A stretch of DNA of 64,000 nt, taken from Eubacteriales bacterium (lineage in GTDB: Bacteria > Bacillota > Clostridia > Oscillospirales > JAAYXM01). Below the pieces are notes generated by a model. It ran no database searches and was not told the origin of the DNA. It saw only the letters and a program-made list of their open reading frames with translations. Location of the stretch: positions 12,878 through 76,877 of the forward strand of contig JAZRPG010000022.1 of NCBI GenBank assembly GCA_045649105.1, in the 5' to 3' direction. Shown in pieces: positions 1 through 64,000 of this stretch. Every line of letters begins with the position of its first letter. Position 1 is the first letter of the stretch. Position numbers and translations under genes: made by a program.

Positions 1-1
1 G

Positions 2-805
2 CTTCGCTGCCTCGGGCGCACGCATACATTTGCGGATGTTGAGCGCGCGGTCGGGTACGCAAAAAGCGCAAAAATTGCAAATATATCGCTCGATTTGATG
101 TACGGGCTGCCGTTTCAGACGCTTGATACATGGCTTAACTCACTTGACGCGGCGATTGCTCTTGAGCCGACGCACATATCGTGCTACAGTTTAAAGCTTG
201 AGGAGGGCACCCCGCTTGCTGAACGCCCCGAAACGCTTGACCTGCCGAGTGATGATGTGCAGGCGGATATGTATCTCGCGGCAGTTGCGCGCCTTCGCGA
301 CGAGGGCTTTATTCAGTATGAAATATCAAACTTTGCGCGTGAAGGCTTTGAGTGCAGGCATAATAAAAAGTACTGGAACCTCGGTGAGTATTGGGGTTTT
401 GGCCCGTCGGCACACTCGATGGTCGGCAAAAAGCGCTTTTCATATATCAGCGACACATCGCGGTATGTGCACGCGATAAGTGAGAACGATGAGGTAATTG
501 ATAAAATTGACCCGATAAATATAAAGGAGCGCACGGGCGAATATGTGATGCTTATGCTCCGCACCTCGGAGGGGATTTCTCCTGAAGTGCTTGAGAAAAA
601 GTATCTGACATATTTCGATGAAATTGAAAAGGTGCTCCTCGGCTACTACAAGAGCGGACACGCCGAGTTTGACGGGCTACGCTGGCGTCTTACACCCGAG
701 GGATTTTTGATATCAAACCGTATAATAGGTGAAGTTTTAGACGCTCTGGAATCATCAAAAAGGGTTGTAACGCCCATAAACGGATATGTCAGGAAAGGAA
801 GTTAG
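2..805 (+). CDS. hemW: radical SAM heme chaperone HemW/HemN-like (5'-truncated by window)
   Basis: Frame open from position 2 (LGRTH...ISLDLMYGLP), HISCYSLKLEEGT, QYEISNFA, CRHNKKYW, GFGPSAHS motifs. Confidence 0.9.
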   Translation, partial: LRCLGRTHTFADVERAVGYAKSAKIANISLDLMYGLPFQTLDTWLNSLDAAIALEPTHISCYSLKLEEGTPLAERPETLDLPSDDVQADMYLAAVARLRDEGFIQYEISNFAREGFECRHNKKYWNLGEYWGFGPSAHSMVGKKRFSYISDTSRYVHAISENDEVIDKIDPINIKERTGEYVMLMLRTSEGISPEVLEKKYLTYFDEIEKVLLGYYKSGHAEFDGLRWRLTPEGFLISNRIIGEVLDALESSKRVVTPINGYVRKGS

Positions 806-809
806 AAAA

Positions 810-1079
810 ATGCGTGCAGTAATTACGGTTATAGGAAAGGACACAACGGGAATAATTGCGGCGGTGTCGAATGTTCTGAATGAGAGAAAAATAAATATTC
901 TCGACATAAACCAGAGCGTTTTGTCGGATATGTTTGTGATGGTAATGCTCGTTGATATATCGGAGGTTGCTTCCGATTTCGCTTCGCTTTCGCAGAAGCT
1001 TACTGAGCTCGGAGATAAGATGGGCCTTAAGATTCTTGCGATGCATGAGGATATTTTCAACACAATGCACAGGATATAG
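810..1079 (+). CDS. ACT domain protein (UPF0237)
   Basis: MRAVITVIGKDTTGIIAAVS...NILDINQ...MHEDIFNTMHRI; usual partner of DUF711; ATG at 810 after AAAGGAAG. Confidence 0.88.
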   Translation: MRAVITVIGKDTTGIIAAVSNVLNERKINILDINQSVLSDMFVMVMLVDISEVASDFASLSQKLTELGDKMGLKILAMHEDIFNTMHRI

Positions 1080-1099
1080 GATAGGGAGACGGCAAAGCG

Positions 1100-2458
1100 A
1101 TGATAAATTCTTTTGACATTCTTGAAACGATAAAGATGATAGAGGAGGAGCACCTGGATATACGCACCGTCACAATGGGGATTTCCCTTCGAGACTGTTG
1201 CGGAAGCGACGTAAAAAAAGTTGCCGAGCGCGTATATGACAAGGTGACAAAAACGGCAAAGGATCTTGTAGCCACTGCGGAGAATATCGCCTGTGAATAC
1301 GGGATACCGATTGTGAACAAGCGCGTTTCCGTAACGCCCGTTTCACTCCTTGCCGATGCGTGCGATTCGGCAGATGTCCTTCCCGTTGCGCGTGCGCTTG
1401 ACCGCGCCGCGGAGACGCTCGGCATAAACTTTATCGGCGGATACGGAGCACTTGTCCATAAGGGCATGACGCGCGGCGATAAGAATCTTATTGCAACGCT
1501 TCCCGAAGCTCTTGCGGAGACTGAACGCGTATGCTCATTTATAAATGTAGCTACTACGCGCGCGGGAATAAATATGGACGCGATAAAGACAATCGGCGAG
1601 CTTGTGTGCCGTATGGCATACCTGACCCGCGAGCGCGAGTCTGTCGCGTGTGCAAAGTTTGTCGCGTTTGCCAATGCAACCGAGGATAACCCATTTATGG
1701 CAGGCGCTTTTCACGGCGTAGGCGAGGGCGAGGCGGTTATAAATGTCGGCGTTTCGGGCCCCGGCGTTGTGCATAAGGCAATAAAGCGCGCAGGAGATGT
1801 AAACCTTACAGACCTTGCCGAGGTAATCAAGCGCACCGCATTTAAGATTACGCGCGCAGGCCAGCTCGTTGCGAAAACCGCGTCAGAGCGGCTGGGCGTG
1901 CCGTTCGGGATTGTTGACCTGTCACTCGCGCCCACACCTGCAATAGGCGATTCCGTCGCGCATATTCTTGAGGAGATGGGACTTTCCTCCGTCGGAAGCC
2001 ACGGGACGACTGCGGCGCTTGCAATGCTCAATGATGCGGTTAAGAAAGGCGGTGTTATGGCGTCGCCCCATGTCGGAGGGCTTTCAGGCGCATTCATTCC
2101 CGTAAGCGAGGACGCCGGCATGATAGCTGCGGCGAAAAACGGATTCCTCTCGTTTGATAAGCTTGAGGCGATGACGGCGGTATGCTCCGTCGGACTCGAC
2201 ATGATAGCAATTCCGGGTGACACTCCGCCGGAGGTAATCTCTGCAATAATAGCAGACGAGATTTCAATCGGCGTTGTGAATAATAAGACGACGGCTGTGC
2301 GCGTCATACCGGCATACGGAAAGGGCGTCGGCGAGTTTGTAAACTATGGCGGGCTTCTCGGCGAGGCACCCGTAATGCCGATAAGCACATGCTCTCCGAA
2401 GGTGTTCATATCGCGCGGCGGAAGAATTCCCGCGCCCATACACAGCCAGAGAAATTAG
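1100..2458 (+). CDS. PFL-like family protein (DUF711/UPF0210)
   Basis: [48 protein letters not shown] motifs. Confidence 0.92.
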
Positions 2459-2460
2459 AT

Positions 2461-2946
2461 ATGAGAAACAATGATGATGAGCGCTATATGCGCATGGCGC
2501 TTGAGCTTGCCGCCCGCGCGGCAGAGCTTGGCGAGGCACCTGTCGGCTGTGTAATAGTGCGTGACGGGGAAATAATCGGGCGCGGATATAATGTTCGTGA
2601 AATGGACGGGACCGCGCTCGGACATGCAGAGCTTATAGCAATAGAGGAGGCGTGCCGCGCAGTCGGCGGCTGGCGACTTTGCGGCTGTGAGCTTTATGTA
2701 ACGCTTGAGCCGTGCCCCATGTGCGCAGGTGCGTGTATAAATTCGCGCATAGACCGCGTAATATATGGCGCAGACGATAAAAAAGCAGGCTCAGTCGGCT
2801 CGGTTACGGATTTGTTTGAGCTTCCGTATAACCATAAACCGGAGGTTACGCGCGGCGTGCTTTCGGAGGAATGTGCCGGAGTTCTTACGAGCTTTTTCTC
2901 AAAGCTTCGTGAAGAAAATAAGGCAAAAAAATCGAAAAAAGAGTAA
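2461..2946 (+). CDS. tadA: tRNA adenosine(34) deaminase
   Basis: HAE and TLEPCPMCAGA zinc motifs; ATG 2461 directly after DUF711 stop. Confidence 0.88.
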   Translation: MRNNDDERYMRMALELAARAAELGEAPVGCVIVRDGEIIGRGYNVREMDGTALGHAELIAIEEACRAVGGWRLCGCELYVTLEPCPMCAGACINSRIDRVIYGADDKKAGSVGSVTDLFELPYNHKPEVTRGVLSEECAGVLTSFFSKLREENKAKKSKKE

Positions 2947-3099
2947 TTCTTAATATTTATTTAACAAAAAAAGCTTTTTCTGTTAACAAAATGCTTATAT
3001 ACTTATAAGCATAAAGCAGAAAAAGCTTTTTGTAATGACTTTTCAAAAACAGTTAAATTTTCTCTGTTACTCCTCCCCCCCATAATCCTATTGCAACAA

Positions 3100-3137
3100 C
3101 AGAAAAGGGACAGCTTATATAAGCTGTCCCTTTTCTG
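3100..3137. terminator. intrinsic terminator hairpin between convergent tadA and sulP
   Basis: Perfect 17-bp stem CAGAAAAGGGACAGCTT-ATAT-AAGCTGTCCCTTTTCTG. Confidence 0.8.
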
Positions 3138-3156
3138 CTTTTTATGTTAAACTAGT

Positions 3157-4812
3157 TTATTCTGCAAAAGCGGGCGCGCTTTCACACAAAGCCGCGGCGC
3201 AGTTAAGCGCGTCTTCAAAATGCGGGCAGAAATTTGCCCTTCCTGCCATGTCCGCAAAGCCGCTTTTCTGCATTATCTTAAGCGGCTGCTCCCTGACCTG
3301 TGAAAATACGAGCACTGTGCCGTTTTTCGCGCACTTTTCATACAACTCCAGAAGCGCGTTCATCGCGGTTGAATCAAGCGCTGTTACTGCGTCCATGCGC
3401 AAAATAACGCATTTTGTATTCTCATCAAAATCAATTTCGGAAATTTTTTCCGCAACACCGAAGAAAAGCGGGCCGCTGATTTCATAAACGCATGCATTCT
3501 CGGGGACTTCTGACACGTCTTCTGCAATCTTTTTAACAGAGGTCTGCTCAACCATGCGCTTTATAAAGAGAATTACCGCCAGAAGAAGGCCGATTTCGAT
3601 AGCTACGACCAAATCAAAAATCACGGTGAGAATAAGCGTTGCCGCCATGACAAGGATATCGCTTTTGGGCGCGGTTTTTATAATAGATACGACGCGCCGC
3701 CACTCGCTCATGTTATAAGCGACCATAAAGAGGATTGCGGCAATCGCGGGCATGGGGATAAGAGCTGCATACGGCATAAGGAGAAGAAGTACAAGCAGGA
3801 GAACAACGGAATGTACCATGCCTGAGACAGGCGTTCTTCCGCCGTTGTTGGCGTTTGCCGCCGTTCTTGCTATAGCTCCGGTTGCGGGGATTCCTCCGAA
3901 AAGGACAGATGCGATATTTCCCGCACCCTGCGCAACAAGCTCCATATTTGAGTTGTGCTTTGCGTTTACCATGCCGTCTGCAACGACGCACGAGAGAAGC
4001 GACTCAATCGCCGCGAGAACGGCAATCGTGAATGCGTCGGGAAGCACTGCGCAAATCTTTGCAATACTGAAATCAAAACCTGCGAAATTAACGGACGGAA
4101 GTCCGGCAGGAATGGTATAAAGCTCGCCTATTGTGAAAACTCCGGCATCAAGCCCCGGAATAAGCTTGACCATCGCAATTCCGACAAGTACGGAGATTAA
4201 AGACGGCGGTACGCGCTTTTCAAACTTCGGGTAAATGATGAGTATAGCCAGACATACAGCGCCTACGAGAAGTGCCTGCCAATGGAAAGTTGAAAGTGCG
4301 TTAAAGTTCTCAACTATCTTCTCTATCGCCTCTACCGGCTTTACGCCTGCGGCATATGTAAGGCCGAGAAAGTCCTTTATCTGGCCGATAAGTATGGTTA
4401 TTGCAATTCCTGAGGTGAATCCCGTAGTGATTGTGTAAGGGATAAATTTAATGAGCTTCCCGAGCTTGAAAACGCCCATGAGAATGAGAATTATTCCCGC
4501 CATAATTGTTGCGAGGAAAAGCCCGTCCATTCCCTGCGTCGCGACAACTCCGGCAACGATAGTTGCAAATGCCGCTGTAGGTCCCGCAATCTGGATTCGG
4601 CTGCCGCCGAGAAGAGACACAAAGAACCCCGCGGCAATCGCCGTGTAAACTCCGCATGCCGGCTCAACGCCTGATGCAAGGGCAAGCGCGATTGAAAGCG
4701 GCAGCGCAATGATTGCGACGATAATTCCCGCGACTATGTCCTTTACAAACTGCGCCCTTGTGTAATTCTTAAGGGACAGAAAAAGCTCAGGCTTCAGGTA
4801 AAAATTGCGCAT
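3157..4812 (-). CDS. SulP family inorganic anion transporter with C-terminal STAS domain
   Basis: DIVAGIIVAIIALPLSIALA, QIAGPTAAF, ESLLSCVVADG, GAIARTAAN, GPLFFG/ALDSTA STAS motifs. Confidence 0.93.
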   Translation of the reverse strand: MRNFYLKPELFLSLKNYTRAQFVKDIVAGIIVAIIALPLSIALALASGVEPACGVYTAIAAGFFVSLLGGSRIQIAGPTAAFATIVAGVVATQGMDGLFLATIMAGIILILMGVFKLGKLIKFIPYTITTGFTSGIAITILIGQIKDFLGLTYAAGVKPVEAIEKIVENFNALSTFHWQALLVGAVCLAILIIYPKFEKRVPPSLISVLVGIAMVKLIPGLDAGVFTIGELYTIPAGLPSVNFAGFDFSIAKICAVLPDAFTIAVLAAIESLLSCVVADGMVNAKHNSNMELVAQGAGNIASVLFGGIPATGAIARTAANANNGGRTPVSGMVHSVVLLLVLLLLMPYAALIPMPAIAAILFMVAYNMSEWRRVVSIIKTAPKSDILVMAATLILTVIFDLVVAIEIGLLLAVILFIKRMVEQTSVKKIAEDVSEVPENACVYEISGPLFFGVAEKISEIDFDENTKCVILRMDAVTALDSTAMNALLELYEKCAKNGTVLVFSQVREQPLKIMQKSGFADMAGRANFCPHFEDALNCAAALCESAPAFAE

Positions 4813-4918
4813 TTTTATTTCTCCTTATAATTTCTCGGCTGAATTTATGACCGAAAAGCTGATATTACAGTGCTTTTATGCACCTGTAATATGCATCAGA
4901 CAAAAAACAGCCTTGACA

Positions 4919-4948
4919 ATAATACCACCTGCCATGTGTCTTTGTCAA
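4919..4948 (-). promoter_or_regulatory. sigma-A-like promoter for sulP
   Basis: Minus strand TTGACA-18nt-TATTAT with TG upstream of -10. Confidence 0.5.
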
Positions 4949-4988
4949 CTGCAACGACGGGTCCGAATGCGAGGGTCCGCGGAGCTTT

Positions 4989-5492
4989 TTAATTTACAAT
5001 CGTGCCGTCGGGATATATTTTGCCATGAGAGCCGTATCTGCGATAATCCTTGTCCGACCAATATTCTTTCATCTCCGTAAAAATCTTTTTTGCCTCATCT
5101 GAAAAATCGTCAAATGATTTCAGATATGTTACGGCAGGATCATTCGTGCCCGATAATACATGTTGCTCTTCTGCGATAACCAAAACTTTTGCGGTATTGG
5201 TAGTTTCATCAATAACGCAATAACCCTCATCGGAGTACACATACACCTTATCTCCGTTTCGTTTGTGGTCAGTTACTAAGGAGAGAAGTATATCATGCAT
5301 GCCGTAATCGGTGTTTACAGCCAGAGCTTGATCAATATTATATTGACCGATGCTGAATTTTCCATTTGGCTTGGAGACAAAAATGGTATCTTTACCTGCC
5401 CATCCGTAAGGATACCATTCGGGATTTAATTGTACTTTGGCGCAAGAAGTTAAAAGCAAAACGGAAAAAACGAGCAAAAAAATTTTTTTCAT
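4989..5492 (-). CDS. hypothetical lipoprotein
   Basis: MKKIFLLVFSVLLLTSC lipobox signal; AAAGGT RBS before ATG 5492. Confidence 0.75.
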   Translation of the reverse strand: MKKIFLLVFSVLLLTSCAKVQLNPEWYPYGWAGKDTIFVSKPNGKFSIGQYNIDQALAVNTDYGMHDILLSLVTDHKRNGDKVYVYSDEGYCVIDETTNTAKVLVIAEEQHVLSGTNDPAVTYLKSFDDFSDEAKKIFTEMKEYWSDKDYRRYGSHGKIYPDGTIVN

Positions 5493-5738
5493 AAAAACGC
5501 TACCTTTCAATATTAAAGTCGACATAAATAAAATAAGGTGTTATTGCACCAATCTTTTCAGAAAAATGCGCTACATCATTGGCCAATGTTCCCAAATTTA
5601 TGCCATTATCGCCTTTATGTGCGGTTAGTTTTATTTCGTTTTCGTGTATGGAATAATATAAAAAATATCACTACCATAGATTGTATCACAATAAATAAAT
5701 TTTGTGTGAAAAAATAAAAAGTTTTTAAAAAATATGTT

Positions 5739-5784
5739 AAAAAAGTCCGCACACTTTCGTGTACGGACTTTTTGGCGGAGAAGG
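5739..5784 (-). repeat. duplicated tRNA-Ser 3' end (CCTTCTCCGCCA) plus terminator hairpin, att-like
   Basis: TGGCGGAGAAGG at 5773-5784 identical to tRNA 3' end at 6707-6718; adjacent hairpin AAAAAGTCCG...CGGACTTTTT. Confidence 0.7.
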
Positions 5785-5903
5785 ACTATGCCTCCAAAAA
5801 TATAAAGCAGACAAGAATCAAAAAAGAGTTATTTGTACAGTTAATGATTTTGTATAATAAAAAATGCTTGTATCTTTAAAACACAAGCATTTTATTACAC
5901 AGA

Positions 5904-6374
5904 TTAAAACTTCTTTAATGTTTGTTTTCTAAGTGAATTATATTCTTCTTCTGTAATTAACCCCTTTTCCTTTAAGTCTAATAATTCAGATAATCTTGAA
6001 TCGATAGACTGTTCAGTATTTTCAGTCAATTTCCCTAATAATTCTGTTTGTCGTGCTGTTCCAGATTTGAGTTGCTTTAGGTAAAATGCAAGCATAGTAA
6101 TTAATGATATTATACTGATTGCAATACCTACAATTGCAGTATTCCCAGATTTTGCATCATCTTCATAAATGCTTTTGTACATATCACTATCAAAAGAATA
6201 ACCAAGAATGGCATAATTTCTTCTCATATCATTAACATTATCTCTTACAGAATCTTCATTGAAAAAAGAATTGTTTTTTAAGTTGCTTGCATTAAAAACA
6301 AATAACAAAACTCCGATTAGAAGAAAACAAGCACAAATAATATAGGGTATTTTTTGTTTATCAATTTTATTCAT
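5904..6374 (-). CDS. two-TM membrane protein with C-terminal SHOCT domain
   Basis: Two hydrophobic segments; C-terminus LSELLDLKEKGLITEEEYNSLRKQTL is SHOCT-like; AT-rich. Confidence 0.8.
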   Translation of the reverse strand: MNKIDKQKIPYIICACFLLIGVLLFVFNASNLKNNSFFNEDSVRDNVNDMRRNYAILGYSFDSDMYKSIYEDDAKSGNTAIVGIAISIISLITMLAFYLKQLKSGTARQTELLGKLTENTEQSIDSRLSELLDLKEKGLITEEEYNSLRKQTLKKF

Positions 6375-6489
6375 AGCAAACAGCCTTTCAAATACTTTTG
6401 TTTATTATACCATATTTATACAAATGGTACAATGGTTTCGACAGAAAAGACAAAGAAGCAAGTGATTTTTTGAATGACTTGCTTAATGT

Positions 6490-6651
6490 TGGCGGAGAAG
6501 AAGGGGAGATGCATATTGCTTACGCAATCTGCCCTGCTCGACGACTGCTCCGCACATGCTCGCGGTACCCGTCTCACACCAACTTCGCTAAAAACGATTA
6601 TTAATCGTTTTCTTTACGCTCGTTGCCCTCTCGTGAAGTTAGAATCTCTCC
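6490..6651 (-). repeat. tRNA-associated structured non-coding element, copy 1
   Basis: Core 6511-6632 closely matches 23944-24064; flanked by tRNA 3'-end copy (6490-6510) and inverted T-arm copy (~6637-6651). Confidence 0.85.
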
Positions 6652-6664
6652 TACCGTTTTCAGA

Positions 6665-6706
6665 AAAGAGAAACAAGCCTACACTTCGTGCAGACTTGTT
6701 TCTCTT
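6665..6706 (-). terminator. terminator of tRNA-Ser(GCT)
   Basis: AAAGAGAAACAAG...CTTGTTTCTCTTT hairpin directly after CCA. Confidence 0.75.
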
Positions 6707-6799
6707 TGGCGGAGAAGGGGAGATTCGAACTCCCGCGCCGCTTTCGCGACCTACGCCCTTAGCAGGGGCGCCTCTTCGACCAAGCTTGAGTACTTCTCC
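6707..6799 (-). tRNA. tRNA-Ser(GCT)
   Basis: GGAGAAG acceptor, anticodon arm CGCCC-CTGCTAA-GGGCG, long variable arm, GTTCGAATC T-loop, encoded CCA. Confidence 0.96.
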
Positions 6800-6980
6800 A
6801 GGCCGAAAATGAATTATCGCTATTGACTTGTATGCGCCTTTTTCTTGCGCTTTGACTATTATAAAGTAAATTTACATTTCCGTCAAGGGGTGAAATAAAA
6901 AATTTATATTTTCGTAATCAAAGCGCGCGCAACAGCGGGCGAATCACGGAACAAAAGCGCGAATGCCGTAAAAAACGGTG

Positions 6981-7760
6981 TTATATGAGCTTGACCGTAT
7001 AATACACGCCTGCAAAAACGATGTAGCCGATAAGCCCGAATATGAAATACACAGAAAGGTCAGAAGCAATTACTGCCGCTGCAAGAAGTGCAATGACGAG
7101 CACGAAGGTGAGATATACAAGGCCGAATCTTGCGTCCTTCTTGAATACGGAGAATTCCTTGCCTGCGATTTTCACGGTGCCGTGGCCGACATGGCCCCAG
7201 ATAGTGAATGCGGCAAGAAGGACGATTGCAGCGGAAACGGCAGCTATGATAAGCGTGCTTTTTGATGTTGCGATGCCTGAGCTTAAGAGCCATATTCCCG
7301 TTGCGCCGACGGCAGAAGCGAGAGCGATGACAAAAAACTCTCTCTGATATGAGTAGTATATTATATAGAGAACGACAACTGCGGGAATGAACACATAGAG
7401 CAATGTAAGCGTGCTCTGGTTAAAAGCAAGTGAAAGAGCGCCTGCACATATTGCGATAAAGAGCGCGGCAGAGGCAATGTTCTTTCCTGAGAGAAGAACA
7501 TACTTAACATCGGCCTTGCGGACAGCGGAAACAATCATCATAACAATACCTGCCGCGGTGAGCACGAGTGCGCAAACGGCAATCACCTTTGTCATCGTAA
7601 ACGCGGTAAGGAATGTGTTTGTGCTTTTCATCATGCGCCCGACATTCATCAGAAGCAGAAGCACTGCAAATGCGATTGTAAAGACGAGCAGAAGCTTGTT
7701 TGTTACATAATCCTTCTGCCTGTTCGGTATATTATCCTTTGAAGCTCTCTTGTCAGCCAA
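6981..7760 (-). CDS. multi-pass membrane protein, unknown function
   Basis: 259 aa, about 8 hydrophobic segments, GGGAG RBS before TTG. Confidence 0.75.
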   Translation of the reverse strand: MADKRASKDNIPNRQKDYVTNKLLLVFTIAFAVLLLLMNVGRMMKSTNTFLTAFTMTKVIAVCALVLTAAGIVMMIVSAVRKADVKYVLLSGKNIASAALFIAICAGALSLAFNQSTLTLLYVFIPAVVVLYIIYYSYQREFFVIALASAVGATGIWLLSSGIATSKSTLIIAAVSAAIVLLAAFTIWGHVGHGTVKIAGKEFSVFKKDARFGLVYLTFVLVIALLAAAVIASDLSVYFIFGLIGYIVFAGVYYTVKLI

Positions 7761-7860
7761 GGCGTTTCACTCCCAAATTTAACATCATATGATATATTCT
7801 ACCAAAAAAACTTGAATTTGTCCAGTACTTCTTTATACAGTTTGCCCCCGAAATAATATA

Positions 7861-8829
7861 TTATTTAAGCTTAGGGGTCGCAATTATTGATGCCCAGCCG
7901 TTTTTGTCACAAATTTTTGTAATGTTAAAGCTTTTTGAAATAGCCGCTTTGACCTCCTCGCAGCGCTCTGTTATTATGCCCGATGCGATGAATATCCCGC
8001 CCGGCTTTAAAAAGCGGGGCACAGTGTCGGCAATGCCGATTATTACATCTGAAACTATGTTTGCGGCGACTATGTCGCACGGACTTTCCGCAAGCTTTTC
8101 GCACAGAGCCCCGTCGCACAGAATGTTCCCCGCAAGAGCTGTATATCTGTCAGCGCCGACTGCGTTCATTTCTGCGTTTTTGACTGCGATATCGACTGCG
8201 TTTTTGTCTATATCCACCGCTGTTGCGTGCGCCGCGCCGAGAAGCACGGCAGTTATTGATAAAATTCCGCTGCCGCAGCCGAGGTCTAAAACCGTGTCTC
8301 CCGCTTTCGTATATTCCTCAATCGCCTCAAGGCAAAGCTGCGTCGTTCCGTGCGAGCCGGTGCCGAAGCTCATGCCCGGGTTTATCGTGAACACGACGCG
8401 CCCGTCCTCATTTTCGCACTCCTCCCATTCGGGGCGGATAAGAACGCGCTTTCCTATTTTGAGCGGGTGGAAAAACTGCTTCCAGTTTTCGGACCAGTCC
8501 TCCTCGTCCATGGAAACAAGCTCTGTTTTAAGGCTTCCGAGTGACGGGTTTGCGGAAAGGGACGAAAGGCACTCCTCGATTTTCTTAAGCTCGTCACGCC
8601 CTGCGGCATTTCCGCTTATATATACCTTCACGCGGACGGAGCTTGTGCTCTTTTCCTTTACAAGGTCATCGTCAACATAGTCGCGATACGGAAATTCAGA
8701 CTTCATAAACTCGTCAAAATCCGCCGCGTCCTCTATCTCAAAACCGCGTATACCTATATCCTCAAGTGCGGAGCAGAGAAGCTCTGTCCCCTCGTGAGTT
8801 GTATCAATAGCTACCTGAATCCATTCCAT
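7861..8829 (-). CDS. prmA: ribosomal protein L11 methyltransferase
   Basis: EEDWSENWKQFFHP, INPGMSFGTGSHGTT, VLDLGCGSGILS, ANI motifs. Confidence 0.95.
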   Translation of the reverse strand: MEWIQVAIDTTHEGTELLCSALEDIGIRGFEIEDAADFDEFMKSEFPYRDYVDDDLVKEKSTSSVRVKVYISGNAAGRDELKKIEECLSSLSANPSLGSLKTELVSMDEEDWSENWKQFFHPLKIGKRVLIRPEWEECENEDGRVVFTINPGMSFGTGSHGTTQLCLEAIEEYTKAGDTVLDLGCGSGILSITAVLLGAAHATAVDIDKNAVDIAVKNAEMNAVGADRYTALAGNILCDGALCEKLAESPCDIVAANIVSDVIIGIADTVPRFLKPGGIFIASGIITERCEEVKAAISKSFNITKICDKNGWASIIATPKLK

Positions 8830-8909
8830 AATAAAAAAGTCCTCCGCTTATGTTTTTGCCGCTTATGAATGCACAACCTAATTTTACCAAAACACCTTCG
8901 TTTTTGCAA

Positions 8910-8937
8910 CATATTTACAATGGCGCAGTCATATAAT
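8910..8937 (+). promoter_or_regulatory. possible sporulation (SigE-like) promoter for the deacetylase gene
   Basis: CATATT-14nt-CATATAAT resembles the SigE consensus. Confidence 0.35.
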
Positions 8938-8962
8938 TTTACTAACTATAATTAAAAGACCG

Positions 8963-9793
8963 GTGGTGTTTTTCTTGATTATAAGCATACATAAACGCAC
9001 GCTCGCAATCTTTCTCGCCGCAGTGCTCGTATTCTGCATGCTTCCGCTTATGCCTGACGGCACGCCTGCAGAGGCGGTGAGCGGGGAAACCTCTGCAAAC
9101 TGGGGTCTGAGCTTCCGGCTTCCGGGCAAGACGCCGATTATAGATGTTGCGCCGGAGCTTCTGCGGAAGTACGATGCGTACTATGTGGGAGACGAGAGCA
9201 AAAAAGAGCTGTACCTCACCTTTGACGCAGGCTTTGAAAACGGAAACACGCCCGCGATTCTCGATGCACTGAAGAAGCACAACGCGCCTGCTGCATTCTT
9301 TCTCGTCGGCAATTTTCTCGATACACAGCCGGAGCTTGTAAAGCGCATGGTGGCAGAGGGGCATATTGTCGGAAATCACACATCAAAGCATCCCGACATG
9401 TCAAAAATATCAAGTATTGAGAAATTCAGCGCAGAGCTTTCCGCGCTTGAGGAAAAGTATAAGCAGGTTACGGGACAGGAAATGAAGAAATTCTACCGTC
9501 CGCCCGAGGGAAGATTTTCCGAGAGCAATCTGCAGATGGCCCGTGAGCTGGGGTACAAAACCGTTTTCTGGAGCCTTGCATATGTCGACTGGCAGACGGA
9601 TAAGCAGCCATCGCACGAAAAGGCGCTAAAGACGCTTAACGACAGATTGCACCCGGGAGCCGTTGTCCTTTTGCACAGCACATCCTCGACCAACGCGGAA
9701 ATCCTCGATGAGCTTCTGACGAGGTGGGAGGAGCTCGGCTATACCTTCAAGAGCATTGAGGAGCTGGGAGTGACCGATGCGCCGACACAGTAG
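8963..9793 (+). CDS. polysaccharide deacetylase, PdaA-like (spore cortex muramic delta-lactam)
   Basis: NWGLSF, YLTFDAGFENG, GNHTSKHP, YRPPEG, FWSLAYVDW, VVLLH. Confidence 0.88.
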   Translation: MVFFLIISIHKRTLAIFLAAVLVFCMLPLMPDGTPAEAVSGETSANWGLSFRLPGKTPIIDVAPELLRKYDAYYVGDESKKELYLTFDAGFENGNTPAILDALKKHNAPAAFFLVGNFLDTQPELVKRMVAEGHIVGNHTSKHPDMSKISSIEKFSAELSALEEKYKQVTGQEMKKFYRPPEGRFSESNLQMARELGYKTVFWSLAYVDWQTDKQPSHEKALKTLNDRLHPGAVVLLHSTSSTNAEILDELLTRWEELGYTFKSIEELGVTDAPTQ

Positions 9794-9809
9794 AAAAGCG
9801 GATATTAAG

Positions 9810-9845
9810 AGACGGAGCAGGAGATGAGTTCCCTGCTCCGTCTTT
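9810..9845. terminator. terminator between deacetylase gene and rnpB
   Basis: AGACGGAGCAGG...CCTGCTCCGTCT hairpin. Confidence 0.7.
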
Positions 9846-9872
9846 CCGTAACCGGATTATTTATAAAAGGGC

Positions 9873-10221
9873 GCGAGTAAGCCTGTAAGCCGAGTTCTGT
9901 CTTAGACAGTCATCTATCTACGCGGCGTGTTGCCACGACGCTTTAGCCACCTTCCCGAGGACAGCCGGGCCGGCCTTAAGTCCTCCTATGCGGTGTTGCT
10001 CCGGATAGAGTTTGCAGGATGAGTCGGTTCCCCGCTCACCGGTGAGCTCTTACCTCGCCTTTCCACCCTTACCGCGAAAAACGCGGCGGTATATCTCTGT
10101 TGCACTTTTCCTGAAGTCGCCTTCGGCGGGCGTTACCCGTTATCCTTGCCCTGTGGAGCTCGGACTTTCCTCATACGCCGCCTTTCGGCATATGGCGCAT
10201 GCGACTGTCCGGCTTACTCGC
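9873..10221 (-). ncRNA. rnpB: RNase P RNA (type A)
   Basis: Minus strand GAGGAAAGTCCGAGCTC near 5' end, ACAGAACTCGGCTTA near 3' end; terminal P1 GCGAGTAAGCC/GGCTTACTCGC. Confidence 0.96.
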
Positions 10222-10344
10222 AGTAGCAATTATAACGCTATTTTTTTGTTCGGTCAAGTCCCGACGCTTGATGTTGTGTGTTTCGTATGGTATAATAATA
10301 TAAACGAATCAGGAAAAGTGCCTTGTTAAAGGAGGTTTTATAAT

Positions 10345-10890
10345 ATGTACGATGAAATTAAAAGAGACCTCGAAGCGGCGGCAAAGGAACTTGTCTCTGC
10401 GGCAGCGCTTAAACGGGGGGATATTGTCGTCGTTGGCTGTTCGACAAGTGAGGTGCTCGGCGAAAAAATCGGCACTGCGTCGGCAGCAGAGCTTGGTGAG
10501 CACATATACAGCGCACTTTCGGGCGTATTTTCACCGCTTGGGATTTATATAGCGGCTCAGTGCTGTGAACATTTAAACCGCGCAATTATAATTGAGCGCG
10601 AGGCTGTTTTGGGTGCTGATATATGCAATGTCGTTCCGCAACCGAAGGCAGGCGGCTCATTTGCGACTGCCGCATATGCCGCGATGCGTGACCCTGTGGC
10701 TGTTGAAGAAATCCGCGCAAATGCGGGAATGGACATTGGGGATACGCTTATCGGTATGCATATAAAAAAGGTTGCTGTCCCCTGCCGTCTTTCCGTTTTG
10801 AGCATCGGCTCTGCGCGTCTTGTATGCGCGAGAAGCCGCGCAAAGTTTATCGGCGGAGAACGCGCGCATTATGACAGCAGGCTAAAATAA
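10345..10890 (+). CDS. TIGR01440/YwlG (DUF436) family protein
   Basis: VVGCSTSEV, QCCEHLNRA, PKAGGS, DIGDTLIGMH, IGGERA. Confidence 0.9.
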   Translation: MYDEIKRDLEAAAKELVSAAALKRGDIVVVGCSTSEVLGEKIGTASAAELGEHIYSALSGVFSPLGIYIAAQCCEHLNRAIIIEREAVLGADICNVVPQPKAGGSFATAAYAAMRDPVAVEEIRANAGMDIGDTLIGMHIKKVAVPCRLSVLSIGSARLVCARSRAKFIGGERAHYDSRLK

Positions 10891-10922
10891 AAGACCAGGG
10901 ATACAATAAGGAGAGCAAAGAC

Positions 10923-11558
10923 ATGAAAAGAGATAAAATATATACACTTGTTATTTACGCACTTTTTACTGCTATTTCCATAGTCCTCGGGACAACAAGC
11001 ATGGGCTTTATTTATCTTCCGATTGCCGCTGTTACAACAATGCATATGCCGACGATTATCGGAGGGTATTCACTCGGTGTGCGCGGCGGCACATATCTTG
11101 GATTCATATTCGGCCTGACGAGCCTTCTGGCATGCTTCCGCACCCCGGACGCGACAGCGCAGCTTATACTCGGCACAAATACGGGCTTTGGCGTGTATAA
11201 TATCTTCCTCATTCTTGCGATAATATTTCTGCCGAGAATTCTGTGCGGTGTTTTCTCCGCGCTGACATATAAGGCGATTGCGAAATTCGACAAGTCTGAG
11301 GTGGCTGCGATGGGTGTTGCGGCATTTGTCGGTTCCATGACGAATACGGTGTTTTATCTGGGCGGGCTTTATGTGTTTGCGTTTGAGGGCTTTTCCGCCG
11401 CAGCCGGAATGCCGGGCGCAACCTATCTTCAGCTTCTTAAGGCTATACTTGCCGTCGTTTCCGTAAACGGAGTTATCGAGGCGATTGCCGCAGTTATCAT
11501 CTGCACAATAGTCGGTAAGGCCATCTCCATCGCCAGAAAAAAGGCATTTATAAGATGA
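10923..11558 (+). CDS. ECF transporter S component (PanT-like)
   Basis: MGFIYLP, TTMHMPTIIG, LPRIL, GSMTNT, NGVIEA pattern; about 6 TM. Confidence 0.8.
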   Translation: MKRDKIYTLVIYALFTAISIVLGTTSMGFIYLPIAAVTTMHMPTIIGGYSLGVRGGTYLGFIFGLTSLLACFRTPDATAQLILGTNTGFGVYNIFLILAIIFLPRILCGVFSALTYKAIAKFDKSEVAAMGVAAFVGSMTNTVFYLGGLYVFAFEGFSAAAGMPGATYLQLLKAILAVVSVNGVIEAIAAVIICTIVGKAISIARKKAFIR

Positions 11559-12064
11559 TTCACATCTACACGGGCGACGGAAAGGGAAAGACAACGGCGG
11601 CTCTTGGGCTTCTCGTGCGCGCTTGCGGCGCGGGAAAGCGGGCAATCTTTTGCCAGTTTTTAAAGGACGGGACCTCGTGCGAGCTTAACACGCTGCCGTG
11701 TCTTAAGGCGGCAGAGGTTATGCGCTCAGAGGGCGTTTTCGGTTTTTTTCCCGAGCTTTCAGAGGAAGAAAAGGCGCGCGTTGCAAAAGCTCAGAGAGAG
11801 CTTGCCATCTCCGCTTTCAGGACGGCGGCGGAGGTTGATATTGCAGTATTTGACGAGTTTTTATGGCTTGTGCACTTCGGCATTATATGCGAGGCTGAGG
11901 CGCTGGAGCTTATTAAATCAGTTCCGCAAAAGACGGAGCTTGTCTTAACCGGAGGAATTGCAGGTGAGGCGCTTATTTCTGTTGCGGATTATGTGACGGA
12001 GATGAAAAAAATAAAGCACCCGTTTGACACAGGTGCTCCGGCGCGAGAAGGTATTGAATTTTAG
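11555..12064 (+). CDS. cob(I)yrinic acid a,c-diamide adenosyltransferase (CobO/BtuR family)
   Basis: HIYTGDGKGKTTAALG, QFLK, DE, ELVLTG, ADYVTEMKKIKHP, REGIEF. Confidence 0.9.
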   Translation: MIHIYTGDGKGKTTAALGLLVRACGAGKRAIFCQFLKDGTSCELNTLPCLKAAEVMRSEGVFGFFPELSEEEKARVAKAQRELAISAFRTAAEVDIAVFDEFLWLVHFGIICEAEALELIKSVPQKTELVLTGGIAGEALISVADYVTEMKKIKHPFDTGAPAREGIEF

Positions 12065-12074
12065 ATGAGTTATT

Positions 12075-12112
12075 AAAAAACGGAGATGTGGACTTTCACA
12101 TCTCCGTTTTTT
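12075..12112. terminator. bidirectional terminator
   Basis: A6-CGGAGATGTG...CACATCTCCG-T6. Confidence 0.8.
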
Positions 12113-12163
12113 ATAAAGTTTATGTTTTTTTTGACAGATGCGTTTAAAAACGAAGGCTTTCTC

Positions 12164-13357
12164 TTAAACCTTTGCCTTTTCTTTTTTCGGCGCGCGCTCA
12201 ATCTCGCCTGCCTGTATGAGCGCCCACTTTGTGAGCACAGGGCCCACGAGTTCATAAATAAGCGTTGCGCAAAGGACGACCACCTGTATCCGCTTTCCGT
12301 ATGCAGGAAGGCGTGTAAGCGCGAGCTGAGCCATACCTATTGCGACGCCCGCCTGAGGCAGGAGCGCAATTCCGAGATATTTCTTGACATTCGGGTCGGC
12401 TTTTGTGATTTTGGAGCCGAGGTATGTGCCGAAATATTTTCCGAGTGAGCGCGCAATGAGATAAAGTACACCCAGAAGGCCGACGGAAGGGAGCGCTGAA
12501 AGGTCAAGCTCTGCGCCCGACAGAACGAAAAAGAGCATAAAGAGCGGAGGCGTCCAGGTATCTGTCATGTTGAGGACCTTTTCCTCCTCCTTGCAGAGGT
12601 TTGCAACTGTCGCGCCTATCATCATGCAGAGCAGAAGTGAGGAAAGGCCGAACTGCTCTGAAACGCCGACGCCGAGGATAACCGCGGCTATTGCAATGCA
12701 CATGAAGTTTGAGCGTGCGTGGAAAAACTTTATGAAGAAAGTTGTAAGTATTCCGATAATGAGTCCTGCGCCGAGGGAAAGAACAATTTCCGTAAACGGG
12801 GCGATTATTGCGCTTGAAAACGACATCGCCGTACCGATGCTCATCGATTGTGCAATTGATACGGACACGGCAAACACGACAAGTCCCACAGCATCGTCCA
12901 TCGCGACGACGGGGAGAAGTGTCGATGTAACGGCGCCTTTTGCCTTGTACTGACGGACAACCATAAGCGTTGCCGCAGGTGCCGTAGCTGTCGCGATTGC
13001 GCCGAGAGTAATGGCGAGAGGCGCGTCAAAGCCACAGATTAGAAGTACGGCATCGACGAGGATAACCGCGCCGAACGCCTGGAACATTGTAATGGTAACG
13101 GCCTTGCTGCCGAGACTTTTGAGGTGATCCATACGGAACTCGCCGCCTATTGAAAATGCGATGAATCCGAGCGCAATGGTTGTGATAAACGAAAGCGACT
13201 CAGATGTTTCTGCAGGAACAAGTTTTAAGCAGTACGGACCGATAATAAGTCCTGCAATAAGATATGCAGTCACATTCGGCAGCCCTGCCTTTTTTGCGGC
13301 GCGTGTCAGGAGCAGCCCGAAAAACATGGCCGCCGCAATACTTAAGAAAATATGCAT
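12164..13357 (-). CDS. cation:proton antiporter (CPA2-like)
   Basis: LPNVTAYLIAGLIIGP, ATAPAAT, VAMDDA, PQAGVAIG; about 12 TM. Confidence 0.88.
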   Translation of the reverse strand: MHIFLSIAAAMFFGLLLTRAAKKAGLPNVTAYLIAGLIIGPYCLKLVPAETSESLSFITTIALGFIAFSIGGEFRMDHLKSLGSKAVTITMFQAFGAVILVDAVLLICGFDAPLAITLGAIATATAPAATLMVVRQYKAKGAVTSTLLPVVAMDDAVGLVVFAVSVSIAQSMSIGTAMSFSSAIIAPFTEIVLSLGAGLIIGILTTFFIKFFHARSNFMCIAIAAVILGVGVSEQFGLSSLLLCMMIGATVANLCKEEEKVLNMTDTWTPPLFMLFFVLSGAELDLSALPSVGLLGVLYLIARSLGKYFGTYLGSKITKADPNVKKYLGIALLPQAGVAIGMAQLALTRLPAYGKRIQVVVLCATLIYELVGPVLTKWALIQAGEIERAPKKEKAKV

Positions 13358-13362
13358 AAGCC

Positions 13363-13701
13363 TTACATAACTCCTTCCGCGTACACAACAGGCAGTACAA
13401 AAAGAATACCTTTGTTAGGTTTGTCAAGAGTGCCCGTGAATTTATGTATGCACTCCTTTGCGCGTACAACCCCTTCGTCATCAAGAACGGCGAGAATCAT
13501 CTTGCCGGGCTCATGGTCAGGGTTAATGAATTTGCGGAGCGTTCCGAATATCGGAGGCGGCTCAACCGATGATGAGTTTACAGCCTGAAGCATGCCTTCA
13601 CAGTCCACGACTGATGCACCGTGGATTCCTTTATCCATGAATTCCGTAAGGATTGAAGGCACGAGTCTGACATTGTTGGTTATAAAAACGAGAAGATTCA
13701 T
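13363..13701 (-). CDS. PII-like small protein
   Basis: GIHGASVVDCEGM and C-terminal PNKGILFVLPV resemble PII-superfamily pattern; 5 nt upstream of antiporter. Confidence 0.65.
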   Translation of the reverse strand: MNLLVFITNNVRLVPSILTEFMDKGIHGASVVDCEGMLQAVNSSSVEPPPIFGTLRKFINPDHEPGKMILAVLDDEGVVRAKECIHKFTGTLDKPNKGILFVLPVVYAEGVM

Positions 13702-13876
13702 ATGTTCAGCTCCTTATTATTAATACAATAGATAATAGTACTTTTATCGAAAAAAGTCAACCGTCGAAGAAATATTTAGAAGGCAGTTTTTTAAAAGCGC
13801 GCCTGAATATTGCGGCGTTTTCTGCAGATAATACCCGTGCCTGTAAAATAGATTCGGACGGACGGTGTTTTCGGAT

Positions 13877-15331
13877 ATGGAGTCAATCTGGGAAAAGGAG
13901 ACAGAATCCCCCGCGTTTCCTGCGCTTCGGGGAGATGCAAAGGTCGACACACTCATAATCGGCGGCGGGCTTTCGGGGATTCTTACCGCATATTTGCTGA
14001 AAAAACGCGGCGTTGCATGTATTGTAGTTGAGGCGGGGCGGATATTGGGCGGCACTACAAGAGGAACAACGGCAAAAGTCACCGCCCAGCACGGACTTAT
14101 TTTCGCAAAGCTTATAAAGAGCTTCGGCACTTCTTCGGCGCGGCAGTATCTTTATGAAAACCTGCGTGCAGTTGAAATGTACCGCGATATAATATCAAGC
14201 GAAAATATAGACTGTGATTTCCGGAATATATTCTCGGCGATATATTCGATAGAGTCCTCGGAAAAACTGAAAGAGGAAAGGGAAGCGCTCAAAGCTCTGG
14301 GCTGCGATGCGGAGCTTGTTTTTCAAACCGAGCTTCCCTTTAAGGTCGCCGGTGCGCTGGAATTCAAGAACCAGGCAGCGGTAAATCCGTTAAAGCTTGC
14401 ATATGCTCTTGCAAAAAAGCTTGAAATATATGAGAATACGCCCGTGATTTCGCTGTCTGAGGGAAGCGCAAAAACGGCATACGGGGAAATTTCTGCGCGG
14501 CGCATTGTGCTTGCCTCGCATTTTCCGTTTATAAATATGCCGGGATACTATTTTTTGCGCATGCATAAGGAGCGCTCATATGTCCTTGCGCTTGACGGCA
14601 TAAAGGAGCTTTCAGGTGCATATCTCGGCATAGACAGCGGAAATTTATCCTTCAGAAGCTGCGGCAATGTTCTTCTTCTGGGCGGAGGGGGACACAGGTG
14701 CGGCGAGTTTGCGAAGGACGCCGGATATGCTCCGGTAAAAAAAGCGGCAGAAACGCTGTATCCGGGTGCACGGGAAATTCTCAGATGGTCAACGGAGGAC
14801 TGCATGACGCATGACGGCGTGCCGTATATCGGAAGATTCTCAAAGGAACTTGAGAGCGTATATGTTGCAACAGGATTTAACAAATGGGGAATGACGACAT
14901 CGCTTCTCGCAGCGGATTTATTATCAAGGAAATTAAGCGGCGAGGAGATAAGCTTCGGCGTGTTTGACCCTCAGAGGAAGAATTTTACACCGTCGCTTGC
15001 CGGGCTTCTGGAGGATGGCGAAAAGGCCGCCGCAGGGCTTTTAAAAAGTGCGTTTTCCGTTCCCAAGCTTGTGCTTTCTGATATGAAGCGCGGTGACGGC
15101 GCGGTTATAGAGCATGAGGGAAAAGCATACGGCGCGTATATCGACACGGACGGGACTGCATATATAGTTTCGGCTAAGTGTCCGCACCTCGGCTGCCGCC
15201 TGTCGTGGAATCCCGACGAGCGTACATGGGACTGCCCGTGCCACGGCTCCCGCTTCAGCTTTAAGGGTGAGCAGCTCGGAAACCCCGCGCAAACGGGGCT
15301 TTGGTGTCATGTGCAAAAAACAGAGGGATAA
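13877..15331 (+). CDS. FAD-dependent oxidoreductase with C-terminal Rieske domain (YhfW-like)
   Basis: IIGGGLSG, TTAKVTAQHG, ATGFNKWGMT, CPHLGC and WDCPCHGSRF. Confidence 0.9.
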   Translation: MESIWEKETESPAFPALRGDAKVDTLIIGGGLSGILTAYLLKKRGVACIVVEAGRILGGTTRGTTAKVTAQHGLIFAKLIKSFGTSSARQYLYENLRAVEMYRDIISSENIDCDFRNIFSAIYSIESSEKLKEEREALKALGCDAELVFQTELPFKVAGALEFKNQAAVNPLKLAYALAKKLEIYENTPVISLSEGSAKTAYGEISARRIVLASHFPFINMPGYYFLRMHKERSYVLALDGIKELSGAYLGIDSGNLSFRSCGNVLLLGGGGHRCGEFAKDAGYAPVKKAAETLYPGAREILRWSTEDCMTHDGVPYIGRFSKELESVYVATGFNKWGMTTSLLAADLLSRKLSGEEISFGVFDPQRKNFTPSLAGLLEDGEKAAAGLLKSAFSVPKLVLSDMKRGDGAVIEHEGKAYGAYIDTDGTAYIVSAKCPHLGCRLSWNPDERTWDCPCHGSRFSFKGEQLGNPAQTGLWCHVQKTEG

Positions 15332-15451
15332 TTTTTTTATATATAATAATTGAAAAAGAGGTAATCTCTGTGATATAATATCTCTATTATATTCAGACGC
15401 AAAAATATCGCGCATTTTTCGGAAAAAACAAAAAACAGGAGGTTTTTTATC

Positions 15452-16135
15452 ATGAAAAAAATTTACGAGGGCAAGACAAAGGACGTATTCAGTCTCGACA
15501 ACGGAAATGTATTGCTTAAGTTCAAGGACGATTGCACGGGTAAGGACGGCGTGTTTGACCCGGGTGAGAACTCTGTCGGACTTAAGATTGAAGGAATCGG
15601 AAAGGCTAACTTAAGAACATCGGTATATTATTTTGACATGCTCAAGGCTGCCGGCATAAAGACGCATTATGTAAGCGCAAATGTGGACGATGCGACAATG
15701 GAGGTTCTTCCGGGTAAGGTTTTCGGAAACGGACTTGAGGTTATATGCAGACTTGTCGCAACGGGCAGCTTTATAAGAAGATACGGTGAGTACATAAAGG
15801 ACGGCACACCGTTTGAGGGCGGCTATGTCGAGTGTACCTTCAAGAACGACGAAAAGGGCGACCCGCTCGTTACGAGTGAGGGCCTTGCCGCGCTCGGAGT
15901 CATGAGCGAGGATATGTTTAAAAGCATGAAGGAGCAGACCCTTAAAATCACAAAGATTGTCGCGGACGATTTAAAGTCAATCGGGCTTGATTTGTGGGAC
16001 ATTAAGTTTGAGTTCGGGTATAATAACGACGAGGTTATCCTTATAGACGAGATTGCATCCGGAAATATGCGCGTTTATAAGGACGGGAAGATTGTCGAGC
16101 CTGTTGAGCTTACAAAGCTTATCCTCAACAGATAA
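15452..16135 (+). CDS. purC: phosphoribosylaminoimidazolesuccinocarboxamide synthase
   Basis: [35 protein letters not shown]. Confidence 0.92.
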
Positions 16136-16164
16136 CGGGCGTGTTCCGGCGTGTGTGGAAAGAT

Positions 16165-16755
16165 ATGAACAGTTTCATGAAAGCAATAGCCGGCGGCTTT
16201 ATGATAGGCATAGGCGGCTCCGTATATCTCGCGTGTGACATAAAGTACATAGGTGCGTTCCTGTTCGCGCTCGGACTTCTTACGATATGTGAATTCGGCC
16301 TCGGACTTTATACGGGAAAGGTCGGGTACATAATTAAGGAAAAGGGCGGCTACCGGCGTGAGGTTCTGGTCACCCTTCTGGGAAACGCGGTAGGGACTTT
16401 TGTCTGCGGTCTTCTTGTGAGCGCGGCAAAGCCATATTCCGAAAATGCGGTGGCAATATGCCTTACAAAGCTTGAAGCCGATGTTGTGTCCGCGCTCATT
16501 TCGGCATTCTTCTGCGGTATTCTGATGTTTATTGCCGTGCGCATGTATAAACGCGGTACGGGTGCTGCAAAATACCTCGGAATATTCACCGCCGTTCCCG
16601 CATTTATTCTTTCGGGGTTTGAGCATTCGGTTGCAAATATGTTTTATTTTTCTGCGGCGCGTATATTTAATTTGCAGGTTCTCGGGTTTATACTCGTGTA
16701 TGTTATCGGAAACGCGCTCGGCGCATTTGCGATTGCGCTTTTTGACAGGGATTAG
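16165..16755 (+). CDS. formate/nitrite transporter family protein
   Basis: AGGFMIGIGG, LYTGK, GNAVG, FILSGFEHSVANMFY, GNALG. Confidence 0.85.
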   Translation: MNSFMKAIAGGFMIGIGGSVYLACDIKYIGAFLFALGLLTICEFGLGLYTGKVGYIIKEKGGYRREVLVTLLGNAVGTFVCGLLVSAAKPYSENAVAICLTKLEADVVSALISAFFCGILMFIAVRMYKRGTGAAKYLGIFTAVPAFILSGFEHSVANMFYFSAARIFNLQVLGFILVYVIGNALGAFAIALFDRD

Positions 16756-16776
16756 AAAAACTTGGAGGTGCGCGGT

Positions 16777-17493
16777 GTGAAGAAAAAAGTTCTCGTAACG
16801 GGCGCGTCACGCGGCATAGGTCTTGCGACGGCAGAGCTTTTTGCGCGCAGCGGGTACACTGTTTATGCGACATATAACACAACTTGCGATACGCTGCCGC
16901 CGCTTTCAGAATCGCTTGCGCTTGAGGGCGGGGCGCTTATCCCCGTCCGTGCAGATGTGCGGAAGAGAGATGACATAGAGCGCATTGTAAAAGATGCAGG
17001 CGGCATCGATATTCTCATAAACAACGCGGGAATTTCGCAGTTTTGCCCGTTTACGGACATTACGGAGAAGGATTGGGATACGATGCTCGATGTAAACCTT
17101 AAATCTGTCTTCACATGCACAAGCTGCGCCGTCGGCCACATGATAAAGAATAAGTGGGGAAGAATTATAAGCATTTCCTCTGTCTGGGGCGTTAAGGGCG
17201 GCTCGTGCGAGGTGCACTATTCAGCCTCGAAGGCAGGCATCATCGGCTTTACAAAGGCGCTTTCAAAGGAGCTCGGACCGTCGGGGATTACGGTGAATTG
17301 CATAGCCCCCGGCGCGATTTCTACGGATATGAACGGTGACCTTACCGCAGATGATGTTGCGGCGATAGAGGCACAGACGCCGCTCGGCAGATTCGGCCGT
17401 GCAGACGAGATTGCGCGTGCGGCATTATACCTTGCAGAGGCAGATTTCGTAACGGGTGAAGTGCTCTGTATAGACGGAGGCTTTCCTGCATAG
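16777..17493 (+). CDS. SDR oxidoreductase, FabG/YmfI-like
   Basis: TGASRGIG, NNAG, ISSVWG, YSASK; GGAGGT RBS before GTG 16777. Confidence 0.88.
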   Translation: MKKKVLVTGASRGIGLATAELFARSGYTVYATYNTTCDTLPPLSESLALEGGALIPVRADVRKRDDIERIVKDAGGIDILINNAGISQFCPFTDITEKDWDTMLDVNLKSVFTCTSCAVGHMIKNKWGRIISISSVWGVKGGSCEVHYSASKAGIIGFTKALSKELGPSGITVNCIAPGAISTDMNGDLTADDVAAIEAQTPLGRFGRADEIARAALYLAEADFVTGEVLCIDGGFPA

Positions 17494-17507
17494 CTTAAAA
17501 AACAATT

Positions 17508-17542
17508 ACGGGGCACACTCAAAAAAGAGTGTGCCCCGTTTT
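17508..17542. terminator. terminator at left edge of acylation cluster
   Basis: ACGGGGCACACTC-A6-GAGTGTGCCCCGT-TTT. Confidence 0.8.
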
Positions 17543-17584
17543 ATGTTTGCGGTTTTTAAATTAATTATACCTGTAAGCCGCGAC

Positions 17585-18853
17585 TTACAGCGGATGAAAA
17601 ATCGGGAAGATAAGTAAAGTCAGAATCAGTGTGATTATATTGAGAAGTCCTCCAACCTTCAAATAGTCTATAAACCGGTATCCTCCCGTCAAAGTAAGGG
17701 CATTAGGCGGTGAGGAGGTTGGAGTCATATACACAACATTTGCAAACACAGCCACTGCAATCGCAAGTGATCTTGGATTCATTCCAAAGCTTTCCGCCAG
17801 ATATATGGAAATTGGAACAAGAATCGTTGTTGTGGCAGATGTGGAAATTGTGTTCGCCAATAAAGATGCCAGAACGGCAATGACCACAAGAATCAGGTAG
17901 TGGTTGACCTCGGAACCGGTCAGGCGCACAATGCTGTCAACGATAAGTTCACCGGCACCGCTTTCGTTGAGACATGCCGCCATACTCAGCGCACTGGCGA
18001 GCAAAATTACAGTGTTCCAATCGACATTTTTAAATGCATTTTTGGCTTTAACGCATCTGAAAACAATACACGCCGCCGCACCTAACATTGCTATGATACC
18101 ATAATTAAATACCTGTGTGATGAATCCGAGGATACAAAGCAACATGATGATTAAGGAAATCAGCATTTTTCCGTTAAACTCTTGTTCGGATTGCGCTTCG
18201 TTGTTTTCCTTGACTTCTTCCTCCGGCAGATTCGCAAGTAATCTTCTGCCGACAAAGAGAAAATACAGCAATAAGATTATGAATTTGGGTATGCCTGTCA
18301 TGGCATATTCAAAAAAACCAACAGTTTCTATTCCGTTCTGTTCTATAATGCCCTGCGCAATAACCTGAGGCGTGGAGCCTATCAAGGTAATTCCGCCGCC
18401 GGCAATTGCAGCAAATCCGATTGGCATATACAATGCTTTCTTATGAAGCGTACCTTTTGATGCAACAACCGCCGCCTCTGCGACAGGAAGCATCATGGCA
18501 ACGGTTGCGGTATTGGAGAAAAAAGCCGATATGATACCTGAAAGTATTATACAGGCGAACATAAAACCTTTTTCGCTACTTCCGAACAAGCGTATAAGTT
18601 TCCTTCCGAAAAACGCTGCGGCTCCCGTATGAAAAAAAGTGTCACCTACAATACACATACCAAGGACCATGATGGTTACATCATTGGAGAATCCTGAAAA
18701 TACCGTATTGTAGGAACAGCACCCGAATATCCCCATGGCCATGCAGGATAACAGGGAGGTTACCGAAAGAGGAATCAGTTCCGTGATATAGAGAAAGAAT
18801 GTGGCAGCTAATATGATAATAGCTATAATACTTGGGGTCATAGCATCACTCAA
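17585..18853 (-). CDS. SLC13/DASS family permease
   Basis: SAFFSNTAT, GGITLIGSTPQ, VDWNT, MTPTSSPPNA, GGYRFIDYLKVG. Confidence 0.88.
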   Translation of the reverse strand: MSDAMTPSIIAIIILAATFFLYITELIPLSVTSLLSCMAMGIFGCCSYNTVFSGFSNDVTIMVLGMCIVGDTFFHTGAAAFFGRKLIRLFGSSEKGFMFACIILSGIISAFFSNTATVAMMLPVAEAAVVASKGTLHKKALYMPIGFAAIAGGGITLIGSTPQVIAQGIIEQNGIETVGFFEYAMTGIPKFIILLLYFLFVGRRLLANLPEEEVKENNEAQSEQEFNGKMLISLIIMLLCILGFITQVFNYGIIAMLGAAACIVFRCVKAKNAFKNVDWNTVILLASALSMAACLNESGAGELIVDSIVRLTGSEVNHYLILVVIAVLASLLANTISTSATTTILVPISIYLAESFGMNPRSLAIAVAVFANVVYMTPTSSPPNALTLTGGYRFIDYLKVGGLLNIITLILTLLIFPIFHPL

Positions 18854-18949
18854 ATCCTTTCGTTTGCTTGGTGTTTTACCTGTGCAGGAAAATAACAGTC
18901 ACACTGAAGAACGGTACCGTATCAAAGGCTGATATCTCCTTGCAGTAGC

Positions 18950-20425
18950 TTATTGATTGCTCTTGTAGAATTTTCTGTCAACCTTACCGTTGGATGTTCT
19001 TTGGATTGAATCGACAAACTCTATTACCGTTGGGATCTTATACCGATCGAGCTTTGCAGTCAGCGCCTCAAAAATGGTTTTGACCTCCCCTTCGAACATC
19101 TCGTTTTTTACAACCAACAGTTTTGGGGTTTGTCCGGTTATGCGGTCGGATATTGCGAAACAAACACAATCAGCTATGCCGCGGATCGAAAGCGCGGCAT
19201 TTTCTATCTCGGAGGGGATAACCTTTAAACCGCCAATGTTGATAACATCGTCCTTTCTCCCTTTAACATACAGAAAGCCCTCGTTATCATAAAAGCCGAC
19301 ATCATTGGAAAGGAAGTAGCCGTCTTTGAATACCGATTGATTTAAGTCGTCACGCTGCCAGTAACCAACCGTGTTCATATCGCTTTTGATCATAATCGTT
19401 CCTGTTTCTCCGGGTTTCACAGGCGTAAAATCATCATTGACAACCTTAACATCAACATCAATGCAGGGCTTTCCCACGCATGTAATATCCTTTTCATCTC
19501 GGTCATACCTGTGAAGGCAAACTGAGCCGTTTTCGGAAGAGCCGTAGGAAAAATACAGTCTGCTGTGCGGCAGCATTTGTCTCATGAAGGCGCGTTGAGA
19601 CTCCTGCATCGGCGCAGAGGCAGTGTATACATAGTCTATCTGCTCTGCAAAGGAATGAAGCCTGTCCCGCGAAAGCTGCTGCAGAATAGTGATGTTTGCA
19701 GGCGGCAGATAAAGGGATGTTACTTTATATTCCTCAATTAATGAGAACATGCGCTTCATCTTCGTAATACCGTCAAGGAAAATGAAAGTACCGCCCATAT
19801 ATCCGTTAAGATACAGCTCTCGCATGGGCGCTACATGATTGAGGGGAACCAGGGTAATTCCTACATTGTTTTCCTTAATCTCAACCTCATGAACGCGTAC
19901 CAGTGCTGTTTTCAGAATATTTTTGTGGGAAAGAACAACGCCCTTCGGCGCGCCTGTCGTTCCGGTAGTGAACATCATATCAGCAATCATATCCGGCGTG
20001 GGGAAAGAAAACTTGTAATGTGAGCAGAAACCGCACACTTTTTCTTCAAGACTTTCGTATGTCAGGTGTGGGTGCAGATCAAATTCATAATTAGACAGAA
20101 TCAATCCTGCTTCAACATGTTTTGCAATATCCTCTACCATGGATTTGTCGGCATTCTTTTCGATGGGCACGAAAACAGCGCCGGCTAAATGACATCCGTA
20201 GCAGGCAATAACGAACCGGTTGGTATAGGCAGCCTGAACAATTACCCTGTCTCCGGTCTTTACGCCCATTTCGGAGATGAGCCCGGCAAATTTTTCAATC
20301 TTGTCCCATAACTCGCCGTATGTAATTTGTTCATTTTCAAAAACGACCGCCAATTTATCGTGGTGAGCCTCCGCATGCATGCGGATTCGTTCAACAATTG
20401 TCATTTCGCTTTTTCCTTTCGTCAT
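18950..20425 (-). CDS. class I adenylate-forming enzyme (acyl-AMP ligase)
   Basis: FTTGTTGAPKGV, YGSSE, GRKDDVINIGG..PSEIE, SNGKVDR. Confidence 0.92.
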   Translation of the reverse strand: MTKGKSEMTIVERIRMHAEAHHDKLAVVFENEQITYGELWDKIEKFAGLISEMGVKTGDRVIVQAAYTNRFVIACYGCHLAGAVFVPIEKNADKSMVEDIAKHVEAGLILSNYEFDLHPHLTYESLEEKVCGFCSHYKFSFPTPDMIADMMFTTGTTGAPKGVVLSHKNILKTALVRVHEVEIKENNVGITLVPLNHVAPMRELYLNGYMGGTFIFLDGITKMKRMFSLIEEYKVTSLYLPPANITILQQLSRDRLHSFAEQIDYVYTASAPMQESQRAFMRQMLPHSRLYFSYGSSENGSVCLHRYDRDEKDITCVGKPCIDVDVKVVNDDFTPVKPGETGTIMIKSDMNTVGYWQRDDLNQSVFKDGYFLSNDVGFYDNEGFLYVKGRKDDVINIGGLKVIPSEIENAALSIRGIADCVCFAISDRITGQTPKLLVVKNEMFEGEVKTIFEALTAKLDRYKIPTVIEFVDSIQRTSNGKVDRKFYKSNQ

Positions 20426-20499
20426 ATCTGCCGTAAAAGAGCAGGGTTTATTCGATTGGATGCAAAATCAGGTTTTATAAAGCCGATTCGCCACCGTTT

Positions 20500-20730
20500 T
20501 TACATACCCTTAAGTTGCGTTACTGTGTCAACAATAGCATCAATGCTGTTCAGGTTTTTAGGTTCAAGCTGGTCAAGGTCGAAATCAACATCAAACTCCA
20601 TTGAAAGTTCAGAGACTAATGTGATAATCGACAGTGAATCCAATATCCCGTCATCAACAAGACGGTCAGATGAAGTGAAGTCTATCTGAGGCAAGGCCTC
20701 CTTTAAAAGTTGCAGAATCTGTTCTTTCAT
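20500..20730 (-). CDS. acyl carrier protein, DltC-like
   Basis: 76 aa acidic protein, LVDDGILDSL phosphopantetheine motif, NLNSIDAI. Confidence 0.9.
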   Translation of the reverse strand: MKEQILQLLKEALPQIDFTSSDRLVDDGILDSLSIITLVSELSMEFDVDFDLDQLEPKNLNSIDAIVDTVTQLKGM

Positions 20731-20781
20731 AATTTTTCATCCTTTCATATTTATGCATTAATGAGTTTCAAAAATCCGAAT

Positions 20782-22239
20782 TTAGAAGTTGAAATAAATA
20801 AAGGGGTTATATCCGCCGCTGATTGAATACGAAGCAGATACAAAGAATATACAGATCATAGCGGCAAATTTAAGCGCAGACCATATCTTTTCATACGGTT
20901 TCCCGCTGCATAATGCATTGACCTTTTCAACAACCGGGAACGAGAAAAGAAGACCGGCCAGCAACACAATCTTATACTGTCCCACCCAATATATAAAGGT
21001 GTTATCGGCAAAAACATTTCCGTTTAAATGAAGCATCGAGCTGTAATATGTAACTGCCTGCCCCACGCTTTCTGACTTGAATATGACCTTTGTAAGCAAT
21101 ACAATCAAAAAGGTTGAGAAAAAGCCAACGACGGCTGCAAGCTTCTTGTTTTGAATCGGTTTCCTGTTTTGTTCCCAAAAAATGAAAACAAATTGGATAA
21201 GCCCCCACAGCACAAAGGTCATATTTGCACCGTGCCATATGCCGGTAGACATCCAAACAACAAAAAGCACGAAGCAGGTAGAAAGAAGACCCGCGGTTTT
21301 TCTCTCAAATTTCTTTGACAGCTTCTTTCGTATCTTTATCGCAGGACCTAAAGAGAGCGGATAATACAGATAATCTCGGAACCACTCACCTAAGGAGATA
21401 TGCCATCTTCTCCAGTACTCAGTGATTGATTTTGATACATATGGATAATTAAAGTTCAGGTTAAATGTAAAACCGAACATTTTTCCGAGCCCGATAGCCA
21501 TATCCGAGTATCCGGAAAAATCAAAATAGATTTGCAGCATATAGGCAAGCGCGCCAACCCATGCAAGCGCGACGGACAACTCACCGCCATTGGCGGAAAA
21601 AGCCAAATCGGATAAAGGAGCAAGCTGGTTGGCTAAAAGAACCTTTTTCCCGAGACCTATACAGAAATGATAGGCTCCGGAAGAAAACTTTTCAAACGAA
21701 TGCCCCCTGTTTTTCAGCTGTTCTGCAATCGAGCCGTAACGCACGATAGGGCCGGCCACCAGCTGCGGGAAGAAGGCAATATACAGCCCGACATTTAAAA
21801 TATTAGTCTGTGCCTCGTCTTTCTTTCTGTACACATCGATTACATAGGACAGCGCCTGAAACGTATAAAAGGATATCCCGATAGGCAAAGCCAGATTTGA
21901 CAGCGCACCTACAGATCTGCCCAACAGATCCAGTGTCCAGGACAGATATTTGAATACGAATAAAAGACCCAGATTGAAAATGCATCCGATCGCTACAATC
22001 CACTTTCCTTTAGTCGTTTTCGGGCAGGTAGAAACCGCAAGACCGAGGAAATAGTTCACCACAATACTCAGAATCATCAAAAAAACGTAAAGCGGTTCAC
22101 CCCAGGCATAGAAAAACAGAGAAACGATAAGAAGCCAGACGTTTCGCAACGAAATGTTTTTCCAAATAAAGAGAAAATAGTATACAACTAATGTTATGGG
22201 TAGAAAGAGAAACAAAAATACTGCATCTGAAAAAACCAT
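20782..22239 (-). CDS. MBOAT O-acyltransferase (AlgI/DltB-like)
   Basis: LPIGISFYTFQ, FFPQLVAGPIVRY, YFDFSGYSDMAIG, WRRWHISL, GIWHGA, YNPFIYFNF. Confidence 0.95.
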   Translation of the reverse strand: MVFSDAVFLFLFLPITLVVYYFLFIWKNISLRNVWLLIVSLFFYAWGEPLYVFLMILSIVVNYFLGLAVSTCPKTTKGKWIVAIGCIFNLGLLFVFKYLSWTLDLLGRSVGALSNLALPIGISFYTFQALSYVIDVYRKKDEAQTNILNVGLYIAFFPQLVAGPIVRYGSIAEQLKNRGHSFEKFSSGAYHFCIGLGKKVLLANQLAPLSDLAFSANGGELSVALAWVGALAYMLQIYFDFSGYSDMAIGLGKMFGFTFNLNFNYPYVSKSITEYWRRWHISLGEWFRDYLYYPLSLGPAIKIRKKLSKKFERKTAGLLSTCFVLFVVWMSTGIWHGANMTFVLWGLIQFVFIFWEQNRKPIQNKKLAAVVGFFSTFLIVLLTKVIFKSESVGQAVTYYSSMLHLNGNVFADNTFIYWVGQYKIVLLAGLLFSFPVVEKVNALCSGKPYEKIWSALKFAAMICIFFVSASYSISGGYNPFIYFNF

Positions 22240-22261
22240 ATTTTCTTAATCTCTCCTTCCT

Positions 22262-23581
22262 TTAATTAAAGTTAAAAGCATATTCGGAGGGGTTGACATA
22301 ATGACTTTGGTCGATGAACGTTCCGACGGCATAAACAATAATCACAGAGTCGGGCGTATTTTCTTCCATATAAGTCTTGAGACTGCCATTAAAGTGCCTC
22401 AGGTCTATTACATCAACATATTCCGCCATATTACACATATACGGCACCATGACACGCGCAAACGAATCCTTGATTACTAAAATGCGTTTCCCGTCCGAGC
22501 GCTGATTGTTGTGAATCCGGAGAAGCGGCGGGTCGCCGTATGAATAAAATTGAAAATGCCTGGTGGAGGTTAAAGATGGCTGCTGTATAACCTTGTAATC
22601 GTAAAGGGTATCTGCAATGCTTCCGGTTAAGGTTGTGCCCGCTTTTGGATTTGTGACTGTAAGGTCCGTGGAATAAAGAGGCTCCAAAATCGGCATATAC
22701 TCAATATTTGTGTATGCAGATGTCGTCTTGATGCCTTGGCTTCCGAGCATCGGATACCGAGCATAACTGATATTGTAGCTTTGCTGTTCAAAACGCTTTG
22801 TATCAATGTCATAGCCCCGTTCAATCAGCCAGGGCGAGATTGCTGCGCAGCCGCGAAGTCCCGATTGCGGAAGCCAGTGGTGGTCAGTCCGGAAATAAAG
22901 CTGTTCTTCGGATAAACCCTTGCTTTCCTCGGTATCCATAAAGTTGATAACATCGACACCGTCCTGTTGCGCTTTTTCTTCAATGCCGTTCAGTAACTCG
23001 CTGCTGTAATCGCGATACACGCCGCGATACGAATTGTCGACCTTTCCGTCTTTATACGGCGGAATAAAAAGGAGAAGGTCAATTCCCCGATTGGTCAGAT
23101 ACTGATTAAATTCCCGAATTTTTTCCATGGGAGGATTAATATCGGTATTGTCATATACGAATGAGAGAAAACCCGATTCATGTAAAACCACCAAATCACG
23201 GGGGTCATTGAGGTCGTTTGTTGTCCCGCACAATGAAGTCGTTGCATTGTAACCGTACATATTGCGATCTACAGTTTTACGGAAAAGCGCTATGTCTGTA
23301 TACAGCGGGTTACTCGATGTTACACAGTTTTTAATCGTAGTCTTCAGGTTGCCGATTACATCTGTAATTTTGCTGACCGAGTGCGTGGGGTTAGAAACGA
23401 CACTCTCTTCGGTTTCTGTCCTGAATGGATACTCCTCCTCTGCGTTCCAAGCGGAGGTCGGAGTCTCAGGCGATGTGTTAAACAGGATGAGTTTTAAGGA
23501 GAAGAGAGCAAGCGCCATATAAATAAACAGCGATACGACAAATATTACTGAAAATATTTTTTTATGCCCGAATTTATTCAT
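22262..23581 (-). CDS. DHHW-family / AlgJ-AlgX-like SGNH membrane-anchored acyltransferase
   Basis: N-terminal TM anchor, YFRTDHHW, VIKDSF, VIDLRHF. Confidence 0.82.
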   Translation of the reverse strand: MNKFGHKKIFSVIFVVSLFIYMALALFSLKLILFNTSPETPTSAWNAEEEYPFRTETEESVVSNPTHSVSKITDVIGNLKTTIKNCVTSSNPLYTDIALFRKTVDRNMYGYNATTSLCGTTNDLNDPRDLVVLHESGFLSFVYDNTDINPPMEKIREFNQYLTNRGIDLLLFIPPYKDGKVDNSYRGVYRDYSSELLNGIEEKAQQDGVDVINFMDTEESKGLSEEQLYFRTDHHWLPQSGLRGCAAISPWLIERGYDIDTKRFEQQSYNISYARYPMLGSQGIKTTSAYTNIEYMPILEPLYSTDLTVTNPKAGTTLTGSIADTLYDYKVIQQPSLTSTRHFQFYSYGDPPLLRIHNNQRSDGKRILVIKDSFARVMVPYMCNMAEYVDVIDLRHFNGSLKTYMEENTPDSVIIVYAVGTFIDQSHYVNPSEYAFNFN

Positions 23582-23879
23582 ATGTAAATACTCCTTTCAA
23601 AAAACAGAGCCGAATTTTTAAAAAGTATGACAGAACATACAGCGTATGGCGATTCGCGCTGTATACTGCCGAAAATTCAAAATGCAACAAACCAAGTTCC
23701 CAAATGATTAAAAACTGAAATTACATATTAAATGCATTGTATCATATAAATACAAAAAAATAAAGGGTTTTGTCAATTTTGTTAACCATAAAAAGTGATT
23801 TTGTATCGTGTGAACCCTATTGCTTTTCAAAATATTAAAAAGTGCAAACCGCTTTGAGGAGGATCTTAAGCAGTTTGCG

Positions 23880-23942
23880 TTACACAAAACAAAGCAGACA
23901 CACAAAAAAGTGTGCCTGCTTTGTTTGGCGGAGAAGGTGGGA
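23880..23942 (-). repeat. direct repeat of tRNA-Ser(TGA) 3' end plus its terminator
   Basis: TTACACAAAA...GTGTGCCTGCTTT.TTTGGCGGAGAAGGTGGGA nearly identical to 24089-24149. Confidence 0.9.
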
Positions 23943-24081
23943 AGCATATTGCTTTCGCAATCTGCCCTGCTCGACGACCGCGCAGCTTCGCTCTCGGTAC
24001 CCGTCTCACACCAACTTCGCTAAAAACGATTATCAATCGTTTTCTTCACGCTCGTTGCCCTCTCAGGGTTCGAATCCCACC
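23926..24081 (-). repeat. tRNA-associated structured non-coding element, copy 2
   Basis: Core 23944-24064 matches 6511-6632; flanks TGGCGGAGAAGGTGGGA and GGGTTCGAATCCCACC derive from tRNA-Ser(TGA). Confidence 0.85.
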
Positions 24082-24132
24082 TGTCATATTACACAAAATA
24101 AAACAGACACACAAAAGTGTGCCTGCTTTATT

Positions 24133-24221
24133 TGGCGGAGAAGGTGGGATTCGAACCCACGTGTCCTTGCGGACAAACGGTTTTCAAGACCGCCTCGTTA
24201 TGACCACTTCGATACTTCTCC
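24133..24221 (-). tRNA. tRNA-Ser(TGA)
   Basis: GGAGAAG acceptor, GCGGT-CTTGAAA-ACCGT anticodon arm, long variable arm, GGTTCGAATCC, encoded CCA. Confidence 0.96.
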
Positions 24222-24369
24222 GTATCGCGCTGTATTGAATTTTAACAAAATTTCGGCTGATTGTCAAGCACCGAACAGAAAAAATAAAAAAAGAAATGTT
24301 TATTTCCCTGCATTATCGATTATTGCACAACATATGTTTTTTATAAAGGATATTTACGGAGGAGTTTTT

Positions 24370-25650
24370 ATGACAATTCATGTTGTGCAGCCGGGTGATA
24401 CGCTTTTTTCAATTGCGCTGCAATACGGGGTATCGGCAGAACGCATTTCGGTCACGAACGAAATTCCGTTGGATATTCCCCTTGTCGTGGGGCAGACTGT
24501 AGTAATCCTTTTTCCGGAGCTTACGCATACGGTGCGCCCCGGGGAGACAATTTTTGAAATTGCCGATATCTATGGCATAAGCCTTAATGAAATATACAGG
24601 AATAATATTAATCTGCGCGGACTTCCGGAGATATATCCCGGACAGAGTCTTGTAATACGCTACTCTGACACGCCGACATATCCGCTCTCCGTAAACGGAT
24701 ATGCATATCCGTTTGTAAATTTCGGGCTTTTGCGTCAGACACTTCCGTACAATACATATCTCGCGCCGTTTACATACGGGATTACACCGTCAGGCGCGCT
24801 TGTCCCGCTTAATGACGAGGAGCTTCTCGCCGCCGCAAACGACTACGGCACTGCCCCGCTCATGCACCTTTCGACCCTTACGGAGGACGGAAATTTCGAC
24901 AGCGGGCTTGCCGATATTATACTGAATAATGCGGAAAGCCGGGAAAACCTGGCGCAAAACATTGTACGCACGATAGATGAAAAGGGGTATGCAGGGCTTG
25001 ATATAGATTTTGAGTTTATCCCTGCCGCAAGCTCTGCGGCATATGCGGATTTTATCGCATACATGAAAAGTCTTTTGTCTGCAGAGGGGAAAATCGTAAT
25101 TGCGGCGCTCGCGCCCAAGACATCTTCTGCTCAGCGCGGGCTTTTGTATGAAGGACATGACTACGAGCTTATCGGCGCGGCGGCGGATTTTGTCCTTCTT
25201 ATGACATATGAATGGGGCTATACATACGGGCCGCCGCTTGCCGTTGCGCCGATACCGAATGTGCGCCGAGTGCTTGACTATGCAGTTACGGTTATCCCGC
25301 GGGAGAAGATATATCTGGGGATTCCGAACTACGGGTATGACTGGCAGCTTCCGTTTGTACAGGGTGAAAGCCGTGCGCAGTCGATTTCAAACGTGCGCGC
25401 GGTGGAGATTGCGCGCGAGTTCGGAGCAGGTATAGATTATGACGAGGGTGCACAGTCGCCCTACTTTTTTTACACGGCAAATGACGGGACTGCGCACGAA
25501 GTATGGTTTGAGGATGCGCGAAGCATCAGGGAAAAGCTCTCACTTATAACGGAGTATTCTCTGTATGGCGCGGGATACTGGAACCTTATGCGGCCGTTTC
25601 CGCAGAACTGGCTTGTGCTCAATTCAATGTTTAACCTGCGCCGAATATAA
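24370..25650 (+). CDS. 2x LysM + GH18 spore cortex/germination hydrolase (YaaH/SleL-like)
   Basis: HVVQPGDTL and HTVRPGETI LysM repeats, GLDIDFE, LMTYEWG, HEVWFEDARS; GGAGG RBS before ATG 24370. Confidence 0.92.
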   Translation: MTIHVVQPGDTLFSIALQYGVSAERISVTNEIPLDIPLVVGQTVVILFPELTHTVRPGETIFEIADIYGISLNEIYRNNINLRGLPEIYPGQSLVIRYSDTPTYPLSVNGYAYPFVNFGLLRQTLPYNTYLAPFTYGITPSGALVPLNDEELLAAANDYGTAPLMHLSTLTEDGNFDSGLADIILNNAESRENLAQNIVRTIDEKGYAGLDIDFEFIPAASSAAYADFIAYMKSLLSAEGKIVIAALAPKTSSAQRGLLYEGHDYELIGAAADFVLLMTYEWGYTYGPPLAVAPIPNVRRVLDYAVTVIPREKIYLGIPNYGYDWQLPFVQGESRAQSISNVRAVEIAREFGAGIDYDEGAQSPYFFYTANDGTAHEVWFEDARSIREKLSLITEYSLYGAGYWNLMRPFPQNWLVLNSMFNLRRI

Positions 25651-25655
25651 AACAA

Positions 25656-25683
25656 TCCGCCGGGGAGCTTTATCCCCGGCGGA
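25656..25683. terminator. terminator hairpin
   Basis: TCCGCCGGGGA...TCCCCGGCGGA between convergent genes. Confidence 0.7.
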
Positions 25684-25691
25684 AATGCTTT

Positions 25692-26678
25692 TTATTTAAG
25701 TTTAAGAGTTACCGTCTTTGCATTAACTGTTGTCGTGTTATCGTCAAGCGAGTCGTTTGTGACATTCAGCCTCATGAAATCAAACGCATCGCGTATCCCG
25801 GGCGACAGCTTTTCAAGAGCGTCCACAACCTTTTGCGACTCCGCCTCTATTGCCGCCGTGTCTTTGATTGAGACATCCGTCTTATAGAGTACCAGAGGGA
25901 TTATTCCGTGCTCAGAATCGCTTGCTATTCCGATTTCGTATACGGATGAGTTTGAGGTGTTCTCAAGGGACATGGGAAGCTTGAATTTATCTGAGACATC
26001 GGAGTAAAGCCTGTTGCCGAACTCCTCCATATCGGCGTTTGAGCCGTATCTGTAAAAGCCTGCGGGGTGCATGGTGTTGCCGAACATGCAGGAGTATATA
26101 TATGCGGCAATGGTCTTCCCCTCGCCATCAAGTGCTTTTGCCTTTTCGTACAGCGCGGGAGCATCCTGACCGCCGTATTTAAAGTCGCCGGGGTTTATCC
26201 AGAAAATATCAAACTTTTCGCCGTTATATGCGAGAATAACCGCAAACATGTAAGATATTTTCTCGCCCTCGGAAACATAAAGAGCGCAGTAGAGCTCCTC
26301 ACCGCCCGGAGTCAGCTGAACATAGTTTTCATCGCTTTTGTTCTTTTTAATCTTTATAACCGTTTCAGACGGCTCAAAGTCCTTTATATAATACGAATCA
26401 AATTTTACAAACGGATTTTCAACGAGGGAGTTTATCCGGTTAAAGTATTCCGAAAGCTCAGCCTCGGTCGCTTCAAATCCTTCTGCAAAAAGAGAATGTG
26501 CGGTTTTTGCATCGCCTTTTTCAAAGCTCTGCATGAATGTGTCAAGAACCTCATCGACCTGCGCCTGGCGTTCCGGCGTTATCTCGGATGTAAGGACAAA
26601 ATCCTCTCCTTTTTTGCAGGAAACGAGTGAAAAAAGAATGAGAGAAGAAAGAAGAAGTGCCGAAATTTTCTTTATCAT
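25692..26678 (-). CDS. hypothetical lipoprotein
   Basis: MIKKISALLLSSLILFSLVSC lipobox; 328 aa. Confidence 0.75.
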   Translation of the reverse strand: MIKKISALLLSSLILFSLVSCKKGEDFVLTSEITPERQAQVDEVLDTFMQSFEKGDAKTAHSLFAEGFEATEAELSEYFNRINSLVENPFVKFDSYYIKDFEPSETVIKIKKNKSDENYVQLTPGGEELYCALYVSEGEKISYMFAVILAYNGEKFDIFWINPGDFKYGGQDAPALYEKAKALDGEGKTIAAYIYSCMFGNTMHPAGFYRYGSNADMEEFGNRLYSDVSDKFKLPMSLENTSNSSVYEIGIASDSEHGIIPLVLYKTDVSIKDTAAIEAESQKVVDALEKLSPGIRDAFDFMRLNVTNDSLDDNTTTVNAKTVTLKLK

Positions 26679-26696
26679 ATAAATATTCCTTTCGGA

Positions 26697-27935
26697 TTAT
26701 CGGTATCTTTGCTGACGGCGGCGACGACGGCGCCGCAGCATGCGATAAATCTTTTTGCGTATTATGATTGCAAGAAGCAGAAGAACGATAAGAAGAACAG
26801 CCGTGGCAAGTATTATTCCGACTATTCCGAAAAATGAAATCCCGCCGCTTCTTTCCTCCTCAGAAGTCTCATATCCGTCGGGGATTACTTTCGCTGTCCT
26901 TTCCGCCTGTTTTGCAGGAAAGCGCCCAAGCTCTTGCGGCATTGATGAGGGCGGGTTGCTCAGCGTTAGGGATATATACTCGCGTCCGTCTTCCGTAATG
27001 CTTGAATAAGAGATGCTTTCCGGCTCGGTGCCCGCAGGGACAAGTACTGTAGCCGGCTCTGCAAGCTTAAAGGTGTCACTGTCTGTCGTGATTGCGTCAA
27101 ACTCTGAAAAGCCGTAGTCCAGAAGCGCCTTTGTATCAGTGTACTTATCGTCATTTCTCGGGCTCTTCATAACAACGGCAATCAATGTCCGTCCGTCGCG
27201 CTCGGCCGCTGTAACGAGCGTAAACTGCGCCGCGGTCGTCCAGCCTGCCTTTCCGCCTATTATGCCGTCATATTTAAACTCAGGGTCTGCCATCATGCTG
27301 TGCTGATTCGCAAAATACCTGCGCTCAGGCTGTTTGTTGTTCGGAGGCATCTGGTATGTTATGGAGCTGAAAATCTTGCGGAACTCCGCATTTTGTATCG
27401 CGTGTCTGCAAATCATTGCCATATCATAGGCTGTCGTGTAATGCTCAGAATCCTTAAGTCCGTTTGCGTTTGAAAAGTGCGTGTTTTTTGCGCCGTATTG
27501 TCTGACGGACTCGTTCATAAGCGCGACAAAAGTATCTATATCGCCTGAGACATGCTCCGCAATTCCGTTGCAGGCATCGTTTGCAGACATGAGAAGCGCC
27601 GCATACGCCGCGTTCTCAAAGGAGATTTCCTCGTCCACCGTAAGTGCAATATGTGAGGAATCTCTGGAAACGCTGAATACGGCCTCCTCCGACATTACTA
27701 TTTTGTCGGAAAGCGATGCGTGCTCAAGGCCGACGATAACGGTCGCGATTTTTGTAATGCTCGCAGGGAACTGCTGTTTGTGCATCTGCTTGTCATACAA
27801 AACCTGACCCGTGTCCGCGTCTATAAGCACAGCGGATTCCGATATAAGCGCAGGGGCCTGCGCGCTTGCCGCAAAGGAAAACAGAAGCGCACACAGAAGT
27901 ACAGTTAAAAATTTCAAAAAACGTGACATCCGCAT
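26697..27935 (-). CDS. D-alanyl-D-alanine carboxypeptidase (peptidase S11)
   Basis: PASITK (SxxK), SAN (SxN), GGKAG (KTG-like), C-terminal TM and basic tail. Confidence 0.9.
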   Translation of the reverse strand: MRMSRFLKFLTVLLCALLFSFAASAQAPALISESAVLIDADTGQVLYDKQMHKQQFPASITKIATVIVGLEHASLSDKIVMSEEAVFSVSRDSSHIALTVDEEISFENAAYAALLMSANDACNGIAEHVSGDIDTFVALMNESVRQYGAKNTHFSNANGLKDSEHYTTAYDMAMICRHAIQNAEFRKIFSSITYQMPPNNKQPERRYFANQHSMMADPEFKYDGIIGGKAGWTTAAQFTLVTAAERDGRTLIAVVMKSPRNDDKYTDTKALLDYGFSEFDAITTDSDTFKLAEPATVLVPAGTEPESISYSSITEDGREYISLTLSNPPSSMPQELGRFPAKQAERTAKVIPDGYETSEEERSGGISFFGIVGIILATAVLLIVLLLLAIIIRKKIYRMLRRRRRRRQQRYR

Positions 27936-27979
27936 TCTCCCGTATGTTTATATATAATTAGTTTGCGCCATTCGGCCGT

Positions 27980-28969
27980 TTATATTCCGCCGCGGCGCAG
28001 CATGCGCACGTCCTCGCCGCAGAAGGCAAGCGTCACAAACTCACCCTTAAGCCTTGAGTACATCTGCTCGCCGTAGCGCTTTATAAGCTCTGCCTTTTTA
28101 AGCGTCGATATTACAATAGTCCTCTTTCCTGAGAAAAGCCGATTGTTTATAAGATTATAAAGCGCCGCAAGCGTGAATGAGGTGGCCATTTCGCAGCCGA
28201 GGTCGTCTATTATAAGAAGCTCGCATTCCTCATATGCCGAGCAATCATGCCCCCCGTGCTCGTCACGGCCGAACTTTTCATCCTCAAACGCGCCGAGAAG
28301 TTTAAAGGCCGTGTCATACACAACCGAGTGTCCGCCTGCGGCAACAGTCGCCGCGATGCACGAGGCAAGGAATGTTTTGCCCAGTCCGCTTCCGCCGTTC
28401 ATGAAAAGGCTCTCGCGCGAAGCTTCAAAATTATCTGCATAAGCGCGGCAGAATTCGAGAACATCGCGCATACGCTCGCGCGGGGACAGCTTTATTTTTC
28501 CGTCGTTTTTGTCAGGATATACAGAAAGGTCAAATCCGTTAAAAGACGCGCCGCCAAGCTCAAGCTTTGAGTTCAGCTCAGCTGCCGCGGCTTCACGGTA
28601 CTTTTTATCTATACAAACACAGATCTCGCCGCCGTGGTGCCCCGTATCAAGGCACATTTCGCACGAGTAGTGCGGTTCGGTGCACAAAATATCATAACCC
28701 GCAGATGAAAGAAGCTCAGCCCGCTCTGCCTGAAGCGCGAGATTCTTGTCGCGTGTGGCGCGGATTTTTGCCGCCGTATCACCGCCTGAGCCGAAAGAGG
28801 TGCGTATAATCTCAAGGGCAGTTGTGCGAAGCTCAGATTCTATCTCGGCAACGCGCGGAAGCTCTTGGTACACCTTATCGCGCATAAGCGCAGCTTCTGC
28901 CTCTGCGCGGATTTTTGCCGCCTCCGTATCGCGGAGGACTTTTGAAAGGATTCTTTTATCGTAATTCAT
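27980..28969 (-). CDS. DnaC-like replication ATPase (helicase loader)
   Basis: CEMCLDTG/CVC zinc motif, GGSGLGKT, LLIIDDLG; operon with DnaD. Confidence 0.85.
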   Translation of the reverse strand: MNYDKRILSKVLRDTEAAKIRAEAEAALMRDKVYQELPRVAEIESELRTTALEIIRTSFGSGGDTAAKIRATRDKNLALQAERAELLSSAGYDILCTEPHYSCEMCLDTGHHGGEICVCIDKKYREAAAAELNSKLELGGASFNGFDLSVYPDKNDGKIKLSPRERMRDVLEFCRAYADNFEASRESLFMNGGSGLGKTFLASCIAATVAAGGHSVVYDTAFKLLGAFEDEKFGRDEHGGHDCSAYEECELLIIDDLGCEMATSFTLAALYNLINNRLFSGKRTIVISTLKKAELIKRYGEQMYSRLKGEFVTLAFCGEDVRMLRRGGI

Positions 28970-28985
28970 GCACACGCGCCCCTCT

Positions 28986-29921
28986 CTATTTCAGTAACCC
29001 TTTTTTTCTGTTGAGCTCACGAAGGCGAAGTACATTTTCAAGCTCATCATCAGCGGACGACGGCTTCTGCGCGCTGCGCCGTTTGTCGCCATGCTCGACA
29101 TCCTCGAGCGTTGTATATCCGGCATCGTGCCAGCTTCTGAGAATTTTATCGGCATAGCGCCATTTCATAGCGCCTGTGTTTACTACCGTTTTGTCATATG
29201 CGGCGGCTATGAGCTCGTCAGGAATGGAGAGCTCAGTCCACTCGGATATGTACCTCTCCTCGGTCGGCGCAAGGGCGCGGCCTCCGATATTGAGGATTGC
29301 GGCAATTCTGCCTTTTGCGGCCGCCTTTTTTTCCGCCTCCTTGAGGTACTCCTCTGCCCTGCCGCAGGAGAGCACGCCGTCCCGCACCCAGAGCTTTGCC
29401 CGCTTTTCTATTGTGCGCATTGTGGGGACTCTGCCCGCCCCGTGCTTTTCGCGGGTTTCCTCAATACAGCTTGTAACAAGAAGGCAAATAACATCGACGG
29501 GAAGTCCGAGCCAGGAATATATACCGAGAAGGACCTGAAGGTCAACCGATGAGAGGATTTTGCCGAGCCGCTCCTCGCAGAAATCCACAAGATATTTAAA
29601 GTCAGCGTCAGAGCCGATATGCTCTGCAACATCCGTCTGAGTATATTCGGGTATCTTGTCCGAACGCTCGGGAAGCTCAGGCTTTGCCGCGCTCCCGACA
29701 AGGCCGAGCGACTCAAGAGTCCCGAGTGCTCGCAGAATCTCATCGTCTGAAACGCGCAGCCGCCGCGAGGCCTCAGCGACATCAAGAGCCCCGCCGTGCG
29801 ACATGATATATATGTATAAAAGAGCGGCGACGCCATCGCCGCAGTCTATAAGCTGATTTGCCGCGCGTGCGCTCAGCAGGACATCGTTCTGCTGCGGCAG
29901 GGCAATGTTTATTACCGACAT
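28986..29921 (-). CDS. DnaD domain protein
   Basis: Two DnaD-like repeats, YADKILRSWHDAG. Confidence 0.85.
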   Translation of the reverse strand: MSVINIALPQQNDVLLSARAANQLIDCGDGVAALLYIYIMSHGGALDVAEASRRLRVSDDEILRALGTLESLGLVGSAAKPELPERSDKIPEYTQTDVAEHIGSDADFKYLVDFCEERLGKILSSVDLQVLLGIYSWLGLPVDVICLLVTSCIEETREKHGAGRVPTMRTIEKRAKLWVRDGVLSCGRAEEYLKEAEKKAAAKGRIAAILNIGGRALAPTEERYISEWTELSIPDELIAAAYDKTVVNTGAMKWRYADKILRSWHDAGYTTLEDVEHGDKRRSAQKPSSADDELENVLRLRELNRKKGLLK

Positions 29922-30103
29922 ATTGTTACTTCCCCACTAAAGCAATTGTTTTTTTCTATTATACCTTTTATTTTTATTTTCGTAAATACATATACAAAAA
30001 ATATTTTAAAAAAACGAAATTTTGCGTGTGAAATTTCAGGAAATTCAGGAAAAAACAGTGTCTTAAACGCCTTTATTGTGCCGTTTTTGGAAGGATGCTG
30101 TAA

Positions 30104-30152
30104 TTGACTTTCGGGCGTTTTTCTGCTATTATATCGATATGGTTTTATCGAT
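30104..30152 (+). promoter_or_regulatory. lysR promoter with overlapping palindromic operator
   Basis: TTGACT-17nt-TATTAT (30104-30132) followed by ATCGATA-N6-TATCGAT (30133-30152). Confidence 0.6.
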
Positions 30153-30171
30153 TGAAGGGCGTGGATGAAGA

Positions 30172-31098
30172 ATGAATCTGTCTTATCTTAAATATGCACT
30201 TGAGGTTGAGAGGACGCGCTCAATATCACAGGCGGCGGAAAATCTCTTTATGGGTCAGCCTAATTTAAGTCGGGCGCTCCGAGAGCTTGAGGAATCGATA
30301 GGGATAAAGATTTTCAAGCGCTCGTCAAAGGGAGTGGCTCCTACGGAAAAGGGCATTGAGTTTTTGCAGTATGCGCGGGTAATTGTGTCGAAAATTAACG
30401 ATATGGAGACGCACTTTTCAGGAAGCGGGGACTCTGTGCAGAGCTTTTCCGTATCGGCTCCCCGTGCGAGCTATATAGCGCACGCATTTTCAAAGTTTAC
30501 CTCATCGCTTGACCTTGCCTCATCACTTGACCTCGGCTTTTTTGAGACAAATTCGCTCAAGGCGGCGCAGAATGTTGAGGAAGGGGTAAGTTGTCTCGGA
30601 ATAATCCGCTACCCTGCCTCGCGCGAGCAGTATTTTATGGACTATCTGGATGAGCAGGGGCTTGAGCATGAAGAGATCTGGAGCTTTTCGTATCTTGCGC
30701 TTATGGATGCCGGGCACCCGCTTGCAAATGTAAAGAAAGTATCGAGCACGGACCTGCGCGATTTTATAGAAATACGCCACGGAGACCTTGTGACCCCGTA
30801 TCTGCCGGCGGTAAAGGACGGCATGAATCATGCCAGAAAGAGAATCTCGGTGTATGAGCGCGGCAGCCAGTTTGAGCTTTTGTCAAGTGTCAGGGGGACA
30901 TATATGTGGGTTTCTCCCATGCCTGCAGAAATGCTTGAGTCGCCGCGGCTCGTCCTTCGGAAATGCGAGGGGATGGAGGATATATACAAAGATGTCCTTA
31001 TCTGGCGCAAAAATTATGAGTTTACAAAGCTTGACAGGTCGTTTCTTGAAATACTCAAAGCCGAGCGGGACAGCTTATCGGTAATAATATATCAATAA
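30172..31098 (+). CDS. LysR family transcriptional regulator
   Basis: SISQAAENLFMGQPNLSRALRELE..GIKIFKRS HTH; 308 aa. Confidence 0.92.
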   Translation: MNLSYLKYALEVERTRSISQAAENLFMGQPNLSRALRELEESIGIKIFKRSSKGVAPTEKGIEFLQYARVIVSKINDMETHFSGSGDSVQSFSVSAPRASYIAHAFSKFTSSLDLASSLDLGFFETNSLKAAQNVEEGVSCLGIIRYPASREQYFMDYLDEQGLEHEEIWSFSYLALMDAGHPLANVKKVSSTDLRDFIEIRHGDLVTPYLPAVKDGMNHARKRISVYERGSQFELLSSVRGTYMWVSPMPAEMLESPRLVLRKCEGMEDIYKDVLIWRKNYEFTKLDRSFLEILKAERDSLSVIIYQ

Positions 31099-31154
31099 AA
31101 ATATATCGATATATAATATAAACATTTAACAAACGGCAAATCATGTGGTACACT
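31091..31154 (+). promoter_or_regulatory. adh promoter with upstream copy of the same palindrome
   Basis: ATCAATA-N6-TATCGAT at 31091-31110; TTAACA-17nt-TACACT at 31126-31154. Confidence 0.5.
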
Positions 31155-31198
31155 GTGAACACAGAAACAAAAAACAAATTTGTAACGGAGGAATCATG

Positions 31199-32374
31199 AT
31201 GGCAAGATTTACATTACCGAGAGACTTATACTACGGAAAGAATTCAATGGAAATCTTAAAGACAATTAAGGGCAAGCGCGCGATTATCGTAGTCGGCGGC
31301 GGCTCTATGAAGCGCTTTGGATTTCTTGACCGTGCAGTTGAGTACTTAGAGAGTGCGGGAATTGAGGTTCGCCTTTTTGAGAATGTTGAGCCGGATCCGT
31401 CAGTAGAAACTGTTATGCGCGGCGCTGAGGCAATGCGTGAGTTTGAGCCGGACTGGATCATTTCCATGGGCGGCGGCTCTCCGATAGATGCTGCAAAGGC
31501 AATGTGGGCATTTTATGAGTATCCGGAAACAACATTTGAGGACCTTATCACTCCGTTTAATTTCCCGGAGCTTCGCCAGAAGGCAAGATTCATTGCAATC
31601 CCCTCCACATCAGGAACAGCTACGGAGGTTACGGCATTTTCAGTTATCACAGATTACGAAAAGGGTGTCAAGTATCCGCTTGCTGACTATAACATAACAC
31701 CGGACATCGCGATTGTTGACCCGGAGCTTGCAGAGACAATGCCGAAGACACTTACGGCGCACACGGGTATGGACGCTCTTACACATGCAATTGAGGCATA
31801 TGTATCAACGCTCAACTCACCGTTTACCGACCCGCTCGCACTTAAGGCAATAAAGATGGTCTTTGACTACCTTGAGGCATCGTTTGACGGAGATATGAAT
31901 GCGCGTGAGCAGATGCACTACGCACAGTGCCTTGCAGGAATGGCATTCACAAACGCACTTCTCGGAATAGTCCACTCCATGGCACACAAGACAGGTGCTG
32001 CCTTCTCAACAGGCCATATTCCGCACGGATGTGCAAACGCAATTTACCTGCCCTATGTAATTAAGTACAACGCAAAAGAAGCAAAGGCAAGATATGCGGA
32101 TATCGCAAGATACATCGGCCTTGAGGGCGCAAATGACGATGAGCTTTGCACAAAGCTTTGCGAGAAGATTGACAGCTTTAATAAGTACCTCGGAATCCCG
32201 AAGACGCTTGCCGAGTTCGGAATAAAAGAGGATGAGTTTAAGGAGAAGGTTGCAAAAATTGCTGAGCTCGCAGTCGGCGATGCATGCACAGGTTCAAATC
32301 CGAGAAAGATTACTCCTGCCGAGATGGAAAAACTGTTCAACTGCATTTACTACGGCGAGGAAGTTAATTTCTAA
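31199..32374 (+). CDS. iron-containing alcohol dehydrogenase (NADPH-dependent butanol dehydrogenase-like)
   Basis: GGGSM, GGGSPIDAAK, PSTSGTATEVT, GMDALTHAIE, HSMAH, HGCAN. Confidence 0.93.
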   Translation: MARFTLPRDLYYGKNSMEILKTIKGKRAIIVVGGGSMKRFGFLDRAVEYLESAGIEVRLFENVEPDPSVETVMRGAEAMREFEPDWIISMGGGSPIDAAKAMWAFYEYPETTFEDLITPFNFPELRQKARFIAIPSTSGTATEVTAFSVITDYEKGVKYPLADYNITPDIAIVDPELAETMPKTLTAHTGMDALTHAIEAYVSTLNSPFTDPLALKAIKMVFDYLEASFDGDMNAREQMHYAQCLAGMAFTNALLGIVHSMAHKTGAAFSTGHIPHGCANAIYLPYVIKYNAKEAKARYADIARYIGLEGANDDELCTKLCEKIDSFNKYLGIPKTLAEFGIKEDEFKEKVAKIAELAVGDACTGSNPRKITPAEMEKLFNCIYYGEEVNF

Positions 32375-32533
32375 TAATACCAATCACCCCCCAAAATATA
32401 TAATGGGCGGACCGCAATCGGCCCGCCCATTGCGCAGTTATATGCTTATAAAGAAGATAAGCCCAAATACAGAAATATTATGCATGGTGCCGGGGTTTAT
32501 CGGCTTTTTGTCTACAGAAAGAGGTAAAGAAAT

Positions 32534-33376
32534 ATGTACAAAATAGTAAAAAAACAGGTGCTTAATCCAACCGTTATGCGTATGGATATTGAAGCTCCGG
32601 ATGTCGCAAGAAAGGCAGAGCCGGGGCAGTTTATAATCCTTCGCGCAGATGAGGCAGGAGAGAGAATTCCGCTGACTGTTGCAGATTATGACCGTGAGAG
32701 AGGAACGGTCAGCATAATATTCCAGATAGTCGGAGCAACAACAGAAATTCTTTCGCATAAGAACGAGGGGGATTACATTCCAGATTTTGCAGGTCCGCTC
32801 GGAAGGGCAACACACACCGACGGGCTTAAGACAGTTGCCGTTGTAGGCGGAGGAGTAGGCTCTGCAATTGCATACCCCGTCGCGAAAAAACTGCACAGCC
32901 TCGGCGCGCATGTTGATGCTATAGTGGGATTCCGCTCGCGAGAGCTCGTGATTCTTGAAGATGAGTTCAAGGCCGCAAGCTCTGAGCTTTATGTTATGAC
33001 AGATGACGGCAGCTACGGTGAAAAGGGCCTTGTGACCGGGGCACTTGAGCGTTTGATTGAAAGCGGCAGAAAATATGACGAAGTAATAGCAATCGGGCCT
33101 CTTGTGATGATGAAATTCGTAAGCGCACTCACGCGTAAATACGGGATAAAAACCATTGTCAGCATGAACCCGATAATGATAGACGGGACGGGCATGTGCG
33201 GCGGCTGCCGCCCCACCGTCAACGGTGAAACGAAGTTTGCCTGCGTAGACGGCCCGGAATTCGACGGACACGAGGTCGATTTTGACGAGGCGATAAAGCG
33301 CTCGTCAATGTATAGGGATTTTGAACAGCATGCACGCGAGGAAGCCTGCAGACTTTTTGCAAAGGAGGCGGAATAA
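32534..33376 (+). CDS. nfnA: NfnA-like FAD/[2Fe-2S] subunit of electron-bifurcating transhydrogenase
   Basis: PGQFIILR, GERIPLT, IGPLVMM, DGTGMCGGCR, ACVDGPEF. Confidence 0.82.
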   Translation: MYKIVKKQVLNPTVMRMDIEAPDVARKAEPGQFIILRADEAGERIPLTVADYDRERGTVSIIFQIVGATTEILSHKNEGDYIPDFAGPLGRATHTDGLKTVAVVGGGVGSAIAYPVAKKLHSLGAHVDAIVGFRSRELVILEDEFKAASSELYVMTDDGSYGEKGLVTGALERLIESGRKYDEVIAIGPLVMMKFVSALTRKYGIKTIVSMNPIMIDGTGMCGGCRPTVNGETKFACVDGPEFDGHEVDFDEAIKRSSMYRDFEQHAREEACRLFAKEAE

Positions 33377-33378
33377 AA

Positions 33379-34764
33379 ATGCCCAATATGTCTATGAAGA
33401 AAAACGAAATGCCGCAGCAGGCGCCCGAGGTACGCAATAAAAACTTCCTTGAGGTTGCGCTCGGCTACAGCCCGGAGCAGGCGATAGACGAGGCAAAACG
33501 CTGTCTCGGGTGCAAGACCCGCCCGTGCGTCGGCGGGTGCCCCGTTGCGGTTGATATTCCTGAATTTATAGCAAAGGTCGCAGAAGGTGACTTTTCGGCG
33601 GCATATGATATTATATCAAAGTCCAACGCGCTTCCTGCCGTGTGCGGCAGAGTATGCCCGCAGGAGACGCAGTGTGAATCAAAATGCGTTCGCGGCATCA
33701 AGGGCGAGCCTGTTGCAATCGGAAGGCTTGAGCGGTTTGTCGCAGACTGGCACAACGCGAATGCATCAGACGTTCCCAAGGCACCTGAGAAAAACGGGCG
33801 CCGCGTCGCCGTTGTAGGCTCCGGCCCGTCGGGACTTGCCTGTGCAGGTACGCTTGCAAGGCTCGGCTACAGCGTAACGGTGTTTGAAGCGCTGCATGTT
33901 GCAGGCGGCGTTCTGACTTACGGAATACCTGAGTTCCGTCTCCCGAAGGCTGTTGTCCGCCGCGAGATTTCAATATTAAAGGAGCTCGGCGTAGAGATAA
34001 GGACAAACACAATAATCGGAAAGACATTCTCTGTTGACGAGCTGCTTGACGGCGAGTATGACGCGGTATTTATCGGCTCGGGAGCAGGACTTCCCGTATT
34101 TATGAAGATACCGGGCGAGAATCTGAACGGCGTTTACTCTGCGAATGAGTTTCTTACCCGTATAAATCTTATGGAGGCGTACAGGGAGAATCCGGCAACA
34201 CCCGTGATGCATGCCAAACGCGTTGCCGTTGTCGGCGGCGGAAATGTTGCAATGGATGCGGCGCGCTCGGCAAAGCGCATAGGTGCCGATGTAACGATAG
34301 TATACCGCCGGACGGAGAATGAGCTTCCGGCAAGACATGAGGAGATTGAGCATGCTCGCGAAGAGGGCATTGAGTTTAAGCTTCTCACAAGTCCGCTTGA
34401 GATTGAGGGTGACGACAAGGGCTGGGTTTGCAATATGCGCTGTCAGGAAATGCGCCTTTCCGAGCCCGATGCCTCAGGCCGTGCGCGCCCTGTCCCCGTT
34501 GAGGGAAGCGAGTTTGACCTTCCGTGCGATTCGGTTATAATGGCTATAGGAACATCTCCGAATCCGCTTATAAAATCCACCACATCAGGCCTTGACACCG
34601 AGCGCTGGGGCGGAATAATAGCGGATGAGGCAGGAGCCACCTCGCGCGCCCGTGTCTGGGCGGGCGGCGATGCCGTTACAGGCGCGGCTACTGTAATTCT
34701 TGCTATGGGAGCGGGAAAAGCCGCGGCATTTGATATTGATAAAAAACTCAGTCAGGAGGTTTAG
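33379..34764 (+). CDS. nfnB: NfnB-like (GltD-like) flavoprotein subunit
   Basis: RCLGC..PCVGGCP, CGRVCPQETQCE, GSGPSG, GGGNVAMD, GAATVILAMG; follows nfnA, no gltB in window. Confidence 0.82.
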   Translation: MPNMSMKKNEMPQQAPEVRNKNFLEVALGYSPEQAIDEAKRCLGCKTRPCVGGCPVAVDIPEFIAKVAEGDFSAAYDIISKSNALPAVCGRVCPQETQCESKCVRGIKGEPVAIGRLERFVADWHNANASDVPKAPEKNGRRVAVVGSGPSGLACAGTLARLGYSVTVFEALHVAGGVLTYGIPEFRLPKAVVRREISILKELGVEIRTNTIIGKTFSVDELLDGEYDAVFIGSGAGLPVFMKIPGENLNGVYSANEFLTRINLMEAYRENPATPVMHAKRVAVVGGGNVAMDAARSAKRIGADVTIVYRRTENELPARHEEIEHAREEGIEFKLLTSPLEIEGDDKGWVCNMRCQEMRLSEPDASGRARPVPVEGSEFDLPCDSVIMAIGTSPNPLIKSTTSGLDTERWGGIIADEAGATSRARVWAGGDAVTGAATVILAMGAGKAAAFDIDKKLSQEV

Positions 34765-34766
34765 CC

Positions 34767-35387
34767 GTGGCACTTGATGGAATCTCAAAGTCCACACTGC
34801 AGCGCTTGCCGTCATATCTGCGATATTTACAGTCGCTCGGGTGTGATGAAAATGCGAATATATCCGCAACAGCGATTGCAGCTGCGCTGGGTCTTAATGA
34901 GGTGCAGGTGCGTAAGGATATCGCTTCTGTGGCTTCTGCGGGAAAGCCTCGTGTCGGATATAACGTGCTGGGTCTTATAAGCCAGCTTGAGGTGTTTCTC
35001 GGATATGACAATGCGCGTGATGCGGTGATTGTAGGAGCAGGAAAGCTCGGCTGTGCGCTTATGGAGTACGGCGGATTTTCGAGCTACGGAATAAATATTG
35101 TTGCCGCATTTGATAAAAATCCTGAGGTGGTATCCTGCAAAAAGAATATATTCCATATAAATGACATGCCCGATTTATGCAGGCAGAAGGATATAAAAAT
35201 CGGGATTATCACTGTCCCTGCCGCAAATGCACAGGAGGCGTGTGATATGCTTGTGTCAAGCGGGGTTCTCGCAATATGGAACTTTGCGCCGTCACATATA
35301 ACGGTTCCTGAGGGTGTGCTCGTCCAGAACGAAAATATGGCGGCGTCACTCGCGATTTTGTCAAATCATCTTTCAAAAAGAATATAG
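34767..35387 (+). CDS. rex: redox-sensing transcriptional repressor Rex
   Basis: RLPSYLRYL, QVRKD, VGAGKLG, IWNFAP. Confidence 0.9.
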   Translation: MALDGISKSTLQRLPSYLRYLQSLGCDENANISATAIAAALGLNEVQVRKDIASVASAGKPRVGYNVLGLISQLEVFLGYDNARDAVIVGAGKLGCALMEYGGFSSYGINIVAAFDKNPEVVSCKKNIFHINDMPDLCRQKDIKIGIITVPAANAQEACDMLVSSGVLAIWNFAPSHITVPEGVLVQNENMAASLAILSNHLSKRI

Positions 35388-35474
35388 GATAAAAGAGAAA
35401 AGCTAACCTTTTTCTGACAAATAAGTCGGATTAGGTTAGCTTTTTTAGTTATATAAAAATATATTGCTGTTTTC

Positions 35475-36260
35475 TCAGCCTTCCTCAAAGTTTCCGAGGA
35501 AAGCGGAAATGCGCTCATTTTGCCTGTTTGAAAAGACCTCATCGGGTGTCCCGTCGGCAATTATGTTGCCGCTGTCCATGAATATCACACGGTCAGAAAC
35601 ATCGCGTGCGAATTTCATTTCATGCGTGACGATTACCATTGTCATGCGCATCTTGGCAAGCTCGCGTATTACCTTAAGAACTTCAAGCGTAAGCTCCGGG
35701 TCGAGCGCGCTTGTAGGCTCGTCAAAGAAGAGTACTTTCGGCGCAAGCGCAAGTGCGCGCGCAATCGCAACGCGCTGCTGCTGCCCTCCGGACAGCTCGC
35801 ATGGGTAGCTTCCTACCTTTTCTGAAAGTCCGACGCGCTCAAGAAGCTGGAGCGCATTGTTCTCGATTTCGTCTGTTATCCGGTGCTTGTTTTTCTTATA
35901 GTCGCTGCGCTTTTTTGCAAGAAGCTTCGGTGCGAGCGTGACATTGTCAAGAACATTGTACTGCGGGAAAAGGTTAAAGGACTGAAAAACAAGGCCGCAG
36001 TTTAATTGCCAGCGGCGGCGGGACTCTGCGGTGGGCTTTTCGCCTGACTCGGAATCGAAAACGACATCTCCGTCTATGACTATTTTGCCTGCGCTCGGAG
36101 TCTCGAGCGCATTTATACAGCGCAGAAGCGTCGTTTTTCCGCTGCCGGACGAGCCGATTACGGACAAAACCTCGCCCTCGGAAAGGTTAAAGCTTACGCC
36201 GCTGAGGACTTCGTTTTTGCCAAAGCTCTTATGAAGTTTTTGAACTTCTAAAATAGCCAT
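35475..36260 (-). CDS. polar amino acid ABC transporter ATP-binding protein
   Basis: GSSGSGKTT, LSGGQQQRVAIARAL, FDEPTSALDPEL. Confidence 0.93.
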   Translation of the reverse strand: MAILEVQKLHKSFGKNEVLSGVSFNLSEGEVLSVIGSSGSGKTTLLRCINALETPSAGKIVIDGDVVFDSESGEKPTAESRRRWQLNCGLVFQSFNLFPQYNVLDNVTLAPKLLAKKRSDYKKNKHRITDEIENNALQLLERVGLSEKVGSYPCELSGGQQQRVAIARALALAPKVLFFDEPTSALDPELTLEVLKVIRELAKMRMTMVIVTHEMKFARDVSDRVIFMDSGNIIADGTPDEVFSNRQNERISAFLGNFEEG

Positions 36261-36263
36261 AAT

Positions 36264-36911
36264 TTAACCCCTGTAATAGTTGAGTTTCTTTTCCATAAAG
36301 CCGAAGAGAATCGTGAGAATACCGGTAAAGGCAAGGAAGTAAAGCGCCGTTGAAAACAGCGGCCAAATCATACCCTGCTTGGTAAAGCGTTCTGCGCACA
36401 TTATAATTTCCGTAACAGCTACAACGCGCGCAAGAGAGGTGTCTTTTACGAGGGTTATAATCTCGTTCCCCATAGGCGCCGTAATGCGCTTTATTACCTG
36501 GAAAAGGACGATTTTTGAGAACACCTGCGCCTTTGTCATGCCGAGGACCTGACCGGCTTCGTACTGACCCTTGGGTATGCTCTCTATTCCGCCGCGGTAT
36601 ATCTCGGAGAAATACGCCGCATAGTTTATTATAAACGCGATAAGTACTGCCGTTATGCGTGAGCGGAGCGGCATATCAAAAAGAAGCCCCGGTGCATATA
36701 AGACAATACAAACCTGGAGCATCAGGGGCGTACCCCTGATGACCCAGACAAATGTTCGTGTAAGCCACCGCAGCGGACGGAATTTCGTCATCGACCCGAA
36801 CGTGATAATGAGCCCGACCGGAAGCGCTGCAAGCAGTGTTACAAAAAATATTATACAGTTTACGCCAAACCCGTCAAACAGAGAGTTTACAACGAGCTCA
36901 AAGGTTGTCAT
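36264..36911 (-). CDS. polar amino acid ABC transporter permease
   Basis: RGTPLMLQ, AAYFSEIYRGGIESIPKGQYEA, KDTSL. Confidence 0.93.
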   Translation of the reverse strand: MTTFELVVNSLFDGFGVNCIIFFVTLLAALPVGLIITFGSMTKFRPLRWLTRTFVWVIRGTPLMLQVCIVLYAPGLLFDMPLRSRITAVLIAFIINYAAYFSEIYRGGIESIPKGQYEAGQVLGMTKAQVFSKIVLFQVIKRITAPMGNEIITLVKDTSLARVVAVTEIIMCAERFTKQGMIWPLFSTALYFLAFTGILTILFGFMEKKLNYYRG

Positions 36912-36926
36912 ACCGAAAAATCCGCC

Positions 36927-37766
36927 TTACTCTTTGATTAAAAGTGAATCAAGCTTATATTTCTTTGCGATTACTTCGAGTGTGCCGTCAGACATAAGCT
37001 CTTCGATTGTGTTGTTTACAACAGTTGCCATGTCGCTGCCCTTGCGGAAAGCAATTCCGTACTGCTCAGGTGAGAACTCCTTTGACTCAACGACAACGAG
37101 GTCCTCAAAGTCTGTGCCCTCGCCGATTGAGCCGATGGAGAGAACATAGTCAACGATTGCGATGTCTGCTGTACCCGATGCAACATCCATAAGTGCGTTT
37201 GCCTGTGCAGCGACTGCTGTGAATGCAACATCCTTAAAGAACTCATTCTCAAGTGCAAGTGTCTCGCCTGCAGAGCCCTGCTCAGCGACAACGCTTGCGC
37301 CGAGAACGCCCTCAGAATACTTCTCGAGGTTTTCCTTCTTAACGACCATTACCTGCTTGTTTTCCATATACGGAACAGAGATTTCCATGTTTGCACGGCG
37401 CTCGTCTGTGATTGTCATGCCGTTCCAGATGCAGTCAATGTTCTTTGAGTTGAGCTCAACCTCTTTGGAATCCCAGTTGATTTCGATGAGCTTCGGTGTT
37501 ACGCCGATTTTCTCGCAGACAGCTTTTGCAAACTCTGTTTCAAAGCCGACGAGAGTGTTTGTGTCGTCATAGTAGTTCATCGGTGCAAACAGAGTCATAC
37601 CGATTACCATTTCGCCTTTGCCTGTGATGTAGTCTGCATCAGAAGCAATGACATTGTCGCTTGTGTCGGAAAGGATATCCTCGCCGTTGTTTACGTCGTT
37701 TGTGCAGCCTGCAAACAGGACAAGCAGCATCATTGTTGCCATGATAAGTGCAATAATTCTTTTCAT
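36927..37766 (-). CDS. polar amino acid ABC transporter substrate-binding lipoprotein
   Basis: FAGC lipobox, FAPMNY, IDCIWNGMT, EQYGIAFRKG. Confidence 0.92.
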   Translation of the reverse strand: MKRIIALIMATMMLLVLFAGCTNDVNNGEDILSDTSDNVIASDADYITGKGEMVIGMTLFAPMNYYDDTNTLVGFETEFAKAVCEKIGVTPKLIEINWDSKEVELNSKNIDCIWNGMTITDERRANMEISVPYMENKQVMVVKKENLEKYSEGVLGASVVAEQGSAGETLALENEFFKDVAFTAVAAQANALMDVASGTADIAIVDYVLSIGSIGEGTDFEDLVVVESKEFSPEQYGIAFRKGSDMATVVNNTIEELMSDGTLEVIAKKYKLDSLLIKE

Positions 37767-37905
37767 TTTTTGTGCCTCCCAAATAAATTTAGTTTTTTAG
37801 TGTAACACTATTATAGCACATCGCTTTATCATTGTAAAGTAAAAAAATATTTTTTCTAAAAAATGCTCCCCGAGAGGATTTCTCAGGGAGCAGAAAAGTC
37901 TTATA

Positions 37906-38940
37906 TTACATACCGATTGAGGTTTTAATTTCAGTCCAGACCTTGTCATAAATGCGTGTTTTGTCGCCGAGTGAGGAGAAAATCTCAAGGTCATGCTTTG
38001 AGGTGTCGGGATAAGCTGTCGGGTCGTTTCCTGCCTCGCCCATGAGTGCGCGAGCCTCAGTAGACGGCGATGAATAGCCGATGTAAAGCGCATTTGAAGC
38101 GGCTATATCGGGGCGGCACATGAAGTCAATAAACTTCTCGGCACCGGATTTGTTCTTTGCGTTTTTCGGGATACACATCGCGTCGAAAAAGATGTTTGAG
38201 CCTTCCTTGGGGATTACATACTCAAGGTCGGGGTTTTCCGACTTGCAGTATACCGCGTCCCCTGCCCAGACAAGAGCGAGAGCTGCCTCGCCGCCTATCA
38301 TTTTGTCCTTGACCTCGTCGACGACATAGTTTAAAACGAGCGGGCTCTGGGCGATAAGCTTATCCTTTGCCTTTGCAAGAGGCTCCTCGCCCGATTCGTT
38401 GAGGCTGTAGCCGAGGTATTTAAGCGTGATTCCGATAGCGTCGCGCTGGCTGTTCATCATTATAATGCTGTTTTTGTACTGCTCATCCCAGAGAGAGCCC
38501 CAGCTTGTTATTTCGCCGTTTACCATTGTTTTGTTATAGAGAATGCCGACTGTTCCCCATGTATACGGAACGGAATATTTGTTGTCCGGGTCGTAGGAGA
38601 GGTTCTTGAACTCGCCGTCTATGCACTCGTAATTCGGAACATTTGCAAAATCAATCTCAGCAAGCATATCCTCATCAATAAGGCGCTCAATCATGTAATC
38701 GGACGGAACAAGCACATCATAGTTGTTGTTTGTGTTTTTAAGCTTTGTATACATATCTTCGTTTGTCTCGAACATTTCGTATACAACGCGAATGCCTGTT
38801 TCTTCCTCGAACTTCTCGATGGTGTCCTCGGCGATGTAGTCGCCCCAGTTGTAGACGGTAATTATCTCCTGGCTGTTGTCGCAGGAGGCCAGCGCAAATG
38901 TCATGCACAGAGCGATAATTGCAAGCAGAAGTTTTTTCAT
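37906..38940 (-). CDS. potD: spermidine/putrescine ABC substrate-binding lipoprotein
   Basis: VYNWGDYI, FETNEDM, PSDYM, PYTWGTVG, WAGDA, PKEGSN. Confidence 0.9.
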   Translation of the reverse strand: MKKLLLAIIALCMTFALASCDNSQEIITVYNWGDYIAEDTIEKFEEETGIRVVYEMFETNEDMYTKLKNTNNNYDVLVPSDYMIERLIDEDMLAEIDFANVPNYECIDGEFKNLSYDPDNKYSVPYTWGTVGILYNKTMVNGEITSWGSLWDEQYKNSIIMMNSQRDAIGITLKYLGYSLNESGEEPLAKAKDKLIAQSPLVLNYVVDEVKDKMIGGEAALALVWAGDAVYCKSENPDLEYVIPKEGSNIFFDAMCIPKNAKNKSGAEKFIDFMCRPDIAASNALYIGYSSPSTEARALMGEAGNDPTAYPDTSKHDLEIFSSLGDKTRIYDKVWTEIKTSIGM

Positions 38941-39734
38941 ATTCGTGTTCCCTCTTTTTTCAGTTTTTTATCTTTTTTTGCGGCGCTTGCGTTAACTACA
39001 ATGAGAAGTATGAGTATTGCAGTGAACATGAGCGTCGAAAGAGCATTTATCTTGGGGTTTATTCCGCGTTTTGCCATTGTATATATAGTTATTGAAAGAT
39101 TGCTGACGCCGTTGCCCGTAGTGAAGAAGCTGATAATAAAATCGTCAATCGACATCGTGAGTGACAAAAGAAAGCCTGTGCCGATTCCGGGAAGAAGCTC
39201 AGGAATCGTAATCTTCCGGAATGCCTGCCACGGGGTACAGCCGAGGTCCTGTGCCGCGTCTGAAAGGCTTCCGTCAAGCTGGCGGACCTTGGGGAGAACC
39301 GAAAGAATTACATACGGGATACAGAATGTTACATGGCTTAAAAGCATTGTAAAAAATCCGAAATTCAGCTTTAAGAGAGTAAAAAGGAGCATGAGTGACA
39401 CGCCTGTTACGATTTCGGCATTGAGCATCGGGATATATGCGACGGACAGAACAAAGGTGTTTGCCGCGCTCTTTCTTCCGCCGAGGCCGTATGCCGCGCA
39501 CGAGCCGATTATTGTGGCAATCACGGCTGCGAGAACGCCGCACAGTAAGGTTGTTGAAAGTGAGCTCATAATAACCCTGTCGGAAAAGAGCTCGGTATAC
39601 CATTTAAAGGTAAATCCGTTCCATACGGCGCGGCTCTTTGAGTTGTTAAACGAGTACACCATAAGAACTATTATCGGCGCATACAGAAAGAGAAGGACGA
39701 GGCCGATATATGTCTTTTCAAGCTTTTTTCTCAT
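38937..39734 (-). CDS. potC: spermidine/putrescine ABC permease
   Basis: FLYAPI, YSFN, DAAQDLG, SIDDF, PKINALST. Confidence 0.9.
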   Translation of the reverse strand: MRKKLEKTYIGLVLLFLYAPIIVLMVYSFNNSKSRAVWNGFTFKWYTELFSDRVIMSSLSTTLLCGVLAAVIATIIGSCAAYGLGGRKSAANTFVLSVAYIPMLNAEIVTGVSLMLLFTLLKLNFGFFTMLLSHVTFCIPYVILSVLPKVRQLDGSLSDAAQDLGCTPWQAFRKITIPELLPGIGTGFLLSLTMSIDDFIISFFTTGNGVSNLSITIYTMAKRGINPKINALSTLMFTAILILLIVVNASAAKKDKKLKKEGTRI

Positions 39735-40564
39735 AAAAACCGCCCCCCGCTTCCGCTGTTTTTCTCCACATCGCCTTTATTTATAAAGTACATAAAGGAA
39801 AGTACAACGAGCATGACAAGAAGGCTTATGACAGAGCCGAAGTGCCAGTCGTTCACCACGCGGTACTGCTGCTCTATGACATCGCCGATGAGAGGGACCT
39901 TGCCTCCGCCCATAAGCTGTGATATTACAAAGGTTGTAACGCCGGGGACAAAAACCATCGCAATCCCGGAAAGAACACCGGGGACGGAAAACGGAAGCGT
40001 TACTTTAAAAAATGCCTGTATACTGTTTGCGCCGAGGTCATGCGCCGCCTCAAGCAGGCTGTTGTCAAGCTTTAAGAGCGTTATATATATAGGCATAATC
40101 ATAAACGGCAGGAAGTTATAAACCGTGCCGAGGACAACCGCGCCTTCGTTATACAGAAACTGAATTTTCCCGAGCCCCAGCTTCTGAAGCAGAGAATTCA
40201 CAAGTCCGGTGTTCTCAAGGATTGAGAGCCAGGAATATGTGCGAAGCAAGAAGTTCATCCACATGGGAAGCATTATAAGAACTATTATAATGAGCTTCGC
40301 CCGGGACTTGCTCCTTGCGAGAATGTATGCAACGGGATAGCCGCAGAGAATGCAGACTACAGTCGACAAAATAGCAATCTTAAAGCTTCTCGCAAGTACG
40401 CCGAGATACATCGGGTCGGTAAATCTGCTGAAGTTTTCAAAGGAAAGGGTGACTCCTGCGTCGGACTGCATCGTGAAGGCAAAGTATACGACCATTGCAA
40501 GCGGAAACAGCACGAAAACCAGCGTCCAGACATAGAGCGGTATCAAAAAAGCAGCTCTTTTCAA
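39731..40564 (-). CDS. potB: spermidine/putrescine ABC permease
   Basis: LPMWMNFLLRTY, YNFLPFM, EAAHDLGA. Confidence 0.9.
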   Translation of the reverse strand: MKRAAFLIPLYVWTLVFVLFPLAMVVYFAFTMQSDAGVTLSFENFSRFTDPMYLGVLARSFKIAILSTVVCILCGYPVAYILARSKSRAKLIIIVLIMLPMWMNFLLRTYSWLSILENTGLVNSLLQKLGLGKIQFLYNEGAVVLGTVYNFLPFMIMPIYITLLKLDNSLLEAAHDLGANSIQAFFKVTLPFSVPGVLSGIAMVFVPGVTTFVISQLMGGGKVPLIGDVIEQQYRVVNDWHFGSVISLLVMLVVLSFMYFINKGDVEKNSGSGGRFL

Positions 40565-41667
40565 CTGTCCGCCTCCACTTCTTCATGCACAGATACCGGA
40601 GCCTGCGCAGCGCGCAAATCAGGCGACATTTCACTCTTGTGCATAACCTGAATGTCGGCGGGGGCAACATGTATGGAGACCTCGGTGCCCGGTTCGCAGT
40701 TTACTGTAGACTGTGCGATTATCGTTTCACCGCGGCATTCAATTCTCATTTCGTAGTGCACGCCCTTAAATATGGATGAGGAAACAACGCCGCACGGAAG
40801 CCCGTCGCAGGGGGTGCGAAGCTGAACATCCTCGGGGCGGATAACTATATCAACCGGTGCATTCTCGCCGAAGCCACGGTCGATACACTCAAACTCATGA
40901 CCGAGGAAGCTGACGGAAAGGTCACGCTCCATTGTTGCGCTTAAAATATTGCTGTCGCCGATAAAGTCGGCAACAAAGGCGTTTTTAGGCTCGTTATATA
41001 TATCCTGAGGAGTTCCCACCTGCTGGATTTCACCGCGGTTCATAACAACTATGGTGTCTGACATCGTGAGAGCTTCCTCCTGGTCGTGCGTTACATATGC
41101 AAATGTAATTCCGCTCTCCTGCTGAATGCGCTTGAGCTCTATCTGCATTTCCTTGCGCAGCTTTAAGTCGAGCGCGCCGAGCGGCTCGTCGAGAAGAAGT
41201 ATGTCGGGCTTGTTTATAAGCGCACGCGCAACGGCAACTCGCTGCTGCTGTCCGCCGGAGAGCGTCGTGACATCGCGGTCGTTAAAGCCGCGGAGGCTGA
41301 CAAGCTCAAGCATTTCGTCAACTGCGCGGTTGATTTTTTTCTTATCCCACTTTTTTATATTCGGACCGAAAGCAATATTCTCGCCGACTGTCAGCTTCGG
41401 AAAGAGGGCATATCTCTGAAAGACCGTATTTATGTTTCGCTTATGCGGCGGGAGGTCATTGATGCACTTGTTCCTGTAGAATATGTTACCCTCCGTAGGC
41501 TTAAGGAAGCCGCCGATAAGGCGCAGCAGAGTGGTTTTGCCGCACCCGGACGGGCCGAGAAGCGTCAAAAACTCGTTCTTTTCTATGTAGAGGTCTATCC
41601 CGTTTAAAACCGTAACACCGTCGAATACCTGGCGGATTCCGGAAAGCTCAAGAATGCGTTCTCCCAT
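40561..41667 (-). CDS. potA: spermidine/putrescine ABC ATP-binding protein
   Basis: GPSGCGKTT, LSGGQQQR, DEPLGALDLKLR, THDQEEALTMSD. Confidence 0.92.
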   Translation of the reverse strand: MGERILELSGIRQVFDGVTVLNGIDLYIEKNEFLTLLGPSGCGKTTLLRLIGGFLKPTEGNIFYRNKCINDLPPHKRNINTVFQRYALFPKLTVGENIAFGPNIKKWDKKKINRAVDEMLELVSLRGFNDRDVTTLSGGQQQRVAVARALINKPDILLLDEPLGALDLKLRKEMQIELKRIQQESGITFAYVTHDQEEALTMSDTIVVMNRGEIQQVGTPQDIYNEPKNAFVADFIGDSNILSATMERDLSVSFLGHEFECIDRGFGENAPVDIVIRPEDVQLRTPCDGLPCGVVSSSIFKGVHYEMRIECRGETIIAQSTVNCEPGTEVSIHVAPADIQVMHKSEMSPDLRAAQAPVSVHEEVEADS

Positions 41668-41728
41668 ATCTGTCTCCAATCAAGCAACAAAAAGTTTAGT
41701 ATTAGTATAATAAACACAGGCATTTATA

Positions 41729-42271
41729 TTAAAAAGTCGGTGGTGAGGAAACCCAGATAACGCTCGCGGCCGTCTTGCCGGGGTTTTTGAGACTGTGCTG
41801 TTTGTCGGCTTTAAAGTAAAACGCGTCTCCGCGGCGAAGCTTTGATGTTTTCATGCCGAGCCGGAGAATTATTGTCCCTGAAAGAACATATCCGAATTCT
41901 TCCCCCGCATGGGGCATATCGACGGGGGTTTCGCCGCCGGGGACAAGCTCATATAGCACGGGCTCCATATCGTTGCGCTGAGCCGTTGCGACAAGCCATG
42001 TTATACTCCCTGCACCGTCGACATTCTTTACGCACATGTCAGCGCTCTTGAAAACGGGCGTAGAGTTGTCAGTCTGCGCGAAAAACTCCTCGAATGTGGT
42101 GCCGAGCGCATCAAATATGTCAGACAGAGTTGCAAGACTCGGCGCAGTCTGGTTTGATTCGAGCTGGGATATAAAGCCCTTGGAAAGCTCACATCTGTCC
42201 GCAAGCTCCTGCTGCGTCAGTCCGTAATAAAGACGCAGATGCTTTATTCGGTTGCCTATATCGATATTCAT
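41729..42271 (-). CDS. XRE-HTH + cupin regulator (PuuR-like)
   Basis: LTQQELADRCELSKGFISQLE HTH; HAGEEFGYVL cupin; heads pot operon. Confidence 0.88.
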   Translation of the reverse strand: MNIDIGNRIKHLRLYYGLTQQELADRCELSKGFISQLESNQTAPSLATLSDIFDALGTTFEEFFAQTDNSTPVFKSADMCVKNVDGAGSITWLVATAQRNDMEPVLYELVPGGETPVDMPHAGEEFGYVLSGTIILRLGMKTSKLRRGDAFYFKADKQHSLKNPGKTAASVIWVSSPPTF

Positions 42272-42402
42272 GATATCACCCCGTATAAATACGCTTAATA
42301 AGAGAAAACGGACGCATCATTTTAGCTGCGCCTCTTAATTTAAAAAAACCGCGCTGATGCGGGTTTTGTAAAAATAAACTTTAAGTTTGGTAATTGAGTT
42401 AC

Positions 42403-42431
42403 AGCATAACATATATATTCCCGTTTGTCAA
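42403..42431 (-). promoter_or_regulatory. sigma-A promoter of regulator-pot operon
   Basis: Minus strand TTGACA-17nt-TATGCT. Confidence 0.55.
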
Positions 42432-42533
42432 TAGAAATTCGATATAATACCACATTTTTCTTTCAATATAATAAATAAAAAAGAGCTGATACAAATGTAT
42501 CAGCACTTTTCTTTGTTTTCATGGATTAAGAAG

Positions 42534-43295
42534 CTATTTTATATTAAAAAAGGTATTTGCATTGTTATAAGTGATTTTCCCGACTTCTTCGGGAGTTACG
42601 CCCCACAGCCCGGCGATTTTTTCTGCAACTATCGGCACAAAGCCGGGGTCGTTGCGTTTTCCGCGATGCGGCACGGGCGTGAGATACGGGCAGTCCGTCT
42701 CAAGCATAATGCGCTCATGAGGAGAGGTGCGCACTACTTCGGGCGCCGTAGTCGCGTTTTTAAATGTGAGTGCGCCGCCAAAGGACATGTAAAAGCCGAG
42801 CTTTAAAATTTCGCGTGCGTAATCGACGCTTCCGGAGAAGCAATGATATACAGCTGAAAGCCCCGGGAAATTTTTCAGGATTTCAAAGCAGTCGCGGTGT
42901 GCGTCGCGGTCATGTACGATAAGCGGAATTTTAAGCTCATATGCAAGCGCCGCCTGGTCGTAAAACCGCTTTTTTTGCACTTCGCGCGGCGAGCTGTCAT
43001 AGTAGTAGTCAAGCCCCACCTCGCCGAGAGCGACAATCTTATCATTTTTTAAAAGCTTTTCAATTTCCAAAAGGTCTGCGTCCTTCATATCCTCCGCAGC
43101 GTGAGGGTGAACGCCGACTGCGCCGTAAATTATATCGTATTTACGGCAGAGGGTGACGGTTTCGCGCGAGGACGGCATATCACTGCCCGCGTTTAAAACG
43201 CGTGTGACATTTTTGGAGGCGAGTGATGATATCACCGCGTCACGGTCGTCTGCAAACTTTTCATCGTCAAGGTGTGCATGTGTGTCAAAAAACAT
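42534..43295 (-). CDS. TatD family hydrolase
   Basis: FDTHAHL, GVHPH, GEVGLDY, HDRDAH, HCFSG, LETDCPYL. Confidence 0.93.
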   Translation of the reverse strand: MFFDTHAHLDDEKFADDRDAVISSLASKNVTRVLNAGSDMPSSRETVTLCRKYDIIYGAVGVHPHAAEDMKDADLLEIEKLLKNDKIVALGEVGLDYYYDSSPREVQKKRFYDQAALAYELKIPLIVHDRDAHRDCFEILKNFPGLSAVYHCFSGSVDYAREILKLGFYMSFGGALTFKNATTAPEVVRTSPHERIMLETDCPYLTPVPHRGKRNDPGFVPIVAEKIAGLWGVTPEEVGKITYNNANTFFNIK

Positions 43296-43320
43296 AAGAA
43301 AGTCCTACTCTTTGATATAT

Positions 43321-44511
43321 TTAATCCAAAATATACGCTCCGTAATAGCTGCACAGCTCCTTTGCGCGGGGAGCGCATGATTTGACTGCTGCGCGGCCGT
43401 TATAGGAAATAAGCGACGCCTCAAGAAGTGCACCATCATCGCACGCGATACATACGGGAAGCGCGGCGGCATGCTGATTTTCCTCAAAGGTTACGATGTC
43501 TTCCTCGCTTGATATTCTTATTGTGGGGCACAGACCTGCACAGTCGTACAAATCGTCTGCGAGAAATTCAGAACAGGCTATTTCGTCTGAAAATTCAGCA
43601 TCGGATACAGGGATAATCTCGCGCTCGCTTGCAAGATATTCCACGGTTTCGGACGGTGTTTTGCCTGCATCAAGCGCGGATAAAGCATCTGAAACCGCGC
43701 GGATATGCGCAGGCGTTGTGCCGCAGCAGCCACCGAAAATGCGCACGCCGGCGTCAAAGAACGGCGCTGCATAGGCGGCCATATCCTCAGGAGCCATATG
43801 ATAGTGGGTTTCTCCGCCGGAAATGTCGGGAAGTCCGGCATTCGGCTTTGCAATAAGCGGCAGAGAGCCTGCATACGGAGCCATGGTTTTTATCACCTCG
43901 AGCATCTCCTCGGGACCTGAACCGCAGTTCAGCCCGAATGCAGAGGCGCCGAGGGATTTGCAGATCACAAGAGCCGCGGCGACCGATGCGCCCGTCATTG
44001 TGCGGCCCTCAGGGTTACATGTGAAGGTGACGAATATGGGCTTTTTAAGAATGCGCTTTGCGGCGAGCATTGCCGCACGCGCGTCTGAAACAGTCATGTT
44101 CGTCTCTGATATTACGATATCGCACCGATCGAAGGCAGACATCTGCTCCTCATAGATGGAAATAAGGCCGTTCATTGTTTCGTCGCCGAACGGGGCTATA
44201 AATAAGCCTGTAGGAGATACATCGGCGGCGACTGCAACAGAGTCCGGCACGGCACTGCGTGATATTTCAGTAAGCTTTCTGTTTATTTCAGTGACATCGC
44301 CGTTTACACCGCCTGCCTCAAGCTTTGCACGGATGGCTCCGAATGTAGGGGCGAGGACAATATCCGAGCCTGCGTCTGCATATTCGCGCTGGAGTACGGC
44401 GATGACGTCCGGGTGCTCGAGAATCCAGCCCTCGGGACAGGCTCCGCTCGGCATGCCGCGCTTTATAAGCTCTGTGCCGGTGGCTCCGTCAAGCATAAGC
44501 GGAAGTTTCAA
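43321..44511 (-). CDS. homocysteine S-methyltransferase family protein (MetH N-terminal-like, short)
   Basis: LDGATGT, GLNC, KPNAGLP, GGCCGTTPAHI; GGAGGT RBS 8 nt before TTG at 44511. Confidence 0.85.
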   Translation of the reverse strand: MKLPLMLDGATGTELIKRGMPSGACPEGWILEHPDVIAVLQREYADAGSDIVLAPTFGAIRAKLEAGGVNGDVTEINRKLTEISRSAVPDSVAVAADVSPTGLFIAPFGDETMNGLISIYEEQMSAFDRCDIVISETNMTVSDARAAMLAAKRILKKPIFVTFTCNPEGRTMTGASVAAALVICKSLGASAFGLNCGSGPEEMLEVIKTMAPYAGSLPLIAKPNAGLPDISGGETHYHMAPEDMAAYAAPFFDAGVRIFGGCCGTTPAHIRAVSDALSALDAGKTPSETVEYLASEREIIPVSDAEFSDEIACSEFLADDLYDCAGLCPTIRISSEEDIVTFEENQHAAALPVCIACDDGALLEASLISYNGRAAVKSCAPRAKELCSYYGAYILD

Positions 44512-44524
44512 ATCAAAATACCTC

Positions 44525-45310
44525 CTATATTCCGAACAAATGTTCAAAGTTGTCATTAAATATCTTTTTGTTATCCTCATCCGAAAGGCCGAGCGAAAGG
44601 AATTTCTGAACTTCCTCGGACGGATTCCACATGGGGAAATCGGTTCCGAACATAAATCTGTCAGCACCGAAATAGTCGATAAGAGCGAGCGCATCCTCAT
44701 CCGGCAGCATGCCGAGAGCGCTCGATGTGTCAAAATAAAGGTTTCCGCCGCGGTCATAACCGCGGACCTTGTCCCACTCGGAGTACCCGCCGAAGTGCGC
44801 GCCTATGCATATAAGCTCGGGAAATTTCTGCATAATGTTTACAAGCCGTGAAGGGCTTGAGAAATCATATCGGCTGTCACCCGTATGGAACAGGATTGGG
44901 AGCTTACGCTCCGCGAGAATTTTGTATGTAGGAAACATCTTAGGGTTATCAATATGAAGCCTTTGAAAATCGGGATGCAGCTTGATTCCGCGAAGGCCCA
45001 TACCGACGGCACGCTCTATCTCCGCCTCAGGGTCATCCATATCCTGATGCAGTGTCGCAAGACCGACAAACTGCGGATATTCAAGGCATTTTTCATGTAT
45101 AAAGTCATTTATAGGGCGGACCTGATGCGGAGTTGTAGCGGTGGAGCAGACGAGGTTTCGGGAAATACCCGCCTCGGCGCTCTTTTTCGCAAGCACCTCG
45201 GGAAGGCCGTTATGACGCATGGAAATATTGTAAAAATCGCCGATAGCACCGCTTGCCTTAAGCGAAATTTTATCGGGGAAGATATGGGAATGTGCGTCTG
45301 TTATCTGCAA
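44525..45310 (-). CDS. amidohydrolase family protein
   Basis: DAHSH, GIKLHPDFQ, FHTG, AHFGG, DTS, FGTDFP. Confidence 0.88.
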   Translation of the reverse strand: MQITDAHSHIFPDKISLKASGAIGDFYNISMRHNGLPEVLAKKSAEAGISRNLVCSTATTPHQVRPINDFIHEKCLEYPQFVGLATLHQDMDDPEAEIERAVGMGLRGIKLHPDFQRLHIDNPKMFPTYKILAERKLPILFHTGDSRYDFSSPSRLVNIMQKFPELICIGAHFGGYSEWDKVRGYDRGGNLYFDTSSALGMLPDEDALALIDYFGADRFMFGTDFPMWNPSEEVQKFLSLGLSDEDNKKIFNDNFEHLFGI

Positions 45311-45344
45311 CTTGAATTACACTTCTTTCATGAGACTGTATTTT

Positions 45345-46499
45345 CTAATTTAAAAAGTCCTTGAGCATCTTTGAGCGGCTCGGATGGCGGAGCTTGCGCA
45401 GAGCCTTCGCCTCTATCTGGCGTATGCGTTCACGCGTGACATTGAATTCGCGGCCGACTTCCTCAAGAGTGCGGGTGCGGCCGTCTTCAATGCCGAAGCG
45501 GAGCTTTAAGACCTTTTCTTCACGCGGGGTAAGCGTTCCCAGAACATCGACAAGCTGCTCGCGCAGGAGGGCAAATGATGCCGCTTCTGCAGGCTCCTGT
45601 GCGTCCTCTGCAGGAATAAAGTCGCCGAGGTGCGAATCCTCCTCCTCGCCTATCGGAGTCTCGAGAGAAACAGGCTCCTGTGCGATTTTTAAGATATCGC
45701 GCACGCGATTGAGCGGGAGTTGCATTTTCTCTGCAATCTCCTCGGGGGACGGGTCATGACCAAGCTCCTGAAGAAGCTGGCGAGACACGCGGATTACTTT
45801 GTTTATCGTCTCCACCATGTGTACGGGGATTCGGATTGTGCGTGCCTGGTCAGCTATCGCGCGCGTAATTGCCTGGCGAATCCACCAGGTTGCGTATGTT
45901 GAAAATTTGTAGCCCTTTGTATGGTCAAATTTCTCTACAGCCTTTATAAGGCCAAGGTTTCCTTCCTGAATCAGGTCTAAAAACAGCATTCCGCGCCCGA
46001 CATATCGCTTTGCAATGGAGACGACAAGACGGAGGTTTGCCTCTGCAAGGCGAAGCTTTGCGACCTCGTCGCCCTTTGCCATACGCTCGGCAAGCTCTAT
46101 TTCCTCGTCAGGCGAGAGAAGGTCAACCTTGCCTATCTCCTTGAGATATATGCGGACATGGTCATCGATATTGAGCCCCTCCATGAGAGAGGCGCTGTCG
46201 ATAAGCTCCTCCTGCGGAATTTCCTCAACATCGTCAAGAGCTTCGGGAATTTCTTCAATAATCTCTGCCTCTGTCGGGATATCTGCAATAAATTCCTCGA
46301 GCGGAAGCTCGATTCCCAGATGCTCCAGCGTGTCATAGAGCTTTTCAATCTGGTCAGAGTCCATCTCAAGCTCTTCGGCAACATCCATAAGCTCTTTCTG
46401 TGACAGCTTGCCGCGCTTTTTACCTGTTTCTATAAGGTCACGCAGTATCTGCTTTTTTTCGTCTATTGCGCGTGTTTTTGATTCGTTTGTGTTATCCAT
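45345..46499 (-). CDS. rpoD: RNA polymerase primary sigma factor
   Basis: [62 protein letters not shown]. Confidence 0.97.
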
Positions 46500-48243
46500 T
46501 TCCCAAACCCTTCTTCTTTCTGTAAAATTCCGCGGCGGCAGAGAGGTCAATCTCGCCGCTCAGGGCGGTATCCTTAATATGTTCGCGTTTTATTGTTTCT
46601 GTATAATCCCCCGATGATGCGGCACGCTCGCCGAGATGACGCGCAAAAACCGCTGCTATATGTGATGATTCTTCGGGAGAAAAAGCCTGAGATATTGTGC
46701 CCATGTCGGTATCGAGCCCGCGTGCGGCACGCTCCGTAATAAGTGAGAAGAGCCGCCCTAAAAGCTCTGACGAAAACATGTCGGGAGAAAGCTCACGCAA
46801 GGCGCGCATCGCAACATCTTTGTTTGTTGCGGCGATGGAGAGAAGCCCCTCCTCTGCAACTGCCGAGCGAGGATTTTTATACCGCGCTCCGCGCTCCGAC
46901 GGCATTATGGCGCCTATCGGGTCAAGTGCGCGCTTTTCCTCATCACGCCGCTGTTTTTTGATGAGCTTTTTTCGCTCGCGCTCAGCTTCTTCCAAAATTG
47001 CGTCGCGCGACACCTTTGTCTCCTGAGCTATGCGCCCTGCGTATATCTCGCGCTCAACTGCACTTGAAAGTGCCGCAAGGTGGGCTATAGCCTCTTTTAA
47101 ATATGCTATGCGCCCGTCCTCGTTGTCGAGATTGTGTCGGGATTTTGCGTTTCCGAGCCGGTATTCCGCCGCGGCAAGTGCCCCGTCTAAAAGCTTTTCA
47201 AACTTCTCCCGTCCGAATTTTTTTATAAATTCGTCCGGGTCCTTTGCTCCGCTCATTCTGAGCACGCGCACGGAAATCCCCGCCCGCTTCAAGACCTCCA
47301 TCGCCCTCTCCGTCGCGGCGAGCCCCGCTTTGTCGGAGTCGTATGCGATAATCACCTTGCTTTTGTATTTCGATATAAGCCGCGCCTGCTCATCGGTGAG
47401 CGCTGTGCCGAGGGAGGCAACGGCAGAATCAAAGCCTGCCTGATGAAGTGCGATAACGTCCATATATCCTTCGGCGAGTATTATATACTCCGCCTCGCTC
47501 TTCTTTGCAATATTGAGTGCGTAGAGATTCCTGCGCTTGTTGAATACTGATGATTCGGGTGAGTTAAGGTACTTCGGCTCGCCCCCGTCCATAACACGTC
47601 CGCCGAATCCGATGACCGTCCCGCGTACATCAATAATGGGGAACATAACGCGGTTTCTGAACCGGTCATATATATTTCCGTTTTTTCCTGTAGTCACAAG
47701 CCCTGCATCAAGAAGCTCAGACTTTGTGTATCCTTTATCGGTAAGAGAATCAAGCATGACGCTCCACGCGTCATCAGAAAAACCGAGTCCGAAGCGAGTA
47801 ACCGTAGCGGCGGAAAGTCCGCGCTCCGAGAGATAACGCCTTGCCGCCTCGCCTTCAGCGCTTTTGAGCCGGCTGTGGAAATGATGCGCCGCCTCGCGGC
47901 ACGCGTCGAGCGCGCGCTTTTTCTTGTCGCGCTCCTCCGCTCCGTAGTTTGATTCCGGAACCTGAAGCCCTGCCCAGTCGGCAAGCTTTTTTACGGCATC
48001 AGGGAAGTCGAGATTTTCTGCGCGCATGACAAAGGTGGTGACATCGCCGCCTGCGCCGCAGCCGAAGCAGTGAAAGAATTGCTTGTCCGAGGAGACGGAG
48101 AACGACGGCGTCTTTTCGTTGTGAAAGGGGCAGAGCCCGACATTGCCGCCCCCGCGCCGTGCAAGTGACACATAGCGCGATACTATCGAGACAATATCCG
48201 AGCGCGCAAGCAGCTCGTCCATAAATTGTTGCGGAAATGCCAC
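46492..48243 (-). CDS. dnaG: DNA primase
   Basis: [49 protein letters not shown]. Confidence 0.96.
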
Positions 48244-48298
48244 GTTTTTTCTCACCTCTTCACATTTTTTCCAATTAGTGCAGATTTTAGTCTGTTTA

Positions 48299-49303
48299 TC
48301 AGATATGCCCCCATGAAACGGGCATAAAAATCTCTGAATATGTGCTTATTGCATATCTGTCAGTCATTCCTGCTATGTAGTCGCATACGGCGGTTTCCGT
48401 CCCCTCATTTGAGGCAATCTCGCGGTACTCGGCAGGCAGTCTGTCTATGTTTTTTGTATAATAATTAAAGAGACGCGAAATCATTCCACGCACCTTTTCT
48501 TCCTGGGAAAGGGCGTATTTCGTCCTGTATACATGCTCAAACATAAATGTGCGGAGCCCATCCGTTGCGTCCTTTATATGCGGCGACATAAGAATATCGC
48601 CCTTGCCCTCGCTTGCAGCTATCGTGTCAAGAACAAGTGTATTTATCCGCACGCTGTGCCTGTCGCCGAGAACCTTTGTGTACTTTTCGGGGATGTCACG
48701 CTCACTTATAACGCCTGCGCGGCAGGCATCGTCTATATCATGGTTAATGTACGCGAATCTGTCTGCGAGGGCGACAATCCGACCCTCAAGCGTTTCTGCG
48801 CGGCCGCGGCCGCTATGGTTTAAGATACCGTCGCGCACCTCGCGCGTTAAATTAAGCCCGAGACCGCTCCGCTCAAGCTTCTCAACCACGCGCACGCTCT
48901 GGAGATTGTGGGAGAAAGCGCCGCCGGTAAGGGCAGAAAGCTCACGCTCGCCGCCGTGCCCGAATGGCGTATGGCCGAGGTCGTGCCCCATCGCAATAGC
49001 CTCACAAAGGCTTTCGTTTAAGCGCAGTGCCCGGGTGATTGTCCTTGCGATTCCGCTTACCTCAAGCGTGTGCGTAAGGCGCGTTCTGTAGTGGTCACCC
49101 TCCGGGGAAATGAACACCTGTGTTTTATGCTTTAAGCGACGGAAGGACTTTGAGTGGAGAATCCTGTCGCGGTCGCGTGCAAAGCACGGGCGCACGGGGC
49201 AATCCTCCTCGGGAACTTCGCGCCCGGAGCTCTCAGAAGAAAGCTTTGCAAATTCCGAAAAATGCTCGCGCTCGTAGAGCTCCTCCGCCTCGCGTATAGT
49301 CAT
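48299..49303 (-). CDS. deoxyguanosinetriphosphate triphosphohydrolase-like HD protein
   Basis: RDRDRILHS, RRLKHKTQVF, RTRLTH, HDLGHTPFGH, DYIAGMTD. Confidence 0.93.
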   Translation of the reverse strand: MTIREAEELYEREHFSEFAKLSSESSGREVPEEDCPVRPCFARDRDRILHSKSFRRLKHKTQVFISPEGDHYRTRLTHTLEVSGIARTITRALRLNESLCEAIAMGHDLGHTPFGHGGERELSALTGGAFSHNLQSVRVVEKLERSGLGLNLTREVRDGILNHSGRGRAETLEGRIVALADRFAYINHDIDDACRAGVISERDIPEKYTKVLGDRHSVRINTLVLDTIAASEGKGDILMSPHIKDATDGLRTFMFEHVYRTKYALSQEEKVRGMISRLFNYYTKNIDRLPAEYREIASNEGTETAVCDYIAGMTDRYAISTYSEIFMPVSWGHI

Positions 49304-49444
49304 TCTGTCACCCGCCTTTTTTTACTCTGTATAAGTAATATACTCCTGCTTTGTACATTTTTCCTCTTTTTTTGCAAAAAATAATCTGAAAGTAACAAAA
49401 AAATGTCAGAGACACCGCAAAACAGGTTCGCGGCGCCTCTTACT

Positions 49445-49639
49445 TTATGATTTTATCTTTTTCGGGTCTCCTGCCTCGAGGGGGATATCGTATATATCAC
49501 GATACGACTCTGCGTCCTCCTCGTCTCTGGGGATTATTATACCGAGGCCCGTGCATTCCGTCGACGATGCAACTGACATATCAAAAAAGAGCTCGTCGCT
49601 CGGAGTTGGTTCAGGCACAAGTTTATCTTTCTTTTCCAA
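49445..49639 (-). CDS. small acidic hypothetical protein
   Basis: GGAGGGA RBS 9 nt before TTG 49639; contains VASSTECTGL; fills a gap between same-strand genes. Confidence 0.6.
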   Translation of the reverse strand: MEKKDKLVPEPTPSDELFFDMSVASSTECTGLGIIIPRDEEDAESYRDIYDIPLEAGDPKKIKS

Positions 49640-49748
49640 TGAAAACACTCCCTCCGAAAATATTGTTCCCGATATAGTTTATTATATTTCGGAGATTTGT
49701 GTGTGCGGCTGCTGTAAAATTTAATTATATATAGAAAAAATTGTTTTT

Positions 49749-51275
49749 TTAATCATCTTCGCGGTCAAGTGTGCGGTATTGTATCGCTTCGGCGATATGC
49801 TCAGGGCGTATGACCGGGGATTCCTCCATGTCCGCAATGGTAAGCGCAAGGCGGAGAATTTTGTCATATGACCTGCCTGTAAGACCGAGGCTGTCAAAGG
49901 CACGGCGAAGGAGAGTCTTTGACGCATCGTCAAGCACACAGAAGGTGTGCACCTGGCTCGGTGTCATGTTGGCGTTGCAGGAAACACCCGTGCCCGAGAG
50001 CCTTTTTTGGGCGATGAGCCGGGCTTTGTTGACGCGTTTCCTGATTTCTTCCGAGGTCTCCTCGGTGCCGTTTTTTCCGGACATGTCCTCATAGCTGACG
50101 GCAGGGACGGTGACATGAATATCTATGCGGTCAAGAAGCGGGCCTGAAATTTTGCCTCTGTAGTTTTTGACGGATTGAGGTGTGCATGTACACACATTTT
50201 TCGATTCATGACCGTGCCAGCCGCATTTGCATGGGTTCATTGCACAGACGAGCATAAAGGACGCAGGGTAAGTAATCGTCCCTGCAACGCGCGATATGGT
50301 AATCTCGCCCACCTCGAGAGGCTGGCGCAGAATTTCAAGCGAATTGCGCGAAAATTCGGGAAGCTCGTCCAGAAAGAGAACGCCGTTGTGCGCAAGGGTA
50401 ATCTCGCCGGGGCGCGGCGTTGTACCGCCGCCGGAAAGCCCTGCCGCAGATGTCGTATGATGCGGAGAGCGGAACGGACGCGAGGTTATTAGCGGATTAT
50501 CGCCTGAAACAAGCCCTGCGAGCGAATGAAGCTCTGTAGTTGCAAGCGATTCCTCGCGCGTCATATCAGGAAGTATTGACGGAAGCCGCTCGGCAAGCAT
50601 GCTCTTTCCTGAGCCGGGCGGGCCAATCATCAGTATGTTATGTCCGCCGGCGGCAGCGATTTCGAGCGCGCGTTTTACATTGCTCTGGCCGCGCACATCG
50701 GAAAAATCCGGCGCGGAGCTTCTGTCTGCGGACGGAACCCACACGGGCTCGCGGGAAAGGCCTGCCTCGCCGCGCAAATGCGAAATTATATCGCCTGCAC
50801 ACCGCGCGCCGTACACCTCAAGAGCATCGCCTGCAAGAGAGGCCTCGCGCGCGTTTTCATAAGGGACAAAGAGGCGGCGGATTCCCGCGTTTTTTGCGGC
50901 AATGGCCATGGACAGAATGCCGTTTGCCGGGCGCAGATTCCCCTCGAGTGACAGCTCACCGATAAATGCACAGTCGTTTCCGATTTGAGGAAGCTGCCCT
51001 GATGAGATGAGTATTGCAAGGAGAATGGGAAGGTCATAAACAGGGCCTTCCTTTCTGGTGCCGGCAGGGGCAAGATTTATTGTTATCCTGCTTTTGGGAA
51101 AATCCGCGCCGAGGTTTTTAACTGTTGCACGGACGCGGTCGCGCGCCTCGCGGACAGATGCGTCCGGAAGGCCGACCACCTCAAATGAAGGAAGGCCGCC
51201 CGAGAGAAAACACTCTACGGTTACCGCGACCCCGCTTGCGCCGTGAAGACCGAAAGTATGTATATTTGAAACCAA
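49749..51275 (-). CDS. YifB/ComM family Mg-chelatase-like AAA+ ATPase
   Basis: VGLPDASVRE, INLAPA, GPPGSGKS, PFRSPHH, LFLDELPEF, AMNPCKCG, SGPLLDRID. Confidence 0.93.
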   Translation of the reverse strand: MVSNIHTFGLHGASGVAVTVECFLSGGLPSFEVVGLPDASVREARDRVRATVKNLGADFPKSRITINLAPAGTRKEGPVYDLPILLAILISSGQLPQIGNDCAFIGELSLEGNLRPANGILSMAIAAKNAGIRRLFVPYENAREASLAGDALEVYGARCAGDIISHLRGEAGLSREPVWVPSADRSSAPDFSDVRGQSNVKRALEIAAAGGHNILMIGPPGSGKSMLAERLPSILPDMTREESLATTELHSLAGLVSGDNPLITSRPFRSPHHTTSAAGLSGGGTTPRPGEITLAHNGVLFLDELPEFSRNSLEILRQPLEVGEITISRVAGTITYPASFMLVCAMNPCKCGWHGHESKNVCTCTPQSVKNYRGKISGPLLDRIDIHVTVPAVSYEDMSGKNGTEETSEEIRKRVNKARLIAQKRLSGTGVSCNANMTPSQVHTFCVLDDASKTLLRRAFDSLGLTGRSYDKILRLALTIADMEESPVIRPEHIAEAIQYRTLDREDD

Positions 51276-51472
51276 AAAGCAACCACCTCTTGTCATTTTC
51301 ATAATCGTATCATATTTTAAAGGCAAAAACAAGACACGAAGCAGCAGAATACGACACGGGAGAAATTTATACTTCAATAATCGCCGAAATGAAAATTAAA
51401 ATGCATTGAGAGGACAAAAAACAGAGCAGTTATGTATCAACTGCTCTGTTTTTGTGTTATTAATTTAAAAAT

Positions 51473-52933
51473 TTATGCGTCGTTTTGTGTCACGGAGTAG
51501 AACATATCCGGTATTTTTTCACCTTTTTTGATTATTTCAAAGGCCTCCAGAAGCTCATTGACCTCATCGATACCGACGAAGAACTCAGGCTTGCGCCCGT
51601 CAATTATTGCGGCGAACTGACGCTCGTTCATCTTTGCAAGCTCAAGCGTTGATGTTCTGCCGTTCTTGAGTGTCGCCGTGATTTTAACGGCGCTTTCGCC
51701 GTATTTTGTGCCGTCCTGAAATTCACCTTGGAGGGTAAATCGAACAGTGCGCAGGTAGAGGTTCGTTGCATTGTCGGCTCCTAAATCCTTGCCGTCATAT
51801 GAGCCCTCGAGTGCGTCGGGAGTAAGCCTCAGTTTAAATGAATGCTTCTCGCCGCCCGGAAGCTCATAGTCGATGCGCGATATATCGGACGAGTTGTGGA
51901 ACCAGACAAGGCGCATGATTATATCGGAATGGCTTATCGACATAAAGCCGATGTCCGCTTCTGTTACAAGAACGCTCGGGATACCTTCGTTCATAACATA
52001 TCTGCCGCCGCTGCTTGCCCTGTCGCCGATAAGAATGGAAACCTCCATGCCGTCAGTCGTTGTAAAGCGGAGGCGGGACGGATTGTCAAGTCCGTATTTT
52101 TTTAGGTCTTTTGGGTGGTCCTCGACGATTGACTGCGCGCGTATTTCAATTATTCTGTCCAAGAAGGAAGAATACAGTGTATCGGTTGACGCATCTGATG
52201 TTACGGGAGAAGTTATAAGATAATCCGAGGTGATTTTTGCCGCGACATTTTCGTCGTTTGTACCCGCGTCCTTCTTGCGGGTAAGGGCAATCGTCTTTTT
52301 GCCGGGACGCTCAAGGGAAACTGTCTGAAGCATATCAGATGTTTCCGGCGGGGAAAACAGTATAAATGAGCGGTAATCGGAAAGCGTAGCCATGAGTACA
52401 TCTGCCGTAGTTCTGCCGACTGTGTAGACATTCTTTCTGTCACTGCGCTTTATATACACGCCTGAGCCGAGCGGGGTATCGTTTCCGATTATAAGCGTTA
52501 TCTTTTCGCCGTCGGTAAAGGTAACCTTTATTGTGCGGCGCGGCGCGTCAAAGCCAAAAAGTGAATCCTCTCCGCCCTCGGGGATTTCCTCGACGGGAAC
52601 GAGAAGTGAAACATAGCCGCTGAGAGTGAGAAGGTCAGCCATATTATAAGTAAGCTTCGGGTCACCGCCGCGGAGAGCTGCGGTCTGCATACCGTCGCTG
52701 CCCTTTGAGTAGTCAATTGCAAAATTCTCACCCTCGTCTGTGGATATCTCAACGCTCTTAACCTCCGAAGAGGAGCGGTCTACGATTTTTGAGAGGTTGG
52801 ATGTGGAATGTGAGGGAGAGCTGCTGCCGGGTTCGTCGCTTATTGCAGGGAAAAGCTTATAAAGGCCGAAAACTGCAACGGCGAGAACAACAAGGGCTAT
52901 TGCTGTGATTATAAGCGGTTTAAGCTGTTTCAT
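51473..52933 (-). CDS. DUF4340-type membrane-anchored extracellular protein
   Basis: N-terminal TM, repeated FGFDAP/YGLDNP...IG motifs; follows GldG-like gene. Confidence 0.75.
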   Translation of the reverse strand: MKQLKPLIITAIALVVLAVAVFGLYKLFPAISDEPGSSSPSHSTSNLSKIVDRSSSEVKSVEISTDEGENFAIDYSKGSDGMQTAALRGGDPKLTYNMADLLTLSGYVSLLVPVEEIPEGGEDSLFGFDAPRRTIKVTFTDGEKITLIIGNDTPLGSGVYIKRSDRKNVYTVGRTTADVLMATLSDYRSFILFSPPETSDMLQTVSLERPGKKTIALTRKKDAGTNDENVAAKITSDYLITSPVTSDASTDTLYSSFLDRIIEIRAQSIVEDHPKDLKKYGLDNPSRLRFTTTDGMEVSILIGDRASSGGRYVMNEGIPSVLVTEADIGFMSISHSDIIMRLVWFHNSSDISRIDYELPGGEKHSFKLRLTPDALEGSYDGKDLGADNATNLYLRTVRFTLQGEFQDGTKYGESAVKITATLKNGRTSTLELAKMNERQFAAIIDGRKPEFFVGIDEVNELLEAFEIIKKGEKIPDMFYSVTQNDA

Positions 52934-53071
52934 AACAAATTCTCCAAGGAGAAACGGGCAAATTCCGGGGTATCATTTACGGGGGATTGCCTTCGTTTCG
53001 TCAGTATACTCGGCAATACGCGCGATATTGCCTGTGGTTCTGCGTTATTGGGGGTGTCCGCAGAGCTTTGG

Positions 53072-54511
53072 CTACTTATTGCGCCGGCGCAGGAAAACAA
53101 ATATTCCGGCGGCTATTATAACAAGCGGTATTATGAATATAAGAACATTGCGGAGAAGTCTCGCTTGAGACTGAGAAATAAAGAGGTCGTAATTAGGCTC
53201 AACCTTCGGCATTATCTGCATGGTAAGCGTATTCGGGTTTGTATATTCAACAATTTCGGAGAGCAGACGGTTGTTAAACGCGCGTGAAATGCCGAGGACT
53301 TCCTCCGATGCAATTTCATCGGTGCCGAATGCGACAACGCGTGCAACGCCTGCGTCAATGTTTGCACCGAGCCTTCGCTGTGAAACCGTGCCGACGGTAA
53401 ACGGCCCCGACTCATCATTGCCCTGTCGGGTCAGGACGGAGATGGGATTGTCCGCGGAGATGAGCTTTGCATATGAGCCCTTGCCTGTCACCAGAAGCGG
53501 AGTGACCGAAGTGTAGTCTTTTTCCTGCCACAGAATATTTACGGGGCATGTGCGCGGCGCAACGATAAGAAGCTGACCCTGAGTCTCCTCATCTACAATG
53601 TCGGACGATGCAAGCTCGGGAACGACATAGACGGGGGACATAAGCGCGCTGTCCTCATCGCATACGACATACGGCGCGAAGGAGATTCCCCACTCTGAGA
53701 GATAGCGCTCAAGGACGGGTAGCTTCGGCGCTCTTATGCTCCAGAAGACATAGAGATTGTTCCCTGCAGTCTTCATATAAGCATCAAGAACGGCGATTTC
53801 CTCTGCGGAAAAGTCGGTCATGGGGGCTGAAATAACAAGGTTATTTACTCCCTCAGGGATACTTTTTGATAATAAGTCAATATCGACGGGGCCAAAATTA
53901 TTGCCTTTAAAAATATTGTTAAGTGCCGCGGGGCGTTCCTCACCGTGTCCCGTTACAAAGCCTGCGCCTGAAACCTCGGGAGAGGCAACATAGAGAATTG
54001 CCGAGGTGAGAAGCTCCTCGCCCTGGAAGTATATCTTGTTCGTGTTATTGTTCATTGTAAAGGCGAATTGGTCGCTTTCGATTACGGTATAACGCTTGGG
54101 GCTCTCTATAACGAGTGCACGCGCTTTTGCGCCACGCGCCTTTGTGTACTTTTCAAAAAAAGCCGGGTTTTTATTCGGGTCGATAAACTCGTGCTTGATT
54201 TTCCCGCCGGACTCTGTACTGTAGCGGGAGATAAGCTCGAGCGTACTGCTCATTGTGCTGTTTTTCTCCATGGAAGCACGCGTTGAGAGAATATATATTG
54301 TTATATCATCCTCAAGCGATGAGAGAACTTCCTTTGTATCTTCTGTAAGGGTGTATATGCCGGATTCGGTCATGTCAATCTTCAGTGAAAAACGGTCTGT
54401 AAGAAAACCTGCAAGTATGTTCACAAGCACGACAACTGCGACAAAGAGAGCGACAAACACGGTGGAAATCGATCCGTATTTGAATTTGCGCATATTAAAT
54501 GAAAATTTCAT
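53072..54511 (-). CDS. GldG-like ABC transporter auxiliary component
   Basis: KIDMT..YTL, GHGE, P.TDFSAEE, C-terminal TM + RRR. Confidence 0.82.
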   Translation of the reverse strand: MKFSFNMRKFKYGSISTVFVALFVAVVVLVNILAGFLTDRFSLKIDMTESGIYTLTEDTKEVLSSLEDDITIYILSTRASMEKNSTMSSTLELISRYSTESGGKIKHEFIDPNKNPAFFEKYTKARGAKARALVIESPKRYTVIESDQFAFTMNNNTNKIYFQGEELLTSAILYVASPEVSGAGFVTGHGEERPAALNNIFKGNNFGPVDIDLLSKSIPEGVNNLVISAPMTDFSAEEIAVLDAYMKTAGNNLYVFWSIRAPKLPVLERYLSEWGISFAPYVVCDEDSALMSPVYVVPELASSDIVDEETQGQLLIVAPRTCPVNILWQEKDYTSVTPLLVTGKGSYAKLISADNPISVLTRQGNDESGPFTVGTVSQRRLGANIDAGVARVVAFGTDEIASEEVLGISRAFNNRLLSEIVEYTNPNTLTMQIMPKVEPNYDLFISQSQARLLRNVLIFIIPLVIIAAGIFVFLRRRNK

Positions 54512-54611
54512 ATTCCTTATCCTCCATAGGTAAAAAGGGTAAATCCGAACCTTGTTTCCTGCGCGAATTTTTGCCCGGGTTTGTAAAAATGCTCAAAAAA
54601 CTCCCCTGAAA

Positions 54612-55316
54612 TCAGCTCCAGCGGCGCTTGTCTATCACGCGCGATGTAAAGAAGAGGAACAGCACCGAGAGGCTTATAAAGTACACAATGTCTGCAAGGG
54701 AGAATCTTCCGGAAAAGAAGCTGGAAAAGCGTGTGATTATTGAAAGGAAAGATGTAACACGCGAAATGATTTCTATATCGGTGTTCTGGAAAGCGAGGTT
54801 AAGGAAGAAGAACAGCGACAGCGTGGCCATTGAGGCAAGCGCTGAGATTATCTGGCTTTCCGTGAGCGAGGACATAAACTGCGATATTGCGATATACGCA
54901 CCTGCTGCGAAGATAATTGCGATGTAATTTCCGATGCTTACTCCGACTTGCAGAGTGCCGAATATGAGAGACAGAATCGGGTATATAAGCGTCAGCGAAA
55001 GTGAGCATAAGAAAAGCGCAAGAGCCGCGAAATATTTTCCGAGAACAATGTCGGATATAGAGACGGGGGCTGTAAGAAGAAGCTGGTCCGTCTTCTGTTT
55101 GCGCTCCTCACTCCAGATGCGCATTGTCATAAGCGGAATAAGGAAAATCATCGCTATAAGCATATAGGAAAACATATAGATAAAGGAGCTCTGATAAAAG
55201 ACAATGTTGTTAAAATAATAAATGATGTTCATAATGAGCGCAAAGGCTGCGCAGTATACAAAGCCTATACCGCCTGTGAAATATGAGCGGAACTCGCGCT
55301 TGAATATTGCTTTCAT
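54612..55316 (-). CDS. ABC-2 type permease (GldF-like)
   Basis: AIFKREFRSYF, TMRIWSEERKQKTDQLLLTAP, LGKY, SSLTESQII. Confidence 0.88.
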   Translation of the reverse strand: MKAIFKREFRSYFTGGIGFVYCAAFALIMNIIYYFNNIVFYQSSFIYMFSYMLIAMIFLIPLMTMRIWSEERKQKTDQLLLTAPVSISDIVLGKYFAALALFLCSLSLTLIYPILSLIFGTLQVGVSIGNYIAIIFAAGAYIAISQFMSSLTESQIISALASMATLSLFFFLNLAFQNTDIEIISRVTSFLSIITRFSSFFSGRFSLADIVYFISLSVLFLFFTSRVIDKRRWS

Positions 55317-56263
55317 TGTGCGTCCTCCTTATCCTTCTGAGTGAGTCTTGCAAAGACTGATTCGAGAGAGACATCAACCGATGCAAAGGAGAGAAGCGGA
55401 CAGTCTGCCTCGGCAAGCGCGTAAAAAAGCGGCTTGCGGATATCGGCGCTGTCTTTTGCGGTTATGATATACTCACGCGCGCCGCCTTCTTCCTGTGCGT
55501 CGCCCGGAGTAACATCGTCTACACCCTCAACGCCTTTTACGGCAGGGATGATTTTTTCGGAATCGCCCTCGATTTTTGCCGAGAAGCGCATCTCACCGCC
55601 TATATTGTGCAGGAGGTTACGGACCGTGTCATCAGCGACGATTTCGCCCTCGTTTATAACGACGACGCGCTCGCAAACAGCACTGACCTCAGGAATGATA
55701 TGCGTGGAGAGTATGACTGTTTTGTCACGACCGAGGTTTTTAATAAGATTTCTTATTTCCACTATCTGGTTAGGGTCAAGGCCGACCGTCGGCTCATCGA
55801 GAATAAGAACATCCGGGTCGCCGATTAGAGCCTGTGCAAGGCCGACGCGCTGGCGGTAGCCTTTTGACAGATTGCGGATAACACGCGCCCTCACATGCCC
55901 GATGCCGACAAGCTCGCAGATGCGGGCAATATGAGCCTCGCGCTCGGAGGATACTTTCTTGAGCTCAAATACAAATTTCAGATATTCGTCCACTGTCATA
56001 TCAAAGTATAGCGGCGGCTGCTCGGGAAGATATCCTATATGGCGGCGGGCTTCAAGAGCGTCGTCGAGAACATCGTACCCTGCAATGGAGACGCTTCCGC
56101 CCGTTGCGGAAAGGTATCCTGTGACGATGTTCATGGTAGTGCTTTTTCCGGCGCCGTTGGGGCCGAGAAAGCCGACTATTTCGCCTTTTTTCACTCCGAA
56201 TGAGATGCCTTTTACAGCTTCTTTCGGGCCATATCGCTTTGTGAGATTTTTAATTTGTATCAT
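55313..56263 (-). CDS. ABC transporter ATP-binding protein (GldA-like)
   Basis: GPNGAGKST, LSKGYRQRVG, LDEPTVGLDP. Confidence 0.92.
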   Translation of the reverse strand: MIQIKNLTKRYGPKEAVKGISFGVKKGEIVGFLGPNGAGKSTTMNIVTGYLSATGGSVSIAGYDVLDDALEARRHIGYLPEQPPLYFDMTVDEYLKFVFELKKVSSEREAHIARICELVGIGHVRARVIRNLSKGYRQRVGLAQALIGDPDVLILDEPTVGLDPNQIVEIRNLIKNLGRDKTVILSTHIIPEVSAVCERVVVINEGEIVADDTVRNLLHNIGGEMRFSAKIEGDSEKIIPAVKGVEGVDDVTPGDAQEEGGAREYIITAKDSADIRKPLFYALAEADCPLLSFASVDVSLESVFARLTQKDKEDAQ

Positions 56264-56323
56264 AAGCTTAACCTCTTCTGCGTTTTATACCGTATACAAT
56301 AACACATTTAAAGATATGTTTTG

Positions 56324-58123
56324 TTAATTTTCTGTGAAATTGATATCTTTTGAAATTTCAATATGCAAATCAGAAAGCTGAACATCCTCGACAAAGTCAG
56401 GAGATGCCATCATAATCTCGGATGCATTCTGAACCTTCGGGAAGGCAATAACATCGCGGATAGAGTCGCAGCCTGCCAGAAGCATAACAAGCCTGTCGAG
56501 GCCGAATGCCATGCCGCCGTGCGGCGGTGCGCCGTAGGAAAATGCCTCTATCATATGCCCGAAACGGCTCTGAGCCTCCTCTTTTGTAAAGCCGAGCGCG
56601 CGGAACATGCGCTCCTGAAGCTCGGACGAGTGGATGCGTATTGAACCGCCGCCGACCTCGCTTCCGTTGATGACAAGGTCATATGCCTTTGCGCGGGCCG
56701 ATGCGGGGTCACTTGTGACAAGCTCTATATCCTCGTCACGCGGCGAGGTGAACGGGTGATGCTTTGCAACAAAGCGGTCTTCCTCCTCGGAGTACTCAAA
56801 GAGCGGGAAGTCGACGACCCACAGAAGGTCAAAGCGGTTTTCGTCTATTGCGCCGAGACGCTTTGCGCACTCAAGGCGCAACGCGCCGAGAGAGGTCATG
56901 ACCGTCTCGTCGTTTGTGTCTGCAACGACAAATATAACATCCCCGTCTGCGAGCTCTGCGCGCTCACAGATTGCCTTTACCTCGTCCTCTGTGAGGAATT
57001 TTGCAAAGCTTGAGGTCATTGCTCCGTCGGAGAGCTTGAGCCATGCAAGACCCTTTGCGCGATATGTCTTTATCCATTCGGCAAGCGCGTCAATTTCCTT
57101 GCGTGCAAATTTTGCGCCGCCGTCGACCTTTATCATGCGTACACTGCCGCCGCCCTCAACTGCAGAGGAGAATACCTTAAATCCACATGTCTTTGCTATG
57201 TCCGAGATATCGCGAAGCTCAAACCCGAAGCGTGTGTCAGGCTTGTCCGAGCCGAAGCGCGACATTGCCTCGGAATATGGCATGCGGCGGAGCGGAAGTT
57301 CAACCTTAATTCCGAGTATCTCCTCAAAAAGGCGGGCGGCAAAGCCCTCGTTTATGCCCATGACATCATCCATGTCGGCAAATGACATCTCAAGGTCAAT
57401 CTGTGTAAATTCCGGCTGGCGGTCTGCGCGAAGGTCCTCATCGCGGAAGCAACGCGCAATCTGCATGTATCTGTCAAAGCCTGCAAGCATAAGAAGCTGT
57501 TTATACTGCTGGGGTGACTGCGGAAGCGCATAGAATTTTCCGGGGTGAACGCGGGACGGAACAAGATAGTCGCGCGCGCCCTCGGGTGTGGATTTTGTAA
57601 GCATGGGTGTCTCTATTTCATAAAAGCCGCACTCGTCATAGTAGTCGCGCGCAAGCTTTGTTATGCGATGACGAAGCGCAATTGTGCGCTGCATGTCAGG
57701 GCGGCGCAGGTCAAGATATCTGTACTTAAGGCGAAGAACATCGTTTACATCACTGTTCTCGACTATTTCAAACGGAGGCGTATTAGCCTTTGAAAGAATG
57801 CGCATTTCGCTTGCGAGGATTTCGACAGCGCCTGTCGGTATTCTGTCGGTGATTGCGCCCTCGCCACGGCTCCTTACCGTACCGCGCACGGCGAGAACAT
57901 ACTCGCTTCTGACGGTGAATGCCTTTGCAAACAAATCGCCTGCAACAGCTTCGTCAAATGTGCACTGCACGATGCCGGAGCGGTCGCGCAGGTCGATAAA
58001 TATAAGTCCGCCGAGGTTTCGCATGCGCTGAACCCAGCCGCATACGACGACCTCTTTGCCTATATGCTCACTGCGGAAGGTTCCGCAGTAGTCGGTTCTT
58101 TTCATTCCTGTAATGTTTTCCAT
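56324..58123 (-). CDS. aspS: aspartate--tRNA ligase
   Basis: FIDLRD, TPEGARDY, LPQSPQ, FRDEDLRADRQPEFTQ, PPHGG, GLDR. Confidence 0.97.
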   Translation of the reverse strand: MENITGMKRTDYCGTFRSEHIGKEVVVCGWVQRMRNLGGLIFIDLRDRSGIVQCTFDEAVAGDLFAKAFTVRSEYVLAVRGTVRSRGEGAITDRIPTGAVEILASEMRILSKANTPPFEIVENSDVNDVLRLKYRYLDLRRPDMQRTIALRHRITKLARDYYDECGFYEIETPMLTKSTPEGARDYLVPSRVHPGKFYALPQSPQQYKQLLMLAGFDRYMQIARCFRDEDLRADRQPEFTQIDLEMSFADMDDVMGINEGFAARLFEEILGIKVELPLRRMPYSEAMSRFGSDKPDTRFGFELRDISDIAKTCGFKVFSSAVEGGGSVRMIKVDGGAKFARKEIDALAEWIKTYRAKGLAWLKLSDGAMTSSFAKFLTEDEVKAICERAELADGDVIFVVADTNDETVMTSLGALRLECAKRLGAIDENRFDLLWVVDFPLFEYSEEEDRFVAKHHPFTSPRDEDIELVTSDPASARAKAYDLVINGSEVGGGSIRIHSSELQERMFRALGFTKEEAQSRFGHMIEAFSYGAPPHGGMAFGLDRLVMLLAGCDSIRDVIAFPKVQNASEIMMASPDFVEDVQLSDLHIEISKDINFTEN

Positions 58124-58155
58124 GTCAAAAGCTCCTATTCTGCCGCAGAACCGGC

Positions 58156-59415
58156 TTAAAATTCAATATCAGCTATCGCGCGTGCAGAAAGCTCGCACTC
58201 CTTGCGGCTTCCGTCTGCCATGTTCTTAACCGTCACGCGCCCTGAGGCAAGCTCATCATCACCGATTACGAGCGATTTCTTTGCGCCGGTCTTGTCTGCG
58301 TATTTCATCTGTGCTTTAAGTGAGCGGCCCGTGGTGTCGCGCTCTGCAGAAATGCCGAGCGTTCGAAGCTCGTATACGAGCTTGTGTGCCGCGGCTTCTG
58401 CCGCATCGCCCATATGTGCGATGAAAATATCCGGCACGACGTCATTTTTCGGAACGTTCCCTACGGCTTCAAGAGTGAGCATGAGCCGCTCGATTCCGCA
58501 ACCGAAGCCGAGACCGGGCATGTCGGGCCCGCCGAGGCTTCCGACAAGGCCGTTGTATCTGCCGCCGCCGCAGACGGTAGCCTGCGCGCCGAGGTGGCTT
58601 GACACAAATTCAAATACGGTGTTTGTGTAATAATCAAGTCCGCGGACAAGCATCGGGTCGACTACATATGCGATTCCCGTATCATCGAGAAGACGGCGAA
58701 GCTTTTCAAAGTGTGCACGGCATGAATCGCAAAGAAAATCAGAGATTTTCGGGGCGTCAAGCGCAATGTTTTTGCATATGCTGCTTTTACAGTCGAGGAT
58801 ACGCATGGGGTTGCGCTCAAGGCGGTCATTGCATGTGTCGCAGAGCTCTCCGCGGCGGCTCTCAAAATATTCACGCAGAGCAGCGTGGTAGCCGCGGCGG
58901 CATTCGCCGCAGCCGCAGGAGTTTATATGAAGCTCTGTGCCCGTGATGCCAAGCTCGGAAAGCATTGTCGCGACGAGGGAGATAACCTCGGCATCGGCAG
59001 ATGCGTCAGAGCTTCCGAAATATTCAACGCCGAACTGATGGTGCTCGCGCAGGCGGCCTGCCTGCGGCTTTTCATAGCGGAAATTCGGCGCGATATAGAA
59101 GACCTTAAGCGGGAGCCCCTTTGTATGCAGCGAGTTTTCAATAAAACTGCGCACAACAGAGGCAGTGCCCTCAGGACGGAGTGCGATGTGTCTGCCGCCC
59201 TTGTCGAGAAAGTCATACATTTCTTTCTGAACGACATCGGTAGTATCGCCGACACCGCGGTTAAAGAGCGCAATATCTTCAAATGTGGGGAAGCGTATTT
59301 CCCTGAAGCCGAAACGGTGCGCAAGACGGCGCAATTTATCTTCAAGAGCTTGCCATTTTTCAGACTCGCCGGGGAGAATATCACGCGTGCCGCGCGGTGC
59401 AGTTATCTTTTCCAT
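58156..59415 (-). CDS. hisS: histidine--tRNA ligase
   Basis: PRGTRD, LRPEGTA, FRYEKPQAGR, LVRGLDYY, GGGRY, GIER. Confidence 0.97.
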   Translation of the reverse strand: MEKITAPRGTRDILPGESEKWQALEDKLRRLAHRFGFREIRFPTFEDIALFNRGVGDTTDVVQKEMYDFLDKGGRHIALRPEGTASVVRSFIENSLHTKGLPLKVFYIAPNFRYEKPQAGRLREHHQFGVEYFGSSDASADAEVISLVATMLSELGITGTELHINSCGCGECRRGYHAALREYFESRRGELCDTCNDRLERNPMRILDCKSSICKNIALDAPKISDFLCDSCRAHFEKLRRLLDDTGIAYVVDPMLVRGLDYYTNTVFEFVSSHLGAQATVCGGGRYNGLVGSLGGPDMPGLGFGCGIERLMLTLEAVGNVPKNDVVPDIFIAHMGDAAEAAAHKLVYELRTLGISAERDTTGRSLKAQMKYADKTGAKKSLVIGDDELASGRVTVKNMADGSRKECELSARAIADIEF

Positions 59416-59459
59416 GCAATCACTCTGCCTTTATATATAAATATGTATTGTATCAGAAA

Positions 59460-59488
59460 ATTTTATCCTATTTCAGGCAAAATGTCAA
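59460..59488 (-). promoter_or_regulatory. sigma-A promoter of hisS-aspS
   Basis: Minus strand TTGACA-17nt-TAAAAT. Confidence 0.55.
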
Positions 59489-59601
59489 GTTGTGCGTGTT
59501 GGCAATAATGCGCAGATAAGGCAAATATTTTGCATTTTCTTATTCATTTTTTTGTAATATAATGATTGAAAAGAAAATATTTTGACAAAGAGGGCAAGTG
59601 T

Positions 59602-60066
59602 ATGGAAATACAGATGATAAAAGACGGTGTTTTAGCGGCGTTTGTCAGTCATGATGAGCTTACGGAGAGAGGTCTTTCCGACGGGAGATTCAATTCCGAG
59701 AGTGCACACGATATAGCCCGCGAGGCGCTTTTTGAGTCGGGCGAGAGAAATATCGGCGAAATTGAGGTTGATGCGTACATAAACGGCTGCGGGCTTATGC
59801 TGTTTGCTGCAGTGCGGAAAGAGGGCAAAAGCGCCGTAAAATTCAGCTCACTTGAAGCTTTGCTTTCATATGTTGCATGCCTTCCGCGGGATACGGAATC
59901 GCGCCTTGTCCTCTTGGACGGAGAGTATTGCCTGATTTCCCCCTGCTTATCTCAGAAGGCTCGGGAGTATGGCGAGGTGTGCAGATGTACGGAGGATATC
60001 ATGTGCGCGGCGCCGCTTATAAAAAAGCAAGCCGTTGCGCAGTTATATAACTATTTTCATTTGTAG
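59602..60066 (+). CDS. MecA-like adaptor protein (short, divergent)
   Basis: N-terminal DELTERGL, then FSSLEAL, EYG and C-terminal LIKKQAVAQLYNYF echo MecA; recognised by eye only. Confidence 0.5.
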   Translation: MEIQMIKDGVLAAFVSHDELTERGLSDGRFNSESAHDIAREALFESGERNIGEIEVDAYINGCGLMLFAAVRKEGKSAVKFSSLEALLSYVACLPRDTESRLVLLDGEYCLISPCLSQKAREYGEVCRCTEDIMCAAPLIKKQAVAQLYNYFHL

Positions 60067-60107
60067 AAAAACATCCCTGCCCTTTATGCCGAGTGTTCTA
60101 AAGGACA
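60067..60107 (+). repeat. left ~40-bp inverted repeat of islet
   Basis: AAAAACATCCC..ATGCCGAGTGTTCTAAAGGACA is a near reverse complement of 61643-61682. Confidence 0.8.
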
Positions 60108-60109
60108 GT

Positions 60110-60142
60110 AAAAGCCTTGAACTCGTTGAGTTCAAGGCTTTT
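60110..60142. terminator. bidirectional terminator
   Basis: AAAAGCCTTGAACTC-GTT-GAGTTCAAGGCTTTT perfect 15-bp stem. Confidence 0.8.
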
Positions 60143-60181
60143 CTATTATCCCTTTGCACAAGAGAACCTAGAAACGATTTT

Positions 60182-60610
60182 TTATATTCTATCGTTTATG
60201 TACTTTGCAATTCTGCTTGCATCAGACGATGATACACCTATTTTGTATATCACTCCGTTGCTGTTTATTAAAAGCTTATCTTTATTTACAGACACACTTG
60301 ATATTTTGTCATAGCTTAAAGAAAAAGAAGCACGAGTGAAATTAATAAGTCCTTCTCCTTGAATATAATTTTCGAAAACAGAGATGCAGGTTTTTGAAAA
60401 TTTGGCTCCGATCACGATTATAAAAATTCCTACACATTTTATTAAGAGATCAATTATGGTAGTTGTCATCGCAAGCTCATCTTCATTTCTGCTCCCTTCA
60501 ATTCCAAAAGAGAAAACAGTGGTAATTATAACTGTAAAAATTATTATAGCAATTCCAATCATAATCAGTTTTTTGCCGCTTCCTTGCACACTTATAACAG
60601 GGTTGTTCAT
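60182..60610 (-). CDS. small two-TM membrane protein, unknown function (alternative start 60661)
   Basis: GGAGGT RBS before ATG 60610; two hydrophobic helices and a short soluble C-terminus; AT-rich. Confidence 0.72.
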   Translation of the reverse strand: MNNPVISVQGSGKKLIMIGIAIIIFTVIITTVFSFGIEGSRNEDELAMTTTIIDLLIKCVGIFIIVIGAKFSKTCISVFENYIQGEGLINFTRASFSLSYDKISSVSVNKDKLLINSNGVIYKIGVSSSDASRIAKYINDRI

Positions 60611-60695
60611 AATTTTACCTCCAAGTTTTATTTTTGCGCATATTATCTGTTGGAGCTTCATCTTTTCACCACCTATCAGCTATAGACTTACAAAT

Positions 60696-60900
60696 AAAAA
60701 ATGCGCCTACCGAAGCAGACGCACAAAAACGCAAACTCCGATAGTCGCCAAACTAACTTAAATAAAGATAGGAGCATTCCACAACAATATTTAATGGAGT
60801 TCGCATTTTTAACTAATCCAAAATATTGTTGCAGAAAAAGAGTATAAATATCCCTAAAAACAAAAATACTCCTAAACATATTTTATTAAGTTAGTTTGGC
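60696..60900 (-). ncRNA. putative structured leader / small RNA (~205 nt) ending in an intrinsic terminator
   Basis: Promoter TTGATA-17-TATAAT (60907-60935) puts +1 near 60900; long terminal stem GCCAAACTAACTTAA/TTAAGTTAGTTTGGC, inner stem, terminator TGCGTCTGC-TTCG-GTAGGCGCA-T6. Confidence 0.65.
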
Positions 60901-61028
60901 ATACTTATTATATATCAAGTTTTCATAATTATCAATATATTTCTGCAAAATTGTCCGATACTGTAACAAGCAGGGAAGAAGTGTACCATATTCCAAACAT
61001 TTAGGATAATCCTAAGACCTTATCAAAA

Positions 61029-61060
61029 AAGCCTTAAACGATAATTCTCGTTTAAGGCTT
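61029..61060 (-). terminator. terminator of four-helix-bundle gene
   Basis: AAGCCTTAAACGA...TCGTTTAAGGCTT with T-run on minus strand. Confidence 0.75.
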
Positions 61061-61064
61061 AATA

Positions 61065-61415
61065 TTATTTGGATTTGATTGTTTTTAGTGACGAAATGAG
61101 CATTCTACGAATAGCGCCACATTCATTTTGCATCTTCTTATATTTTTCTTCTTCGATACAATCTGTTTCAAAAAGCAATTCTAACCAATATTCTGTTTCG
61201 TAACACTCTTTTTGAGCAATTTCTAGTTTTGATATAAAATCATTTTTGCTTTGTGCGTATTGTGCTTCATGAAGGTTTGCTCCTATTGAAGTCGCCGAAC
61301 GCAATAATTGATTGACCAATACAGCTTCTTTGTGACTTGATTTAATTTCTCTGCAAAGAAAAACTATATTTTTAGCAAATTCTTTTGCTTTATCTCTTAA
61401 AACGCTATCCGCCAT
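61065..61415 (-). CDS. four helix bundle protein (23S rRNA IVP / TIGR02436-type)
   Basis: NQLLRSATSIGANLHEA, DFISKLEIAQKECYETEYWLELL; GAGGTG RBS. Confidence 0.92.
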   Translation of the reverse strand: MADSVLRDKAKEFAKNIVFLCREIKSSHKEAVLVNQLLRSATSIGANLHEAQYAQSKNDFISKLEIAQKECYETEYWLELLFETDCIEEEKYKKMQNECGAIRRMLISSLKTIKSK

Positions 61416-61463
61416 TTCTATCACCTCTTAAATTTATTGTACTGCTATATTATTCCTTTTTCA

Positions 61464-61636
61464 AGTGATATTCTGTACTTTGTACAGAGTGATATTTTTG
61501 ATAAATCAAAAGTGTTATTAAAACATTTGTTTTAGTGGTATTTTATTCGCCAACAAACTGTGCGAAGCACAATATCACTGCGGAGCAATATCACTTGCAA
61601 AGCAAATACCACTCGCATAATAATGCGAATAAAACT
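61464..61636. repeat. array of 4 AGTGATATT-like boxes then 4 inverted AATATCACT-like boxes, separated by mini-hairpins
   Basis: Boxes at 61464, 61488, 61511, 61534 and 61571, 61587, 61605, 61628; spacers are short palindromes. Confidence 0.9.
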
Positions 61637-61642
61637 GCCGAG

Positions 61643-61682
61643 TGTCCTTAGGAACACTCGGCATACGGGTCGGGATGTTTTT
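61643..61682 (-). repeat. right ~40-bp inverted repeat of islet
   Basis: Reverse complement AAAAACATCCCGACCCGTATGCCGAGTGTTCCTAAGGACA matches 60067-60107. Confidence 0.8.
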
Positions 61683-61704
61683 AAGAATCCGAATATTTAT
61701 GAGG

Positions 61705-62532
61705 TTAAAACAGCTTGTGAAGCAACGGTTCAAACGCAATCCCGTCCAGGCGTGAAACGCCGAGAGAGGAAGAGTAATTTACCGCGGCTTTCAGAAATGA
61801 GGTCGCGCGGCGGACGGCGCGAGAAAGAGATGTGCCGTTTATAATATATCCGCACAGAAGAGATGCAAACAGGTCACCCGTGCCGCAATATTCCCCGTCT
61901 ATGTAGCGCGCGGAAGCGCAGAAGCGTTTGCCGCTTTCGGTATCGATTGCGAGGTTGCATACATGGTTTTTGCGACGGACCCCGGTCACGACTGCTTTTT
62001 TTGCACCGACAGATGCGGCAAGCTCAAATATTTTTTCATCATCGCAGTTGCACAAATTCTTGTACGGAACACCGGTCAGAAAGCTGAGCTCTGTAAGGTT
62101 CGGCGTTATTATATCCGCTCTTGCGGAGAGCTCGCGCATTTTCTCTACCAGATTCGCTGTGTATGTGGGGTACAGCTTGCCGTGGTCGCCCATCACGGGG
62201 TCGACAAATAAAAGAGTATCAGAGCTTTTGAATTTTTCGATAAACATGTTTATAATGTCAACCTGACGCTCGCTTCCCAGAAAGCCGGTATATATTCCGT
62301 CAAAACGGAGATTGAGCTTTTCCCAGTTTTTGAGATACTGCTCCATATTGTCTGTGAAGTCGGAGAAATAATATTCATTAAAGCCCGTATGGTTTGAAAG
62401 AATTGCCGTAGGCAGAGGACATGCGCGCACGCGCAGTGCGCTCAGTACCGGGAGAGATACCGTGAGCGCACATCTGCCGAATCCCGACAGGTCGTTTATT
62501 ACGGCGCAGTTTTTGAGAATTGCGGATTTCAG
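61705..62532 (-). CDS. pdxK: pyridoxal/pyridoxamine kinase (probable CTG start)
   Basis: In-frame extension gives AVINDLSGFGRCAL; PTAILSNHTG, YTGFLG, VDPVMGDHG, ITPNLTE, GTGDLFAS. Confidence 0.88.
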   Translation of the reverse strand: MKSAILKNCAVINDLSGFGRCALTVSLPVLSALRVRACPLPTAILSNHTGFNEYYFSDFTDNMEQYLKNWEKLNLRFDGIYTGFLGSERQVDIINMFIEKFKSSDTLLFVDPVMGDHGKLYPTYTANLVEKMRELSARADIITPNLTELSFLTGVPYKNLCNCDDEKIFELAASVGAKKAVVTGVRRKNHVCNLAIDTESGKRFCASARYIDGEYCGTGDLFASLLCGYIINGTSLSRAVRRATSFLKAAVNYSSSLGVSRLDGIAFEPLLHKLF

Positions 62533-62629
62533 CAGAGTCGCCCCCTTTTTTTGGAGTTCAAATTAAAGTAATTATACACCGAATCCGACACTGTGCGCAA
62601 GTGCAAAAATAAAAAACGCATTCTGTAAA

Positions 62630-62656
62630 AAAGAGGCTGCAAAATGCAGCCTCTTT
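62630..62656 (-). terminator. terminator after pntB
   Basis: AAAGAGGCTGCA-AAA-TGCAGCCTCTTT. Confidence 0.7.
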
Positions 62657-62668
62657 CATGTGTGCGGT

Positions 62669-64000
62669 TTAGAATGCGTTTATGAGATTTCCGACGGTTT
62701 CTTTCGCGTCACCGAGCATCATAATTGTTTTATCGTTGTTATAGAGCGGATTGGGCACGCCTGCATATCCGGGCTTTTCGTCGAAATTGCAGACGATGAT
62801 GTGCTTTGCATCGGCAGCGTTCAGCACGGGCATGCCGTAAATCGGAGTTCCCTCGGCAGTGTTCGCCGCGGGGTTAACAACATCGTTTGCGCCGATGATG
62901 ATTGCTGCGTCGCAATCTGCAAATTCTCCGTTAATGGCGTCCATTTCGTAAAGCTTATCATACGGAACATCGACCTCGCAGAGAAGAACATTCATATGTC
63001 CGGGCATTCTTCCTGCAACGGGGTGAATGGCGAATTTAACTTCAATGCCACGCTCCTCAAGCTTGTCGGAAAGGCTTTTGACAACGCTTTGAGCCTGCGC
63101 AAGCGCCATGCCGTAGCCGGGAACAATCATTACTTTCTTTGCGTTGTTTAAAATATCGCCGATACTTGCTGAAGCTTTTTCTTCAGCTTTTTCTTCAGCT
63201 TTTTCTTCCTGCTGTTCTTTGACCTTTACGGCAACCGCCTTTTTGACAGTGCCGCCAACAAGAATGTTTATAAGGCTTCTGTTCATCGCCTTGCACATAA
63301 TTTGTGTAAGGAGAAGTCCCGAAGCACCTACAATTCCGCCGATTGCAACAAGTAACGGGTCGTTTACGGCAATGCCTGCAATACCGCCCGCAACACCGCT
63401 TAAGGAGTTAAGAAGCGAAATTGTAATGGGCATATCCGCGCCGCCGACGCGAATAGCAAAGGCAACGCCGAAAAACGCTGAAAGAAGGCTTATGAGCCAA
63501 GCGGGAGCTTTGATTACAACTGCAATGACAGTTAAAATAATTGTTATTGCAATTATTCCGGTATGGAACTTCCATACAACGGGCTTTTGCGGCAAAAGCT
63601 TATGAAGCTTACCTGCTGCCACAACGCTTCCCGTAAATGTTACAAAGCCTACTACCAGAGCTGTTTCACCGACAAAAACCGCAAACATATCTCCGCCTGC
63701 CTGATTTATTGTCAGAATAGCAACAAGCGCGCTTGCAAGACCGCCGAGCCCGTTTAAAAGGGCGACTGCCTGGGGCATCTGAATCATTTTGACCTTGACG
63801 GCACCTATGATACCGATTACCGTACCGATTGCAATGCCGAGCCATGCCTGCCAGGCGGTGAGTATCTCAGCGTTGTAAAGAACAACTGCCATTGCAGCTG
63901 CGGTACAAATTGCAGAAAGAGTATTACCCATATTGGCGGTTTTGACTTTACTCATCATACTGATGCCGAGCAAAACACCTAAAACGAGGACTGCACTTAT
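62669..64000 (-). CDS. pntB: NAD(P)+ transhydrogenase beta subunit (5' end beyond window)
   Basis: MIQMPQ, GGADMPITISLLNS, MCKAMNRS, VPGYGMA, IHPVAGRMPGHMNVLL, GANDVVNP; frame open to 64000. Confidence 0.95.
   Translation of the reverse strand: MSAVLVLGVLLGISMMSKVKTANMGNTLSAICTAAAMAVVLYNAEILTAWQAWLGIAIGTVIGIIGAVKVKMIQMPQAVALLNGLGGLASALVAILTINQAGGDMFAVFVGETALVVGFVTFTGSVVAAGKLHKLLPQKPVVWKFHTGIIAITIILTVIAVVIKAPAWLISLLSAFFGVAFAIRVGGADMPITISLLNSLSGVAGGIAGIAVNDPLLVAIGGIVGASGLLLTQIMCKAMNRSLINILVGGTVKKAVAVKVKEQQEEKAEEKAEEKASASIGDILNNAKKVMIVPGYGMALAQAQSVVKSLSDKLEERGIEVKFAIHPVAGRMPGHMNVLLCEVDVPYDKLYEMDAINGEFADCDAAIIIGANDVVNPAANTAEGTPIYGMPVLNAADAKHIIVCNFDEKPGYAGVPNPLYNNDKTIMMLGDAKETVGNLINAF

What the first reader, a model, noticed from the sequence alone, without database searches (positions are those of the whole stretch)
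61065..61663. Four-helix-bundle (IVP/Avd-like) gene preceded by a regular box-and-mini-hairpin array
Seen: directly 5' of the gene are four direct 9-mers (AGTGATATT, AGTGATATT, AGTGTTATT, AGTGGTATT) at 23-24 bp spacing. The first three are each followed by a different perfect palindrome (CTGTAC-TTT-GTACAG, TTTGAT-AA-ATCAAA, AAAAC-ATTT-GTTTT). Four inverted copies follow (AATATCACT x2, AATACCACT, AATAAAACT), each preceded by a palindrome (GTGC-GAA-GCAC, GC-GGA-GC, TGC-AAA-GCA, CGCAT-AATA-ATGCG), then a TGCCGAGTGT/ACACTCGGCA hairpin. The boxes stay constant while spacers differ in sequence yet keep pairing, which points to selection on single-stranded structure. The first box abuts the -35 of the gene's promoter (TTGAAA-17-TACAAT, 61436-61464). 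Established: this protein family shares its fold with DGR Avd, a pentameric nucleic-acid-binding protein, and its function outside DGRs and rRNA intervening sequences is unclear. Inference: the array is a folded RNA or ssDNA ligand for the oligomeric protein, making a two-part protein + structured-repeat module (autoregulatory or mobile). I know no name for it.
Basis: partly seen in the sequence, partly recalled or inferred. Interest (0 to 1): 0.85.

Follow-up and report, generated by a model that had tools for sequence, protein, structure and literature searches.

The report
Gut-1 hairpin array guarding IVP gene
The box-and-hairpin array is a copy of an orphan RNA motif already catalogued as Gut-1, but it turns out to be half of a two-armed repeat element that regularly sits in front of small four-helix-bundle (IVP) genes and travels with them, giving both unexplained families a likely partner.

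Summary
The array is not nameless: its gene-distal arm (61567-61637, minus strand) matches Rfam RF01706, the Gut-1 RNA motif, at the gathering score, and the other arm matches weakly on the opposite strand.

Beyond what Rfam models, I found four things:
- **Architecture.** The element always has two convergent arms of about four box-plus-mini-hairpin units. It starts at a terminator-like hairpin and has a covarying long-range helix that competes with the first hairpin.
- **Copy number.** It is multi-copy, with 6-8 copies in this 1.38 Mb genome. Copies often lie 30-45 nt after tRNA or tmRNA genes.
- **Link to IVP genes.** 33 of 60 IVP genes in 31 related genomes carry such an array directly upstream, against 2 of 1500 random windows. 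The box sequence tracks the IVP clade, and the two features co-occur across genomes.
- **Mobility.** In the window, array + IVP + a second ORF form a 1.58 kb AT-rich island with terminal inverted repeats, lodged in the apex of a host terminator. The island is 87% identical to a copy in another genus, in a different gene context.

Not shown: whether the IVP protein binds the array, and whether the array acts as RNA or as DNA.

Verdict: a known motif with a new and strong gene association, in what is probably a small mobile cassette.

The parts
61636..61663 (-). hp0: 12-bp terminator-like hairpin that opens the element. It is followed by GTTTTATT, and its left half is also the island's left terminal inverted repeat.
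   Evidence: I5, 10/10; terminator-like, 12 pairs
61567..61637 (-). Arm A, the Rfam Gut-1 match. Boxes at 61628-36 (degenerate), 61605-13, 61587-95, 61571-79. Mini-hairpins at 61614-27, 61596-604, 61580-86, with a fourth at 61560-70 just outside the match.
   Evidence: RF01706, 50.0 bits, E 3.8e-9, full length 1-77
61541..61550 (-). Centre: the 3' strand of long-range helix P1. It pairs with 61625-61634 (10/10) and competes with the first mini-hairpin for the same 5' strand.
   Evidence: I4; covariation
61464..61542 (+). Arm B: four boxes AGTG(A/T/G)TATT read on the plus strand, with three perfect mini-hairpins. It gives a weak Gut-1 match over 61442-61523.
   Evidence: 25 bits, E 0.0077
61436..61464 (-). 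Sigma-70-like promoter of the IVP gene, TTGAAA-17-TACAAT. Its -35 abuts the last box of arm B.
   Evidence: 10 of 12
61065..61424 (-). IVP / four-helix-bundle protein gene (PF05635, TIGR02436). Likely start is the ATG at 61415.
   Evidence: PDB 2rld_A E 5.5e-31
61029..61060 (-). Terminator-like hairpin after the IVP gene.
60182..60661 (-). ORF159: second gene of the island, a predicted membrane protein with no family match.
   Evidence: 159-aa homologue in L050
60087..60104 (-). Right terminal inverted repeat of the island: CCTTTAGAACACTCGGCA, an inverted copy of the left end TGCCGAGTGTTCCTAAGG.
60087..61663 (-). The whole 1.58 kb AT-rich island: hp0, arms, IVP, candidate sRNA X, ORF159, terminator, right repeat. 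It is 87% identical to L050 (G025) over 1592 aligned positions.
61664..61682 (-). Left half of the split host terminator (AAAAACATCCCGACCCGTA). It pairs with 60067-60086.
   Evidence: read from the sequence
60067..60086 (-). Right half of the split host terminator (TAAAGGGCAGGGATGTTTTT).

Best explanation
The array is one copy of a family of two-armed, palindromic box-and-mini-hairpin elements. Each arm, read on its own strand, is the Rfam Gut-1 motif.

The element is the conserved 5' cis-module of a small mobile cassette whose only constant gene is an IVP (Avd-like four-helix-bundle) protein. Here the cassette is a 1.58 kb island with terminal inverted repeats, inserted in the apex of the host terminator between a pyridoxal-kinase-like gene and a convergent ORF. 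Its own first hairpin replaces the lost terminator.

**Proposed working (inferred, not shown).**
- The element acts as single-stranded nucleic acid, either RNA or unwound DNA.
- Each arm folds into about four hairpins separated by a constant linker.
- A long-range helix that competes with the first hairpin allows two conformations.
- The oligomeric IVP protein recognises the repeated linker/hairpin units. This would control its own expression (the last box abuts the -35 or the ribosome-binding site) and/or keep the element stable or mobile.
- IVP-less arrays at tRNA and other terminators are derivatives or non-autonomous copies. The closest analogy is REPINs with their RAYT gene.
For: **Identity.** RF01706 at the gathering score.

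**Two arms.** Convergent plus-then-minus hit pairs recur across genomes and in all the copies I read.

**Structure.**
- 55 arrays gave 332 spacers, 320 of them distinct. Mean Watson-Crick stem is 5.2 against 3.2 in shuffles.
- The first hairpin is 94.7% paired, with compensatory changes in 6 of 8 pairs.
- The long-range helix is 94.4% paired, with compensatory changes in 10 of 11 pairs. Slid controls gave 36-51%.
- Matched 5'/centre strands show a mean perfect duplex of 10.0 nt, against 5.5 for mismatched pairs of loci.

**Link to IVP.**
- 33 of 60 IVP upstream windows score 7 or more. Controls: 1 of 300 resamples, 2 of 1500 random windows, 4 of 65 windows downstream of IVP.
- cmscan finds Gut-1 directly upstream of 17 of 68 IVP genes.
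- The geometry is fixed: 4 boxes per arm is the mode, and the last box ends a median of 53 nt before the HMM match.
- Box type follows the IVP clade.
- Genome table: both 26, Gut-1 only 9, IVP only 5, neither 21 of 61 (Fisher p 2.6e-5). Among 29 genomes each from a different family: 12, 2, 2, 13 (p 1.5e-4).
- The tRNA flank alone does not explain it. 2 of 26 tRNA cluster ends in this genome carry an array, against at least 21 of 29 tRNA-to-IVP gaps.

**Mobility.**
- The island is 87% identical in nucleotides to G025, while the neighbouring kinase is 54% identical in protein and the flanks differ.
- Inverted-repeat ends sit in split host terminators at three sites.
- Perfect direct repeats of 12-30 nt flank array+IVP in L090, L083, L081 and L043.
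- Two IVP-less arrays keep IVP remnants: L031 and L034.
Against: - No experiment or RNA data bear on protein binding or on transcription.
- Most arrays have no IVP gene beside them. Only 2 of 29 solo loci show an IVP remnant (L034's short remnant was seen by eye).
- Some genomes have arrays but no IVP gene found, for example G001 with 12 matches at 90% completeness.
- Solo arrays often have a box type that no IVP-linked array in the same genome has. G043, G033 and G034 are examples, as is the ATGATGT array at G000:C16, which precedes a non-IVP gene.
- No transposase or integrase lies in the island, so the means of movement is unknown.
- In most loci the array lies between a terminator and the gene's promoter, which argues against simple transcription. 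In at least five loci (L060, L081, L067, L090, L062) it abuts the ribosome-binding site, which argues for it. The active form is therefore unresolved.
- G-T against A-C soft pairs showed no strand bias (133 against 122), although the strand assignment in that test was not rigorous.
- Genomes of one order are related, so the p-values overstate the case.
Confidence: 0.45

Rival explanations
1. Selfish repeat with a passenger gene. The two-arm array is a REP/MITE-like dispersed element that a host or foreign enzyme spreads to terminator hairpins and tRNA 3' flanks. IVP is just frequent cargo, or a gene that profits from the element's outward promoter, and there is no molecular interaction between them.
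For: - The element is multi-copy and often sits at contig ends.
- Solo copies are the majority.
- Of 24 solo arrays, 13 face a convergent gene and 8 a co-oriented one.
- It has inverted-repeat ends and target duplications.
- The second gene of the island differs between copies: ORF159 here and another ORF in L056.
- Box types occur without a matching IVP in the same genome.
Against: - The passenger is always the same small family. The array sits at a fixed distance 5' of it in 33 of 60 cases, and each IVP clade has its own box.
- Random MITE copies should decay by uncompensated mutation. Here hairpins and the long-range helix covary.
Confidence: 0.25
2. Stand-alone small RNA, as Rfam files it. 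Each arm is an independently transcribed Gut-1 sRNA with a cellular role unrelated to IVP, and the adjacency reflects a shared liking for terminator-rich spacers.
For: - Weinberg 2010 rated Gut-1 'RNA: Y, cis-regulatory: n' (passages read).
- There is strong covariation.
- A conserved U-G closing pair occurs in 25 of 26 first hairpins and G-U in 7 of 26 at one P1 pair. Both are strand-specific features.
- In some loci the array must be transcribed with the IVP mRNA.
Against: - The arms sit on opposite strands and converge, usually behind a terminator with both an A-run and a T-run. I saw no conserved promoter of their own.
- Adjacency to IVP exceeds the tRNA-flank baseline.
- No RNA evidence was obtainable.
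Confidence: 0.15
3. Double-stranded DNA operator. The boxes are binding sites for a DNA-binding regulator (IVP or another protein) that controls the adjacent promoter, and the hairpins are incidental.
For: - The last box abuts the -35 in many loci.
- The median box period is 21 nt, about two helical turns.
- Boxes within an array are homogenised.
Against: - Palindromic spacers with compensatory change, and a long-range helix, have no role in dsDNA binding.
- The period ranges from 14 to 34 nt, so phasing is poor.
- Solo arrays often have no co-oriented gene downstream.
Confidence: 0.1

Closest known systems
Gut-1 RNA motif (Rfam RF01706; Weinberg et al. 2010, PMC2864571)
   Same: Arm A matches the full model (positions 1-77) at the gathering score. 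It has the same plan of hairpins separated by GUGAAAU-type linkers whose AU...GU ends extend each stem.
   Different: - The Rfam model has three hairpins on one strand. Here the unit has four hairpins per arm and two convergent arms, plus a leading terminator-like hairpin and a covarying long-range helix.
- The paper's main text lists Gut-1 as 'human gut only', non-cis-regulatory, in no cultivated organism.
- The main text does not mention a tRNA/tmRNA position or an IVP link. I could not see its Additional file 1.
REP/REPIN elements with their RAYT gene (recalled: Bertels and Rainey 2011; not read here)
   Same: Short palindromic repeats dispersed in terminator-side spacers, occurring as inverted doublets. 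A low-copy gene is flanked by the same repeats, and gene clade and repeat type go together.
   Different: - The associated protein is a 116-aa four-helix bundle, not an HUH/Y1 transposase.
- The repeats lie on one side of the gene (5').
- The units are constant linkers with variable hairpins, rather than one conserved hairpin.
23S rRNA intervening sequences that encode IVP / S23p (abstract of PMC4990558 seen in a search listing)
   Same: The same protein family is carried on a small element whose ends pair. The element sits at the tip of a hairpin of a stable-RNA-related locus: here a terminator apex or a tRNA 3' flank, there an rRNA helix tip. 2 of 20 IVP loci from the phylum sample that I scanned lie inside 23S rRNA.
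   Different: The window's copy is not in rRNA. It has its own promoter and the box-hairpin array. I did not test for RNase III excision.
DGR accessory protein Avd with the DGR RNA (context from PMC10053308, passages read; Avd's pentamer and nucleic-acid binding are recalled)
   Same: Same fold family. In DGRs the protein works on a structured nucleic acid encoded next to it.
   Different: There is no reverse transcriptase, template repeat or variable repeat here. The match to the Avd equivalog is 19.5 bits against a cut-off of 80.

Membership tests
Rfam RF01706 Gut-1 RNA | Covariance-model score at or above the curated gathering score (50 bits), full-length match | tested here: met
   61567-61637 (minus): 50.0 bits, E 3.8e-9, model 1-77 of 77. 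This is exactly at threshold. Relatives score up to 90.4 bits.
Rfam RF01706 Gut-1 RNA | Hairpins with compensatory changes, separated by a constant GUGAAAU-like linker | tested here: met
   The linker here is GUGAUAU / GUGGUAU.
Rfam RF01706 Gut-1 RNA | Expressed as an RNA | not testable with these tools
   No RNA run holds the stretch.
PF05635 / TIGR02436 four-helix-bundle (23S rRNA IVP) protein | HMM score above the curated cut-off | tested here: met
   99.3 bits against 33.8; 109.8 bits against 24; PDB 2rld_A E 5.5e-31, an entry with 5 chains.
PF05635 / TIGR02436 four-helix-bundle (23S rRNA IVP) protein | Conserved RxxxSxxxNxxE helix motif (as described in PMC3936711, passage read) | tested here: met
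   LLRSATSIGANLHEAQ in the translation.
DGR Avd (NF033474) | Equivalog score of 80 bits or more, with a neighbouring reverse transcriptase and template/variable repeats | tested here: not met
   19.5 bits. No RT-like ORF lies in 58.5-64 kb.
23S rRNA intervening sequence | Located inside a 23S rRNA gene | tested here: not met
   No rRNA match in 60000-62500. The neighbours are a kinase gene and ORFs.
MITE / TIR-bounded insertion | Terminal inverted repeats, discrete boundaries, and the same element in unrelated contexts | tested here: met
   A short form of about 280 bp at G000:C38 has the same ends.
MITE / TIR-bounded insertion | A cognate transposase, and an empty site in a relative | tested here: inconclusive
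   No transposase lies in the island. No syntenic empty site was found: kinase neighbours differ in all 29 family loci, and the metagenome scan found nothing.
REP/RAYT system | Associated gene is an HUH (Y1) transposase | tested here: not met
   The associated gene is PF05635.

The most novel reading that the evidence does not exclude
Free-standing IVP (Avd-like) proteins are the trans-acting partners of a previously unrecognised class of small hairpin-seeking cassettes. An oligomeric four-helix-bundle protein reads an array of about 4+4 repeated linker/hairpin units (Gut-1 in this order; tandem 7-11-mers in forward-then-inverted arrays in other Bacillota). The pair inserts at the tips of hairpins and at the 3' ends of stable-RNA genes, and the 23S rRNA intervening sequences would be one special case of the same behaviour. 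If so, a widespread protein family of unknown function and an orphan Rfam motif would be explained together.
Probability: 0.3. Interest if true: 0.85.

Novelty: new variant of a known kind. Interest (0 to 1): 0.68.

Why it matters
PF05635/TIGR02436 proteins are common in bacteria, and outside DGRs they have no assigned function. Gut-1 has been an orphan motif since 2010.

A reproducible, clade-specific pairing of the two turns both into testable objects. One small protein and one 200-nt nucleic acid can be put into a gel-shift, a reporter assay or a structure determination.

The cassette's position may also explain why the same protein family turns up inside 23S rRNA helices. It sits in terminator apexes and at tRNA/tmRNA 3' ends, and target sequence is duplicated at its edges.

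For annotation, Gut-1 hits should be read as one arm of a larger DNA palindrome, not as a proven sRNA gene.

Tried and rejected
- **Expression.** The look-up of sequencing runs listed no RNA holder. This says nothing about expression.
- **Empty site.**
  - A metagenome scan with the kinase protein found no relative.
  - The 29 kinase loci from the family share neither of the window's two further genes on the far side of the island, ORF166 or the hisS-like gene. No unoccupied site could be compared.
- **Plasmid and phage collections.** Only the IVP coding part matched, at 72-74%, with no array. The island is therefore not a known plasmid or phage segment.
- **Defence systems.** PADLOC found nothing for IVP or ORF159.
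- **Strand bias.** G-T against A-C soft pairs were 133 against 122, no bias. However, my automatic choice of the 'sense' strand was arbitrary, so I draw nothing from it.
- **Cognate pairing of solo arrays with the genome's IVP type.** This did not hold strictly for G043, G033, G034 or G000:C16. I therefore do not claim REP/RAYT-style specificity.
- **Solo arrays as portable promoters.** Rejected: of 24 solo arrays, 13 have the next ORF convergent and only 8 have it co-oriented.
- **First k-mer box finder.** It was too noisy in AT-rich DNA. I replaced it with a spacing-aware detector that has controls. That detector still misses known positives: L036 scored 0 and L050 scored 5. The figure of 33 of 60 is therefore a lower bound. 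cmscan also misses arrays with diverged boxes (L056, L074).
- **Literature.**
  - Searches for 'Gut-1 RNA', 'Gut-1', PF05635/S23p/IVP terms, four-helix-bundle/TIGR02436/Avd-like terms, and STRR/heptamer/tRNA terms found no paper linking Gut-1 or any repeat array to IVP genes.
  - Only the open-access library was searched.
  - Supplements are closed, and Additional files 1 and 2 of Weinberg 2010 may describe Gut-1 gene contexts.
Full report
**1. The observation.**

- Four direct boxes AGTG(A/A/T/G)TATT lie at 61464, 61488, 61511 and 61534.
- Three perfect mini-palindromes lie between them.
- Four inverted boxes lie at 61571, 61587, 61605 and 61628 (the last degenerate). Each is preceded by a mini-palindrome.
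- A 10+10 hairpin lies at 61636-61663.

The box pattern occurs 8 times in the 64 kb window, against 1.44 expected, and 0 of 100 shuffles reached 8. The gene at 61065-61424 (minus) is a PF05635/TIGR02436 four-helix-bundle protein. Its nearest solved relative is 2rld_A (E 5.5e-31), an entry with five chains. The promoter TTGAAA-17-TACAAT at 61464-61436 was found by the scan.

**2. It has a name.**

A scan against Rfam places 61567-61637 (minus) in RF01706, Gut-1 RNA. The match is 50.0 bits against a gathering score of 50, E 3.8e-9, over the full model. The left half, 61442-61523 (plus), matches at 25 bits.

The printed alignment shows the family's plan. Hairpins are separated by GUGAAAU, and the AU and GU of neighbouring linkers extend each stem by an A-U and a U-G pair.

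Weinberg et al. 2010 (passages read) list Gut-1 as certainly an RNA, probably not cis-regulatory, 'human gut only', and known in no cultivated organism. Details are in supplementary files that I could not open. The only other paper in the library that names it uses it as a folding benchmark.

**3. What the element really looks like.**

The window's own assembly (1.38 Mb, 46 contigs) has 11 matches at E of 10 or less, six of them at E 2.2e-5 or better. It has only one IVP gene (tblastn).

I read these copies and the best copy from each of about 30 related genomes. They share one architecture, in this order:
- a terminator-like hairpin (hp0), often with an A-run before it and a T-run after it;
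- a degenerate box;
- four mini-hairpins separated by boxes (arm A);
- a short centre;
- three to four mini-hairpins separated by inverted boxes (arm B).

Read on the other strand, arm B is again a Gut-1-like arm, so the two arms converge. Convergent plus/minus hit pairs about 20 nt apart are frequent in the hit list. The box differs by lineage: GTGAAAT, GTGATAT, ATGAAAT, ATGATGT, ATGAAGN, GTGAAGT, GATGATAT and others.

**4. Structure is conserved, not sequence.**
- In 55 arrays, 320 of 332 inter-box spacers are distinct. Their best Watson-Crick stem averages 5.2 pairs, against 3.2 for shuffled spacers, and 167 of 332 beat all 20 of their shuffles.
- On a MAFFT alignment of 26 elements made without structural guidance, the first hairpin is 94.7% paired, with double-sided changes in 6 of 8 pairs.
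- A feature not in the Rfam model: the 5' strand of that hairpin plus the tail of the first box is also complementary to the centre of the element. In the window this is 61625-34 with 61541-50, 10 of 10.
- This long-range helix is 94.4% paired, with double-sided changes in 10 of 11 pairs. Slid controls gave 36-51%.
- 24 of 31 elements have a perfect duplex of 9 nt or more there. The mean is 10.0 nt, against 5.5 for mismatched pairs of loci.

The two helices share a strand and so exclude each other. Both strands of the window's element fold far better than shuffles (z -6.5 and -8.4), as expected for a DNA palindrome.

**5. Where it sits.**
- Of the 29 best-per-genome Gut-1 loci from relatives, 13 lie 30-45 nt downstream of a tRNA gene, or in one case a tmRNA gene, on the same strand.
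- Many matches lie at contig ends, as repeats do.
- In the phylum-wide sample, only 2 of 150 other genomes have a match at E of 1e-5 or less. Among relatives of the same family and order, 35 of 61 have a match at E of 1e-3 or less.

**6. The link with IVP genes.**

PF05635 genes were found in 31 of the same 61 genomes. I fetched all 68 of them with their flanks.
- cmscan at E below 0.01 finds Gut-1 directly upstream of 17. It misses arrays with diverged boxes, such as L056 and L074.
- A box-agnostic detector looks for at least 3 copies of any 7-mer at 14-34 nt spacing, followed by at least 2 inverted copies. It scores 7 or more in 33 of the 60 upstream windows that are full length.
- Controls for that detector: 1 of 300 composition-matched resamples, 2 of 1500 random windows of this genome (one is a true array), and 4 of 65 windows downstream of IVP (Fisher tests).
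- The geometry is constant. Four boxes per arm is the mode, the median period is 21 nt, and the last box ends a median of 53 nt before the protein match.
- 29 of 68 IVP genes also have a tRNA gene within 550 nt or less upstream. At least 21 of those 29 gaps hold an array.
- Only 2 of 26 tRNA cluster ends in this genome do. A shared liking for tRNA flanks therefore does not explain the link.
- Box type tracks the IVP clade closely. One clade (L042, L043, L044, L054, L075) has no array.
- Across genomes the two features co-occur: both 26, Gut-1 only 9, IVP only 5, neither 21. Among 29 genomes of 29 different families the counts are 12, 2, 2 and 13. Relatedness inflates these p-values.

**7. A mobile cassette.**

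Window 60087-61663 is AT-rich. It aligns at 87% over 1592 positions with G025:C126, from another genus. The neighbouring kinase is only 54% identical in protein between the two genomes, and the flanking genes differ.

The island has these features:
- It begins with TGCCGAGTGTTCCTAAGG and ends with its inverted copy CCTTTAGAACACTCGGCA.
- The host sequence on either side (AAAAACATCCCGACCCGT... and ...AAAGGGCAGGGATGTTTTT) is itself an inverted repeat with A- and T-runs, that is, a split bidirectional terminator.

The same holds for three other copies:
- a 280-bp array-only copy in this genome (C38);
- the G025 copy;
- an island in a different family that carries a different second gene (L056).

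Elsewhere, array+IVP units are flanked by perfect direct repeats:
- a 30-nt terminator repeat in L090;
- 18-19 nt of a tRNA 3' end in L083 and L043;
- 17 nt inside the 3' end of a methyltransferase-like gene in L081.

Two IVP-less arrays retain IVP remnants: L031 keeps residues 63-112, and L034 keeps the last seven codons. No recombinase is encoded in the island.

**8. What remains open.**
- *Binding.* Nothing here shows that the protein touches the array.
- *Active form.* In most loci the array lies between a terminator and the gene's own promoter. In at least five it abuts the ribosome-binding site with no room for a promoter. The active form could be RNA, ssDNA or dsDNA.
- *Solo arrays.* They are the majority. 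They often face a convergent gene, and they sometimes have a box type with no matching IVP in the genome.

My preferred reading, at about 45%, is a protein-plus-structured-repeat cassette in which IVP reads the repeated units. The main rival, at about 25%, is a selfish repeat with IVP as habitual cargo.

**9. Beyond the order.**

In a sample of 28 IVP loci from other Bacillota, two lie inside 23S rRNA (2 of the 20 loci scanned). Five or six are preceded by forward-then-inverted arrays of tandem 7-11-mers without mini-hairpins. The same type occurs in L063, L066, L079, L083 and L084 within the order. This hints that 'IVP gene behind a palindromic repeat array' is general, but my detector was not built for that type and I did not quantify it.

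**10. Verdict.**
- The array is a known Rfam family.
- The association with IVP genes, the two-arm architecture with a competing long-range helix, and the cassette behaviour were not found in the literature I could search.
- They are worth a bench test.

Noticed in passing
window 60692-60912 (minus strand): Candidate structured sRNA of about 215 nt between IVP and ORF159. It has a promoter-like TTGATA-17-TATAAT at 60935-60907, a long hairpin closed by GCCAAACTAACTTAA/TTAAGTTAGTTTGGC, and a terminator at 60724-60701. Folding z-score is -8.2. Similar DNA occurs in many of the 201 genomes sampled from the order. A 13-sequence alignment gives 34 predicted pairs, 10 with compensatory changes. There is no credible Rfam match. 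It is not linked to IVP in other genomes.
   Followed up: partly
G000:C10:11389-11674 (outside the window): About 14 copies of TTTTATAAAA at roughly 20-nt spacing in an AT-rich stretch. This could be an origin or an iteron array.
   Followed up: no
L083 (G044:C21), L043 (G008:C35), L046, L077: A duplicated tRNA 3' end (12-19 nt) flanks the array+IVP units, like att sites, yet no integrase lies between the repeats. L046 and L077 carry a conserved 130-150-nt insert between the tRNA and a second copy of its 3' end.
   Followed up: partly
G000:C16:~750-940 and G000:C21:~20960-21150: A conserved segment of about 150 nt that ends in a tRNA-like T-arm/acceptor 3' half precedes the arrays at these two sites. 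ARAGORN does not call it a tRNA.
   Followed up: no
L156, L157, L165, L178, L183 (IVP loci of other Bacillota): Upstream of these IVP genes are long runs of tandem 7-11-mers followed by their inverted complement, ending at the ribosome-binding site. This is a hairpin-less counterpart of the Gut-1 array.
   Followed up: partly
G000:C16:574-702: A two-arm array with ATGATGT boxes plus a promoter precedes a signal-peptide ORF, not an IVP gene. This genome has no IVP of the clade that normally goes with that box.
   Followed up: partly
window 60182-60661 (minus strand): ORF159 is a predicted membrane protein with no match in Pfam, NCBIfam or PADLOC. Apart from the window, it was found only in the G025 copy of the island.
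   Followed up: partly
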